This document shows, piece by piece, positions 1-64,000 of a DNA stretch of 64,000 nt. The notes beneath the pieces are model-generated. The model saw only the letters and a program-made list of their open reading frames with translations, did no database searches and was not told the origin of the DNA. The translations under genes and the position numbers were made by a program. Each line of letters opens with the position of its first letter. Within the stretch, counting starts at the first letter, position 1. The stretch is from the NCBI RefSeq assembly GCF_040938485.1, contig NW_027271416.1:186001-250000 (forward strand), in the 5' to 3' direction. The stretch is from Diadema antillarum. Its lineage: Eukaryota.

Positions 1-1172
1 TCTTTAACTGAAGTAAGATTTACTAAATTCTTAGGAATCACAATTGACTCGAGTTTAACTTGGAACGATCACATTCATAATATCCACACGTCTGTCTCAA
101 GAACTGTAGGAGTTTTATATCGACTGAAAAACTTCATTTCTCAAAATTCCCTGACTATTCTATACAATGCATTGATCTTACCACATATCACATACTGCAA
201 TATCGCTTGGGGAAACTGTGGCTCAACTAAAATTAATCCAATTTTTACTCTCCAAAAACGTGCTGTACGTTTGATTACCAATTCCCGTTACTTATCCCCA
301 TCCAATCCCCTATTTCGTCAACTAAAAACATTGAAAATTGAGGATCTTCACACCTTTCAAACTGCTGTTTTTATGTATAGATATACATTTAATTGTCTTC
401 CAAAATTTTTTGATGGCTTCTTCACTCCAAATTTCACCGTTCATTCATATCCAACACGTCAGTCGTCCGATTACCATCTCGAAAACCCCAGAATCATTTT
501 AGCTCAAAAATCATTAAAGCACAATGGACCAGATATTTGGAATTCTTTACCCCCTAATTTAAAACAACGTACGTCGTTGAACATTTTCAAACGAGAACTA
601 AAAAACACCCTCATAATCCAGTATACTTCTGACACATAAATATTCATACCACCTGGTCAACAAACACCCTAAACAATGAGTTCACGGCCATAACTGAAGT
701 AACATTCACCTCATCACACTGATACACAAAATAACACTCAACGTACAAACCAAGATTCATCCCAACACAATGCACACCGCACTGCACCGCACGCCCTTCG
801 CACAATTACTTCCCACTCAGTGAGTGGCAAGATTTTCTTTATGTATCTCTTCGTTGAGCCCATTGCACAATTACCCCCCACTCAGTGAGTGGCAAGATTT
901 TCTTTATGTATCTCTTTACCTGGGGCCATCATCCTCGTCAAGCTTAGCTTATGATGATGGTCCCCTGCATTTCATTTTTATCATTTCCTGTTGCTTCCTT
1001 TCATATATGATATTCGTTCTTGAAAAAAAAAAGAAAATGTATGTAAGATCCAAACGTTACGAATATTAGCTGTGTAAATGACTATGTAAGTATTTTGTTG
1101 ATTTGTTGATTTGTATTGATTTTGAAATGCAGAAATAAAAACTGAACTGAACTGAACTGAACTGAACTGAAA
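1..1172 (+). mobile_element. 3' end of a CR1/L2-group non-LTR retrotransposon (RT C-terminus, 3' UTR, microsatellite tail), 5'-truncated by the window edge
   Basis: Frame 1 is open from base 1 to the stop at 639: ...KFLGITIDSSLTWNDHI...LYNALILPHITYCNIAWG...LQKRAVRLI...NGPDIWNSLPPNLK...FKRELK. This is typical of the post-RT region of CR1/L2/Crack LINEs. It is followed by an untranslated region ending in AATAAA plus (AACTG)n at about 1135-1170. Confidence 0.9.
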
Positions 1173-4028
1173 TATTTGACACCAGGGGGAAAGTAACTCG
1201 TGCAACAAAAGAAAGAGAACAAGGAAGAGGACGAGGACATCGTCATAAAAATTTACGGATACAAACATCCCGAGGTGTTAATACTCTCATTTATCTCTGC
1301 CCATTACAAGCTTATTCACGCGCTAGTATAACTGTGTCTATATAGTTTACAAAGTATTACCAATTTTAACTCTGCTGATGTTTCTAAAATTTTGTTGTCA
1401 TGTTAACAACTTTCGGGGACTCAAATTTGTTGAAATGCATCTTAAGGAAGGGAGTATGTCTAACATCATTATTTCATGAACCAATTAGCTGCACATGACA
1501 ACAAACGCTCTTTTAGTAAATTTGTCACTTATCTGCATACACTATAAAAGAGTTCAAAAATAACCATGAATAGCATGCACCTCTCTCTTGTGTTTCAGTC
1601 GTTTAAGTTATGAGGAGGACGTGATTGAGCAAGCCACTGTTAATACAGTAAAAAGGGAAGTTCTAAGGAGGTCTGACCTGTACCAAGTTCTACTCATGTC
1701 TCCCAATTCCTCAAACGTCGATCGTTCTACACTAATTTCGGATAAGTCCTAAGGCGATGGTCTATATTCAATTCAATTCAATTTTTATTTCATTTTTCGA
1801 CAAGAAAATATAGACATCAATTTTTTGGGAGATAATGATAAATACATTTTAAACAAAAGCAGCAAAATCGTAACAGAAATGTTGACCTAACAAACAAGGG
1901 AGAATCAATCGTATAAGCTTATTTGATAAACATGCGACAAATTTTGTAACACTTAGTGTCACGCACGAGTAACATGCATGTGTGTATATCGTTTCCTATG
2001 CTTACCAAGTATGCCGCACTTCCCGGTTCAAAATTGCTGATTTATGTCTGGTTCCGAAGTCCCGCTCGGAAGTATGGGATCAAAACCTGTTGGTCTGTTC
2101 AGCGAAGGCGAACACATTCACATATATATTGAATGTGGTCTTACTTTTTAGACTAAGACCCAAACAAAATATGAAAAGTTAGTTTTTGGACAGAGAGGTG
2201 CACTATGTTCGCACTGACAAAATGGCAGCGATTAAAGCAGCTTTCAGAACAATGTTTGCATATTCTTCGTGACCTTACCCTCTGAACGCTTCTATTAATA
2301 GAACTGATAAGTGGGTTTTCCCCCATATCTCAAACATTATGTGTTTATCTGAAAATCACAGCGCATTGTGCCATAATTATACGCTTGAATGAATAAACAG
2401 CGCATAATGAAATTTCGCTTTGTATAGTGAGCTATTCATCTGACATTGATGAACATTTTCTGAAAAGAGAAATATATCAACAAAAGTCGTCTTTTTAAGG
2501 GATCACTTCAACGAGTATCTTAGTAAAATGAGACAATTGGTCTGTTGGTTATTCAAAAATGTCCGTCTTTTATCCTTTTGGTACATAATCATCAAATTTT
2601 CTTTTTTTTTAAATTCCTGAGACTTATCAAACCACGAGAATTTAAAGAGTCTAGATTGTGTGCTGATGTATTCATCATTTGATGTTCTGATACATATCAT
2701 GTAGAAAACTAAACTTTATTACTGATATATCTGGAAGCATATGATTATTGCATTCCACTTGATGCTGCATGGTGTTAACGAGGATACCGCAACCTTCTGA
2801 AGTTGGGGAGGGATGGTTTAGGATTAGGGTTTGGTGGTGGTCCTGGGTAAATTCACACAAGAAGTAAACGTTTATTTTGAGACAAGTATGCATGTCACAG
2901 TCTGCAAAAGACTTTGATAAAGTTATAGGAGGGGGAGAATATCATGTTTGATCAACAACCTCCGAAACATTCATATCGAACTGTAAAACATAGCAGGATT
3001 TTTTTTTCTATTTGTTTGTTTGTTTTACTTTTAACTTAATTTAACTCCGGTTAGTTTTGTGAGACATTCTGCCGAAGATATATTTTTAATTAATCTGAAA
3101 CGATGCCCTTTATCAACAACCATGAACAGGGAAAATAAAAAAAAAACAATAATTATTTTCAATCTGTTGGATTATAGAGTATAGCCATATTATTTAGAAT
3201 ACATGTCCTTCATGTTTTCGCATCACTAAACTGGAAACACATTTGTCATCCCTGCCATGTCATAAGCCAAAACTTCGAATTTAATGAACTGATCCTTACC
3301 AGTCATATACTTTTGTTGTTGTTGTTCTTTGGTAGCGGGTTTTTAGTTAACACCGTAGCTGACAGTTAATGCCAACGGAAACATTGGGCTGAATCATTAA
3401 TCTTTATTGGGAGTTCTAAGCATCAAAAGCAAATGTGATTATGGTACTATATAGTAACGAGTCTGACTCGGTGGAGGATTAAAACATGGTTAGTACTGAT
3501 ACAGAATCTCCCTATGATACATCATATTAAATATTTGTCAAGAGTGAAGTGAAACTCCAGTCTGTGTCAAAGTTGACGCTGTTTTTTTGGTTGTTTGTTT
3601 GTCGTTTGTTTTGTTTTTGTTTCTTGCATGTCAGCTAAAGAAACCCGGAATTGGATAAGCTGATGAAACCCGGAAGTGTGCTCCCCCCCCCCCCCCCCCC
3701 CACACACACACACTTTTGAAAACGTGGCGCCGGCGATGAAGTGTCATCAAAATCAGAATCCCTTCCACCACCACCCTAAAAAAGAAAATAAATAGATAAA
3801 AAGTAGAATGAAACAAATTTCGAAGTTTAACATATTAAGCTCATGAAATGATGATAGCAATCAGACTGATATCGGACAACTTATATTATCATGAGGTGAT
3901 AATATTAGACACATAAACCTCCACTGACTTTCCTTTATTTCATTTATTGATTTAGCATTGTTATAGAAATGAATGGTCTCATCTCCTCCAACTAAACTTG
4001 CACCTACTTCTTACAAGTACATGTACAT

Positions 4029-4031
4029 ATG

Positions 4032-4106
<75 letters not shown>
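4029..4106. repeat. Compound (TA)n(TG)n microsatellite; other (CA)n/(TA)n/(GA)n tracts at about 5638-5675, 9996-10033, 17779-17812, 33092-33156, 36390-36425 and 40058-40101
   Basis: Direct inspection; they explain the YIYI/CVCV/HTHT ORFs. Confidence 0.9.
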
Positions 4107-4108
<2 letters not shown>

Positions 4109-5412
4109 TCATTTGCTGTGTTATATAGTCAAATTATTGACAAGAAAAATAAAATCTATATTATTTTCATGCACAAACTTAAAGATTTGTATTGTCATGG
4201 GAACATCACCGCGACTAATTTGCATAAAACGTGTCTTTGTGGCCTATCTCTCTTTTGACAAGGAAAAAACAAAAACAACAGGAGAATATTTTAAATGCCA
4301 TAACTTATCAATGCTTGTCTGGTTTTGCAGGAATATTTTTGAGATTTCCGGAATTTACACTTTTTATTGAAAAAAAAAAAGTGAACTCATCCATTCGAGA
4401 AGTGTTTTTTTTTTGAGAGAGAGAGAGAGAATAAGACCCTTCTGCTATAAGCTTATGTCAAACAAATATCTTCTTCACTCCTCGTTTGCTGTAGATTTGT
4501 TAAAGGCAAGAAATAAAAAAAAAATACCTGTCATGATATTATGAGATGTGTGTAACACTGTGCTACGTGTCACTGTGGGTTTGTGGTGTACTTATGTGTT
4601 AGTCACGCAGAAGTTTTTGCTTTTGCTTTTAACCTGATCAATTTCTACCATTATTCTCTATTATATCCCTCATGTAAAGCTTCTTGCCATAGGATTGTAC
4701 AGAGCACGAACATGGTGTAGTTTTACTAGCTAGCTACGAGCAGCTGGATGCGGTGCAATTGGTTACTAGCCAGCGGGATATAGTACTTTTGGGAATCCAC
4801 GATCTGCACCCATCGTGATCGTGCGATCGATATCGACATTTCTCACTCAAGAATGTACGCAGTGCGCGTAGTAGCGATACTTTTGAGCGACAGTCCTGTG
4901 CGTGGCTTGTAGCTAGCGCTAGCAGCGCTTTGGAATTGCGCGACGGCATAATTACAGAAATCTGTGGTGCGATGGCGTGTGTGTGTAACGTTATTTGCAA
5001 TTAGTGTGATCAATGCATTCAGCTCAATTGACAAAGTGACTGGTTCAAGTAACGGAGGAATGATCGCAGGAGGACACCATATCAGGTACGAATTAGGAAT
5101 AAACTAAAACCGATTTTGAAGATGATCTGGGTAACGAAGCTGCTTTTGGCCTACTTCTAACGTAGTCCTGGACCTCCTCGATCTTTCGGAGTTTTGCACG
5201 CTGTGTAGTAGTGTAGCTCGTGTGTAGGAATCAACAACAGCGCAGCGGTGTCGTTCGCTACGCGCTGCACGCACTGCTGCTGCACAGCTACGGCCTAACG
5301 GTAGATTTATCGTTCAAGAAACCTGCACATTTTTCCAAAAGGGAACCGTCATTACTCTAGTAAAATGCTCGAGAGGGATATAAAACAAATATCGACTGCT
5401 TTCTTTCGGGCC

Positions 5413-5523
5413 ATGGTAAAACTATTTGACCTCGGTGATTTCTCAACAGTGCCATGTCCCTCGACTTCGTCTCGGGACATAAGCACTGTTGAGAAATCAC
5501 CTCGGTGCAAATAGTTTTACCAT
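5413..5523. repeat. Long imperfect hairpin (about 50-bp arms), probably a MITE or transposon end
   Basis: ATGGTAAAACTATTTG..GGTGATTTCTCAACAGTGC (5413-5452) pairs with GCACTGTTGAGAAATCACC..CAAATAGTTTTACCAT (5483-5523) around a CCCTCGACTTCGTCTCGGG core. Confidence 0.7.
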
Positions 5524-5634
5524 CTCCCTCTGCAGCAGTCGATATTTGTATACTGTTTCGTCATTACGCCATTTCCACCTCATTCTCAATTTCACTCAAG
5601 CACAAACACATCTACGAGTTTTAACACATAAATG

Positions 5635-5678
<44 letters not shown>

Positions 5679-6028
5679 CATCACGTACACAAAGAAACAC
5701 AGTGTAACTTATCATGCACGCACACATCCATGAATACAAATAAAACCATGTAATACTCTCAAAATGCCAACACAATGAAACAGGCTGAAATGAAGAAGAT
5801 CTACATGTCAAAAGACAATGTTTATTAACAAACATCATGATAAACAACAATGTTGCTGAATTTAAGTCAGAATCATCGCGAATGTCTCAGATAACAAAAC
5901 AGAGTTCTGGAGCCGGAAGCATGCTGAAGGGTTTGTTTCCAGCAAAGAGTGAAATAAATATCTCAACATGTGATACTACACATCACATCTCAGTCACTCC
6001 TATCAAAAGTGAGGCATCATCACAGCGT

Positions 6029-7267
6029 TCAGTGTGGAACGACGAAGACATAAGGATGATCTAACAAGTAGAATGGCGACAGGCTGTGGTGGAGACTCAC
6101 TTCACGGTACGGCGATGAATACGACGAAGTCGGTCGGCTGCTTCGGGAGAGAAAGTCTACAGACATCAAGGGATTGGTGGCGCCCTGCTGCTTTCGATGA
6201 GATGTCGTCTGCGGTAAATTGATGACGTCACGCTCGTCGCTGATACGGAAAGTCGACCAGGAATCCGATGGTCGGCTGCTACGAGACAGGAAATCGACTG
6301 ACATCGCTGAGTCGTTGATGGCGAACTTCTTGGGTGGCGGTGTGTTCTGATGGTCGATGACGTCGCATTCCGTTGATCGCTTACGCTTTCCTGTGGATGA
6401 AGACTCCGGTCCCTTGATCTGGTTGTTGGTGTCTAGTCGAGTAGAGAGGGAGTTGAGTGAAGCTCGACGAAGCCGCGAACGGCGATTCTGAAACCAGACC
6501 TGAAGATGAAGAAAAGAAAGACATGACTTTACCCTATGTGCTTCATGCAGAAACAGAACTTGTAATGGACATAAATCCTAAAATAAAGCTGATACACAAT
6601 GTATTTGAGGATATTGTAGATAGTAGTTGGAGGGTATGGCAAATTGTTTTTATGCAACAACTGATTAACCACAAAAAAGTCACACACTTTGAGAAAATAA
6701 TGAATTTTTAGCTCCAGGCAATGATTTTCTGGCCGGTACTGAGAATGTTTGAGTTCTATATTTACGTAGGTAACATCATGATATTCATTCTAAATAAAGA
6801 AATCCAATGTGTAAACTGTATTTAACAACAGTCATATCATTTTGTCGTTCAAAGTCATTTAAACAATTTATGCCATAAAATATAGACTTGATGATATATG
6901 TATACATCTCTATCATGATCATAAATGTTTAGATATCCATGAGATCAAATTAAATCATTTACAGGATTCTTCTTCCGTGGTTGATTGCATTTATTCATTC
7001 ATACAAATGTAGGTGAAGAATATCTTTAGCATTACAATCGCTTTACACAGCCCTGATTTTACATACTTGTATTCTGTCTTCATCGAGGCCGAGTGAGGCA
7101 GCCAGTTTCTCTCTCGAAATGATGTCGGGATATCGGTCGATGTCGAATTCAGCCTTCAGCCTCTCGAGCTGCCATCCGGTGAACACGGTCGGACGTCGAC
7201 GACGGAGGCCTTTGGTAGGAACGGACGTCGAGACTTGAGAGAGAATCGAGAGCGGTGAATCAGCCAT
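6029..7267 (-). CDS. pmar1: PRD-class Q50 homeobox repressor, pmar1/micro1 family, copy A (2 exons, 223 aa)
   Basis: Exon 1 is 7267-7067 (MADSPL...RRRRPTVFTGWQLERLKAEFDIDRYPDIISREKLAASLGLDEDRIQ, donor GTATGT). Exon 2 is 6499-6029 (acceptor cttcag; VWFQNRRSRLRRAS...KRKRSTECDV...MSVDFLSRSSR x2...VVPH*). The phase-0 intron between homeodomain codons 46 and 47 is the PRD-class hallmark. RRRRPTVFT, VWFQNRRSRLRR and the twice-repeated MSVDFL eh1-like motif match the echinoid Pmar1/Micro1 family as I know it. Confidence 0.9.
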
Positions 7268-7364
7268 GCTGAATTGGATTGGTTTTGTACAGATGCTGGT
7301 TTGTAGGATAAACCTCAGAGGTGCGACTTAACTTCAAGAAAATCTGAATGAGGTGTGGTGATAG

Positions 7365-7625
7365 AATATATCAAAGTAGCTGGTAGCCTTGCAGTGATTA
7401 AGTGGGTTATGAATTGGAGAAGCCACGCACCACTTTCACAAGCCCTTAACAAGCAAAGTGGTTTGATTGGTCTGATAAACCGACCAATAGGCGTGACAGG
7501 ATTAGCAATTGAGGTAAAGTTGTAGTTTCATGAATGCCCACAGACTTCCACTATTCAAAGGGTAGTGTGACTGTCCTAATCTATGTCGCAAATACAAGAG
7601 GGCTATCACTTTTCCTTTGTTCATT
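7365..7625 (-). promoter_or_regulatory. Proximal promoter of pmar1 copy A with TCF-, CCAAT- and Otx-type motifs
   Basis: Plus-strand ATCAAAG at 7370-7376 (TCF consensus) next to a TATA-like AT stretch; GATTGG 7465-7470 and CCAAT 7484-7488; GGATTA 7499-7504 (Otx/K50 site); CTTTGTT 7615-7621. These are motif matches only. Confidence 0.5.
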
Positions 7626-8194
7626 AGCGGTCTAATTGTCGGTCCGCTGCCGACAAACCAAACAATACCCTTGTAGCAACTTCCCAAGATCGACAAGGAA
7701 CAAAAGGAGTAGAGGAACAATAGACTATTTCTTGCGCTCGTCGTACAGTCGGTTATTACAGAACATGGTTCTATTTAGAGATCTTTGAAAACTCTGAAAC
7801 TCATCTCTGAAAATTGTCTTGATGAAGAGCAAAACCAAATTTTTGCCCATGCTCAAGATGACATTATTAAATGCCGTCAAAATGAAACCAAAAAGACAAA
7901 GTGAAATTGTTATTTATAAATACAACTTTACAAACAGTCACCTTTGGAAAAAAGGGAAAATGAATAGATTCGAAGTTTAAATAATTTATATGGGGTACTA
8001 ACGTCATCGACTCTTTCGCCTTTAAAAAAAGAAATACGAGAAACATAAGTCACATTAAACTCCAGTCCGACTCATTTATTGTTCTTGACTTTTTTGTTTG
8101 TTTTTCTTTATCTTGGTGGCCCAACATTTTTTTTTTCTGTGGTCCCGGGCCACCTGATCACCGCTTATGTCGATCACTGTGTAATAATAATACG

Positions 8195-8397
8195 CAAGTA
8201 TGGACATCTATTGGAGGTTGAATTTGATGCTTACTTTAACAATAATCTCAAGTTGCAATTTGCTGAACATAGCCAGGCGTCGATGTCGCTGGTAGGAACG
8301 GACTTTGAAGTGTGATCGAGAACACTAATCTCCGTGTAACTATCGATAGCATACATAGAGTTTAGTGATCGAGAAGAGAGTGTAATAAATCAGCCAT
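8195..8397 (-). pseudogene. Degenerate third pmar1-like copy (exon 1 remnant)
   Basis: Starts caacATGGCTGAT like copy B (copy A has cagcATGGCTGAT) and reads MADLLHSLLDH*. An insertion of about 53 bp bounded by the direct repeat GTGATCGAGAA (8312-8322 and 8365-8375) introduces the stop. Beyond it is TSKSVPT (copy A: VSTSVPT), then after a frameshift HRRLAMFSKLQLEII (homeodomain start, cf. RRRPTVFTGWQLERL) and NRCP (cf. DRYP). No second exon was found. Confidence 0.7.
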
Positions 8398-10222
8398 GTT
8401 GGAAAGTGGATACGACCTTAATTTAGTATAAGGCGTGTAGGGTGAGAACGTTTGACGTGTGCAGCTACGTGAAATATATATATATTTTCGATTCACCGTA
8501 TGACCAGTTTTCGTTGGGAAGTTCCAATTTCCATTCAGAGAAAGTCTCACAGGTCAAATCAAAGGACCAATGGGGTTGAATAATAACGGCACAGACTGGG
8601 ACGTAGTTCGTATCTTAAGTGATCTGTCACTCGAGTTCTTTCACTGGCTGATGTAGTCCCATTCTTCAGGTATAGACTGAAAGAGAACTGTGCGGCAATT
8701 GAACCGACAAAGTTATACTGAGACACTATGGCTTTCTTTCAGAGATTACATTAATCTCTATGCTTTCTTCTCACTCGAAACGCGCGCCCCGGTTGTGATG
8801 ATCCTATCATAATACCTAATCACGTGTTTGCTTTTGTTCATGACAGGATGCAAGAAATTAAGGAGCAGATCGTAAAGAATAAAGATCGTCCTTTGAACAA
8901 CCCACACAGAAGAAAGGTCTATCCTATCAAAGAGTTGAGATCAAAGTTTTGCCGAAGATTATTTTGGCGTAAAGTCTCCCTGTCAATCATGGCCATAATA
9001 TGTCAATAGTGTTGTCTTTGCATCAGTTAAGTTGAATTGTTCTGATAGTGCTATAGACACAGGTTACGTTCAATTACTGTACAGAGAGGATGGGCCATCA
9101 TCTCCTATACAATTGATGGTCATTCAATCCTCTAGGTCCTAGTTATCGGTGTGGGTATGTAAGCATACCATATATTCATTTGGTTGTGTACGTATCATAT
9201 CAACGTGTCATGTATGGAAGCTTGTATGTATAAACCTGCTTTTTGAAAAGAGAGAGAATATAAATGGGAGAAAGTGCAAACTTTTATATCTGATAAATGG
9301 AAGGGAAAGGTTCATGATTATGTAAATATACATGCAGATAAAAAGTGAAGAAAACATAGCCTTATCATAAAAGTAATAAGACGTGTTTTACCCAGAGCAC
9401 ACACTGATGAGGTCCTCACGCACGAATGAATTAACAAACCAGCAACCCTTGAAAATAAGAAGGCAAAATGACAACTTCACTTCGTAATACTGTGATTCAA
9501 GAAATAAAATGCAAATCTTACAGCAACTCTTTTAAACCCTTCGACACGTATTATGCGTGTGGTAGGAATTCAACACCGTTATCAAATGTCTGTATCGCCT
9601 CTTTACTGGAATATTTGATTGTTTGTAATGATGTCATAACGACTTGATATCTGTTCAGGTTTTGTAAGAAAGCGTCGAGTCATTCTGATATAGCCAAGGG
9701 AATGCTTCCGTCTAAAGGACATGAGCTTACTGTATTACTATTACTTTTGTGCATAAGATGTATGCCGTTGTTCATGTACCTATCATAATGGCATATTTTT
9801 ATACAGACATTCTGCATAGCTTGGCCTGTGAATATTTAGAAAGAATATGTGTGTCCATTTCTTTGTAGAGATTGCCGTTTGTTCGAAAGTAGTGATAGAG
9901 GTCTATAACAGGACAAACTGTTGTATCTCACATTACCTTTCCAAGCATCAAAAGACTCAACACTTCGTTTGTTTTCTTTGATCTCTCCCGTCTTCCCTCT
10001 CTCTCTCTCTCTCTCTCTCTCACTCACTCTCTCTAGAACTCTAGTTCATGTTGTCAATGCCAACAGTTTATTTTGGCACAATATTTTTTTATACCAATAA
10101 TTAATTTCATTTTATCAAAATAAGCTCGTGTTTTGATAGCATGAGCTTGAGTTCTGTTCTATGTTTCAATATTATTGCAACAACACGTGGACTCCTTTCT
10201 TTCTTTCTCTCTCTCTCTCTTT

Positions 10223-10257
<35 letters not shown>

Positions 10258-10881
10258 TGTGTGTGATAAAACATCTGTGTTTATGTTTTTATTTTTTCAT
10301 GGTATGGTCCTTTTGCATAGTATGTGTAAGACTCATTTAAAAAAAACATAAAAACACTAAAAACAGAAACAAAATACACCAAATGCACAGGCACTCNNNN
10401 NNNNNNNNNNNNNNNNNNNNNNNNNNNNNNNNNNNNNNNNNNNNNNNNNNNNNNNNNNNNNNNNNNNNNNNNNNNNNNNNNNNNNNNNNNNNNNNNNNNN
10501 NNNNNNNNNNNNNNNNNNNNNNNNNNNNNNNNNAATTCATCCAGCCACACAACGGTCATACACTTCAACTTTAAAAAAATATACTCCTGAATGACAAATT
10601 TGTTCACAGAAAATGATTTGGTAATAAACCGGTGTATTTATTTACAATCATAATTCAGAATTGTGTTCAAAGCTGAAAGTCATAGTGGGTTACTATGATA
10701 CACAAAAAAAAAAACCATTGCTCCACGTCACAGAACAGGTTTCACTAGGACTCGTCACGACGAATGTCCAGGATCAAGATGGCATGATAATATATGATAC
10801 TGCAATCGTTATGTAGAATGACGATGGGCTGTGGTAATAGAGACTACCGATTGCTTTCAAAGTTCGGCAGCATCACAGTGT

Positions 10882-11969
10882 TCAGTAAGGTACGACGAAG
10901 ACATAAGGATAGTCAAACATGTAGAATGGCGACGGGTTGTGGTAGAAACTCCCTTCACGGTAAGGCGATGGATACGAAGAAGTCGGTCGGCTGCTTCGGG
11001 AGAGGAAGTCTACAGACATCAAGGGATTGGTGGCGCCCTGCTGCCTTCGATGAGATGTCGTCTGCTGCAAACTCATGATGTCACGCTTCTCGTTGATGCG
11101 GAGAGTCGACCAGGAATCCAGTGATCGGCTGCTACGAGACAGGAAATCGACTGACATCGGTGAGTCGTCGATGGCGAACTTCTTGGGCTGCGGTGTGCTC
11201 TCCTGGTCGATGACGTCAGTTGTTGCAAAGTGTTTCCTCTTACGTAGGCAGTGGGTCTCACTTTCCGCAACACCGAGACGGTTGTCGATGGAAGGTGAGA
11301 AGGACTTGAGGAAGGATCGACGATGCCGTGAGCGACGGTTCTGAAACCAGACCTAGAAAGAAAATGAATAAAATATGACTATTAAGAAACAAACAAAACA
11401 ACAGTCTATCGTTCTATCCTAATACAAAGCCTGATCAATTCGGCCTCTTGAGACACTAGTTGCACAGCTTCGATTACAGTTTGTTTGTATAGAAACTGAA
11501 TCAATATTCATTCGGTAATAAGCAGGAAGAATATTGTTGACAATAAGAGGTTACTTTATTTGCTACTATAATTTCATACTTATTATGCTATTATACTGCT
11601 TCAAATAATTAAATTGGATATTTCATAGTAACAAACTCAGACTATAAGCAATGTTGATATATAGTGTCATTTAAACGCCAATTGAAATGATTTTAATTAG
11701 TTGATAACTTAAACATTGGTTGAGTACATCTTTTCATACCAGATTCTATGCCGTATATCTAATATGACAATGAAACCTACGTGTATTCTGTCTTCATTCA
11801 GACCCAGTGTAGCTGCCAGTTTCTTCCTGGAAACGATGTCGGGATACTGGTCGATGTCGAACTCGGCCTTCAGTCTCTCGAGTTGCCATTCGGTGAACCT
11901 AGTCTTACGTCGAGGACGAGGTCGCTTGGAAGGACCAGACATCGGGACGTGAAGCAACGAATCAGCCAT
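10882..11969 (-). CDS. pmar1: PRD-class Q50 homeobox repressor, pmar1/micro1 family, copy B (2 exons, 219 aa)
   Basis: Exon 1 is 11969-11781 (MADSLL...RPRRKTRFTEWQLERLKAEFDIDQYPDIVSRKKLAATLGLNEDRIH, donor GTAGGT). Exon 2 is 11352-10882 (acceptor ttctag; VWFQNRRSRHRRSF...MSVDFLSRSSR x2...VVPY*). Exon 2 has the same length (471 nt) as in copy A. Homeodomain identity to copy A is 47/60 by hand count. Confidence 0.9.
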
Positions 11970-12154
11970 GTTGGATAGCGATTTTAGCCTGGGAGATGTT
12001 TGAGGGATCGGTGACGGGTAATCGTGTTCGGATGTTCAGTCAGGTAAGAAGACAATTCGCTTGTGACTAGCTTCTATCCCAGTTGATTCCCGTCAGTAGT
12101 TTTCATTTCATGGAAAGCTACAATTCATTTCTGTGCTGCATGTATGGTATGGGA

Positions 12155-12195
12155 ATAGTTGATTGGTCAGACTATGCAACCAATGGGATTAACGG
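12155..12195 (-). promoter_or_regulatory. Proximal promoter module of pmar1 copy B (ATTGG..CCAAT..GGATTA)
   Basis: GATTGGTC...ACCAATGGGATTA about 190 bp upstream of the ATG, in the same order and at a similar distance as in copy A. Confidence 0.45.
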
Positions 12196-13016
12196 GATGG
12201 ACGAGGGGGTAGATCTATTTTGCTTTAAACAAAAGCATCCACCTCTGACCAGGCGTGGATGGTCATTAATTTGGCGGCAAAGATCAAACTGCTTATTTCA
12301 ACAATACATCGACAGTATAGCCTAAAAAGCTCGTGCGCGGTGCGTACGCTTTAATCATTGCTCCTTTCATTCCTTTTCATTTGTCACACTTTCCGCCTTT
12401 GTTCGTGCTACTTAGGAATGTACGGACCTGCCCTGCCTCCTTTTAATGGAAGTGTTATATGAGATGTGATTCAAGTTAGACTGAAGTTCCAAAGACTTTT
12501 ACGCTAATGAGAATGCGGAGTCTGTCAGTCAATGTCCATCTGTCAATCTCAATCTCATTCGAGACCCACTGTGTCGTCATGGGAAAGCGAAGTTGACGTT
12601 TAAACAGGATCTCATACGCTCTTACAATAAAACAGTGTATTACCCTCTGTCCGGATTATTTCAAAGAAGTATCTTTACGCTTCATAACAAATTGATACCC
12701 GTTCGGGCTTCATGATGTATAACTTTAAATGAAAATGAGAACTAATATTCCACTACCGTTTACTCTATTGGTATTTTTTTAAGGTAATTCAATGTTATGC
12801 ATGCTTTGTTCACAATAGTTGCCCTTTGCTTTGTTCACAAAGCTTGCCGAAGGCTAGCCTTACCTATAACAACATCCACTGACATTGCGTTAGAAACTTA
12901 CTACTGTAATACAATGACATGTAATACTGAGCTATACGGGGAAAAAAAAACATTCATGAAGGTCTAATACATTGCAGAAACGGTCTGTTTTTATGCCTGC
13001 TCCCGGGCACCATTGC

Positions 13017-13028
13017 GATGATGATTAC

Positions 13029-13066
<38 letters not shown>
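13017..13066. repeat. (GAT)n microsatellite
   Basis: Direct inspection. Confidence 0.9.
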
Positions 13067-13067
<1 letters not shown>

Positions 13068-14113
13068 CATTTATCTTATCTATCCGAAATAGCCGACATA
13101 TAGCCAAGATATCCCAGGAGAGTCTTCATCAATTTTTGGCACTTCGCTGAAGTAACAACAATGTCAGGTATAGGCCTATATCCATTCATCACCCAGGTGA
13201 CTCTTCAGTTACCTGCTTGCACAAGTCCATGATGGTGCGATTTCTTTGGAAGCATGTGTGGCAGTATGTATGGTAAAATAGATACCTTGACATCTCTTCT
13301 TCTTGCTCGTCTTCTTTTTTGTTCTTTCTCTTTTCTTTTTCTTTTTCTTTTTTTTTGGGGGGGGCACATCTATGACAGTGTTGTTAATTGCGTATACGGT
13401 ATACAGCTTGGACGACACGGATTGTCTTCTTGAATATGAATCGAATACATCTCTATCACATCGAACGATTATTCTCATACATTTTTTTATGGTCTACATT
13501 GAATCCTTCGATACAGTACCGTAAGGCCGCATATTTTCTGTTGTTGTTCCGTTAGCTAAAGAGTTGATGATCCTGTGTCAAATAATCTTTTATACTGAAA
13601 ATTCATATTGGTGGCTTTAGTTGAGCACCTTCTTTCATAGTCCCATTACACTTAATATAAAGGGGCATTTTTTTTCCTATGCTATTTTGTTATGAATTAT
13701 GGAATACATTTAGATTTTTTTTTCTTTAGAGGAAGACAGAGGTAAGCCATTTTCAGTCCAATCGAGTGTAAATATTCACATTTACACTTGGGTACACACA
13801 CACAACTGCACACACACATACACACACACACACACGAATGTATATATATATATCAATATCAGGCGCAGCAGAATTCTGCGTCATTTACAGATCAATGTCG
13901 ATAGATTATTTCAAAAGGATTTAAAAAAATGCCATAGAAATTTGTTTTGCATGTGTTGTTTTAATCAAGACAATACACACGTACTGTGCAAGTACACTAC
14001 CGTCATGAGTGTCTTAACAATTACAACAAAAAGTTGTAACTTCAATAAAGCAGGATAACTGAATTGGAAGTAGATCATAGATATTCATGTGCACAACATG
14101 GGAACCTCAAATC

Positions 14114-14185
14114 GAACCACTTTTTCAGCTACCTACGACCTTTTTGTACGAAGATTTCCGCAGATCGCGTCATAGAATGCAGTTC
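14114..14185 (-). other. SECIS element (type II) in the 3' UTR of the selenoprotein M gene
   Basis: Minus strand reads GAACUGC-AUUCU-AUGAC-GCGAUCUGCGG-AAA-UCUUCGUACAAAAAGG-UCGUAGGUAGC-UGAA-AAA-GUGGUUC. Helix I has 7 bp (GAACUGC/GUGGUUC). The core is AUGA...UGAA. Helix II has 11 bp with one mismatch. Unpaired AAA lies at 14157-14155 with an apical mini-stem CUU/AAG. It is about 1.1 kb downstream of the stop of a UGA-containing ORF. Confidence 0.85.
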
Positions 14186-14666
14186 ACATGAATATCAATG
14201 TTGTCCTTTCCAATTCGTGCTGTTGAGTGGTGAATCTTTATCTAACATCTTATACAATGATTTGTGTTCATTATCAAAGGAGAATATATTATACACATGT
14301 TATACAATGTTACACGTTGTATCACCGCATAGAATCCTGAGACATAGCAAATCGAGCAATGCTACGTTCAGAGACTGGTCGGGCAAGTTAGTGCAGTGTT
14401 GTGAGAACAGATTTTTGGAATGAAACTAAACGATACATAATCACTGTACGAACTAATAATTATTATTTTGAATCGATCTGGACCTGAAGGAGACGTCACC
14501 GAGGAAAATAATCCTATTACATCTATTAAAAAAGAACCTTAGTAGGGGACTTCAAATTTAGCTGCAAGTACTGTGACTTTGACCGCGGCTATATATCCTT
14601 TTTTTTATTATGTTTTTTAACGGAAATAAATATCGACCTACCTACCTATGTATATGGACAACTTAA

Positions 14667-15071
14667 AGGGATCGTATAGTTTTGGTTGAGACCTAACTTC
14701 AGGTTTCTAACATTTCTTTTTCTTGGGGGGGGGGGTGGAGTGAGATAATAAGAAACCTCACATGAAATGTTAAAAAAAAAATTAATTCCCAGAGGGATTC
14801 AACGTTTATTTGATGAAAATTGGTTTTGAAATGGCTGAGATATTCAAAACAGAGCGATCCGAACAAAAGCTGGGACCCGCCTTTTATTGCAATGTACAAT
14901 CGCTTTGTTTTACTTTGTTTTTGGATGTCTCAGACATTCCAAAACCAATTTTCATTGAATGAACGTTGAATTCCTCTTCGAACGGTATGCTCTGCGCTAT
15001 TTCATATGCGGTTTCTAAGTATCTCGCAACAAAAACCTTATCCTAATCTCCACCAATACTATACTATCCAT
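14667..15071. mobile_element. Non-autonomous DNA transposon with TTAA target duplication (Kolobok/piggyBac-like)
   Basis: TTAA|AGGGATCGTATAGTTTTGGT ... ACCAATACTATACTATCCAT|TTAA. A related copy lies at 25762-26168. Confidence 0.75.
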
Positions 15072-15283
15072 TTAACTTGGATGATGTACTAGAGTGGAGT
15101 TAGCAATGTGTCCATCGAAACCCTTTAGCTTGGGTGATGGTGTTAGCAATGTTTCCATCGAAATTATTCATTACGATTTGAACAGCTCAAGGTAACATAT
15201 CATCACAAGTCTTATTACAACGAGTCTTCTGTCACACAACTCCCTGCTTGGTCTCGTTCAGGTTTGATCTGGTGCCCAGTCTT

Positions 15284-17774
15284 CTACAGCTCATCTCTGT
15301 AAAAGTCTTCCTTTATCTTCTTTGACTTTTTAAAGCCATGCTTCTTCATGAGCCGTTTCAGTCCAGCGCGATCATATGGAGCCAAATCTATTCGCTGTTA
15401 ACCGAGAGAATGAATTCAAGAAACAAAGCACGAATGTCGGACTTGATGATCGATATTTTGTCTCAGCGAAAACATTATGTAATACAGGAAGTGTACGAGG
15501 AAATATATTATATTTAGTACTCCACATTGCATAGCCATAGGTCTGATTGAAATTTCTAATACAGTGCCATTAAAACAGAAAACATCAATGATGATGATTA
15601 TCAAGAGATATATATTAAGGCACGAAATAGTAAACAAATGCATAAACATGAAAGAAAATAAAACCCCAATCTAATTATTCTGACGTTTAATCCCATTTAG
15701 TGGTAGTGGTTTCTTTGTCCCAGTTTCCTATAGAGGAAGAATAGCATGAGTTCGTTGTGTTACAAAGGATGGTTCAGTCATTATGGTCTCATGACTTGTA
15801 GAAGACTTCCATGTTGGAACCTGCATGCTGTCTTGAATGTTTGGAAATTTGAAAACGAATCCCTAAAATGCAGAAGAGTTTGATGTATTCTGTTTAATGT
15901 GAAGTGATAGCGACCTGGCAGTTCTGCATAAAATCTGCTGACATAATACTAAGAAAAACAAACAAACAAATACACAAACCAACTAAACTAAACAAAACAT
16001 ATCGAAACAATTTATTACCTCAATCGTCTTTCCTTTAGCATCAAGAAGAAGCAAATCTGGATTAGCATGGGGGATGACTTCAAATGTGACATCATGACTG
16101 TGTGTGTATTAGAATTTAGGTTAAGATGAATCCATATTCTATCAATCTGAACAATGAGCAGCAATAATGTAATAAAAAAATGAAATGCAATTCTACTTAT
16201 TATACACATGTTACGCTATAGATTCTGTAATACCCACCGATGATGCAAATTCCACTTCATTGCAATGTCGTTATGTTCCAGTGCTCCTGATATATACGTA
16301 TCACCTGACTACAACTATATATATACAGTGAATTTTCTCTCCTTTTTTGAGTACTTTCCTGCCTGCCCTTTTGTTGCTTATATGCGGTATGTTGTTGTTG
16401 TTCAACATTCTTTATTACATGAATAAACAATGTGACATCAAACGCCTAGGTTGCTTCCTGGATTAAACAGGAGACCGTCAAAAGGTAAAGACAAAGGACA
16501 ATACATTATAACATGTAAATACATCTTACATACAAGACATACTCAACAAATACAATAATACATAATCACGAACAAATTGACAAACATACATTTATATATA
16601 CAAACGAATTAAAATATGCAATATTTTATTCTAAAGCATACATTTCTATCTTAATAATACAATTTTGTCTCATTCTTCTGTTTTTTTTGTGTCTTCTATT
16701 TCCCTCTCACTAAGTCATTCTCTTATATGTTTATGATTATAGCCATGATTATACACTCAGCAAAAAAAGTAAGTTCCCCCCTAACATTTTTGAATATATC
16801 TCAAAAAGTGTTGTACGGATTTTCATAATTCAAACGGAAATGGATAGGAAATTTCATTACTCATAACATGAATGGCATATTATTGCCACCAGATATCATT
16901 ATTGGTGTTAAAAAACGCATTTTATGTCAAAATGCATGGGGAAAAAGTTGCACTTTAGGCTATATGAAGCATATTGTATACATTTCCTATGTAAGTTTAA
17001 TAGCAAATGACCTTTTTAAATTGTGTAATTCTCAGGAATTTCTTCAGGTACAATGTGCTTCCCTAATAATCAGATGTTATGCATATTTTTTAAACAATAG
17101 CCTTTTCAATATGAAAATGTTGGGAGAAGCCATGTGATTTGTAATTCCAATTTGGGTTGATCACATTAATGTGCCTATGGCCATTTTGCATCCTGCGCTC
17201 AAGTTGTAGATCAGTTTGTTGAGGGAAATGGCATCGAACGTATGGAGTGGCCTACAAGATCCCCTGACTGTAATCCAGTAGAGAATCTTTGGGATATCAT
17301 TAAGCGGAAAGCAAGCAAGGAGGTGAAAAATGACACTTTACAGCAATAATTTCAGCGCATCTTGCAGAGAGCATGGGCCAACATTGAGCAGCGCCAAGTA
17401 CAAACTTCAGTTAACAGTTAACGGTGGACATATCAATTATCAAATACTTGACTGTATGCTCATGAAAAGAAAGAGATAGAAAAATATGCAATAAACCATT
17501 CTTAAATGTTCAGAATCATGATTGATTGTTTGATTATTTGTGTAAAAGTCACTGCAAATCACTAAAGTGCAACTTTTGTTTCCATGCATTTTGACATAAA
17601 ATGCATTTTTTCACACCAATAATAATATCTGGTGGCAATGATTTGCCACTCATGTTGTGAGTAATAAAATTCCTTATCCATTTCCGTTTGAATTATGAAA
17701 ATCGGTAAAATACATTTTGAGATATATCCAAAAATGTTAGGGGGGAACTTACTTTTTTTTGCTGAGTGTATATA

Positions 17775-17817
<43 letters not shown>

Positions 17818-20453
17818 TATATAATATGTCAAGACTTCTGAAGAAGGCGGAGGCCGTTCAAAATTTGAGTCGAATAAAACTAATTCTTTATTGGCAAAAA
17901 ATTGCATTACCAGTTTATTTCTTCATTATATAATGTATCATATATATTCATAAATCATGGCTCAGCAAAAACATTTTTCTCTAGTAACCCACTAACGGGA
18001 CACTAAAATCTTTGAATTTTGATTTTTGGGGAAATGAAAAAGAATTGTAGGGGCCTCAAAATAAAAAGAAATTTACAGATTTGATTTGAACGTCTTTGCC
18101 CAATTGTCCAACCAAACGATATCTTTTGAAAAATTGGTGGCCTGACATCAATANNNNNNNNNNNNNNNNNNNNNNNNNNNNNNNNNNNNNNNNNNNNNNN
18201 NNNNNNNNNNNNNNNNNNNNNNNNNNNNNNNNNNNNNNNNNNNNNNNNNNNNNNNNNNNNNNNNNNNNNNNNNNNNNNNNNNNNNNNNNNNNNNNNNNNN
18301 NNNNNNNNNNNNNNNNNNNNNNNNNNNNNNNNNNNNNNNNNNNNNNNNNNNNNNNNNNNNNNNNNNNNNNTACAAATTATCATTATCATTTATATTATTA
18401 TTATTATTATCATTATGTGCCTGCTGTGTATAAAGTCAGTAGCGCATAAGTCGAAGCTAATTCTCCAGTCCCACTGTACAGTGTATACAAAATGCAGAGT
18501 ATCAGACTAAACGTGAAAAAAAAAGATATACAGTGTAGAGTAAAAGAAATAGCCAACATCCCCTGAAAAAAAAGGATACTAATACGGCAGGTCTTCGAAG
18601 ATAAATGCCCTCACTTCGGGGAGGGAGTTCAGTTGTCATCCCTGGCAGCTCTGTGAAGGGGGAGAACAAGGAGATGGAGAGAGCTCCTTAGGTTGCGGTA
18701 CACTATTTCATCTGGCTCACTTCTTGTATTTCCTCATTTTCTTCAAGTGATCGCTGTGATCATTTCTATTATGACCCAAATTTTCAAAAGAATGTAAAAT
18801 TATACCAAATATTCGAATTCAGTCGAACAGAAACAGGACTAAGCATGCACGAATTTGACGAAACTTGCACACGCGCGTCAGCGTGGTTTCATCGTGTTGG
18901 TGATATATTATGTGTAACGCCAATGTATATAAGCAGGCGAAATTTTCACAGTCTGTGGACTAGATTTCAACTCTTCAATGTGTATTCAAAGCTATACATG
19001 ATTGTACTACTACATCATTGTACCTTTAACTGATGCAATGGAGTAAGTAAATATTGACAGAAGTATAAGTTGCCACAAACTAATCCGAGAATATTGTACA
19101 GGACGCGGGATTTGTTGTGGTATGAGGAGGGAATCTACGAGAATAGTAAGTCGAAAGTCGATAGGATTTGCGGAAAATAAAGGAAAAGCAGGAGATTTTT
19201 TAGTTCAACACTATAGCTCAGAAGAGATATAGTATCAACAACAAACTAGAGGATTAAACATCATGATTATTTTAGAACATGAACGCGATCTCCTTGATGT
19301 GCTGTGAACAGCAAAAACACGAAAAATGCACAATTAAACATATATACTTACGCTATAGATGTGGATATTTATGACAATTCATATTCACAAGATATTGTAG
19401 TATAAGCATCATAAGAATGGTTGACAATGGTTGATTAATCAATTGTTAGCCTATGGTACGTATTTTGCAACATTAATGTTTAAACACAGTAATGATGCAA
19501 GGGAGTACTAACACGGAAGCCTACAATATCAATTGATTCTTATTATTGATTGGCCCTTTATTACGTGTCTTGAGGGTGCAACAAACTCGTCATACAACAC
19601 GTGTGCAGCGTTTGCGCAGATGTGAGCAAGGTCATTGTAGATGAAGTCACCGTACAAAGGACAATGATTGGTGGTATTTCTGACACCTATTTGCTGTGCA
19701 CACGAGAGATGACATAAACACTTGGGCCTATTTACGTGCGTTGTTGCAATCGCATTTTCTGATAAATCGAGGGGAAAGTAAAAAAAAAATAGTGTCGGCA
19801 GCTGTTCTCAACAGATGTATCCATGTTGAGTTGAGATGACCTGTTTCATGACGTGTCCACTAACCACACTAAGCAAAAGAGCATGGAACGTAAATGTACA
19901 ATATACATTGAGTATATGCGACAATATCGTGGGAGCTTATTAGTGAACACTTTGAGGAAAATATTGGACAATCCCTTCAAAAGATATGACTTTTTTTTCA
20001 AGTGTTGCCATTGCTGGATGAGAAGGCTTGGTCAGATTGTGATGTCACACATTTATGGACAAGGACATAACGAAAGTTATTATCAAGAATGAAAAGCACA
20101 CATTCCCTACCGTTTTACTCTTCCCTACTAACAACAACATATTAAGGGTAATATTATAACCCCCTGTTTTCTTAAAGAGATAATTCAATAAGTACTTTTT
20201 CATTATTCTAGGAAAATTAGAATAGGCATTGAATCATCTTCATTAAAAAAAATAGTAAATGGTAAGGCAGATAAGCCGTTTTCATGAATAGTAAAACACA
20301 GACGCAGAGGAAAGAAGAATGCACGTGTCTCACCTCGATTCTGCCACTGACAATCTTTTTCTGTTCTGTCTTTCCCAAACCTGCAGACAGTACACCGACT
20401 GCCAAAAGTAAAATGCCGACTCCAGCACCAACGAAACAGCGCGAAAGCAGCAT
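15284..20453 (-). CDS. SELENOM: Selenoprotein M (Sep15/SelM thioredoxin-like family), 4 exons, 126 aa, Sec encoded by UGA at 18638-18636
   Basis: Exons 20453-20334, 18650-18580, 16097-16019 and 15394-15284, all GT-AG with phases 0/2/0. Translation: MLLSRCFVGAGVGILLLAVGVLSAGLGKTEQKKIVSGRIE-SCQGUQLNSLPEVRAFIFEDLPYY-HDVTFEVIPHANPDLLLLDAKGKTIE-RIDLAPYDRAGLKRLMKKHGFKKSKKIKEDFYRDEL*. It has a signal peptide, a CxxU redox motif, clear similarity to SelM (CGGUQLNRLKEVKAF..DIPFYHNL..HLPGADPELVLL), an RDEL ER-retention signal and a downstream SECIS. Confidence 0.93.
16754..17768 (+). mobile_element. Internally deleted Tc1/mariner element with TIRs of about 205 bp (in SELENOM intron 2)
   Basis: TA|CACTCAGCAAAAAAAGTAAGTTCCCCCC ... 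GGGGGGAACTTACTTTTTTTTGCTGAGTG|TA. TIRs span about 16754-16958 and 17562-17768. The internal remnant encodes WPTRSPDCNPVENLW (17248-17292), the Tc1 transposase WPxxSPDLNPIE motif, followed by stops. Confidence 0.92.
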
Positions 20454-21076
20454 GGTGCAACGGGCGGACCAGACCAAGTATTGAACCAACCTTCCCTCGA
20501 CAACGCCTGTGATGCAGTGAGATGTGTTTCGCTCTCGGTGGAAATCCCTGTCTGAATGCGTTACGAACAAACTGCAATCTTAACCCTCTCATGCGCCACT
20601 ACTTTCAAGCATCATCGGGACCTTCCACAGTCCAGTCGCCCGTGGTAATGACTGGGTTAAATAGCTTGCGAAGCAATGGCAGATCGCGAACAAAAGACAC
20701 GAGCGACAACAGATGCGTGAAACAAAAATATTGATCACACTTCCTTACAGCCGCGATCGAAATTTCTCAAATCACCAATAATTCTAGACCACTCGTTTGG
20801 TACATCGTATCATACTATCATTGGCTACATTTGTTTCGATTTTTTTTTTCAATGACTCACTTTACTTGCCACGCAAACAGTGACAAGGCTAACTCTTTAG
20901 GGATGCATTTAGTAGCTTTTATGTTTATACTTCAACAATAAAATTGTTTCATTATAGGCCGAGGTAGAGAAATCTGATGTAGACTCTACTCCGCAGCCGG
21001 CGCGACTGGCAATTCTATACTTTGTAAAAAGAGAACTAAAATGGTGGATCACGACGTCGACAGGAAACATGTCCTG

Positions 21077-21233
21077 GGCCCCATTTCATAAAAGATGTTA
21101 GGATGGCAACTCTTGCTGGAATGGCAACTTTCAATAGCAACTGCCAATCAGGAAGCTGGATTCTTGTCGTTACTATGACAATTGCCATTTCAGCAAGAGT
21201 TGCTATCATATCAACTTTTCTTGAAATGGGGCA
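21077..21233. mobile_element. MITE with GGCCCCATTTCA TIR and CWG target duplication (family A, copy 1)
   Basis: CTG|GGCCCCATTTCATAAAA ... GAAATGGGGCA|CTG. The same element occurs in the opposite orientation at 27305-27461 and 62594-62751. Confidence 0.85.
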
Positions 21234-22040
21234 CTGCAGTCTCGATGTGCCTGTATATTTTATTCGGATTGTTGTTAATGTTGTTTGTTTTGTTTTGGTG
21301 AAAATTGGAAAGTGAAGTACATAGAGTAATGTATGACTGTAGTCCGGCGTCAGTGTGAAGGAAAGCTAGCGAGTGAAAATGTAGTCCTGAGCTGGTGGAG
21401 TGGGTGGGAACGCCAGTACGGATGAACGGTAAAAAACAGAGCTTACAGAGTTTTTGTATACACAGTGCCGTAGATATTGAATGTTTCATTGCAGAGAAAA
21501 TGAGAGTATGCAAATGTCATTATCCATTGGTGAATGATAAAACTTTTCTTTGCTTGACAATAAACACATAATCTTATCTCCGTATATTTTAAAAGTAATA
21601 AGCAATCACACTAAAACATCGACTTTGGAATGTAAAGATTTATATTCTATCAATTATTTTGTTACTTTAATGTTACCATCAACACATTGGTTATATGTAT
21701 CGTGTGCACCACTAGGGAAACCCCCCCCTCCCAAAAAAAAAACCCCAACAACAACAACAAACAAACAACAGTACTTTCTGTGGACAGCACATACACANNN
21801 NNNNNNNNNNNNNNNNNNNNNNNNNNNNNNNNNNNNNNNNNNNNNNNNNNNNNNNNNNNNNNNNNNNNNNNNNNNNNNNNNNNNNNNNNNNNNNNNNNNN
21901 NNNNNNNNNNNNNNNNNNNNNNNNNNNNNNNGATATATACAGTGTACTCCCGTTATAACGAACATGTTATAACGAAATTCCAGTCACGACCAAGTAAAAA
22001 TTCAGGCTGCAAAATCATCCGCTCTGTGTGAATGTATACA

Positions 22041-22744
22041 CACTCAACAAAAAAGAAAGTAAACACTTTTTCCAGCACATATTTTTCATAGAAGATTTTG
22101 ATCAAAATTACTGTGGTATAAACCATATTAAAGATTATCTAATTGGCTATCAACCTGGTAGGTTAATACATATGGGGAATTTCACACATGAGTGAACACA
22201 ATGAATTTTGTCCTTCAAGACACAAACGCAAAAATTGCAAAAATTGACGTTTTGTCATTCATTTGCAAACGCCCTTAAAGATAGCAATGATAACAAAAGA
22301 CCAATCTAACACAACGAGATACATGAATGAAATAGCAAAAATAAGTTTTCGCCCCTTGTATCTCTTTACATCCTCAAACACAAACAAAAGGGGAAAATCA
22401 GAGTTTTCTGTCGAATCTAAATTGAAAAGACACAGGGAGTAAGCTGCAAAGGTGATGAAATTAACAGTTTCTTTATTTCATTCTTTTGATTTAGGAATAA
22501 TTTAAGGGTTCACGAGACAAATTCAAAAACCAAATACAATTTTCAAACTTCTTAATTTGAAATAATATTTGAAATTTCTACCATTTTTGTTAATATTGCC
22601 TCTTTCTTGCCATTTGAATTTGACAGAAGATTCTTAATTTTAATTAAATTACCTTTATATAAAACATTAATATTTAGCCAAATTTTCTATGAGAAATATG
22701 AACTTGAAAAAGTGTTTACATTCTTTCTTTTTTTGTGCTGAGTA
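22041..22744. mobile_element. Non-autonomous Tc1-like element with imperfect TIRs of about 60 bp
   Basis: CACTCAACAAAAAAGAAAGTAAACACTTTTTCC.. at the left pairs with ..GAAAAAGTGTTTACATTCTTTCTTTTTTTGTGCTGAGTA at the right, in a TA context. No coding remnant was recognised. Confidence 0.6.
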
Positions 22745-23299
22745 TATATATATATATATATACACACTACATACACACACGCATCATATAAACATGTAAA
22801 ACATGGTTCTGCAATCCAACTACTGTATATACACTATGTACTACATGATGTACATGGAAAAAACCCACTGAGATTGTACAGCTTATCTGAATTTGATGAT
22901 GAAAAAAAAGTAACAAAGAAACAAAGAATGGTACATTTCAAGAGTTAGACTACAACAAGCACTACCGACAATAAGTTACAGCAATGTCTGAAAATTTCAT
23001 AACATCCCTGTCAACTGAAAAGTCAAAGCACAGCCAAATTAAGTTCATATAACCTTTTATTTACATGTACATTTCAACATGACATATGTTTTACACATAA
23101 AATGGCAACCAAATTTCTTGTTCTACAGTACTCCCTGTTAGCCTTACTCAAATACATGGCATTTCATTCATATCTAGACCAGAGCAGATAACATTCAAAT
23201 AGTATGTGTATGGTACTTTTGGCATTTGCTTCTTCATATAATTATCATCTAACGGACACAAACTTTGGGATACACAATCTATCAACTGGACAATGAGTG

Positions 23300-23780
23300 A
23301 AGCAATAAGAGATGAAATCCTGTGATCATATTTATCCATGGTCTGGCCCCCACCTATCTCAGCGAACTTCTCACCATAAAAAACAACCCAGTTTTACAGA
23401 CTTCGTAGCTCAAATGACATCATGCTCCTCAGTCATCCATGCTGCAAGACGAAAATTACCTCAGGAGACCGTGCTTTTGTTAGTGCTGCACCAAGACTCT
23501 GGAATAATCTCCCTCCCTCAATCAGACATAAATCATCAATGAACAGTTTCAAAAATCCTCTTAAAAACACATCTATTTCAGGAAAGCTTCCCATAGTCAC
23601 TGTTCAGTACATCTCTGCATGGTTCCCAGATATCAGATATCCTTTATGAATTATGATTATGCAGTTAGTAGTCCTTTGATTTCATTATATTGTACGATCT
23701 TCAGTTAAGAATTAGATTGTGTTACTTTCTTATTAATCTATTTGGGTTTTTTTTTCTTTTCATTATATCATATAGTTATG
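23300..23780 (+). mobile_element. Degenerate 3' fragment of an L2/CR1 LINE
   Basis: Encodes GDRAFVSAAPRLWNNLPPSIRHKSSMNSFK (ORF 23422-23649), the characteristic L2 ORF2 C-terminus, with frameshifts on both sides. Confidence 0.8.
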
Positions 23781-23791
23781 TGCAGTTGAGT

Positions 23792-24139
23792 ATATTGACC
23801 GATTCGGGTTCGTTGAGGGCAGCAGACATTTCATGGCACTGTGCGCAGCCATAGTGGGTGTATCAGCCGACCCCCCCCCCCCCTGCTCTCCCCCACCCCG
23901 GGCAACATGTTTATCGCGCACTTGTAACAAAGGTTCGCGCACTAAGCAAGCATTCACGCACTAAGCAAGCATTCGCGCATTCAGTACGAGACGCCCATTG
24001 GCTAAAGCAGTTTTTCATTCTGCGCGCGTGCTAATGTAGGGAGAGGGGTGGGGAATGGGAAGGGGGGTCAGCTGAGACACCCACTATGGCTGCGCCCATG
24101 CCAAAAATACACATAGCGCATCACAGAATCGGTCAATAT
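23792..24139. mobile_element. MITE-like element with nested inverted repeats
   Basis: The outer inverted repeat is ATATTGACCGATTC/GAATCGGTCAATAT. The inner one is GCGCAGCCATAGTGGGTG..CCCCCC / GGGGGG..CACCCACTATGGCTGCGC (about 23843-24095). Confidence 0.6.
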
Positions 24140-25068
24140 GCTTCATAGAAACTGTGCAATAACTATTATTATTATTAGTCCACTACTTGAGTGCCAAAGC
24201 GGCTCAATTTTGAAGTAATTTGCATTTACACCTCTCTGCATTGCACTGAACCTACGTAAAACTAGTGCATCTAAGGGGTATTTATACAAGAATTCTCAGA
24301 TACACCAGCTTCTTTTGCAGGAAAAGATTAGCAGAACAAAGTTAAGAGTATCTGAAGTGCCAAATGTTTCTGAACTAACAGGAGCAATACAAAACGCAGG
24401 ATCTGCATGTGACATGCAAATGAGGGAAAATAAGTGTTGAAATACACTGTAGGTAATGAATCGACTGACCATCAATTTTTGGATACACTTGCTTTTTGGG
24501 ATCACTTCTAGTGATCATAACTATGAAACATCTGATCCCTGTAACTACTATCCCCCTTGTTATAATGGACAATGAAAACAAATATTCCAGTCATAATAAA
24601 CATGCCAATGAGTCATGTAGAAGCAGTACTACTGGTAATACCCAAGGGAAAAAAAATTAAATTATCAAAAAAATCTCGAAAACTGAAATAGACGGGCATA
24701 CATTATGGATTAGAAACATGAATTACAAGTTTGCTTCCTCCATGGAATCTTAACATGTCACACTGGAGTTTTTTGTTCTTAGTCACTGACTGACCACTCA
24801 TTTTACCCACAGTGTGCGATTGATGAGAAAGAACAGTTGAGTACCAGTTTCCTCGAAGCAACCAGAACACTCACAAAGATGTCCAAAGCTTGGAGGTTCT
24901 AATCACAGAGGCCATTCTCACTCAAAGAGCTGTCGAGAGCTCCACACCTGACATGATGCAAAACGTCCAGCCTCTCTCTTCACGTGATCCTCCACGGCTG
25001 CCTGGCACCTGTCCCGAAAGGTCCTTGCCACACCACAGGCTGCTACAGTGGACATTCAAGGGCCGAGG

Positions 25069-28000
25069 TCAGTGAAAGTTGAAGTAGTGGTCAATGGCAG
25101 CTGAGAATGCAGCAAAGCCTGCACAACCAACAACTCCTGCCTTAAGCCCCGCTGAAAAAAAAAGAGAAGAAAACAAAGATGCAAGGAAGGGAAGAAAAAA
25201 AAAAGAAGCAATACGAGACAAAATTTTTACTGGGTTATTGTGTGCTAATTCAAATGATCAGTTGCAAGAAAAGATCATTTTCATGAATCAGTAAGTCTTT
25301 GCTAAAACACAACATTCTGTAATATCCATTAAAACCATTCATCATACATGAATATATTTTGAGTCACATTGGCATGAAGAATTTCCTGAGTAAACTCATC
25401 AAGAAAAAAAAAATCCATCCTCTTAACAAATATTTATGGCTTAATAATTGAGAGTTGTTTTTACTTTAGATATAATCATTAAGTAGCTTACCTCTGTATC
25501 CAATGAGACCTCCAGTGATACATCCAGCCATAGGACTATTCTTCCAATCACTCTGTCCACGATACTATCAAATGAGTAGACACAAGAGACAGACAGACAT
25601 GAAATGAAGTGAGTGAAAGACGCTGTGAACTTATCAAATTTCACTGCTTCAAAGGAATGTATGTGCGGAATGTATGTGATCAAGCACAATACAAGTTACA
25701 CAAACTTATTTCATCGAGTAAAGTATAATTCTTCTCACAAAATATTTCAAAATCAGCTTAAAGGGATAGTTATAGTTTTGGTTTAAATGGGGTTTCAGGT
25801 TTCCAACTGTCTTTGTGAGATAATGAGAAACCTCATATCTTCGGCTGAGAATGGTAAGGGCGTGAAGTTGCCACTTAAGCCAGTGTTCAAGGCACCTTAA
25901 CGCCCTTCTCATTCTCAGCCAACAATATGAAATATTATAGGGCATACAATTCTAGGAGGAATTAAAAAGTTTATTCAATAAAAATTGGTCTTGAAATGGC
26001 TGTTACTTTGCTTTTTCATATCTTAGCCATTTTAAAACTAATTTTCATCAAATAAACTCGGAATTCCTCATAGAATTGTATGCTCTTTAATATTTCATGA
26101 GTGGTTTCTAATTATCTCACAAAAACTTAAAATCTGAATCTCCATCTCAACCAAAACTATATATCTCTTTAATCATAGGCTCCAAGTCTAACATAGAGCA
26201 TGAAAGCATCACTATAATGAACAAGTAGGTTATCACAAAATATACTGATATCTGAAAAGAGATAAATGTTAGCTTATCAACAAGTTAGTTTTCATCCCGC
26301 AATTCATCACAGTCATCAAGTTAAGTACTACACTGCCTAATGCTGAGAGCACTGTTGCTTATACAAGCCTTCACTTCTTCATTTTTTGCTGCTAATATTT
26401 GCTAATGCAGCTACACTGTCATACTCACTGATTCCACTATGCACTCTGTGCCAGCAAACATAGCACCGATCAGGGCAAAGTTCTTGGCGTGGAAGAAACA
26501 CTGCTTGCCCATATCCTTGATGACATCCCGTGCCCTCTGCTTTGCTGCCAGCTCGGGGTCGATGGGATTGACGCTGGCTGCAAACAGTCCAATGGCCCCA
26601 CCAAGTCCAAAGCCTGTGATATAATAAACACAAACATATTTTCACTTTTGAAAGATGCAGAATTTTCCAATTTTCCAAAGAGCATACCTTTCTCATGACA
26701 ATGATAAATTCTTTATAATCTAAACACAGGTTGTTTCTTGGGTAACAGACTTACCAAGTGCAAATGGTGGGTACGTCACAACTGAAAGTTTTGTCTTCTA
26801 CAATGCACTATGCATACAGCCCCCTTTAGCAAATAATCATTGGGTAAACAAAGCTAGATTTCTACTAGTATTCTGAGTGTACTTGCTGATTTTCATGAGG
26901 GGGACTCCTGCTCATGAGGCCCTCAGGGCAAGATGTTCATGAGGCCCCCTGTTCACCTCTCATCATTCTCACATCTGACATATAATTTTGTTGCTAGTTC
27001 CCACAGTGATTTTTCGTATCACACATGTCCACTCTCCATGATGAAAACAATAAAAATCTGTCTGTGCTTTTTTGACAAAAATGGAGTTTTAATCAAGCGA
27101 TGTGCAGCGATCCACTGAAACATGGGTGCTACCAGGTATGTTCAATGCAGGGCTGCTGCACCTATCGGCCTGATCTGACTCAAAATTTTCAGCTGTGCAC
27201 AAAAAAGCATTTGCGTTTCTACGTATGTAAATGTTCAGCTTTACCCTAGTAACAGTAGCCGGTATAGCAAAATAGCTGGCGGTCTAATTTTGGACGGTGT
27301 TCTGGGCCCCATTTCATAAAAACTTGATATGATAGCAACTCTTGCAGGAATGGCAATTGTCATGACAACGACAAGAATCCAGCTTCCTGATTGGCTGTTG
27401 CTATCGGAAGTTGCCATTCCAGCAAGAGTTGCCATCCCAACATCTTTTATGAAATGGGGCCCTAGCCAAATTATGGGCAGCTTGACCTCTGTATATCATC
27501 TAGAAAAGCACTCAGAGAGTGCAGACCTCCGCTAAGTCAGCAACTCATTTCCATAGTTGGCATTTTAACATGCTGCAATTTCCCAATATAGAAGCCCTTG
27601 TTTATGTCATAAGCAGAGCACCCGCTTTAGATTTAGTGCATATGTAATCCTCCAAGATGCACAGCCAGAACTCCCAAATTCATTGACCTTTATTGAATAT
27701 CATATGCCAAAAGATCAAAAATTTCCTTTGAAAATCTATAAAAATTCCCTGATCACTACCAAAATCTAATCATCTGTTCCTCGTGCCATTATCAACTTTT
27801 CCTGCTTCATTTCTAGTTTCATTCAAATCCATTCAAAACTTTTTGAGTTATTTCACAAACAGACAAACCGATTGGCGATGATCACTAATTTTAACCTCCT
27901 CCTTCCTTCTGCTGGCCTTGGCGGAGGTAATTATCATCAATAATTTTTTATTGTCGTTTATTATCGACTTCTGACCGTGAGAAAGGAAAGCTCGGACACC

Positions 28001-28425
28001 AAGATACAAGTGGACATTGAAATAGGCGGCGCCAGCGAGCATCCATTGGTGACTGGGCATTATTGGCACTGCGATGATGAGCAGCAACGACCATGACGAC
28101 CCGATGGATGGCTTCATCTTCGCTTCGCCCACGCCATGTCCACGGGCGCAGGCCACGGCCACGTTCGCCTTCGGTACTCACCTAGCACACCGCTGATGAC
28201 TGTCTTGAAGGTGCAGCTATCCATGACTCGTTCTACCGTTTGTTCTTCGGGGGTTTTCGGAGGAAAAGGAATTCCATACTGTCGCATTTCTGAGTTGTAT
28301 CTTTTCTTGTTTTCCCCAACTAATGCCTCCATAACTTGGAGCAGTCCAAGTTCGCTGACTTGACCTTCATTTTGTGTCGGTAACATCGACGAGGTTTCCC
28401 CATGTGATTCACTGGAAGCGGCCAT
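25069..28425 (-). CDS. TIMM22: Mitochondrial import inner membrane translocase subunit Tim22 (4 exons, 194 aa)
   Basis: Exons 28425-28182, 26613-26429, 25564-25492 and 25151-25069 with GT-AG junctions and phases 1/0/1. Protein: MAASSES...KTPEEQTVERVMDSCTFKTVISGVLG-GFGLGGAIGLFAAS...[68 protein letters not shown]. These are Tim17/22/23-family motifs specific to Tim22. Confidence 0.96.
25762..26168. mobile_element. TTAA-flanked non-autonomous DNA transposon (same family as 14667-15071) carrying a 78-bp hairpin insertion
   Basis: TTAA|AGGGATAGTTATAGTTTTGGTT ... AACCAAAACTATATATCTCT|TTAA. The insert is GGCTGAGAATG..CATTCTCAGCC at 25843-25920. Confidence 0.75.
27305..27461. mobile_element. MITE family A, copy 2
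   Basis: GGCCCCATTTCATAAAA/TTTTATGAAATGGGGCC TIR; near-identical to 62594-62751. Confidence 0.85.
27766..27931 (-). mobile_element. Fragment of a Helentron/DINE-like non-autonomous element
   Basis: Reverse complement of the 5' part of 48706-49103 (TACCTCCGCCAAGG...GGAGG; CATCTGTTCC..GTGCCATTATC). Confidence 0.6.
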
Positions 28426-29954
28426 CTTGCTTTCCTTTTGTACTACTGCCCTCAACGTTTAATTCCAAAAGCTTAAATCCGTCCGTAGGATTGTTAGTTT
28501 TTATGACATTATTTTTTTTTTTCATTCATTCTGCTGAATCACCCATAGTGAGTGCAATTACGTATCCAAGAAGTGCAGTAGGCCTAATAACTTTTGAAAA
28601 AAGTGTAGAGTTGACCTGATATTTTTTTTCATATTTCGTTTCCCGAATCCGTGTGCGAATTTGAATCAAATGTATCATATCTTCAAAAGTAATGACATTA
28701 ATTTTTTAAATCAAAGAGGTTATGATAACAAATAGGCCTTGAGTATTGTACAAAAATGTAATGAATTTCATATTGTTTTGTATTGCACTCAAGAGTGAAT
28801 GTCTGAGGGTAGCAAAGCAAAGTGATCATTGCAATCTATTATCATATACAATGTACATTATATAATAACACCGTAAATATATAATATAGGCCTAATTACA
28901 ATATATAATATACAGTCTATATTCTTTCAATACAAACGCTGTCCCCATGCTAAGGAGCTAATAGTCGCTGCAAATAAAATCTCAGTGCAATCTTCGGATT
29001 TTTAAACAAGCCAACGTAGGGTCGTAAACATTATTTTAACACATTTCAAAATAAATGCAGATTATCAGTTCTGCAAACATGGATGTGAGATTCAGAACAA
29101 CTGAGTAGTCGACCAGTGTAGATTAATTGTCAGTGCTTGTGGCAGTGTCTGTTAATAAAGCTCTATCAGTAGAATTATGTTTGAGTCTGTTCAAATTTGT
29201 GTCGTGGTTGTTGTAATTTTTACGACTGTCTTATAGCTGTTTTGCACGTAAAGAAGTATAATATCTCACAGTGGTAATCGATTCTTACTAACAAATCAAC
29301 GAATTTGACCCAAGGCCTATCATGGCATGGATAAAGAGAATTAAGTTGATCTTGTGTTATGGAGAATATAGAGAATTCTGGCGAGGGACGATAAAAAAAA
29401 AGGTTGATACTATACATGTATTGGTGATGTGAGGTTTCGATCGCGGCTAGACACAAGTGTGATTATTATTATTTGTTGTTGTTGTTGTTGTTGTTGTTGC
29501 TGTTTCACACATTCTGTTGTCGCTCGTGTCTTTTGTTCGCAGCGGCAATACTAGAGCTCTTTCCCCCACTATTCAATTCATTCAATTCAATTCATTTATT
29601 TTTCATTCTTCTTTTGTTCCAGCAGAGCACAACACAGAATGAATCAGGAATTATATCACAAACGTATACATTCAATTTTGCAAAGGATAAATGATACAAA
29701 TAAGGATATATGCATGCATACTTGCCAAAAAATACAAAGTTATGTTTCAGCTGAGAAAATAAAAAGAATTGAGAGGTCCACTATAAGGAAGCTAGTATAT
29801 TGTGAACCATTCAAAGGAAAATCTTATGAAATGCTTACTTGCATATACTTAGCACAAATGTAATTTAAGACAAGACGGAACAAAAACACGAGACACACAA
29901 CAACAGCATGACACGACTTGACAGAATGGATTGAAAAAATGGAAGAAAAGAATT

Positions 29955-30430
29955 GAGTATATGAATATAAGAACGACCCAAGTCCAATTTTTGGCCAAAT
30001 TCAGTTTGACATGGGAAATTGTATAGCTTATGCATGGACTCATCTTGTGTGTAAATGATAAATCCTAATTACCCCCGGAAGTGCCTGAAATGAATGAGTT
30101 CAATCTTATATTAATGTAAGAATGAAGGCCTTGGGTCATTCTTACATTCATATAATAGCGCCCTCTCTCATCCTTCTCCCATCTCTATAGCAGAATATCA
30201 TGTATATGAATCAAAGAACGACCCAAGTCCACCACACAAAATGGCCTCTCCACAATTAATGTAAATGTTAATTGTCATTATAATATATGTTCTAATTTGT
30301 ATATACAATGTTGCCTTCCCATCACAGTTAAATAGAATATTATTGGACAAATAAAAAAGATGATTTTTTTTTTTTAGTTTACTCGAAATGATCTTCCATG
30401 GACTTGGGTCGTTCTTATAGTCATATACTC
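29955..30430. mobile_element. Non-autonomous DNA transposon with TIRs of about 32 bp, flanked by AATT
   Basis: GAGTATATGAATATAAGAACGACCCAAGTCCA / TGGACTTGGGTCGTTCTTATAGTCATATACTC, with a third internal copy of AAGAACGACCCAAGTCCA near 30214. Confidence 0.7.
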
Positions 30431-31200
30431 AATTACGGAAAAAAGAGAATGCCTATACACGCTGAACAAGGAAACGGAAGAGGAAATTGAAGAGGTGCTT
30501 CAGACAGCTGGTGGCTGCACACGGCCGTGCAAGGATTATGATGGCTATTCCTTTACTATTGAGTAAACAATGTGAATATAATGGCAAGCGAATAATAATG
30601 ATGAAGTCTCCTTTGGTAAAGGATCATTATTATGATTAGGGTTCACATCTCTATGCACATCAGCACAAAGCAAGTCAGTGGTCAAAGAAACATTTCAGTG
30701 CTTAAAAAGAATATTGCTGCAGCTCTCGAGTATAAGAGAAATAGAGCACTATACAAAATCAATACAACCCTCACTAAAAATCGAAAAATTGAAAACCAAC
30801 AGGACGACTTTAAGACCAACACACAATATAATGTACGACAGAACTTGAGAATTTATTGTTAGTAAAATACCAACCTATATCTGACGGCATAACAATGAAT
30901 AATAAATCAAATAAGCACACATTGTGAGTAGCAAAAGGTATAGGCCTATGAGTAGTATAGGCCTAGACAATAAATGAAAGAATGCTTTATGAGTGTAAAA
31001 TCCGATTGTCTTTTTAGTAAAAGTAAATTGCTGCCATGCTGCCATATTATGTAATATCAGTCATATAAAAATATCTCGGGTTATTATCATAGTACAGTGT
31101 ATACGTATTGGTATACGAGATAAGAGCATCATATACCCAGGGACAGTTATCCTGCCAGCCCTTATGGAAGTCACATGGTATTAATATAACAATACCTGAA

Positions 31201-31379
31201 GGGCCCCGTTGCTAGAAACTTTGCGTTTAAACGCAACTTGCAACTGATTGTCACTGGCCAATCAAAATCATTGTTGCCTGCATGTCTTCTTAATAGGGCA
31301 GACAATGAGCCAATCAGAATGGTTGTTTCAAAATTAGCAATTATTTGCAATTGATTGCAACTTTCTTGCAACGGGGCCC
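31201..31379. mobile_element. MITE with GGGCCCCGTTGC TIR
   Basis: GGGCCCCGTTGCTAGAAA ... TTTCTTGCAACGGGGCCC. Confidence 0.75.
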
Positions 31380-31509
31380 GTTGGAGCCTTGTGGACATGG
31401 ATTTTGAATGATTTGAATGAAAGTTATTTGACATGTATACAGTGAACTCAGCCCTGTTCTTTGTTTTTGATGGATCCACTTTACAGCCACTAGACTTTGT
31501 CCGATACAC

Positions 31510-31636
31510 TATAGCCTTTTATCAAGGCCCTCTCACTGTATGGTGAAGAGAACCCACCCGAGTGGGATTGTGTCGCGCTCGACTGGGCTTGCTTCACTTG
31601 CCCGTTACTGCGAGAGGGCCTTGAAAAAAGGCTATA
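31510..31636. mobile_element. Small MITE
   Basis: TATAGCCTTTTATCAAGGCCCTCTC / GAGAGGGCCTTGAAAAAAGGCTATA inverted termini. Confidence 0.7.
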
Positions 31637-31721
31637 TACAATAAAGCCTTATAATCAGTTGGAGTACCATACATCTTGCACTCTATGACGATGCTCTGCA
31701 GTTACAGAGAACTCTCCCATA

Positions 31722-32013
31722 CTCTCTAAAGAAAATCGAGTGAAAATTTTCACTCTAAAAAGAGTGAATACAAAAAAAAGGGTGAATTTCGAGTGAAATT
31801 GGAGTAAATTTTGAGTGAAAATGCTCATTTTCACTCATTTTGGAGTGACGTCAGGGATCACTCGAAGATTTTGAAGTGATCCCTGACGTCACTCCAAAAT
31901 GAGTGAAAATGAGCATTTTCACTCAGAATTCACTCCAATTTCACTCGAAATTCACTCTTTTTTGTATTCACTCTTTTTAGAGAGAAAATTTTCACTCGAT
32001 TTCTTTTAGAGAG
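31722..32013. mobile_element. Almost fully palindromic MITE (foldback) with TA target duplication
   Basis: TA|CTCTCTAAAGAAAATCGAGTGAAAATT ... AATTTTCACTCGATTTCTTTTAGAGAG|TA. The arms of about 140 bp are built from GAGTGAA repeats with a centre near 31865. Confidence 0.85.
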
Positions 32014-32827
32014 TAGATTTTTCCCAATGTTATTTGACCAACTAAATTTAATACTTTCAAAAGCTATAACAAATGATTATTTTAAGAAATACTCAAAAGA
32101 CATTGTTGCAACTAAAAACCATGTAACTACAGCGTGTAGGCCTATATTGCACACACACACATGCACACATGCACACACACACACACACACACCATTGTAA
32201 GGCTACTGCGCAAAGTCAATAACACTTTATACATAAAAATGTGGTATAGTAAGCAATTTCTGACATTTGCAATGCTTGCCAGTGGCATGCTAGCCCAGTA
32301 TACAATGATAACAATATACAAGCAAACACCTGTATCAGTACTTTTTAATAAGGAATCAGTAAAGAGGCATATTTTACTTGGTCTATTATTTTGTTTCATT
32401 TTAACAATGTGGCGTTGAAATGACAGATGGTTTACTAGTGGTATGTATAGGCCCTACGTGACAGCTGTAACAAAAATATGCTGGATACATGTTACAATAA
32501 ACATAATCTTTCAGCTCAAGTGCCAAGTGCAGTTGAAAGACTGGTATATTATGTACATTCCAAGTGGAATAAATGAAAACTGTCGTCAGATAAGATAGAT
32601 AATTATTCTAGGATAGTTTCTAAATATATCGTTAGTTTCTCATGGCCTTTACAGACTTTGAATCATGAGACACAATTTAAGTATGCGAGCTGAACTGCAA
32701 AATAATACATGGATTGCCTTTTTTCCCAATTCCCACAACATACGGACATCCATAAAAAAAAAAAAAACTTGAATAACAATAATTATAAAAGCTAGGTTGA
32801 CCCAAACCTCTCTCAAAGGACATTGAG

Positions 32828-32986
32828 CAGGGGCGGATCCAAGAATTCCGAAAAGGAGAGGCGCCTTTACAAGATTAAAGGGGGCGCACCCCCCCCCCCC
32901 ATCATTTCTTTTTTCTTTCTTTTGTTTTAACGAAAAATAAAGAGGGGGCGCGCGCCCGGTGCGCGCCCCCTCTGGATCCGCCACTG
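32828..32986. repeat. Interspersed repeat with GGCGGATCC/GGATCCGCC termini (second copy at 36232-36390)
   Basis: CAGGGGCGGATCC...GCGCCCCCTCTGGATCCGCCACTG at both sites. Confidence 0.75.
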
Positions 32987-33088
32987 TTGAGTATTTTTGC
33001 ACAATGTAGAAAGAAGAGAATGAGAATGAGATAAGCGAGAGGAAAGAAGGGAGCCAGAGGAGAACCAGGGAGGTGACGTCTCACCTCC

Positions 33089-33157
<69 letters not shown>

Positions 33158-33201
33158 ATTAAGTATATTGTTCAGATGACATCTTTCATTTTCAATGTCC
33201 G

Positions 33202-36200
33202 CTATTTCAGAGTCATAACATGGACAAGTTCTCGCATCCAAGTGAATCCACGCCGTCGGAATCTCGGATTCTTTTCCAGATTTTCAACATCGGACAGCAG
33301 TTCTATAGTAAACTTTTCACCTGAAGAACAGAAAGACAAGCATAAACACACTTTACAGCAAGTCTTCAAAGAGCTTTCGAACCATACCCCGACAACACCC
33401 AGACAATATTTTAGCATCCTACCTCTCGACGCTCCACGCCGAATGTTGTTCGGACGCCGTCGGAACTAACGTATACCTCTGTGCTCATCTGCGAAAATAT
33501 ACATTGTATAAAGCGAGGAATTTTGTTCTCCGGAGGTTATCCGAACGTTGTCGGAACAACAAAGGTTCGAAAAGTTTTGATAAGACGGATTTTGGAAAAG
33601 TTAGAATCAACAAAAATGATACCACACATTAGAAAATAAACCGAGGTAAAGTCAATTTTAAAACTAATTGGACATTATAATACTGTGGTAACTCGATTCA
33701 CTTGCTACATTTTGTGTTCGCCTGTCGCAGGCTATTATATTTAAGTTAGTGCATGCCACCAAAAATTCAATTCAATTCAATTCATCCTGTTTTCATTCTT
33801 TTTTCCAACAAAACATACCAAAGTAATTACTAATGATCTCAGATATATACATTTGATTGTGGAAAAAAAATGATAGTTAACAAATAATAAAGATAACGAA
33901 ACCGGATCGCATAATATTTCTCTAGCAGTGTTTCATTACATTATAATGCACCAGCTTGCTTTGGTCTGTTTTGCAGATGTTTGCAAAATATTCTTCTTAT
34001 TCTTATTCTTCTTTCTCTTCATCTTAGTCAATCTTACACATGTCTTAGACAATTATAGTGTATGTCAATCAATTTAGGTGTAGATGTACACTGTAAAAAC
34101 ATCGGTGTTAGATTTAACACCACGGGTGTTAAATCTAACACCGATCAAACTTCAATAAAGGACCACACCCACAGGTGTTGAAAATGCACTGTGATGGTGT
34201 TGAAAAGTGTTCACCTGACACTGCGTGGTGTTAATTTGACACTGTACTGGTGTTAATTAAAAAATGACACCACATGGTGTTGATTTGATATTTGTTGGTG
34301 TTAATATCAGTGGTTTAACACCCGTCCAGCTTCAATAAGAGACCACACCAGCTGGTGTTACTTTGGTGTAAATTTATTTTCACATTTTTTCAAAAATCTA
34401 GTATTTCAATGTAAAATTCTTGATCGTCTTGTTTAAATTAAAAATCAACAAGAAGTGCAGTTACTAAGAAACTCTTCAAAAAACAGTTTAAAATTTGGAA
34501 ATGACACCCGGAGGTGTTAATTTAACACCATAAATGAGCACCAAAAATTTAACACCAGCTCGGTGTTCACTATTTAACACCGGACTTTTTGCAGTGTACA
34601 TAGATACACGAGTGTTTTTGAACCTTTATCAGTTTGATCCGTTGTAACCATTCAGTGATTGACTGAGTTTCGTTTACTTTGATCCTTTTCATACTCACCA
34701 TAAAGCCTCCTTAGATCTTCAGTTGTCACAGCGTGAGGAGGTCCTACCATTAGGAGGTGAAAATTAATCAAAGAGCGTCAATGTTATATTATGTGCTATT
34801 ATGGATGAATCTAGCTGTCTATTAACGTTTTAGATAATGGTTATACAATATATCTGTTATAAAACAAACAAATAAACGAGCATATTAATTGTAGAGTGCA
34901 TTCCCGTTATACAACGAACAAATTCTGGATTTAACGTAAGTAAAAATAAGATTAATTTAGGTAAACATAAAATTTAAGTAAAAATTAATGCCGCAAAATT
35001 ATTCACTCTATGTTTTTATTGCTTATTTCTTTGGTTAATGCATGGTTATGACGAAATTTCGATACAACGAAAGAAAATGCCGGTCCCGAGGACTTCGTTA
35101 CATATGTATAGATTAATTGCAGAAGTCCACTGTATATCAATAGGCCTATAGGATTTCCAGTTCTGGTAACCTCCTTACAAACATGACTGGTGATGCCAGC
35201 TACACATGTTTTAATAATCTATAGGTCTATTCATGTGCAGTCATTAACGCCATGTTCACTGCGGTAAATGAATGGGATTCAATAAGCTTTAAAATTCAGC
35301 CCAACTCTTTCCAGATTCGAATGCTTATTGAAGCACCTTTTTTTTTTTAAGTTAGTCATGACTTAGTACTATTCTCCTTCTTGTCCCTTCTTCTATCCTA
35401 TAATGTATAGTACTGCATGTGTGTGCGTATTGTGTGTTGGTTGTGAGTTCGTGCGATGATGTCTAGTTCATTTTCGTGACTTCACACAGAATTATTTGTT
35501 ATAAAATATGTTGCGATTGTAAATGCAGTGTATTCATGTATAAGCATTCACAAGATGCTTTCAAAGCTGCATGCCTAGCTGATATTGTAAACGCCAATGT
35601 GATATAATTTTTTTGTGTTATTTGGCCTAATGAAAAGCCTTAATTGACCTCAGGCAGTGTCGGGCAATTGTGCATAGATACTACCAGGAATCTTTTGCAA
35701 AGATCTTTTACAAAAGATAGAAAATACCTTTTCGTTCTTTTTCTTTTCTTCTCAAAACTAAGCAGGTGAGTTTTGAGCTGACATCATAATATCAAAAATT
35801 TTCATATTTAGTCTGCAAGAGTGTATGTACTGTCAAGTCTCTTCCTGTTCTATATTCTTCTACGGTAACCATAGAACTGGTACTTGCCATACACCCTGTA
35901 TGTAGTAATAGTCTGACTATAGGATCTCTCGATCTATGAACTCAAAGTGCCATTGATACTGAATACAACATTGTTGCTGGTGGTTGAGAAACAGCGAAAG
36001 CAAGATATCAAGAATAGTGACTATGACGAGGATTAGCAATTTTATAAGGAGTATGAAATAAAGTCTGAAGCCCAATTCATCAGAAGATTTGCGAACATTG
36101 CATGATAAAAGAAAAAAAAAATGCAGTTAAGATGTATCAACACGATCAAGCTGAGTTACTCAGTAGCTGTTTAGTTGGTGCCCAACTACAGTGCTTACAA

Positions 36201-36387
36201 CTAGAAAACATTGTGTGTGTGTGTATATATGCATGGGCGGATCCAGGAATTCTGTAAAGGAGGGGCGCAACTAATATTTCTGGTGCCACTTCCGGGTTTC
36301 ATTCCATTTTTTTTCTTTTTATGTCTTTTGTTTTTAACGAAAATAAAGGGGGGCGTGCGCCGGTTGCGCCCCCCTCTGGATCCGCCA

Positions 36388-36429
<42 letters not shown>

Positions 36430-39400
36430 TATATGTATATATATATGAATAGTGATATACTGCTTTAGGTAGTGATACCCTTATATTTTTGTATCATCTT
36501 TGCCCTCAATTTTGTTTACGTTATATTTGTGTTCCCAACAAACCTTTGTGATCTTTGACTTTCTCTGCTGGATCACAGTTTACAGTCACTAGAAGCATTC
36601 TTGCACCAGGTGAGAGCAGGGAAGATATGACCTTTGCATATCTATAGTAGAGAGAGAAAAAGATGACTCACACTTATCTTATACAAATTGTGTAAAAATT
36701 TACATAAATGCTCCAAAACTTCAAGGCACTGCCTGACATTGCTTCCACTTAAAGAAGAAGAAGAAGAAGAAGAAGAAGAAGAAGAAGAAGAAGAAGAAGA
36801 AGAAAACGAACTGCACTGTCCTATAAGCAACCTAAAACACTTTTTTTTTAATGTCGTTGTGAATATGCGTAATATATGCAAATTCATGTTAGAATTGATC
36901 CCACGTGGATGAACAGTTTGCGGAGAAAAGAGAGATCACATGGGTCGTATAGAAACAAAGTTAGCTCTTGTCGATTTCTCGTGTAACGTTCGGTGGTGAC
37001 GCAGCCGGGATCCGGTGTCACAAAAAAATGGCGCTTGTGCTGTTGGTTACACCATCTCCTCTCTATACTGTTAAAATTAACGATACGAAGCTGCTTATGA
37101 AGAAAAAAAAAATCGTGGCTGAAAATAATAGTGAAAATTTATGAGTGACTGGATTCACTAATAATTATACTCATAGATTTTGGTGTTATAAGAATCAAAC
37201 AATTTCCATAGCATGGTGATATTTTGTTCACATATCTCTTGCATGATAGACAAGCAAAACAATTCTGATACCTTTTGTATACAGGAGACGAGTGTCTTGT
37301 TCATCCTTTGAATATAGTCAGTCAGCAAAGTTAGACAACTTCTGTTACTGCATGTGTTAAAGTCTATGAACAACAGCTGTATAGGCACTATAGGCAAATT
37401 GCAAACTTATAGTGATAGTTGCGAATGGCTCACTATAAACTCCGAGGAGCTATTTCTCTTCCACCACGTGTCCAAAGTGTCCAAAGTGGAAGATCATAAT
37501 AACAATATGTATGAAATGTTTATCTTTTTCCCCTGCAGATATCGTATACCAAAATAAGAAGTGAAATTCCTTGGACATGGATTATAACAATGTATAACAA
37601 GCCCTCAATTAGAGAACAATAACCACTGCAGCATTCATCATCGGCAAAAACATCATGAAGACTGGATGGAAGAGTTATTGAAATATTTCATCCTCAAGAT
37701 AGGAAAGAAAGTAATTCAGTTAATATATTTCATGTGTTGTAGACTAATTTAGGACATGAGTGATCAGTGGCTAAAAGATGATGTTTCTTGGTCACTTAAT
37801 GAACAGCTGACACAAGACCTCATCTTTCTGCGAGTTTCCCTTTGACATCTGCTGATGAATATGCGAGTGTTTTTGCTATAAAATGTAGCTATCCGACTAA
37901 AAATCAAACACAGAAACAATATGTAATTTTACTTTATGGCCAACAAACTATTACCAGCAATATATCCACATTGTCTTCAACATGCTCAAATGGTATCAAA
38001 CTATCTAGCTCTTTTCATCAGTGAAAGCTAAATCTGACTAAAAACTACATATGATTGAATTATCTAGATACTTACTCTTTTCTGTCACATTCATCAACTG
38101 CCACCACTGAACCTCGATCCCATACGGCATCAAACTGTCCTAAGATATCCCTGTACAGAGCGAACAACATACAATCCTCCTGAACATGATATTACAAACA
38201 ATACAGGAAAAGCTGTTTATTATAAGGTATGTAAGGTAACATTCCCCAATTCCTCTCACTTTGTGAAGTTCTAATTTCATGTATTCCTTTGGAAATTATT
38301 TCAGCGAAAAGTCACACACTCATGCACACAAAGAAAAAAAACAACAAATCTGGCATGGAACATTTTCCACACAGTCTTCGCAAATTGTTGCAGATCGCAG
38401 AGGATAACATTGTCTTCATAAATCCACCTACCAAACAGTATTGTGGAATGTGCGGCTATCACACAAAAATGAAAAATCTCTTCACATCATATCTTTATAT
38501 AAAGGGAATAACAAAATGTCTCTCTAACTGTGTGAGAAAATAGATAAAGGAAAGAAGCCTGAGATTGATATGATCTGGACATCAAACAAAGTTGACATTT
38601 GATAAACATATACTGTAATAGGGAACTTCCAACAGAGATAGGATTATAATCACCTTGTAAGGTTGAACAAGTCAGACACGAATATTTTGATTCTGCCATC
38701 TTCACTCTGTTCCAAATGAAAAGAAGATACTGGTATACGGTAAGCAAACGCACGACAAGAAATATCATTTCGCATGGAAATAAAAGTGCTTCTCTAATGT
38801 GCTCCTCAGACAATTTATTTTGCTCTTTGGTTACTTCGTTCTGTGAAATATGATATCTAACTAAAACTTGCCACTCAATGCCTTTCAAACTTTAAAAACT
38901 AATAACATTGCGTAAGACAGAATTTGTTCAAAATATTGTGATTGGCATGCTCTGTTGTACATTCAAAACTAAAAAGCAAAAGTAATGGACCGCCTGCAAG
39001 TACCAAAAACAAAGAGGTATATAGAGCACATCTATTTGACACGCCTTTCTGACGCTGATCATCATTGATTATCAGTTCCTGAACGCCTTCTACTTGTATG
39101 AGTTGTATGAGTTGATGTTGTTTTAGTGACTGTGGGATTATTAAAAGTAGTGGTACATTTCCAATTTAATCGTATTACTATAAGACAAGGCCTATGGCCC
39201 TTGGCTATTAATAGCTCCTTTGCAAAACATACAATGATAACTTAAACTGCATGCCCAACGATAGAGTGACACTAATCAAGTGGCAAAAGTAATGAAGAAA
39301 TAAAGGTTTTGTGGAATAGTGTAAGCATAAACACGGACAAAAGTTTCAGTATTTGTGGTCCCCTTTTTGATTTACTTACTTCGTACAGCTTCCCTCCTTC

Positions 39401-40070
39401 CACTCCGTGGATATCACTTTTAGTGTAGGAAAGCTTCTGTTCTTGGAAGAACTCCGTCACCGGTTGGTCGATGCCCTCTACGCCAACCACCTCATGACCT
39501 TGATCAGCAAACCTGTCACCGATCATTGGCCAAAATTTACATCTCAATCAGAAACAGAAAGAGGAAAGGGTTGATTTAAAGCACCACGTAGTCCAATTAT
39601 ACTGTCATTTGCAATGACAACCAGTGTAATGGTGTTATGAGAAAGAGATTCCGCAAGGGTTGAACATGATTTTAAAAATTTTGATATGATTTGACACAAA
39701 TGGGTTAACACAATTATCGTATATAGCAAGTGTTGTGATTTTTCCTGTTTGCTCACTTCACTGGTAAAGTATGGTAAAAATAATGAATTTAGGCTAGACC
39801 CATCACATCAGCAATTAACACAGATCAATTTAAAAGAAAGTTGAAAACTTATTTGTTCTAAAAGTAAGACCTCTTCATAGGTCTTACTTAATTCCACTAT
39901 TATTGATCTGACAAGTGTGAAGTCATTGTGTATTTGTTTTGCTTTGTACTTACTCTGTTTGTTTTGTTTGGTAAATATTGTTGATTTCTTGTATTTTGTA
40001 AATATCGTTGAAATGTTTTGTGCCTGTTTAGAAAAAGCGCTAAATAAATATTGGTTATTATATATATATA

Positions 40071-40105
<35 letters not shown>

Positions 40106-42350
40106 TTGGTGATTCTATCCTTCTATGAAGAGTGCTCGATATCCTCAAAGGAAGAGCTTTAGACAGAAGTATTGCAACAAGTTCACTCGGTTGACATCAG
40201 GTACATCCGTATTTTACTGCTACTCGGAGTTTCATGCCACCTTCATTTAGGGGCAATCATCAGGCAATGCCTGATGATTGCCCCTAAATGAAGGTGGCAT
40301 GAAACTCCGAGTAGCAGTAAAATACGGATGTACCTGATGTCAACCGAGNNNNNNNNNNNNNNNNNNNNNNNNNNNNNNNNNNNNNNNNNNNNNNNNNNNN
40401 NNNNNNNNNNNNNNNNNNNNNNNNNNNNNNNNNNNNNNNNNNNNNNNNNNNNNNNNNNNNNNNNNNNNNNNNNNNNNNNNNNNNNNNNNNNNNNNNNNNT
40501 AACTCCTTGAGTAGTCTGGATTTGTGTCTCATTTGTTCTCAAGCTACCTCTTCATTCATCATATTCTTCATTTTCTCCTGGTTCTACCCTCTATGTATTG
40601 ACTGAATATTGTCTAATTTGATCGCTTGTTACACGCAATATGAAATAAAATCCTTTGAGAATATGAAAGGCAATTGCTAATTGTTGCTCCTGGAGAAGGT
40701 TCAGTTCTATTTATCATGATTTCCTGATTTATGTAATAATTACCATCGCCATCGCATATTTTCGTTAACTATAACATGAAATGAAAACAGTAAGAAAGTG
40801 AATGCAAACATCACGATCCTTATTTTGTACATCCCTACGTAAATAGCTCACGTTACTTACCATTTCAAGTCAACCGTTTTTCCACAGAGAGGTACAAAGA
40901 CACGACTCTTGTCTTTTATCAAGAGCTTATCTTTGAACTGCACCAATGACCTATGAGCAATAAGTATAACAATATATAGGGTTACAATTCGAACCTTAGA
41001 AATCAATGAGACTTATGTTAACTCTATTCTGTTAATTGAGGGAGATTTACAAATTGAAGTTAGTTCTTTGCTCTGGAAGTTTATTTAAAGAATCATTGGA
41101 TTAATGGCGGTATTAGTTTTATATCTATAAACTTATCTCACGAAATTTAAATCTACTAATCATCTGTATTCAACAAAGAAATCGAGTTGATTTTAAAAGT
41201 TTGATAAGGAAATGAGAAAAAATCCCATAACGAATAGTTCCGTTTTAGCTGTATTTGCCAATCATAAGTCCAGCTATGTGATTAAGTGTGAAAATACACG
41301 TCGTTATCGAGATATATGTCATCACTCCATCCACTCTCGTTTATTTTGTCATCGACGGTGTACAAGCGTTATCCTATACTGAAACCATGGAGGTAGAACT
41401 CGATCTTTTCTACCTCCATGCTGAAACTCAAGGCGTCACCGAGAAGTGTGATATAATTCCCCGTATTCTCGACTTCTTGGGTCCGAAAAGACAAGAAGGC
41501 AAGTTGTAACATCCCGTCTTCTCGGGGCTTCTCGGGTCCCATTGTGCGAGAAGACAAGATCCAGTAAGTCGTCTTCTCAACCGCATTTGTCGGGTTCGAG
41601 AACAGAGTTGTGAGATCTCGTCTTTTCCGCTTCTCATGTTCGAGAAGTCGAGATAGATTATCTGGGCACCGTTTCATGCAATTAGTTGTCAGCCCTGACA
41701 AGTTGTCAGTTTCTGACAATTTCAGCGAAATCCTATTGGCTTTGATCAATTGATTTGCTGATAAACTCTGATCACTGACTATTACTATGGTGATTGTCAG
41801 AGACTGGCAGCTTGTCAAGGCTGACAACTTTCATAAAACGGCTCCTGAAATTCTTGTATCTGATTGGCTAAGAGCAAACCGTACAGAATGTTTCATGAAA
41901 TGCCCCCCCCCAAAAAAAAAAAAAAATCTCATATCTTCTCGCTTTTTTTTTTGGCTTCTTTAATCTCTCCTTCCGCCTTCTTTTCAAATATTCCTCCCAA
42001 TGAGTGCACCAGACCGCCATTGAATATTCAATTCCTTAAAATGCAAAAACTCCTCGTGTTGGAGGGCCCATACTCGCCTCCCACGCTCCCATCCCGCCCC
42101 TTCTGAATATAGAACATAATTGTCAGTGTTCTTTCTCCAAGGACAATACGGCCATGTTATAAGAAGAATAAAACTTGTCTTGCCTGTTGAAAGTTCATAT
42201 CATTCAGAACGCAGACAATGGCAGAAGAGTTGTAGAAATGATAGCCTACCAATTTTAAAACTGGAATGTGACTCACTCATTAACCTCCGTCTGATGGAAA
42301 TCAATCCTACCGTCTGTCCACCTGTCTTCCCACACCTGAAGGCGGGCCAT
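33202..42350 (-). CDS. TPMT: Thiopurine S-methyltransferase (8 coding exons, 228 aa)
   Basis: Exons 42350-42277, 40950-40861, 39512-39380, 38706-38654, 38150-38076, 36641-36544, 34743-34699 and 33320-33202, all GT-AG, totalling 687 nt in frame. Motifs: [54 protein letters not shown], GPPH, and C-terminal GEKFTIELL...GFTWMRELVHVMTLK*. The start codon is uncertain because the frame stays open upstream and a possible acceptor lies near 42389. Confidence 0.94.
34089..34596. mobile_element. TA-flanked non-autonomous DNA element (CACTGTAAAAA termini, internal AACACC/GGTGTT repeats)
   Basis: TA|CACTGTAAAAACATCGGTGTT ... AACACCGGACTTTTTGCAGTG|TA, in the last TPMT intron. Confidence 0.85.
36232..36390. 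repeat. GGCGGATCC-terminated interspersed repeat, copy 2
   Basis: Matches 32828-32986. Confidence 0.75.
36753..36805. repeat. (GAA)n microsatellite
   Basis: Direct inspection; source of the spurious poly-E/poly-S ORFs. Confidence 0.9.
41665..41844. mobile_element. MITE family B with CWG target duplication (related copy at 49556-49709)
   Basis: CTG|GGCACCGTTTCATG ... CATAAAACGGCTC|CTG with internal GTTGTCAGC..CTGACAA repeats. Confidence 0.75.
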
Positions 42351-43981
42351 CTTCGTACACCACTTATCAATTCCAAGGGGTGTACCTCTATAAAGGCAGG
42401 GGGTTTGGTAAGGGTGTTTGAGTACGGGAGCTCCCGGGTATGCGTATTATCATAATAGGGCCCATACCGTGTACTTGGCAGTCATACCACATTGCTGTAT
42501 GACATGGATCTTTATGCACAGACTGCATGAGTAATGTAATAATAGCGTGATATGACAACTATGTGTGTTTGCACATGTCAGGAAGTCCAAAGTTCATGCG
42601 TCCTAAGATTAAATCATAACTCAAATGTCTTTTGAGAGCACTGTACATAGCCTAACTTTGTGAATCATGGGAACTTGACAGTGAGACCTAAATGACATCG
42701 GACCTGGGGGGGGGGGGGGGAGGAGTATAGAGGTATAGAGAGGGAGAGAGTGGCAGAGAAAGCCATGGTCACCCTNNNNNNNNNNNNNNNNNNNNNNNNN
42801 NNNNNNNNNNNNNNNNNNNNNNNNNNNNNNNNNNNNNNNNNNNNNNNNNNNNNNNNNNNNNNNNNNNNNNNNNNNNNNNNNNNNNNNNNNNNNNNNNNNN
42901 NNNNNNNNNNNNNNNNNNNNNNNNNNNNNNNTAAAAGAAAGATAATGAAAGGGGCGTGTGCTGAATCCTTTTTTTTTTGTGCTTTTTTTGCTTGTCAGCC
43001 GATAAAACTCGGAAGTGGCACGAGAAATGGAAAAATTGCAGGGGAACTTTTTTTTGGTCAGCTGATTAAACCCGGAAGTGGCAACAGAAATGTGTGTGTG
43101 TGCCCCCAATGAACTAAGCTAACAAACTTGAATTTAAAGGTTATTTTTTTCTAATTCTATCCCCCCATGAAATCCTGCCACCCCCCCCCCCTCCCCTTTG
43201 CCGGAAATGATGTTTTCAACTATATGTATATTGCTTATTAGGGTGAGAAAATTTTAAAGAATTAAGGGTCTGTGCTGGCGTCGTCCTTCTTAAGAGACCG
43301 TTCGGTTATAGGGTTAAGGGGGGGGTGGCAATAATTGAGGGAGGCTTTCCACACCAAACTAAAGATAATCACTGATTTAGCTGCTTAAAGAGATAAAGTT
43401 AAAGAAATATAGATTTTCTTTTTAAGAGTTCCTTTTCGATCTACACATAATATTAGCAGTGATACTGATATCAGTGTGTAATCCCGGAGATATGTTTGGT
43501 TGNNNNNNNNNNNNNNNNNNNNNNNNNNNNNNNNNNNNNNNNNNNNNNNNNNNNNNNNNNNNNNNNNNNNNNNNNNNNNNNNNNNNNNNNNNNNNNNNNN
43601 NNNNNNNNNNNNNNNNNNNNNNNNNNNNNNNNNNNNNNNNNNNNNNNNNNNNNNNNNNNNNNNNNNNNNNNNNNNNTCTGACTGAGCTCCTATATACTCA
43701 GTAGTCTACTATTCACTACTAGTGAATAGGGAATCACTACTTCAATTTCTTCTTCTGACCCGTTTCTCTTACCCTGGTCCCAACTGTACGGAACCGGTAC
43801 GGAAAAGCAATACGATCCATTATGATACTGTCGTCCGAGCCCGAGTGCGTGTACGTTTCAGTTCGACCCTGTGTACACACCTCATCATTGCACGTACACT
43901 ACGAAGATGTTGACGTTATTCCGAGTTCGAGAATTGAAATTACTTCCAGTTCTTGCTAAGAAATGTTGCTCCGCTTGAGCC

Positions 43982-46900
43982 ATGGATCTGTATTCATTCT
44001 TATTCTACGTTTTTGTATTCGTTTTATCTGTGACATTACTATCAAGGTAAGGGTCTTACATGAGTTATTTGTCTGATGTCTGTGCGTTGTATTCTTTACA
44101 TGAATCGTAGTCAAATGTCAACATCACCTCCATAACAGTCCCATATATTAAAGACTGCGTAAGCGGAGGAGTTGTATGCTTCAGAAAAAAAAGAAGTTTT
44201 ATTCAATTATACTATCCTACAGTCTACTTGTAGAACTAATGGTAGGGTAGCCACTTTACAGTTCAGAATCATATAAACAGCTGAATGCAGGAATTTCCTC
44301 ATCCACTTACTTTCTAACGTTAAATGTACAGTTCAGACCAGTTCAGTGTTGTTGTCATGCATGTCAATAAAAACATCGACATAACAAGAGCAAGACCACA
44401 CACCACTGGCACTGCACTGTATGTAGCCACCAAATGGCTGGAGCTGTGGCTAGGTCCTGAGTTTTGCGGCCACTTTACTACAGTACAGACTTCCCTATCA
44501 GGCATGCGAAATGAGTAGGCATGGCACTTTAATTAAATTAAATACCTATTTGGGCAAGTGATTTTTTTTTTTTCCGTTTCTGTTTTATGCACTTGTCAAT
44601 GTAATGATGCACCCCACTACCCCCGGACATGGGTGCGTCACGGTCATTTTTTGACTGACCACACGGGGTTTTTGATGGACACCACAGTCACTTTTTTGAC
44701 GGACAAAACGCTGCAAGTGACGAACACCACAGTCACTTTTTTGACGGACAACACGTTGAAAGTGACGCACACCTCGGTCACTTTTTTGACGGACATCCTC
44801 GGTACATTTGACGCACCCCCGTAAATACTGAAACGATTTTTGCATACGTTCTATTCAAGCAATTTCATTTTCTTTTGGTTCGTAAACATAATTTGTAAAA
44901 GTTTCGGCAAATTTCCGTTACCATGGCCCTGTAAGCACCGTACCTTCATTCACCGTACATCACGCTGCTGCTACGATATTCCGTACAGTAGTATGTATTC
45001 TGTGCATGCAATCCATACATGACAATCACATGCATGTGTGCAGATGCGCTGTGTGTGCGCGGCCATTGCTAGTGCGGTGGATGCATACTGCTGCAGCACA
45101 GTACACACCACGCCACGACATTCCCACGAGTAACTACATACAGTCTAGTCGCTGTACTGTACGTAGAGATTCGCACAGATAACAGCGTCGCACGTCTGGT
45201 TGGGCTATCCCGCGAGCAGAAAATGGCATTCGGCAGGCAGTTTCTTCTGCTGCCGCTTCTTTTACTGTCAAAAATTCGCCTTTGTCACCACAGAACATTA
45301 TTTAGATGCACATTGTATTGGAATGTAAACGAACTTTCTTCGATAGCAATGTGTGTTAGTGTTGCATCGCAATATGCAATAGGCACTAAGTGTTCAACAG
45401 TAAAGGTTGAACAAGTTGTAACATCGCTGAACAGTCCCTGGTTTGAGATTGAGTATGCATGATTTCATGGGTTTGTTGGAGGGAAAATGTAAGGAGAAAG
45501 GGTGGCTTTTAAATTATTTGCTTGCCAGATTCTGGCAAGCATTTTTCCCTCTTATTCCAAAACGCTTCCGGACTTTGATTTTCACTTGCCGCGGGAAAGC
45601 GCTCACTGTAATTTCACTCGCGGTACGTGTATCCGGTACTGGTAGCGTGCAAAAATGCGTGCAGTTTTCCATAGCCAAGTGACTTACCATGACGCACCCC
45701 TCGGTCAAAATTTTGACCGACAATGATGGGATTTTGACGCACCCCTCGGTCAAAAATTTGACGGACAAAGCTGGTAAAATGACGAACACCTGGGTCACAA
45801 ATTTGACGGACCAAACGAGGAAATGACGCACCCATGTCCGGGGGAAGTGGGGTGAGTCATTACATTGACAAGTGCATTATACATCATTACATTATTGCCC
45901 TGCAATGCACCTGTCTATAATAATCCAGTACATTATGACAAGCTTTTACAGTTCCCTTGATTTGCTGCTGTAGTGTAAAGTCTATTCCTTTTGACTGAAC
46001 TTGTATCATAATACAACACTAAATTGTATATATTTTGCACCTCAGAAGGTGTGTGTGTAGCACAAGGCATTGATGATTTACCGCAGTTTTGATGACCAGA
46101 ATGCGTTAATGCTCTGTATAAACAAGGAGGTTTCATAGCTGGAATTCCAACTGGCTATAATTATTCTAACAGTTGTCAGTTTTGTATTGATGTTCAATAG
46201 AATTTCACAGGTGCATTTGTGCCTTTGATGATCGATGTTCGATGCCACCGTCTTGCTTAGCAATCTGAAGATTAATTTTGAACGCTAACATAATTAGTGA
46301 TGTTGGCCATATTTTGCTTATAATTTATTTATTAAATGAAATGAAATTTCGCGTAATGATAAAGCATGTAAAACAAAAGTCAATCCCATCCAGAAATTTG
46401 TGCAAAAGTGTAAATCAGAGCTGTATCATGTGAAAATGTTTAAAATTGTACCATCCTGGAAAGCCGGTTTTATCACTTTCCACTTAATTTCCACAAATTA
46501 AACTGATATAGAATAATCTTCAAGTATATTCTTTATTGATAGGTATATCAGATTAGTGCCCGGGTATGCCCAATCGAGTGATATTCATTTTTATTTCAGC
46601 ATTTTTTGCGAAATTTTTATTGCCGCATCCTCGTGTCTGCACCATCTACCTTTTATAAGAAGGGATAGCGAAAAGTAATTACCATCACAAAGACATACAC
46701 TTGTATCTTCCATAGAAAGTGACTGGTGATTATGCAATGAGACACGAGTCAATTGTCTTCCTATCTGCATGGCAGATCCTGTTTGGCACATGCTTCAAAT
46801 ATTTTTGAGCGGCAGCATTGAACATCTGGCAAAGGAAATAAGACGGTTGTGACTCCATTCTCTTGAACGCTGCTCCTTGGTACAAGTCTCAGGTAGTGTT

Positions 46901-49900
46901 ACCTGACAGCACTGATGATTGTTGCAGCTAGTAGCCTTGTCATTGATCTCCTGTAATCCTAAATCAACTTTCACCTTCGCCATTTTCTCTTTTGTAGATT
47001 GAGTGCCATAGTCCTCTCCAAAGTTCTGAGTAAACTTTTCAGAAAGAGCATTTCCATTGAGTACATTGGATTCTTCTCCTGGAAAAACATTTCTGTGCAG
47101 TTGCCAAATTGCAGTGTGGTAAGTTTATAATTTTCTCATATTTTTTCCTTTTATTTCATACTCCAGGAATGATGACACAGTAGAAAACAAGGGATATGAG
47201 TTAAAAGAAGAATTAAGCAATATCGAACTTGTGTTTACTGAGAACTACGTCTACAGTATAAATCAGAGTAGCCTTGCACATTCAATATCTTTTCACTTCC
47301 CTTTAGGAAGAATTGTCATTGGAGTGTCCAGTAAATCTTATAAACTTGCACAGAGTTTCATTATCTTTGTTCAACAGGCATGTGAAACTGTAGCACCTTA
47401 TTGAAAAAAAGAAGAAAATAAAGTCACAGAGAGAATCACTGAATTCCTGTGTTAAAGAATTTTATGCAATGTTTTGTGTTAGCTTTTTTCCACATGCTTT
47501 AATTTTTTGTGCAGTTTTAGTGCTGGTCATGTCAAGGAATCAGCTTGTTTGAGTGTTTGAACCAAATCCACAGTACAAACACAGATATGAGATTGTACAG
47601 TTCTTCATAAATGTCTCCTTGTAAATATCAATGATGAAAATGTAAATTACAATTCTCCCCCAACTAGGTTGTAGATTGCATTTGGATATCATGGAGACTC
47701 TTCAACTCACAGCAGCAGTAAGTATTCCTTCGAATTATTGAAAACAAAATCACATTTCTGGACATCGTCTTGAAATTAGTCAATATGAAGTCTAACACAT
47801 ACTCTGTACATGTCCTATTTGTAGGAGATGTATTGCCCGCACCATGTCATACAATTCTTAATAATTTCATATATTGACTTTATCAAAGTCTCATCACAAG
47901 ACTGTGAAAGCTGTTATTTGATTTTTATTGCCTCTAGATGTTGGAGCATCACACAAAATTGGGACAACAGTATTTACTGCATGTTTCTACATGTACTCTG
48001 CCTCAAGTATTTCTTTTTTCTTCTCTTTTTTTTTTTTGGATAAATGAGAACCTGGACATGTACCTTATTCATGTTTTCAACTAGTACATTTTATATATTT
48101 GAGCAAAACAGTGAATGAATTGAAACCCTGAAGGAAGAGTTTTGCAGTGGATGTTTTATCATCAATAAAAAAAAATATTTCATCAAGACATATCCATAAT
48201 GGCAGAGTGGAAGTCCATTTTACATATGATGTCACTCAAAGTAAGACTGATGTGAAATTCGTTTCCCCTCCCCTGTGTTTGTTGTTCTTGTTGCATCTGT
48301 CAGATGCCCAATGGCCCTGCACATAGGAGATGTGAGTGTGCGGGCAGAACTCAGCGAAGAAGAGGGCGCCCCAGATGATGCTGCTCCCTTGAGACCAGTC
48401 TCCCAAGCAGACAGACCCAGAACAAGATCAGGTAATTTACATTGAGGCAATTATGGGGCGGGGGGGGGGGGGGGAGCTATTATTAATCTTGACCTCCCTC
48501 TGATGATGGGGATGAATGAAAGGGAAGTGTTTTCAAATGAGATGCATTGCAAATTTGAACATGTGATTTTACATGGTAGGTCTTTAATATTATGAATACA
48601 AATTAACAGGATTTGCATGTTTCAGATTTCAAAAAAGATAATTGAGTACCTATTTTGTAATTCGTGTACATTTTTTATGTCTGATTTCATTATTACATGT
48701 ACATGTACCTCCACCAAGGGAGGAGGAGATTAAGTCATCATTGGTGTTGGTTCGTCTGTTTGCAAAATAACACAAAAAGTTGTGTACGGATTTGAATTAA
48801 ACTTGTAGGAAAAGTGGATAATGACACAAGGAACAGATGAGTAAATTTTGGTAGTGGTTTACATGTTTTTTATGGATTTTTGAAAAATTTTCGTCTGTCA
48901 CATATAAGGTCAGTGAACTTGGTAGTAGTTCTAGTGGCACATACGTGTACTTTAGTGCATACTCTGCTCAGGCAAGGCGCATCACAGCTGGAAGCTGATG
49001 ACATAAACAAAAGACTGCTATATTGGGAAATTGCATGCGTGTTTGGGTGGGAATGAGTTGCTGGCTTGGCGGAGGTCTGCGCTCTCCGAGTACTTTTCAA
49101 GTTTTATTCTATTAATCATTAATGTATCTTTCTTTTCCATCTTTCTCTTTTATTACACAGGGTTGACCAAGGTTTTGATGAGTAGTGTTCCCACTCTTCT
49201 CCAGTATGCTGCACAGGTAATGTTTACATTTCAGGTGTTATTTTTTAATACAGTCATAATGAAATGTGCAAGTGTGTCCAGTGGAGACATGTTGTTCTGG
49301 TTCTCATTTTCTATCATTTCCAAAAATAAATAATTTAGCCAACAAAAAAAATCACACAAATCATTTGGAACATGAGTGACAGCCAAAGAATGACAAAATT
49401 TGTATTTCATTCTTATTATAAAAGAAACTGTTGATTACAACTGGAATATGAAACATAGGAACTATTCCTAACATCTTCATCATGCTACACTTCTGTACCA
49501 AGCAAAACAAAACAAAGTACATAAAAACAAACTCCAATGAAGAACTACATATCAGGGGGTGTTTCATCAACGTTTGTCAGTGCTGACAACTTGAATCACC
49601 ATAGTAACTGTCAGTGACCAGAGCATCTCAGCCAATCAAAACCAAGGATTTTGCTGAAATTGTCAGCGCTGACAGTTGTCAGCGCTGACAAACGTTGATG
49701 AAACACCCCCAGGACTTTGTTTGATAGCTGTAAATACAACTGTACCATGAATAATCCAATTCAAGGCTAGTGGAAGGCCTGTATTAACCATTGGTATGTC
49801 TGCTCTTTTATGGTAGGGTCATAAAGATTTTAACACAATAGCTACTAAGTTGTACTTTGAACATGGGGGATGGGGGCTCAAAAACGAAGGAAACAGACCA

Positions 49901-52900
49901 CACACATTATGTAATGATGGCAACATGCTGTCTGTAAGAAAGATAATCTTGCGTCTAGTTTGGATGATTTGCTCCAGAAGTTCTGTCTGGAGTTTCCATG
50001 ATAGTGCATATAGTGACACCTTCATGATTTGGATTAGACTACTGGTACTGATATCATTCGATTTGATCCAATCCTGTCTAAAATTGCATCGAAGAGAATG
50101 AGTAGGAAGTTGACCATTGGAGCTATTATTAGCCACCTGCCAGTGCTGTAGTGTCATGTCTAATGTGTGATACAAGCATCTTACTTAGTACTATTTCCCT
50201 TGTCTTGCACAGGAGGCAGAGAATAAAGGTTGCTACAGTATGTGGTAATAAGGAATCAGTATGCTTTAAAACTCCTGAGAAAGAACATATCTCGGCACTT
50301 GTAATTACATTCAATCCCATGTGGCAGATATTTCTTCCTAGCAATTATTAATTGCAATTTTCATTTGCATCCTACATGCATGTGAGAGAAGGGATATAGA
50401 TAACAAAAAATTCAGATCCTACCCCCTTCTGAATGTTGCTGTTATTGACTTGTGTGTGGCATAACAAGGGCTGTCACCAGTGTGATGTGACGTAGTTTCC
50501 TCAATGCGCTGTCCCAGTAATGATGATATTGCTTGTATGTGTTGTAAAGTAGTCACCTGGGGTGAATCATATAATGGTTTGGTATAAAGATTGATTTGCA
50601 AAAAAAAAAAAAAGTTGTGTCAATTTCTTACTACGTACAGGTTTGCTTTACGGAAAAGAGTGTAATCAAACAAAAATAATTGTTGAGCTTTCATCCAAAT
50701 TGGATGTAAACTTTGAAAGAAATTGAAAGCATAAATGTTGATCTGTTTTTATCAAAAGAGGGCTGTCCGTAACAGTCATAGTAGTAGTAGTCAAGTATGA
50801 CTGCACAACTCTTCTCTTCTAGCTTGACCTGCTAAGAAAGCGCTGATAAATTTCCTTTTTTTTTAATGTGATGTTTTAAAAGAAAAACTTTATTCTTCAC
50901 ACGAAATTTTTGTTGTGTTGCAGTAATCGTGCAAAGATAACTTTCACAGGCAAAGGCTGATGCTTGTTCAATCACTGACCACATTGTAAGATTTTAATGA
51001 TATTTTTATGCACTAATGCGTGGAAGAGTTGTGAGTTGACATGTTCAGCTCAACTAATTGCCATATTGGGTTTTGACCAGCATCTCTATCAGCCAAATTA
51101 TGAGAAACCTAAGTTTATAATTTTCTCAGGTCCAAATATGAACAAGCATCTACCATTCTGATTTACTGATTTTACTCTTTGTTTATCAAACACAACAAAA
51201 AATATTGGCTGAAATTGCACTTTGATGTGAATGAGATATGGTCAGAGCGTCATCTCTTTTAAGAGTATCTACCAATCTCTATCTGCAGTAATACCACTAA
51301 TGGTATAAGTGTTTACACCTTCCTATGTTTCATGGTGCTCAAGTTTTCCTTTTTATTTTATTTTTTCTCAATCATTGCCACCCTTCTTCATCCACCTCAG
51401 CTGACTTCATTCCACATGGAGGCTGTGAACATCATGCTGCTAGGAGCCATGGGGGTGGACTCCCTTCTCCACGTCACGGTTTCTGGGGTCTCGCTGGTTG
51501 GACAGTCGTCCAGCGATGGGTGAGAATTCCTGTACCTACCTGTTGATCAGATACTAAATTCCCTTCTGCTTGTAGATCTGATTCTGTGTAATGTTTCAGG
51601 TTGAATTCTACAGATAACTGGAGAAAAATGCTTACGTTGAATGTGAATGATTTCTCATGATTCCTTTGAACAGAGATTAGCATTTCATTTGTTTATGCTC
51701 ATTTGAGCTCTTTACAGTCAACAAGATTTCTATTAACTAAAGAAATTTAATAGTTTTACTTCAGTTGATAACTTCAAAGGATGATGAAGGTATGCCTTCA
51801 AGCTTTCTAGTATTCACAGGTGCTTGCTCTTTTATGGTATGCATGGTCAAGTGCTTCAATACAAATAACAAGAAACAAAAAAAGATGCCAAATTTTTTTT
51901 AAGTGTGCCGTAATTACCCCCTTTAAAATGCTGTCATATACAATAATCATACTTGCTTGCTCCTGATTGTTAATATATCTTGGATATCACAGGGTCATCG
52001 CTGCAGACTTTTTCTCCCAGCAGCTGTCACTGAAAATGCTGCGCAGCACAAAGCCGGTATGTCACTTTCTGTTCTCAGACAAGAGGGAGAGATTTGTTTT
52101 CCCCCTTCTGATTCAATCTGATTTGAATATTTCGTTAGGTAAAGACAGACTGCTCTGCATGTTTACTTTTATATGACATGTATAAACACAAAAAGTATGT
52201 CTTGTGATTTGATGTGAAATTTCTTTTTTGTTTTTCTGTATCACATCCAAATATTCACCCAATTTCACTCTGTTTTTTATTTGCACGTAACAGACCGTGT
52301 TTTGAGAAATTGTTTTATGTGTATTGATAGACCATTTGCCAATTTCAATTTTTTTTTGTGTGTGATAAAGTTTAAACAGAGCAGACTGCAGAGTAAGTAT
52401 TTTGAAAAGTAGAAAAAGTTCAAATTTGCAAAAAGACAAATGTTTAATGTTTCATCATTGTCCTGTATAGATTTAAGATTAGGAATGATTAGGCTGGAAA
52501 ATATTGCACTTCATGAAGCGTGTTACCATGGCATTTGAATTGACCCATTGTGTATCAGTGACATGCTTTGCATCATTGCAAGAAAATTTCTGATATGTTT
52601 ATCAATGGATTCTCATATAAATGAAAATTTAAATACTTGTCTCACCTCTGCCCCCCACCCTTCTCTCTCCAACTGCTGACCTGTGACCTCAGAGTGATGG
52701 AGACCAGTCGCACGTCGCACAAGCATCGGTCAGTCTCAAGGTGTCCACACAGATTGACCTGATGCAGAGAGTTCTTACGGTAAGGTCATACTTCCATCCA
52801 TGAAACTTTGACCTAATAGGCATACGTGCCAACAACCTTTGATGAAGTACAAGTGTAGTGCTGGTGGTAAAGTTGCCTTCCCTCAAGACTTCAGTTTTTT

Positions 52901-55900
52901 GTAAAATGTAAAACCATGTCCCTGAACTCACTTGGCACTCAGCTACTCAGTGTGACAAAGTTGTATACATGTAATTGTATTGTATGTATTGTATTGTAAT
53001 ACATGACATTGTATGGACAGTTTTTACTTACTTATTATAGTTATACCCCCGCCAAACGAAGTTTGAAGGGGGTATATAGGAATCAGCGGACGGTCGGGCG
53101 GTCGGGCGGTCGGGCGGTCGGGCGGTCGGGCGGTCGGTCGGGCGGTCGGTCGGGCGGTCGGTCGGGCGGTCGGTCGGGCGGTCGGTCCGTTGCAAATCTT
53201 GCGTCGCGAACTACTTCCTCAGTTTTCAACCGATTCCCATAAAACTTGGCACAGATGTGTGCCTTGGGTTGTAGATGTGCAAGACGTATTTTTTGACAGT
53301 ACCCAAAAGTACGTTGCCGTGGTAACGGCATATTATGGGCAAAAATGGGTACAAATCTTGCGTCGCGAACTCCTCCCACAGTTTTTGATCAATTTTTATG
53401 AAATTAGGTACAGATGTTCATCTGAATATGTTAATGTGCAAGACACATATTTCCGCAGTGGCAAAAAGTGCGTTGCCATGGTAACGGCATGTTATTGGTA
53501 AAATATAGGGCAAAATGCTTCATGGCAAAACTGCTTCATCAGTGTTCTTCCAATTCTCATGGAATTCATATTGAATGTTTGTCTTAGGATATAGGTCAGC
53601 ATGACACATTTCTTGACAGTGACAAAAAGTATGTTGCCATGGTAACAGCTCACATATTATGAGCCAAAATGATGGAAAATTTTGTGTTGCAAACTACTTC
53701 CTCATTTTTTGCCCAATTTCCATGAAACTTGGTACAGATGTGTGCCTTTGGTTGTAGATGTGCAAGACGCATTTTTTGACAGTACCCGAAAGTACGTTGC
53801 CATGGTAACGGCATATTAATGGCAGAAGATCAAGGAAAGATCTTGCGGATTTAACTACTTCCTCAGTTTTTTGACCAAAGCTTATGAAATGTGGCACACA
53901 CCTTGATCTTGGTGGGAAGATGTGGAAGACATATTTTTCGGACGTGTCGGAAGCTGCGTTGCCATGGTAACGGCATATAAATGGCAGAAGATCAAGGAAA
54001 GATCTTGCGGATTGAACTACTTCCTCTGTATTCGACTGAAGCTCATGAAATGTGGCACACACATTGGTCTTGGTGGGAAGATGTGCAAGACATATTTTTT
54101 GGACGTGTCGGAAGCTGCGTTGCCATGGTAACGGCATATTAATGGCGGAAGATCAAGGAAAGATCTTGTGGATTGAACTACTTCCTCAGTTTTTGACAAA
54201 AGCTTATGAAATGTGGCACACACAATAGTCTTGGTGGGAAGATGTGCAAGACATATTTTTCGGACGTGTCGGAAGCTGCGTTGCCATGGTAACGGCATTT
54301 AAATGGCAGAAGATCAAGGAAAGATCATTCCTTGGGTAAGACTGTCGTCACGGGGCGGGGGTATTAATCACCTTAAGTGATATTTCTAGTTTTATACGTT
54401 GTAGTGTAGCTTTTGAAGAGTCTACATAGAAGAAAGAAAGAATTTCTTCATGAATATCTATGAAGGATGATTAATATGAGCACGTGGATCGCAGAATGGC
54501 ACAAAGAATTTAAAAGGATATGGCTTGCAAGTTACCTTTCTTCTTCAGCCGTGCAAAAAAAAGAAAAAAGAAAATGTGAAGTATAATTATGCTCATCTGA
54601 TGACAAGGATTTGTCCCCAAAAAATCCAATTGCTTTTTTAAATAAAATGTATTTCCCCTAATTTGTTTTCTTACTGTTAAATTTCATATTCTGTTCAAAT
54701 TGTATGTTCCATTTGCAGTCAAATTGTTAAAACATGCAGAATTGACACTTAAATGGGATTTTATTTGGAATGTTAAATTTGTGTTCTTCTTGAAGGATGA
54801 GCTATTGGTTTGATTTAGTTATTCACTTTGATTGTACTTATTTTATTGGCAGCTAATCACGAATGTATGTATCAACATATCTATTCTATCTGTGCAAAGG
54901 TAGGCTACGAGAGCACTATGACTTATTTCAAAGATTTTCATTTGGAAAAAAGTTATAGTTTCATGGCATTTAGATATATCATTTTCATGTTTTGATGTGT
55001 CATAGACTCTCTTTGTGGAAGTTGGAAGTCCGAATATCACAATATATGATGGTAAGTTTGGACACAATTTAGCGTCTACTATTGTGACTGAATTTTCATC
55101 AATATCTGACTTCTTTGACCTTTAATACATGTGAATGCACCTTTTCAATGTCAAAACCAGGATAGATTAATTTTTCTGGTTTTGTGTTTGTTTTTGAGAG
55201 CTCTTTTTCATCTCTTTCAGATAACAATTTCAATTGTCGGTAACAATACTTTTGTATGTAATGTGTGTGGATCTCACAACATCATTTTCTATCACTAACT
55301 ATTTGTTACACTTACAGCTGATGACTAATGTGTAAGTTTCTTTGGATAAAGACCAGTCAAATGTGAAATAAGCATGATTCAAGAACAATGCATTGAAACC
55401 TACCACTGTATACTTGAATCTGAGACCAAGACATGAAAAGCAAGGATTTTAATTGTGCAGCAAATGTTTTTATGAGAATATGCAACAATCATACTCTGCA
55501 TGGTAAAAGTTATCTTTTATGTGTTCTATCTTGCTTTTGAAGCTACCTTCCAACCCAGGATTCCGACAGGTAGTATCAGAGCTTACAGTTATTTGATGCA
55601 GAATATTCTGAATTATTTATATTGCACTGACAAAGACATCCACGACAGATGTTGATCATGATCATCAAATTCCCAAATTAAAAGAAAAGACAGCCACTGC
55701 AAAGCCTCCATTCATAGCAACCTTCCTTATTCGTCATCATTTCCCTTCCCTTCATCTTTCTCTCTCTTTCTCATCTGAGTCATATGATAAACACATTTAT
55801 TCTTCTATTGAAACAAAATATGCGCTGTCCATAGCATGACAAAACCCTCTCGATCTGTGCTGTACTCCGTTGATGCACACAAATTTGTGACATCATCGTG

Positions 55901-58900
55901 AGTTGTGTTGCATAAATGATTACAGACTCCCAGCTTCCCTCTTTGTTGCCACAAAATTGATGAAAGTGTGTTATGAAACAGTGAGGAATCTGTTAGACAA
56001 ATTCCTGTGCCCCCCCCCCCCCAACACACACACACCCAAAGAAGAGGGAAAAATATAGAGCAAGAAATGTTGGGAGAGCTCTTCTTGTAAACTGTGCAGT
56101 GCATTGGCCCAGTTTGGAAAGGGACCAATATGTAGCACAAAACAAAACTATGTACTATATTTTCAATGAAATCATTGACATTACAGGAAAGTCCAGATTT
56201 TTAGCATGCAGAAAATTTCAAATATGTGTGTGTGTGTAAGTGTGTATATTATGACATATATGAAAGTCACTTGCAGAAGTTATGAGTCTTTATGATAGAC
56301 TCGAATAGGGCATAATGACATAAATTCTCAAAACTGTCACTTCATGTGTTTCTTCTCTGTGTGTGTTACCTGTGGACAATTCTTGTCTATGTTTTAAAGA
56401 GGGTGTGTGCTATCAGTCATTTCATTTTAGCTATTTTTTTTTTCTGAATCTATCATTAATAATCACCACCTCTGCACATTTCTGGTAGCCTCACTTTTCA
56501 CATTCCTCGTTTCAGGTTTCTTGCCCACTGGTCTCACACGAGTGTCTAAAGCAACCCCTGCTGTGATGCCAGGTAGAAATAACAGAATATTCAGGGAAAT
56601 AACCAACAATAATATCCTTTTAGACTCTTTGATTTGTTGTTGTTGTGTGTGTGCTTTCTATTCTTGCTGTTAATCAAATTAGGCAGTGAAAATAATGATT
56701 GTTGTTATGATTACTATTATTATGATCATCGCTATCATCATTATTATTGATATGATAGTGGTGATTATGATGATGGTAACTACTATTATCATCATCATCG
56801 TCATTCAGCTATAATCAAATTTTGCTGACAGTTGTTGAGGGTGTGTAGTTACATGGCCTGGGCCCTGTTTCATCAAAAGATAAAATCGATTTTAAATTTC
56901 CTGACCACACAGGTTGCCATAGACTTACAGTTGAAATCAATTATATAATCAATTTTAACTCTTCATAAAACAGGGCCTTGAGGTATATATTTATCAGCCT
57001 ATTATTTTCATTTGAGCAGTGGTAATCTCCATTACTCTGCAGTGGAAATTTTTCTGTATTTTGAGCAACCAAAAACACATGCAAAAATAAAAGCACACAA
57101 ATGTTTTTGCTTGTTGTATTTAATACAAATGTTTTAATTCCACAGAAAAGAAAATATCGTGTTATCTGACCATATCCGAAATATTACTCGCACAAAAATG
57201 TCCTCTTTTTCAGTATATTATCAATTTATTTTGTTCATTCAACATGATTATTGAGTAAAGGATTGAGTAATACTCTCAAAAGAGATGTGTCAGTGACCAA
57301 AAAAAAAGAAGAAAAAAAGAAGACAAACGCCAAGTTATAGAATAATATATTAGTTAAAACTTATATCATGTCTTCAAGAATATTTGTCAAAATTTGTTTG
57401 AGTTTCATTAGTCCAAACCATCGTTTCTTGCAAAGTGCTCTTCTCCCCCTTCCAGTTCTTTTCCTTTTCTACTTTGGGAATCCTTTCTCATGCAAAGTGA
57501 AGAAAAAACAGGATATATGTGACCCGCTACAACAAAAAGGTCCTAAAGTCGCGCACGGTCGAAGCCGTGAAAATCGAGTTTGAAGTCAGAGCATTAAAAT
57601 TGGTCAAAACTTATGATTTTCTGATTTTGATATATTATTGGAGTCTAACATGTCTTCTATCATCTGTCGAAATTTTGAAGCAAAATGATCAAAGGAATGA
57701 TGAAAAAATAGCGTTTTTCTGAGCCATGTTTTTTGGCGTTTCAACGAAGCAGAGACTGGTTCGAAAATTTGGATTGAGCGCCACAGATAGGTTCCGCCCC
57801 CAACAACGACCAGAGTGATCTCATTGGTCAGTTTGCTGCTTGCTGCTAACCGAAGCGTGAAGCTCGCACACTGCCCAGTCGACTGGTGTGTGCGGGCGGG
57901 GTGCGCTATGCTCAGCCGCTTCTCACATTCTGGTCACTGATTGGTTGGTGAGGAGACCGCCGACGCTGATGTGCTTGAATGAACTCTTCAGGGGTTGCTA
58001 GGGCTTACCTTCTATTGTCCAGAGGTGAAAACTGACTTGCATGTCCCTTGATCGCGATTGCGTCAAAAGGAAGACTTTTAGGGCGCTTTTCTCGAAACAG
58101 TGATTTTCCAGACGTCTCGACATGCTCTCTTTTAAACATCGATATTTTTATTTTAGCCGATTATTTTTATAAAATGTGTTATATATCAACTTAAAGCAGA
58201 AAGATTAGGGGATTATATCATGCAATTTTCAAATACTCGACCTCGCCCGACTTTAGGATCATTTTGTTGTAGCGGGTCACATATTGTTCTCCTCTGTGCT
58301 GTACAGTACAAGAAGTAAAGGATTTGCTGTCATTCATCAAAGCATTCATACCTGCAGCATGCAAAAAATTTGTATCTGCGTATTCATTAAATGTAATCTA
58401 AAAAGATTTTCTGATGATTATTGGGTTTTTTTTTAATGACTTCCACATTCATGTCATGTAGAAATATGATTGCGTCTAGGTTGTCTCTTTTATACTTAGT
58501 AATGGTCTTTATGTCCTTACAGTGCAAGAGGAATTTGTCGATGCACCATCAACAGCACAGCATGAGAATGCTCTGGCACAGAAACTAAAAATCATCACCA
58601 GAACTTTTCCAGAGGTAAGATTTCCACTGTGTGGCTGACTCCAAAACTCTGTGTTATGAATAGTAGATAACAATGTCGTTGTTCACTAGAAAGGGCAATA
58701 CAATACTGTGTATATGTCTCTAATTTTGTTCACTGCAACGTACAAGATACCCCTTGTACCACATGCTGTGGGAAAGAAAACTGTGTCTGGAGTCGCCAAA
58801 GGAAATGACATTGCTTGACGATGACAAATGTCAAATAATTCCAGTAGACCTTATCTGAAAATTCTGTAAGCATGCACCGGTTTAACACTATTTTCTAAAA

Positions 58901-61900
58901 ACATTGCCTCTACTGACCCAATACCACACTAGAGACGTATTACTGGGGAGCAGTGTTGGAGCGTGGCTTGCTATTTCCCTTCTCTTTGTTCTCAACAGGA
59001 GGCATGTTTGGACATCACGGCAGCTTCTTGGCAGATGGTTTTACAGGGAGGTCAGAGGTATGTATTTATCATGCTTTCAGTCTACATACAAAGAACCTGC
59101 TTTTAAAGGACAAGTTCACCTTCATAAACATAAGGATTGAGAAAATGCAACAATATTAGTAGAACACATCAGTGAAAGTTTGAGGAAAATTGGACAATCG
59201 ATGCAAAAGTTATGAATTTTTTAAATTTTTGTGTTGGAACCGCTGGATGAGGAGACTACTACAGCTTGTGAGTCATATGCGTACAACAGTATAAAGAAAA
59301 TATAAAAGACAATTCAACATATTTTCACTTTTTTCGCATAATAAAAGAGCAATTGACTTGCCTCTTTCTAAAGGCAGGGGGAATAATATTACCCATAACA
59401 TTTATCGGTAACGAGTCAGGGGAATGTGTACTTTTTTCAAAAGATGGAATTTTGTGAAATTCTCTTTATATTTTCCTTATATTGTTGTACGCATGTGACA
59501 TCTTAGTTATTTATACACTGCAGTAGTCTTCTCATCCAGCGGGTACTGCACAAAAACTTCAAAAATTCATAACTTTTGAACGGATTGTCCGATTTTCCTC
59601 AAACTTTCAATGATGTGTTCTACTAATATTGCTATATTCTCTCAATCCTTATGTTTATGAAGGTGAACTTGTCCTTTAAGTTTCTCATTTGAGTGATTAC
59701 AATAATAGTGATAATAATAATGATAATTTACAATATTTATATAGCACATTATCACATGAAAAATCTCTAAGCACTAGGGCAAAAAAAGAAAGATATTTCC
59801 ATTCTAGTCATGCTCATGTATGATATGAAAGAGGAAGTAGAATCCACGCTGCTTGCATGTCGATTTGTACACTGATGTGATAACCATCGTACGGTAAATT
59901 ACTCATGGAGGAGCTGCAGAGGAATTATATAAAGGAAAAAGATATTGATGTCAGTTTGAGCTAAGAGCTATAAACCTATCCTTTTGATATAGTGGTGATG
60001 ATGGAGATGATGGTGGTGGTGGTGATGTCGAGGATGATAATCGTGATGGCGATGATGAGGATGATAATGGTGATGGTGATGATGATGAAGATGATGATGG
60101 TGATTATGGTGATGATAATGATGATGCTAAGAGTTAGATTAAGGTCACACTAAAGCAAAGTCTGCAGTGGCATGATATTTTTTTTTTTCAGATCACTGCA
60201 GTTCAACACCCAGAGCATCACACTGACCAGTCAGCTAGCCAGCCGGGAGGGCATCATCTGCTCCCAAAATGAGGACCTCTTGCTGCCCCCACTCACCTGT
60301 CATCTAACATGCTCAGGTAGAGATCATGGACTGCAAGAGCAGATTAGAATTGTCACTGCCTGTCTGTTATAGTCTGCTATTCTTGTACCATAAAATCCCT
60401 TGAAATGTGCGAGCTATGTTGGTATCTTACTTCGGATCACTTGATATGCAATGAATATCAATAAGCCAGTTTGCTACTGTATTCAAATTCATTGATATGG
60501 CTTTTCTAAGGATCAAGTTATGTATTTAATAGTTGATGCACCTGTTCAGTGCTTTGAATCTACTCTGAATCTAGTCACACTATTGACTGTGGCCATGTCT
60601 GGCAGCAGCAATCTAGTGTTATAAGAGATAACCCATGTTGTAAAGACGTGCACAAAATTTGCATGTGTGAGAAAACTAGCCTGTTTGTGAGGCATAGTTT
60701 ATCATTGATCACTCCATTGAGCTTGATAAAGAAGGCTATAGCTCTGATGGTGTAAAATTTTGGAAGGTATATTGTCTTCTATGTGAGTGTCGTTTGATTA
60801 TGAAAGGACAAAGCAGGGGGGGGGGGGGGAGTGGGGAAGAAGGTTGTTAAAAGGTAAGAGCTTTGGACTATATTTACACCAATCTGGCTCCAAACCATCA
60901 ACAGTATGCTGTGTTCCTGTGGCATCCACTGAGCATACCATTTTACTTATACTCCTGAAATTCATCTAGTTTATTTTCCTCACATTTGATGCCTAATGAG
61001 ATTCATGGAACGGTCAGAGCTTTTAAATACCAGTAGTGTTCGCACTATAGGCTATGGAAACAATTGATGCTTTGTTGTATTCTCATCAATAAATACATAT
61101 GCCATGTGAAGAAGGCTTTACACCGTATGTATGAAATACATTGACATACATGTGCATAATTACACTCTCTTTCTAAGCTTGTGTAATTTTCAAACGTAAG
61201 TTTTGATAAGCAGAAAATATAAAATATGATTATACACCTATTCAAACATTCTTTGCAGGTGTCGAAATTGTGAATGCAGCTTCAACAAAGTTGCTCAGGA
61301 TGACGAGTCTCAAGACATATCTTGTGGTAAGAATATCCAGCCATTCTGGTATCATGATCACTCTGCTTTTTGAAAGATATCTTTGAATGTCAGTCATAAA
61401 ATGTACCAAGCCAGCGTGCAATAGGAGGAAAACGTTAGCTCTCTGTACATGAAGATAGGTAATCTGGATATACTGAGTCACAGAACATTGATACTGCGTG
61501 TGTAGATAGTTAAATATGTGTGTTAACACTTTAGGAAATTTGTGAATGAACTGTATTTCAATCACAAAGTTTCATTCATTGTACAGTCTTGTGACAAAAT
61601 GCCTGAATTAATTCTAGGCATTACATTTTGTAAGGCCATATTAAGGAAACCTGAAGGCCAGATATTACTCCGCGGTATTTCCTCTCTCTTTCATTTCTTG
61701 CTTTGGTGCATGTAGATCAACGAGAGGTGCGTTCAGATCGGCATAGAACTCCAGCGAGGCCACTCCTTGTACAACGAAGAGGAGATCATATTCTGGGCTG
61801 CCTGGGTGATGGAGACCATCGCCCAGCGCAAGCCCCGCTCAACCTCAGCCTCGTCCACAGGATCGACGGCATCGACATCGTCGTCCAGGTCATCATCACC

Positions 61901-63663
61901 TCCATCATCGAGGTCATCCTCACCGCCTCCCCCTCGAAAGCCATCGCCACCTCCATCCTTGTCACCTCCATCTTTCACAGGAACAAGGTAGAGCTCTCCC
62001 AGCTGAGTTTGCTGATACCAAGCGCATCCAATGAAATGAACATGGTATTCAATTGTAGCTGTCAAATATGGGAGAATAGATCAATTCACTCAATCCGAGT
62101 GTCATTCAATTTCAATTTCAATGAATGTCTGTGAAAGTTCATTTAGCTCGATAATGACAGAGTGTAGTATGAAAGAAGAGCTGATCAGCACTTGATTAAT
62201 TAGATGGTGAGTTTCAATTTGAATTCAAATTTCAGCACTGTGAATGACAAGCCTGTATTGAGTCACACCAAAGTTCTCAACTTTGCATTTACACATATGT
62301 ACGTAAAGAGAGTTTCTCAGGAAGCAACTTGAGAAACCCTAGAATTGGCTTCTTGAGAAAAGAGATCTTTGTGCATGGGTATGTTCTCACTGGGCTGATA
62401 ATCATGATTTTTCAACATTATCTTAATATACTGTATACGCCATATATTTCATGGGGGCTTTATTTTTGACAATTTCACAATAGGGTGCTATTCTTGAATT
62501 TAACAATTTGCAGAAATGTAGACTCTGATTCTGACATGAATGCAACATGCATGCAGACATTTCTCCATCTACAGTTTGTATTCCTGTACTCTGGGGCCCC
62601 ATTTCATAAAAACTTGATATGTTAGCAACTCTTGCTGGAATGGCAATTGTCATGGTAACGACAAGAATCCAGCTTCCTGATTGGCTGTTGCTATAGGAGG
62701 TTGCCATTCCCGCGAGAGTTGCTATCATATAATTTTTTATGAAATGGGGCCCTGGCCGCCCAAATCAGGAATTTAACCACTCACAAATTGTCAGGTAGTT
62801 CTGTTTCATGAAATATTGAAACTCGCTAAAAGTATGCTGTATGCTCTTCAGTTGCAGACACATAATCTGTTGCTAATCTCAACTGTTGACTGAATTGTTG
62901 ATTCCAGATCAGAGTGGGAGTCGTGGCAACACTTCTGTCTCCCGGTCGACCTTGACCTCAACCTGTCCGACCTCTCGTGTCAGGTCATGTGCCAGGATGT
63001 GCCCCAGTGTGCCGTGAGACTCGCCACTCTCCATGGAAGCTGGAGTGTAACCTCCGATGCAGGGAAGTCTGTCCAGAAGCCGTTTGCTTACATCAGGTGA
63101 GATGTCTCTACTGCACTTTCAATCACTATGCTGTGTAGAAATTCATGTAATGCAAATATAATCCCTTTGATAACTCTACATATTTATATGAAATTATTTT
63201 TTACACTTGCAGTATTGCAGACATGGTATAAAATCACAGTGTATTGCTGGTTTGCAAACCAACATTCTTGCAGTATTTTGATAGCGTTTGCAGAGACGTA
63301 ATGCTTTGTGAGATAATTTGTTTGGAAGTATTGTTGTGTTGATATGTATTTCCTACAGATTTTGTAAATAGGATTCAACTTATTTCCAACTGCTATCAGT
63401 ATTTTCAAGACAGACTGAAACATAAGTCTTCAGCTTTACCAGGCAATTGGTATTTACACTTACTTTCCATTGACAGCAGCACACGACTATCATCTATGAA
63501 ACAATGCTCTAGTTTGATGTTCTGTGTAAATTTCAGAGGGAGTATGCACAGTGAGCAGCTGTACCTGCTGGTAGGTGACTCGGTGCGCACCCCCTCTGGA
63601 GCCATGCTACCCACCAGACATGTGTGGGGGACTGTTTGTGCAATAGAAGCCTTGGATGCAAAG
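43982..63663 (+). CDS. BLTP2: Bridge-like lipid transfer protein family member 2 (KIAA0100/hobbit/Fmp27-like), first 17 exons (575 codons); the gene continues beyond the window
   Basis: Exons 43982-44046, 46998-47118, 47668-47717, 48304-48431, 49161-49216, 51401-51519, 51993-52056, 52693-52779, 55006-55051, 56516-56572, 58523-58614, 58999-59057, 60192-60316, 61259-61326, 61716-61987, 62908-63096 and 63537-63663 give one open frame of 1725 nt with GT-AG junctions. It has an N-terminal TM anchor (MDLYSFLFYVFVFVLSVTLLSR), then IGFFSWKNISV, VDCIWIS, FHMEAVNIMLL and LLVGDS...HVWGTV. These are colinear with KIAA0100 segments as I recall them (IGSFRFFWIQNVSL, IDNLWIS, IHVDAINIMVL, WRVGSD...HVWGEA). 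The middle exons 9-13 are less certain. Confidence 0.88.
44588..45876. mobile_element. Unclassified non-autonomous DNA transposon (1.29 kb) with TIRs, subterminal tandem repeats and TTA target duplication, in BLTP2 intron 1
   Basis: TTA|TGCACTTGTCAATGTAATGA..CCCCACT.CCCCCGGACATGGGTGCGTCA ... TGACGCACCCATGTCCGGGGG.AGTGGGG..TCATTACATTGACAAGTGCA|TTA. Subterminal repeats of TTTTGACGGACA..ACACC occur at both ends. Confidence 0.85.
48706..49103 (+). mobile_element. Helentron/DINE-1-like non-autonomous element
   Basis: 5' TACCTCCACCAAGG..GGAGG; 3' TTGGCGGAGGT (inverted copy of the 5' end) followed by a short hairpin-like CTGCGCTCTCCGAGT and ..CAAGTT. Confidence 0.65.
49556..49709. mobile_element. 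MITE family B, copy 2
   Basis: CAG|GGGGTGTTTCATCAACGTTTG ... CAAACGTTGATGAAACACCCC|CAG. Confidence 0.85.
53041..54391 (+). mobile_element. Helentron/DINE-like (Tsp/Pearl-type) non-autonomous element with microsatellite and seven core repeats of about 161 bp
   Basis: 5' TTATACCCCCGCC with nearby inverted GGGGGTATA. (GGTCGGGC)n spans about 53090-53185. The core motif GTTGCCATGGTAAC recurs at about 53313, 53472, 53633, 53796, 53958, 54119 and 54280. The 3' end has subTIR GGCGGGGGTAT, hairpin ATCAC-CTTAA-GTGAT and terminal CTAGTT. Confidence 0.8.
56861..56977. mobile_element. MITE with GGCCCTGTTT TIR
   Basis: GGCCCTGTTTCATCAAAAG ... CTTCATAAAACAGGGCC. Confidence 0.65.
57519..58280. mobile_element. 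Non-autonomous DNA transposon (762 bp) flanked by ATAT
   Basis: ATAT|GTGACCCGCTACAACAAAA.GGTCCTAAAGTCG ... CGACTTTAGGATC.TTTTGTTGTAGCGGGTCAC|ATAT. Confidence 0.85.
59107..59675. mobile_element. TTAA-flanked non-autonomous DNA transposon (Kolobok-like, 569 bp)
   Basis: TTAA|AGGACAAGTTCACCTTCATAAACATAAGGATTGAGA ... TCTCAATCCTTATGTTTATGAAGGTGAACTTGTCCT|TTAA, a perfect 36-bp TIR. Confidence 0.9.
59990..60128. repeat. Degenerate (GAT/GGT)n low-complexity tract in a BLTP2 intron
   Basis: Direct inspection. Confidence 0.85.
62594..62751. mobile_element. MITE family A, copy 3
   Basis: CTG|GGGCCCCATTTCATAAAAA ... TTTTATGAAATGGGGCC|CTG. Confidence 0.85.
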
Positions 63664-64000
63664 GTATCAACACTTCTTCACACACTTAGTCTCTAGCTTT
63701 ATTGCATGATGTTGTATGGTATGGTTCTCATTTAACCAAAGCTTGGAATGAAACATAGTGAGTGCCCTCATATGTTAGCCATTACTCATGTCAAGTCGAA
63801 ATAATTTCATTTTAGAAAGTGACAAAGTGTCACATCAAACTATGTAGGGTTTTTGATTTTACATAACATGATGCAAAGCTATGCCAAGAACATGCAACAT
63901 TTGGAGTGCAAGACGAAGGGTACAAACTAACTTCAGTAACATATGGCACCTTGAGGCAAAAAGAGTCAAGGAAAACTTCTGAAATGGATGTGTTTCATTT

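Follow-up and report, generated by a model that had tools for sequence, protein, structure and literature searches.

The question raised by this locus is whether two neighbouring homeobox genes of Diadema antillarum belong to the pmar1/micro1 family and, if so, which part they might play in the embryo. Pmar1 is a fast-evolving repressor with which the specification of skeleton cells begins in the sea-urchin embryo, and among animals no developmental gene network has been studied better than the one it heads. According to the published model, HesC reportedly came under Pmar1 control after cidaroids and euechinoids had separated but before the crown of the well-studied urchins; Diadema, an early-branching genus, branches within this interval. 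We analysed a window of 64,000 nucleotides (contig NW_027271416.1, positions 186,001 to 250,000), and all window positions below are counted from its first letter. Taken as a whole, the best explanation, which we hold to be probable, is that the locus represents the distal unit, arranged head to tail as 'B then A' with an old exon-1 relic in between, of the D. antillarum pmar1/micro1/hbox12 cluster, including the repressor role that membership of the family would predict. The presence of pmar1 in Diadema is to be expected and the family is known; NCBI already lists the proteins as unnamed predictions.

An earlier note, made from the sequence alone, had described two intact same-strand paralogues between 6029 and 11969, and the gene models bear this out: both are two-exon homeobox genes with GT..AG introns, split within the homeobox at homeodomain residues 46/47 (Table 1). 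The product of copy A has 223 amino acids and is 100% identical to a Diadema antillarum "uncharacterized protein" in NCBI (P0001), and the guess in the note of a diadematoid lineage was therefore right. Exon 2 of copy A codes for homeodomain helix 3 (6499-6458), RKRK, TPPPKK, two eh1-like motifs and an HPYVF tail. The two motifs are identical in 12/12 residues but differ in 8/36 nucleotides, all of these changes being synonymous. Copy B encodes 219 amino acids with approximately 66% identity to copy A; its exon 2 is identical to NCBI protein P0016, and its allele on the other haplotype contig (P0017, contig C85) is 98% identical. The Pfam Homeodomain model matches each of the two products with an E value of about 1e-19 to 1e-20. 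It should be noted that mispredicted proteins of L. pictus and Heliocidaris have insertions exactly at the 46/47 intron point.

Between the genes lies the decayed third copy of the earlier note, which is real but small, being a fragment of exon 1 only. It retains the CCAACATGGCTGATT start context, and its local alignment scores 27, compared with 10.7 +/- 1.7 for shuffled sequences; no matching exon 2 was found. D. setosum has the same relic at the orthologous position (locus L050, 8861-9041). The assembly gap in the spacer is intergenic and outside both coding sequences, so that neither reading frame relies on it; by coordinates, its flanks keep their order and orientation at the orthologous D. 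setosum locus, where 74 bp separate them. The echo of the coding tail 3' of copy B is a short, weak match.

Table 1. Features of the B-to-A unit in the window, in ascending order of position
Feature	Position	Strand	Remarks
Copy A exon 2	6029..6499	-	residues 68-223 and stop
Copy A second eh1-like motif, MSVDFLSRSSRP	6131..6166	-	columns invariant in protein alignment
Copy A first eh1-like motif, MSVDFLSRSSRP	6269..6304	-	columns conserved from Diadema to camarodonts
Copy A intron	6500..7066	-	567 nt, phase 0, homeodomain residues 46/47; GT..AG ends
Copy A exon 1	7067..7267	-	residues 1-67; ATG at 7267, GTATGT donor after 7067
Copy A homeodomain positions 1-46	7204-7067	-	exon 1
Copy A upstream block, candidate cis-regulatory region	7268..9235	-	conserved between Diadema species
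Exon-1 relic of third copy	about 8246..8406	-	start context, early stop, frameshifts; local alignment against shuffles
Assembly gap (N)	10397..10533	.	B-to-A spacer, 349 nt 3' of copy B stop
26-nt echo of C-terminal coding tail	10811..10836	-	3' of copy B stop; 88% identity to 10919-10944
Copy B exon 2	10882..11352	-	residues 64-219 and stop
Copy B eh1-like motifs	11157-11122 and 11019-10984	-	within exon 2
Copy B intron	11353..11780	-	428 nt, homeodomain 46/47; GTAGGT donor, TTCTAG acceptor
Copy B exon 1	11781..11969	-	residues 1-63
Copy B homeodomain positions 1-46	11918-11781	-	exon 1

From end to end, both predicted proteins are collinear with Pmar1/Micro1 (E 5e-48 against Micro1/Pmar1 of Scaphechinus), and this collinearity, together with the tree described below, upholds the pmar1/micro1-type identity proposed in the earlier note. 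Outside Diadema, the nearest relatives are the Micro1/Pmar1 proteins of Scaphechinus, Strongylocentrotus, Hemicentrotus, Lytechinus and Heliocidaris, with 41-50% identity in the best local alignment. The Heliocidaris record (210 aa) has 41% identity over 79% of the length, and the others have 45-50% identity over 94-100%. Camarodont Pmar1/Micro1 proteins (S. purpuratus pmar1, H. pulcherrimus micro1, Lytechinus pmar1) resemble those of Diadema in a length of approximately 220-240 aa and, along the alignment, in the MAD N-terminus, the homeodomain with its RRRRPTVFT arm and VWFQNRRSRLRR helix 3, RKRK, TPPPKK, two eh1-like motifs and the HPYVF end; they are likewise products of two-exon genes in tandem multicopy clusters. 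Copies A and B have a paired-like homeodomain with Q50 (WFQNRR), as do the camarodont proteins, and the base-contacting residues V47, Q50, N51 and S54 are unchanged. Each of the two Diadema proteins has MSVDFLSRSSR twice, in alignment with the camarodont (F/M)SVDFLSRSSR motifs, but the first motif begins with M in Diadema and with F in camarodont Pmar1. The peptides quoted in the earlier note (RRRRPTVFT, WQLERLKAEFDIDRYPD, VWFQNRRSRLRR and MSVDFL) are all in place, MSVDFL twice per protein. Published hallmarks of the family are two eh1 motifs required for repression, Q50 and tandem copies (PMC4709884), and two exons with one intron, head-to-tail bigenic units, opposite-strand members, copy-number variation and species-specific clades (PMC5370098). 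All of these are observed in Diadema, the motifs as eh1-like sequence.

The differences lie chiefly in the homeodomain and among the paralogues. Camarodont Pmar1 has 39-42 of 60 homeodomain residues in common with copy A and 34-36 of 60 with copy B. In helices 1-2, Diadema has WQLERLKAEFDIDRYPD where camarodonts have LQLQILETAFNDNQYPD, a string that the earlier note had given as the Strongylocentrotus type and that does occur in S. purpuratus Pmar1 proteins. The homeodomain thus differs from the camarodont form, as had been claimed, but its distinctness is largely ancestral and it is the camarodont form that is derived, since W11, E19-F20 and R/Q24 are common to Diadema, sand-dollar and cidaroid Pmar1. 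Cidaroid Pmar1 (Prionocidaris baculosa, BBK09440.1) resembles the Diadema proteins in its paired-like Q50 homeodomain with W11, EEF and RYPD, and in RKS..TPPxKK followed by an MSIDFLARSSR motif; it differs in having one eh1-like motif rather than two and another C-terminus, with 37 of 60 homeodomain identities. Camarodont copies are near-identical to one another, whereas the Diadema paralogues have diverged far more (A and B 66% identical, the C type about 60%).

A maximum-likelihood tree, in which the Phb-type reference was a candidate L. pictus protein of 336 aa (P0194, database name 'ALX1-like'), unites the Diadema genes in one clade (97/97), sister to Scaphechinus and camarodont Pmar1 (95/84). 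The joint euechinoid Pmar1 clade including Diadema has support of 96/92, with cidaroid Pmar1 just outside. Three old Diadema subfamilies (A, B and C) are found within the Diadema clade, each in two species. On this tree, the Diadema genes are lineage-specific co-orthologues of euechinoid pmar1. With regard to the phylogenetic check suggested in the earlier note, the genes in this tree group with Pmar1 and not with the candidate Phb-type reference.

The earlier note had seen a cluster within 6 kb. Two genes and a relic are indeed found there, but they are just the distal B-to-A unit, on the margin of a multi-copy array of approximately 170 kb, and the window contains only the end of a far larger cluster. 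On contig C528 the array extends from 28 to 198 kb, with roughly ten genes and at least seven exon-1 relics with stops. One copy, at 92 kb, has a stop in exon 2, its annotated product being shortened to 192 aa, and the copy at 47 kb has an exon 1 without ATG. The haplotype contig C85 carries a mirrored array with, by match coordinates, other spacing and copy number. Near-identical B-type copies are present at three places (C528 at 197 kb and 134 kb, C85 at 116 kb), more than two alleles could account for. The A/B unit is conserved in D. setosum; this collinearity and the three places with B-type copies led us to reject an assembly artefact as its origin. A duplicate unit at an offset of 62.7 kb and the differences between C528 and C85 may be genuine copy-number polymorphism. 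In the D. setosum orthologue of copy B there is an in-frame stop in exon 2, and the B gene of the unit is therefore dispensable in that species. The birth-and-death evolution that the earlier note read from the locus is thus seen on a larger scale, in the relic, in the pseudogenised D. setosum orthologue and in the many exon-1 relics along the array; the cluster evolves by duplication of whole gene units and decay of copies. The Hbox12/pmar1/micro1 family of Paracentrotus lividus (PMC5370098) is similar to that of Diadema in its many copies, head-to-tail bigenic units, opposite-strand members, copy-number variation, lineage-specific clades and promoter classes that differ between subfamilies. 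In Diadema, unlike P. lividus, the subfamilies are strongly diverged in coding sequence and common to two species, and relics of exon 1 alone are interspersed among them. The locus, that of a developmental regulator, clearly exemplifies unit-wise birth and death as well as structural divergence between haplotypes.

By analogy with the family, the homeodomain of the Diadema proteins would bind TAAT-type sites and the eh1-like motifs would recruit Groucho/TLE, making each protein a short-lived transcriptional repressor. The expression expected of the family is transient and zygotic, in micromeres from fourth cleavage on, and under the control of beta-catenin/TCF. At least one Diadema subtype might be turned on in the vegetal micromeres at cleavage stage by maternal beta-catenin/TCF and Otx, and would repress a broadly expressed repressor (HesC in camarodonts, the step known as the euechinoid double-negative gate), releasing the skeletogenic and mesoderm programme. 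The presence of pmar1 outside camarodonts, which the earlier note called debated together with its role, is settled by the published cidaroid Pmar1 (BBK09440.1; PMC8505446, citing Yamazaki 2020). In PMC8505446, cidaroid Pmar1 is reported to act via another, unknown repressor and not HesC. The claims of Yamazaki 2020 (Development) on Pmar1 are cited here as relayed in PMC8505446 and PMC13701902.

The sequences upstream of the two genes bear on which copy might have this role. The block 9235-6625, which comprises the upstream sequence, exon 1 and most of the intron of copy A, has 93.5% identity to D. setosum locus L050; exon 2 with the 3' flank has less, 87.6%. TCF/LEF 7-mers at -109, -293 and -522 and a TAATCC at -237 are conserved across four A-type promoters of two species, but upstream of A the number of TCF/Otx sites barely exceeds chance (P about 0.03), too little to be weighed as evidence. 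Upstream of copy B the count is not above chance, with one TCF 7-mer, and no similarity between the A and B promoters was detectable. On this weak promoter ground the A type would be the better candidate for the micromere role. Among the public sequencing runs containing the stretch no RNA run was found; reads of four of these runs on 5500-8500 cover intron and spacer in a DNA-like manner, without a spliced joint.

Copies A and/or B may instead be sub-functionalised pmar1 paralogues with animal/dorsal or broad expression, the gate role belonging to another subtype. In PMC5370098, most Paracentrotus members of the family are not micromere-specific, so that the role of A or B is unreadable from sequence, and three expression classes with class-specific promoters are described, hbox12-a and the broadly expressed members being the parallels. 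The age of the three subfamilies, all common to two species, the unlike promoters of A and B and the single TCF site of B are in keeping with such a division. The coding features required for repression are nevertheless intact in both genes, and three TCF 7-mers and an Otx site persist in four copies of the A-type promoter; we consider sub-functionalisation possible but doubtful.

Returning to the preferred reading of a pmar1 unit with a repressor role, a bolder version of it can be put forward. Two eh1-like motifs are found in Diadema, the sand dollar and camarodonts, and one in the single cidaroid Pmar1 and in the Phb-like protein. The second motif might have arisen by internal duplication in the euechinoid stem, in the same interval as the proposed capture of HesC, with three ancient, differently regulated subtypes and the TCF/Otx-bearing A type as the gate gene. 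We think this rather unlikely as a whole; if it were true, Diadema would be the taxon in which to date and dissect the origin of the pmar1-hesC link. The gene models, the A/B/C subtypes, the conserved promoter blocks and the Phb-like locus described below are reagents for work on Diadema embryos, in which it can be asked which copy is micromere-specific, whether hesC is cleared and how important the two-motif repressor architecture is.

A further alternative is that A and B are redundant, silent or decaying duplicates, intact in looks only and on the way to becoming relics, as the relics and damaged copies of the array, the stop in the D. setosum orthologue of B and a relaxed dN/dS of 0.6-0.8 outside the homeodomain might suggest. 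Within the homeodomain, however, dN/dS has been about 0.2 since the A/B split, at a dS of 0.40 overall and 0.63 in the homeodomain itself; on these ratios the homeodomain is under purifying selection. The reading frame is unbroken in the D. setosum orthologue of A and in the two haplotype copies of B from D. antillarum, and both eh1-like motifs have been maintained with synonymous change only. Decay of A and B is thus improbable.

As in Pmar1, the homeodomains of Phb/Pplx in other echinoderms are of the broad PRD-like group, and in PMC4709884 and PMC8505446 these genes are expressed early and vegetally in sea stars and brittle stars and are tandemly duplicated in Amphiura. Proteins named Phb were found neither in word-based protein searches nor in an exhaustive profile search, in which multi-homeodomain gene models and mammalian DUX-like proteins prevailed; text matches to 'phb' in an eLife paper proved to be plasmid names. 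The Phb-like L. pictus reference, which has one motif, groups with the outgroups, and its Diadema orthologue is located on contigs C105/C73, outside the pmar1 cluster; this separate locus is probably a Phb-type gene. That A and B themselves are of Phb/Pplx type or another PRD-class family, resembling Pmar1 in the homeodomain only, is largely refuted and very improbable: short homeodomains resolve poorly, and Pmar1, Phb1 and Pplx were not always separable in earlier trees (PMC4709884), but the likeness of A and B to Pmar1 extends over the full length, they fall inside euechinoid Pmar1, Diadema has its separate Phb-like orthologue, and Q50 with two eh1-like motifs sets them apart from Amphiura Pplx, which has H50 and lacks eh1 motifs (PMC4709884).

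The cluster had also been described as linked to SELENOM-TIMM22-TPMT-BLTP2. It is flanked by a Tim17-family side and a TRIM/B-box side. A Pfam scan of ten long ORFs of the window gave nothing useful, and the TPMT and Sep15_SelM models had no match in the window, although short exons are easily missed and these genes are not thereby excluded. The TIMM22 part of the claim agrees with a Tim17-family exon, consistent with that gene, at 26426-26635.

Two complete two-exon homeobox genes of the pmar1/micro1 type, copies A and B, lie on the minus strand with the decayed exon-1 fragment of a third copy, the relic, between them, which is how an earlier note had read the interval 6029-11969. Both introns are in phase 0, between homeodomain residues 46 and 47 (RIQ/VWFQNRR); the two proteins are ~66% identical, and each matches the Pfam Homeodomain model with an E value of ~1e-19 to 1e-20. 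Whole-window tblastn and blastn searches found no third full copy. The relic, located by a more permissive search and local alignment, keeps the start context CCAACATGGCTGATT, beyond which come a premature stop and shifts of frame, and its homology stops after QLE of helix 1; the alignment score was 27, versus 10.7 +/- 1.7 for shuffles. Since the N gap lies in the spacer between the B stop codon and the relic, no reading frame rests on it. By coordinates only, its two sides are 74 bp apart, in the same order and orientation, on the orthologous locus of D. setosum.

Features of the pmar1-like cluster and associated loci (window positions unless a contig is given)
Feature	Position	Strand	Remarks
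Copy A exon 1	7267..7067	-	two-exon gene model
Copy A exon 2	6499..6029	-	intron GTATGT...CTTCAG; product 223 aa
Copy B exon 1	11969..11781	-	two-exon gene model
Copy B exon 2	11352..10882	-	intron GTAGGT...TTCTAG; product 219 aa
Exon-1 relic	~8246-8406	-	strand as A and B
26-nt echo of C-terminal tail	10811-10836		
N gap	10397-10533		spacer
Tim17 exon	26426-26635	-	Pfam Tim17, 57 bits; allele C85:102441-102650
Three C/A-type genes	C528 ~28-41 kb		some on opposite strand
A-type copy	C528 47 kb		exon 1 without ATG
Copy with stop in exon 2	C528 92 kb		
B-type copy	C528 97 kb		
Second A/B pair	C528 129/134 kb		
A and B of the window	C528 192/197 kb		
P0194 (XP_054752376) orthologue	G000:C105:888390-888683 and G000:C73:2013712-2014005		single-copy allelic pair

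An NCBI Diadema antillarum "uncharacterized protein", encoded on a 513,450-bp contig, is 100% identical to copy A, whose next best matches are ~20 D. antillarum and D. setosum paralogues (60-90% identity); the Diadema proteins are already NCBI predictions, but unnamed. Outside Diadema the best match was Micro1/Pmar1 of the sand dollar Scaphechinus (48%, E 5e-48), followed by the S. purpuratus "paired class homeodomain repressor" and its paralogues, H. pulcherrimus Micro1 and Lytechinus sequences. These best matches cover 94-100% of the length, except for Heliocidaris Pmar1, a weaker match (41% over 79% of the query). The alignment with Pmar1 is collinear from end to end, through the MAD N-terminus, the RRRRPTVFT arm, Y25-P26 and WFQNRR with Q50 to, C-terminal of the homeodomain, RKRK, TPPPKK, a first motif (M/F)SVDFLSRSSR, a second motif GAT(S/N)PLMSVDFLSRSSR and the HPYVF tail. 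In the Pmar1 family, Q50 and near-identical tandem copies are characteristic, and repression needs two eh1 motifs (PMC4709884). The hbox12/pmar1/micro1 genes have two exons and one intron, occur in head-to-tail bigenic units with some divergently oriented members, vary in copy number between individuals and form species-specific clades (PMC5370098).

A profile search also recovered BBK09440.1 of the cidaroid Prionocidaris baculosa, annotated as Micro1/Pmar1-related. In a maximum likelihood tree (IQ-TREE, LG+C20 PMSF; 43 rows, 231 columns) all twenty Diadema proteins formed one clade (97/97), sister to Scaphechinus plus camarodonts (95/84), with a joint clade at 96/92; the cidaroid Pmar1 joined just outside this euechinoid clade, in agreement with the species tree. 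Among the outgroups was P0194, a 336-aa L. pictus protein with a single MSIEFLSKSSR motif, which looks like the product of a Phb-type gene. Its Diadema orthologue (exon 1, 68% identical) lies outside the pmar1 cluster and is probably the Phb-type gene of Diadema. The proteins group with Pmar1, as the earlier note had proposed, and not with Phb, for which the reference in the tree is the candidate P0194 only. With pmar1 already known in urchins ranging from cidaroids to camarodonts, a diadematoid was expected to have it.

Of the 60 homeodomain residues of copy A, 39-42 are shared with camarodont Pmar1, 40 with the Scaphechinus protein and 37 with that of the cidaroid. The helix 1-2 differences that had led the homeodomain to be called distinct are real; however, W11, E19-F20 and R/Q24 are common to Diadema, sand dollar and cidaroid, so that it is the camarodont string that is derived, and the base-contacting positions (arm arginines, V47, Q50, N51, S54) are unchanged. 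The arm of B is slightly different (RPRRKTRF). The homeodomain is under purifying selection: between A and B, dS was 0.40 and dN/dS was 0.20 in the homeodomain and 0.72 in the rest; for B and D. setosum P0015 the values were 0.137, 0.22 and 0.59. For A and its D. setosum orthologue P0002 (dS 0.054), dN/dS was 0.61 outside the homeodomain and 0.70 over the whole coding sequence, the homeodomain ratio not being computable with zero synonymous changes. The two 12-residue motif copies of A are identical in protein, and the 8 of their 36 nucleotides that differ are all synonymous changes; the same is true of B for 11 of 12 residues; both motifs are therefore kept by selection. Every euechinoid sampled, Diadema included, has two eh1-like motifs (in Scaphechinus the second is altered to MSGDFL), but one is present in the single cidaroid Pmar1 sequence and one in the Phb-like protein, a difference that deserves specialist attention.

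A six-frame genome search placed pmar1-like exons from ~28 kb to 198 kb on C528, the contig of the window (which is G000:C528:186001-250000), and from ~116 kb to 311 kb on C85, which is the other haplotype. The flank containing the Tim17 gene (window 24001-28473) has a mirrored counterpart at C85:100411-105058 (84-93% identity), and P0017 is the B allele on C85 (98% identical); hit coordinates show that copy order and spacing differ between the contigs. The stitched C528:1-250000 contains roughly ten genes with both exons and, standing alone, at least seven exon-1 relics, the majority of which carry stop codons. The unit running from B through the relic-bearing spacer to A (C528:187170-197587) is repeated at C528:125420-134971 with 94.5-97.4% nucleotide identity, and there is an older copy (~85%) at 91.5-98.4 kb. 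Near-identical B copies at three places are more than two alleles can supply, so the duplication is real at least in part. At C528:134270-137469 copy B is duplicated: exon 2 there is near-identical (98.7%), but exon 1 is of a different sequence type and lies ~2.5 kb rather than 0.43 kb away, which indicates that the unit duplication breaks within the B intron. On C85, the A-type gene P0003 (G000:C85:146521-147775, versus window 6029-7267) has, like copy A, a young ~285-bp element ~4 kb downstream, but lies 30 kb from the B allele, versus 3.6 kb for copy A. It is 88% identical to copy A in amino acids (dS 0.054), and the D. setosum orthologue of A is closer (90-92%); structural polymorphism, gene conversion or misassembly are possible reasons.

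The tree divides the Diadema proteins into three subfamilies, A (14 sequences), B (3) and C (3), each with members from both species; the subfamilies are thus older than the species split. These deeply diverged, conserved subtypes also merit specialist attention. Window 1340-12055 has a collinear counterpart in D. setosum at locus L050 (OZ188189.1, ~5.73 Mb), where a B orthologue, the same exon-1 relic and the A orthologue P0002 follow one another in that order. An in-frame stop (SRHR*SS) interrupts exon 2 of this B orthologue (L050:86-1386), and no gene is annotated there; a second, paralogous B-A unit (P0015 and P0004) lies ~88 kb away. The B-to-A spacer holds ~4.6 kb more DNA in D. setosum. 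The repeated units, the relics and the collinear unit with its stopped B bear out the birth-and-death evolution put forward earlier, with whole-unit duplication as its route; multicopy behaviour and copy-number variation are already documented for the family.

The two species are 93.5% identical across window 9235-6625, which takes in exon 1 of A, the 2 kb upstream of it and most of the intron; this is above the 87.6% of the block with exon 2 and the 3' flank. Four A-type promoters keep TCF/LEF 7-mers at -109, -293 and -522 together with a TAATCC of Otx type at -237; three TCF sites per kb is only marginally above chance (P ~0.03). No TCF enrichment was seen upstream of B, and no similarity was detectable between the A and B promoters, which recalls the promoter classes of Paracentrotus (PMC5370098). 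No public RNA runs containing the stretch were found. Four public runs that contain it cover intron and spacer with zero spliced joints, and are therefore DNA-like and uninformative on expression.

By analogy with the family, the A and B proteins would be homeodomain repressors recruiting Groucho through their eh1-like motifs. As review text describes for the family, vegetal blastomeres may express them for a short time in response to maternal beta-catenin/TCF and Otx, an input with which the A-type promoters are compatible, although they are not evidence for it. By clearing a general repressor, such a protein would free the skeletogenic and mesoderm programme to run. In Diadema that repressor may be HesC or another, because the cidaroid Pmar1 is reported to work through a different repressor (PMC8505446). 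Alternatively, and this deserves to be taken seriously, one or both genes may be sub-functionalised paralogues expressed in other domains, a description that fits most hbox12 genes of Paracentrotus (PMC5370098). A full-text search found no paper describing a Diadema pmar1, the two words occurring together only in two 2026 reviews, one of which used the D. setosum genome in a homologue survey.

Of the flanking genes offered as synteny anchors, TIMM22 is consistent with the Tim17 exon; TPMT and SELENOM were not confirmed, as six-frame searches of the genome with the Pfam TPMT and Sep15_SelM models gave no match in the window. A 212-aa open frame enters from the window edge (1-636, plus strand); it has no Pfam match, and we take it to resemble the C-terminal part of a non-LTR retrotransposon reverse transcriptase. 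Window 815-1190 contains the young, high-copy ~285-bp element, with a 37-nt piece repeated ~65 bp upstream. A first look gave 839 candidates in the genome, and 40 of 40 scored copies were 98-100% identical; a copy in the intron of the D. setosum A orthologue (98.9%) exceeds the surrounding orthologous DNA in identity. The element has the look of a SINE- or MITE-like sequence with recent activity in Diadema. Another interspersed repeat, of ~380 bp (29573-29951), matches dozens of contigs at 82-90% identity.

What the first reader, a model, noticed from the sequence alone, without database searches (positions are those of the whole stretch)
14114..20453. Complete UGA-recoding system hidden from ORF callers: selenoprotein M with Sec codon and SECIS
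Seen: an in-frame TGA (18638-18636) in a 71-nt exon, exactly at the U of the SelM CxxU motif, and a canonical SECIS hairpin in the 3' region on the same strand. Standard annotation would truncate the gene, skip the exon or miss it. The SECIS has the standard apical AAA, whereas mammalian SELENOM uses an atypical CC (established), which fits AA being the ancestral state.
Basis: partly seen in the sequence, partly recalled or inferred. Interest (0 to 1): 0.7.

Follow-up and report, generated by a model that had tools for sequence, protein, structure and literature searches.

The report
Sea-urchin selenoprotein M gene with SECIS
This is an ordinary, apparently intact selenoprotein M gene of a sea urchin, with an in-frame UGA for selenocysteine and a plausible recoding hairpin 1.1 kb past the stop codon; it is an expected member of a well-known family.

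Summary
On the minus strand, four coding exons (20453-20334, 18650-18580, 16097-16019, 15394-15284) encode about 126 residues. The protein has a hydrophobic signal peptide, a C-Q-G-[TGA] motif with TGA at 18638-18636, a Sep15/SelM redox domain and a C-terminal RDEL.

The only solved structure matching the TGA exon is mouse selenoprotein M (2A2P). The TGA falls on the Cys that replaces Sec in that construct.

The N gap (18154-18370) lies inside intron 2. Pfam profile coordinates run without a break across the exon 2/3 junction, so no coding exon is hidden there.

A SECIS-type hairpin sits at 14183-14116. It has a 7-bp helix I, an AUGA/GA core, a 10-pair helix II and AAA 12 nt after AUGA. It is the only SECIS hit in 11900-21000, but it scores 16.8 bits against Rfam's 35-bit threshold.

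A second genomic copy (C85) has an identical TGA exon, only two synonymous coding changes, and a 166-nt block around the SECIS without any difference, amid 6-12% divergence.

No RNA runs were listed, so splicing and 3'UTR extent are untested. "AA is ancestral" is already published. The scan noted other selenoprotein genes in this genome (SelU, SelW), but not this locus.

The parts
20334..20453 (-). Coding exon 1 (ATG at 20453-20451; 40 codons; signal-peptide-like N-terminus), donor GT at 20333
   Evidence: Hydropathy peak over residues 6-17. Identical in the second copy C85.
18580..18650 (-). Coding exon 2, 71 nt, C-Q-G-U redox motif. An alternative in-frame donor at 18585 would give 65 nt.
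   Evidence: Pfam PF08806 profile 5-25, 17.3 bits. The only PDB hit is 2A2P selenoprotein M. 120/120 identical in C85.
18636..18638 (-). In-frame TGA read as selenocysteine codon
   Evidence: It aligns with the Cys standing in for Sec in 2A2P and is present in both genomic copies.
18154..18370 (.). Assembly gap (N) inside intron 2; not coding
   Evidence: Pfam coordinates are contiguous across the exon 2/3 junction. The letters were neither filled nor looked up.
16762..17759 (+). Degenerate Tc1/mariner-type element with 185-nt terminal inverted repeats, inserted in intron 2
   Evidence: inverted repeat, 90% complementary. (DDE_3 remnant, 26.2 bits). The alignment to copy C85 starts only at 16753.
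16019..16097 (-). Coding exon 3 (79 nt; its first base completes a split Tyr codon)
   Evidence: Pfam PF08806 profile 29-54, 14 bits. Identical in C85.
15284..15394 (-). Coding exon 4, ends R-D-E-L then TAG (15286-15284)
   Evidence: Two differences from C85, both synonymous.
14184..15283 (-). Presumed 3'UTR between stop codon and SECIS (inferred, no RNA evidence); holds three AATAAA hexamers (14888, 14810, 14609)
   Evidence: No RNA run was listed.
14663..15075 (.). About 410-bp interspersed MITE-like repeat inside the presumed 3'UTR
   Evidence: 9502 first-look candidates genome-wide, about 80% identity. (64-nt inverted arms). Spurious miRNA-family hits.
14116..14183 (-). SECIS element, form 2-like: 7-bp helix I, AUGA/GA core, helix II with 10 pairs and one G-A mismatch, AAA 12 nt after AUGA, 3-bp apical mini-helix
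14060..14225 (-). 166-nt block with no difference between the two genomic copies, enclosing the SECIS
13960..13965 (-). ATTAAA, the first poly(A)-signal-like hexamer downstream of the SECIS (candidate only)
   Evidence: Divergence between the copies rises sharply below 14050.

Best explanation
The locus is the selenoprotein M (SELENOM) gene of a sea urchin, probably Diadema antillarum. A four-exon mRNA would encode an ER-targeted, thioredoxin-like protein of about 126 residues. Its active-site motif C-Q-G-U has selenocysteine encoded by UGA. During translation, the hairpin at 14183-14116 in the 3'UTR would act as the SECIS: it would be bound through its AUGA/GA kink-turn core by SBP2, which recruits eEFSec and Sec-tRNA(Sec) so that the UGA in exon 2 is decoded instead of terminating. 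Shown here: the exon structure, the family assignment, the position of the TGA, the SECIS motifs and pairing, their preservation in a second genomic copy, and the presence of tRNA-Sec in the genome. Inferred: the splicing, a 3'UTR reaching the SECIS, ER residence, and actual Sec insertion.
For: Gene and protein:
- PF08806 Sep15_SelM is the only Pfam family hit. Exon 2 matches profile 5-25 at 17.3 bits and exon 3 matches 29-54 at 14.0 bits. The three residues P-Y-Y fill profile positions 26-28.
- The only PDB match of exon 2 is mouse selenoprotein M 2A2P (E 0.0072), with the X on the Sec-to-Cys position.
- The N-terminus is hydrophobic and the C-terminus is RDEL.

SECIS:
- SECIS_1 is the only Rfam family matching 14080-14220.
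- It is the only SECIS hit in 13700-15300, 11900-13720 and 13000-21000.
- Rescaling one search's E-value to one family, one strand and the 1.17 kb after the stop gives about 7e-4 (my arithmetic).
- My own scanner gives 1 hit in the window against 0.17 per shuffled window, and 0 of 60 shuffles reach the same quality.
- The energy of the SECIS-type structure is -14.2 kcal/mol.

Second copy on C85:
- Exons 1-3 are identical, exon 4 has 2 synonymous changes, and the SECIS block has 0 differences in 166 nt.
- Introns and flanks differ by 6-12%.

Genome:
- It holds tRNA-Sec with anticodon TCA.
- It holds a separate Sep15 gene with a 37.4-bit SECIS.
Against: - The SECIS scores only 16.8 bits against Rfam's 35-bit gathering score, while the Sep15 SECIS of the same genome passes at 37.4.
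- The unconstrained MFE fold of the region is no more stable than shuffles (z -0.55).
- Three AATAAA hexamers and a 410-bp repeat lie between the stop codon and the SECIS, so some or all transcripts could end before it.
- No RNA run was listed, so no junction or transcript end is verified.
- Each exon alone scores below Pfam's 26-bit cut-off. Exons 1 and 4 give no Pfam hit, and exons 3 and 4 give no PDB hit.
- Both donors available to exon 2 are weak.
Confidence: 0.85

Rival explanations
1. The SelM gene is real, but the hairpin at 14183-14116 is a chance look-alike. The working SECIS would lie elsewhere, for example in a further 3'UTR exon or in a form the scans missed.
For: The Rfam score is sub-threshold (16.8 against 35) and the MFE z-score is unremarkable. 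AATAAA signals lie upstream of the hairpin. The 3'UTRs of some selenoprotein genes are split by introns (PMC3316567).
Against: No other SECIS-family hit appears on either strand in 11900-21000. The scanner's chance expectation is about 0.002 in the 3' region. The hairpin sits in a 166-nt block that is identical between copies differing by 6-12% elsewhere.
Confidence: 0.08
2. The gene is a decaying pseudogene, or a Cys-type homologue that recently acquired a nonsense TGA, and makes no selenoprotein.
For: There is no expression evidence. Transposon insertions lie in intron 2 and in the 3' region.
Against: The TGA is exactly at the Sec position of SelM and is present in both copies. There are no nonsynonymous differences and no frame disruption across 381 nt, while non-coding DNA differs by 6-12%. 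A matching SECIS is present.
Confidence: 0.03
3. The gene model is a scaffolding artefact: the N gap joins exons 1-2 of one copy to exons 3-4 of another place.
For: An assembly gap of estimated length lies between exon 2 and exon 3. The assembly holds many duplicated contigs (preprint 10.64898/2026.05.24.727502).
Against: Order, orientation, codon phase and Pfam profile coordinates fit across the junction. On contig C85 the same four exons lie in the same order and orientation, with exons 2 and 3 about 1.37 kb apart. This rests on match coordinates only.
Confidence: 0.03

Closest known systems
Mammalian selenoprotein M (SELENOM; mouse structure PDB 2A2P)
   Same: It shares the CxxU redox motif with Sec at the aligned position, with 13 of 21 residues identical around it. 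It has the Sep15/SelM thioredoxin-like domain, is a small protein with an N-terminal signal peptide, and ends in a C-terminal ER-retrieval-type tetrapeptide. A SECIS lies in the 3' region.
   Different: The apical unpaired bases are AAA here, whereas placental mammals have CC (PMC3316567). There are four coding exons here; I recall five in human and did not test this. The protein is about 126 residues. The C-terminus is RDEL. The SECIS lies 1.1 kb past the stop, with a repeat element in between.
Sep15 / SELENOF (paralogous family; a copy is present in this genome at L001)
   Same: It carries the same Pfam domain PF08806 and is likewise a Sec-containing ER protein with a 3' SECIS.
   Different: Sep15 has CxU rather than CxxU and an N-terminal Cys-rich UGGT-binding domain (established knowledge). 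The protein here has CQGU and no such domain. The genome's Sep15 gene is elsewhere, on contigs C835 and C711.
Eukaryotic SECIS element, Rfam RF00031, form 2
   Same: It has helix I, an internal loop, the AUGA/GA quartet, helix II, unpaired AAA 12 nt from the core, and a short apical helix.
   Different: It scores 16.8 bits, below the 35-bit gathering score. Helix II has three G-U pairs and a G-A mismatch. The base after the 3' GA is A, where the Rfam consensus has U. The apical loop is longer than the consensus.

Membership tests
Selenoprotein M (SELENOM) | Sep15/SelM thioredoxin-like redox domain (Pfam PF08806) | tested here: met
   Tested exon by exon. Exon 2 gives 17.3 bits on profile 5-25 and exon 3 gives 14.0 bits on profile 29-54. 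The coordinates are contiguous, it is the only family hit, and the rough sum of 31 bits exceeds the 26-bit cut-off. The whole-protein score was not computed because the joined step was left out.
Selenoprotein M (SELENOM) | CxxU motif with Sec encoded by in-frame TGA at the SelM active-site position | tested here: met
   C-Q-G-TGA. The X aligns with the Sec-to-Cys position of 2A2P.
Selenoprotein M (SELENOM) | N-terminal signal peptide and C-terminal ER-retention-type tetrapeptide | tested here: met
   Hydrophobic core over residues 6-17 after a basic residue. The C-terminus RDEL fits the KDEL-type pattern, which I recall from PROSITE. No SignalP-type tool was available.
Selenoprotein M (SELENOM) | Lacks the Cys-rich UGGT-binding domain that defines Sep15 | tested here: met
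   Only 40 residues precede the redox exon, and their single Cys lies in the signal peptide. A separate Sep15 gene exists in the genome.
Eukaryotic SECIS (RF00031) | AUGA / GA non-Watson-Crick core flanked by helix I and helix II, with unpaired AA 10-13 nt after the core | tested here: met
   helix I of 7 bp, helix II with 10 of 11 pairs, AAA after 12 nt.
Eukaryotic SECIS (RF00031) | Score at or above Rfam's gathering threshold | tested here: not met
   16.8 bits against 35. The Sep15 SECIS of the same genome scores 37.4.
Eukaryotic SECIS (RF00031) | [quoted passage not shown] | not testable with these tools
   No RNA run was listed, so read laying could not be used.
Eukaryotic SECIS (RF00031) | Supports Sec insertion at UGA | not testable with these tools
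   This needs a reporter assay or 75Se labelling.

The most novel reading that the evidence does not exclude
The 3'UTR of this SelM gene is a site of ongoing MITE insertion: one copy lies between the stop and the SECIS here, and a second sits just upstream of the SECIS in the other genomic copy. The AATAAA hexamers carried by the repeat could produce SECIS-less transcripts. If so, alternative polyadenylation, differing between alleles, would tune how much full-length selenoprotein M is made as opposed to truncated product or decayed mRNA.
Probability: 0.08. Interest if true: 0.35.

Novelty: new member of a known kind. Interest (0 to 1): 0.15.

Why it matters
The value is mainly practical. Automatic annotation of this new sea-urchin assembly is likely to truncate or miss the gene, because selenoproteins are often misannotated (PMC13134290), and this report gives exact exon, Sec-codon and SECIS coordinates. 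It also adds an echinoderm outgroup showing AA(A) in the SelM SECIS. That agrees with the published view that the CC form arose in placental mammals (PMC3316567). It opens no new question.

Tried and rejected
- **Rfam at 8-kb scale** listed no SECIS. This was an E-value scaling effect: the same 16.8-bit hit appears in narrower scans.
- **Unconstrained folding** gave z -0.55. The energy model ignores the kink-turn pairs, so I evaluated the SECIS-type structure directly.
- **Pfam** on exons 1 and 4, and **PDB searches** with exons 3 and 4, found nothing.
- **The genome-wide PF08806 scan** returned the Sep15 gene and noise but not this locus, whose exons are too short to score.
- **The genome-wide SECIS_1 scan** scored only 130 of about 48,000 candidates. 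It did not list this element, nor the Sep15 one, so it says little.
- **Reads.** The look-up of sequencing runs listed no RNA run.
- **A looser version of my scanner** flagged two further sites, 13372-13421 on the plus strand and 25345-25288 on the minus strand. The first is on the wrong strand and Rfam does not call it. The second is upstream of the gene. I take both as chance.
- The large protein searches were not run because the family scans settled the protein. The gap letters were neither filled nor looked up: for contig C85 I used only match coordinates for the exon 2 to exon 3 interval, and I fetched only the exon 1 and exon 2 stretches and the region from window 16753 downward.

Full report
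**The observation.** Read on the minus strand, the region holds four coding exons with standard AG/GT borders.
- Exon 1 is 20453-20334, 40 codons starting at ATG.
- Exon 2 is 18650-18580, 71 nt. It reads S-C-Q-G-stop-Q-L-N-S-L-P-E-V-R-A-F-I-F-E-D-L-P-Y, with TGA at 18638-18636.
- Exon 3 is 16097-16019. Its first base completes a split Tyr codon, followed by 26 codons.
- Exon 4 is 15394-15284, 36 codons ending R-D-E-L and then TAG.

A second GT six bases upstream (18585) would give an in-frame 65-nt exon lacking two residues. Homology favours 71 nt, as shown below. I see three coding introns, not four junctions. A further intron in an untranslated region cannot be judged without RNA.

**The gap.** The N run 18154-18370 lies inside intron 2, 209 nt after the exon 2 donor and 2056 nt before the exon 3 acceptor.
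- The coding sequence is continuous across it. Exon 2 matches Pfam PF08806 at profile positions 5-25 and exon 3 at 29-54. The three residues P-Y-Y at the junction fill positions 26-28, so no exon is hidden in the gap.
- The 71-nt exon fits this count and the 65-nt alternative does not.
- On a second contig of the same assembly (C85), the same exons lie in the same order and orientation, with exons 2 and 3 about 1.37 kb apart. This rests on match coordinates only.
- I did not read, fill or look up the letters that correspond to the gap.

**The protein.**
- PF08806 (Sep15/SelM redox domain) is the only Pfam family hit by any exon, at 17.3 and 14.0 bits. Each is below the 26-bit cut-off alone, and the rough sum is above it.
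- With X at the stop, exon 2 has a single match among all solved structures: mouse selenoprotein M, 2A2P (E 0.0072). The X falls on the Cys that replaces Sec in that construct.
- C-x-x-U is the SelM form of the motif, whereas Sep15 has C-x-U (established knowledge).
- The 40 N-terminal residues are a basic residue followed by a strongly hydrophobic stretch, not a Cys-rich domain. RDEL is a KDEL-type ER-retrieval ending.
- The genome has a separate Sep15 gene on contigs C835 and C711.
- The spliced protein was never joined. Each exon was searched by reference, or for exon 2 as 23 typed letters with X at the stop. No whole-protein score or fold was made.

**The SECIS.**
- *Structure.* By hand and by Rfam's alignment, 14183-14116 forms the following, from base to apex:
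  - a 7-bp helix I;
  - an internal loop of 5 and 4 nt;
  - the AUGA / GA core;
  - a helix II with 10 standard pairs, three of them G-U, and one G-A mismatch;
  - AAA beginning 12 nt after AUGA;
  - a 3-bp apical mini-helix, which makes it form 2-like.
- *Score.* Rfam SECIS_1 aligns the full model 1-64 but gives only 16.8 bits against a gathering score of 35. As a positive control, the Sep15 gene of the same genome has a SECIS_1 match of 37.4 bits about 900 nt after its last coding exon. This element is therefore a weak scorer, not a textbook one.
- *Significance in context.*
  - It is the only SECIS-family hit on either strand in 13700-15300, 11900-13720 and 13000-21000.
  - Rescaling one search's E-value to one family, one strand and the 1.17 kb after the stop gives roughly 7e-4 (my arithmetic).
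  - My own scanner tests ATGA, AA at 10-13 nt, GA, at most one mismatch in helix II and at least 5 bp in helix I. It finds this site alone in the 64-kb window on both strands.
  - Sixty dinucleotide shuffles averaged 0.17 hits each, and none matched its quality.
- *Stability.* The unconstrained MFE is no better than shuffles (z -0.55). The SECIS-type structure evaluates to -14.2 kcal/mol without credit for the non-Watson-Crick core.

**The second copy.** Contig C85 carries a second copy of the locus. It is either an allelic haplotig or a recent duplicate: the assembly preprint reports about 66% duplicated contigs.
- Non-coding DNA differs by 6-12%.
- Exons 1, 2 and 3 are identical, and exon 4 differs at two synonymous sites.
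- A 166-nt run without any difference (14225-14060) encloses the SECIS. The whole stretch 14600-14051 has only about eight differences, and divergence rises sharply below 14050.
- This pattern fits purifying selection on the coding sequence and on the distal 3'UTR. With only two sequences it is suggestive and cannot show covariation.

**Genome context.**
- The genome encodes tRNA-Sec with anticodon TCA (79.4 bits).
- Earlier notes of this scan describe SelU and SelW genes in the same genome.
- The organism is probably the sea urchin Diadema antillarum. I did not verify this independently.

**Weak points.**
- No RNA run was listed for the 3' region, so no reads could be laid. Splice junctions, the choice between the 71-nt and 65-nt donors, and the reach of the 3'UTR are all inferred.
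- A roughly 410-bp interspersed repeat (15075-14663, thousands of copies) and three AATAAA hexamers (14888, 14810, 14609) lie between the stop and the SECIS. The first poly(A)-like hexamer after the SECIS is ATTAAA at 13965-13960.
- In the C85 copy, a further copy of the same repeat is inserted at about 14255, just upstream of the conserved SECIS block.

**Comparison with what is known.**
- SelM is present in all vertebrates except lampreys (PMC3316567; PMC13134290).
- It is also present in sponge, sea anemone, annelid and amphioxus (PMC3473315). An echinoid orthologue is therefore expected.
- The CC form of the SelM SECIS is confined to placental mammals, and all other vertebrates have AA (PMC3316567).
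- Misannotation of selenoproteins is a recognised general problem (PMC13134290).

**Verdict.** This is a real and apparently intact SelM gene with its Sec codon and a probable SECIS. It is an ordinary new member of a known family, and its use is in annotation. My confidence in the gene is about 0.95, in this hairpin being the working SECIS about 0.85, and in the whole model about 0.85.

Noticed in passing
window 16762-17759: A degenerate Tc1/mariner-type transposon lies in intron 2. It has 185-nt terminal inverted repeats (90% complementary) and a 35-aa DDE_3 remnant at 17242-17346 on the plus strand. It appears absent from the second genomic copy, whose alignment starts only at 16753.
   Followed up: partly
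window 14663-15075: A roughly 410-bp interspersed MITE-like repeat with 64-nt inverted arms has thousands of copies in the genome at about 80% identity. It produces spurious plant and animal miRNA-family hits in Rfam (MIR8562, MIR9563).
   Followed up: partly
L008:2629-3021 (contig C85), corresponding to window about 14250-14260: The second genomic copy carries an extra copy of the same repeat family, inserted just upstream of the conserved SECIS block. This is an insertion polymorphism, or a paralogue difference, in the presumed 3'UTR.
   Followed up: partly
L001:2524-2585 (contig C835): The Sep15/SELENOF gene of the same genome has a strong SECIS_1 match (37.4 bits, above the gathering score) about 900 nt after its last coding exon. 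An identical-scoring copy of the coding exon lies on C711.
   Followed up: partly
L013:1500-1586 (contig C161), and C753: A tRNA-Sec gene with anticodon TCA (Rfam 79.4 bits) is present in two identical-scoring copies.
   Followed up: yes
window 13372-13421 (+) and 25288-25345 (-): A looser version of my scanner flagged these two SECIS-like pattern matches. The first is on the wrong strand for SelM and Rfam does not call it. I take both as chance.
   Followed up: partly
window 20487-20498: There is a 12-bp indel between the two genomic copies, 34 nt upstream of the SelM start codon, in a 5' region that otherwise differs at only one base.
   Followed up: no
genome-wide: Many of the hits in the genome-wide searches come in equal-scoring pairs on different contigs. 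This fits uncollapsed haplotypes, or the large-scale duplication that the assembly preprint reports.
   Followed up: no
window 17766-17832, 13789-13857, 13020-13065: These are simple repeats: (AT)n in intron 2, (TG)n downstream of the gene, and a (GAT)n/(ATC)n run.
   Followed up: no
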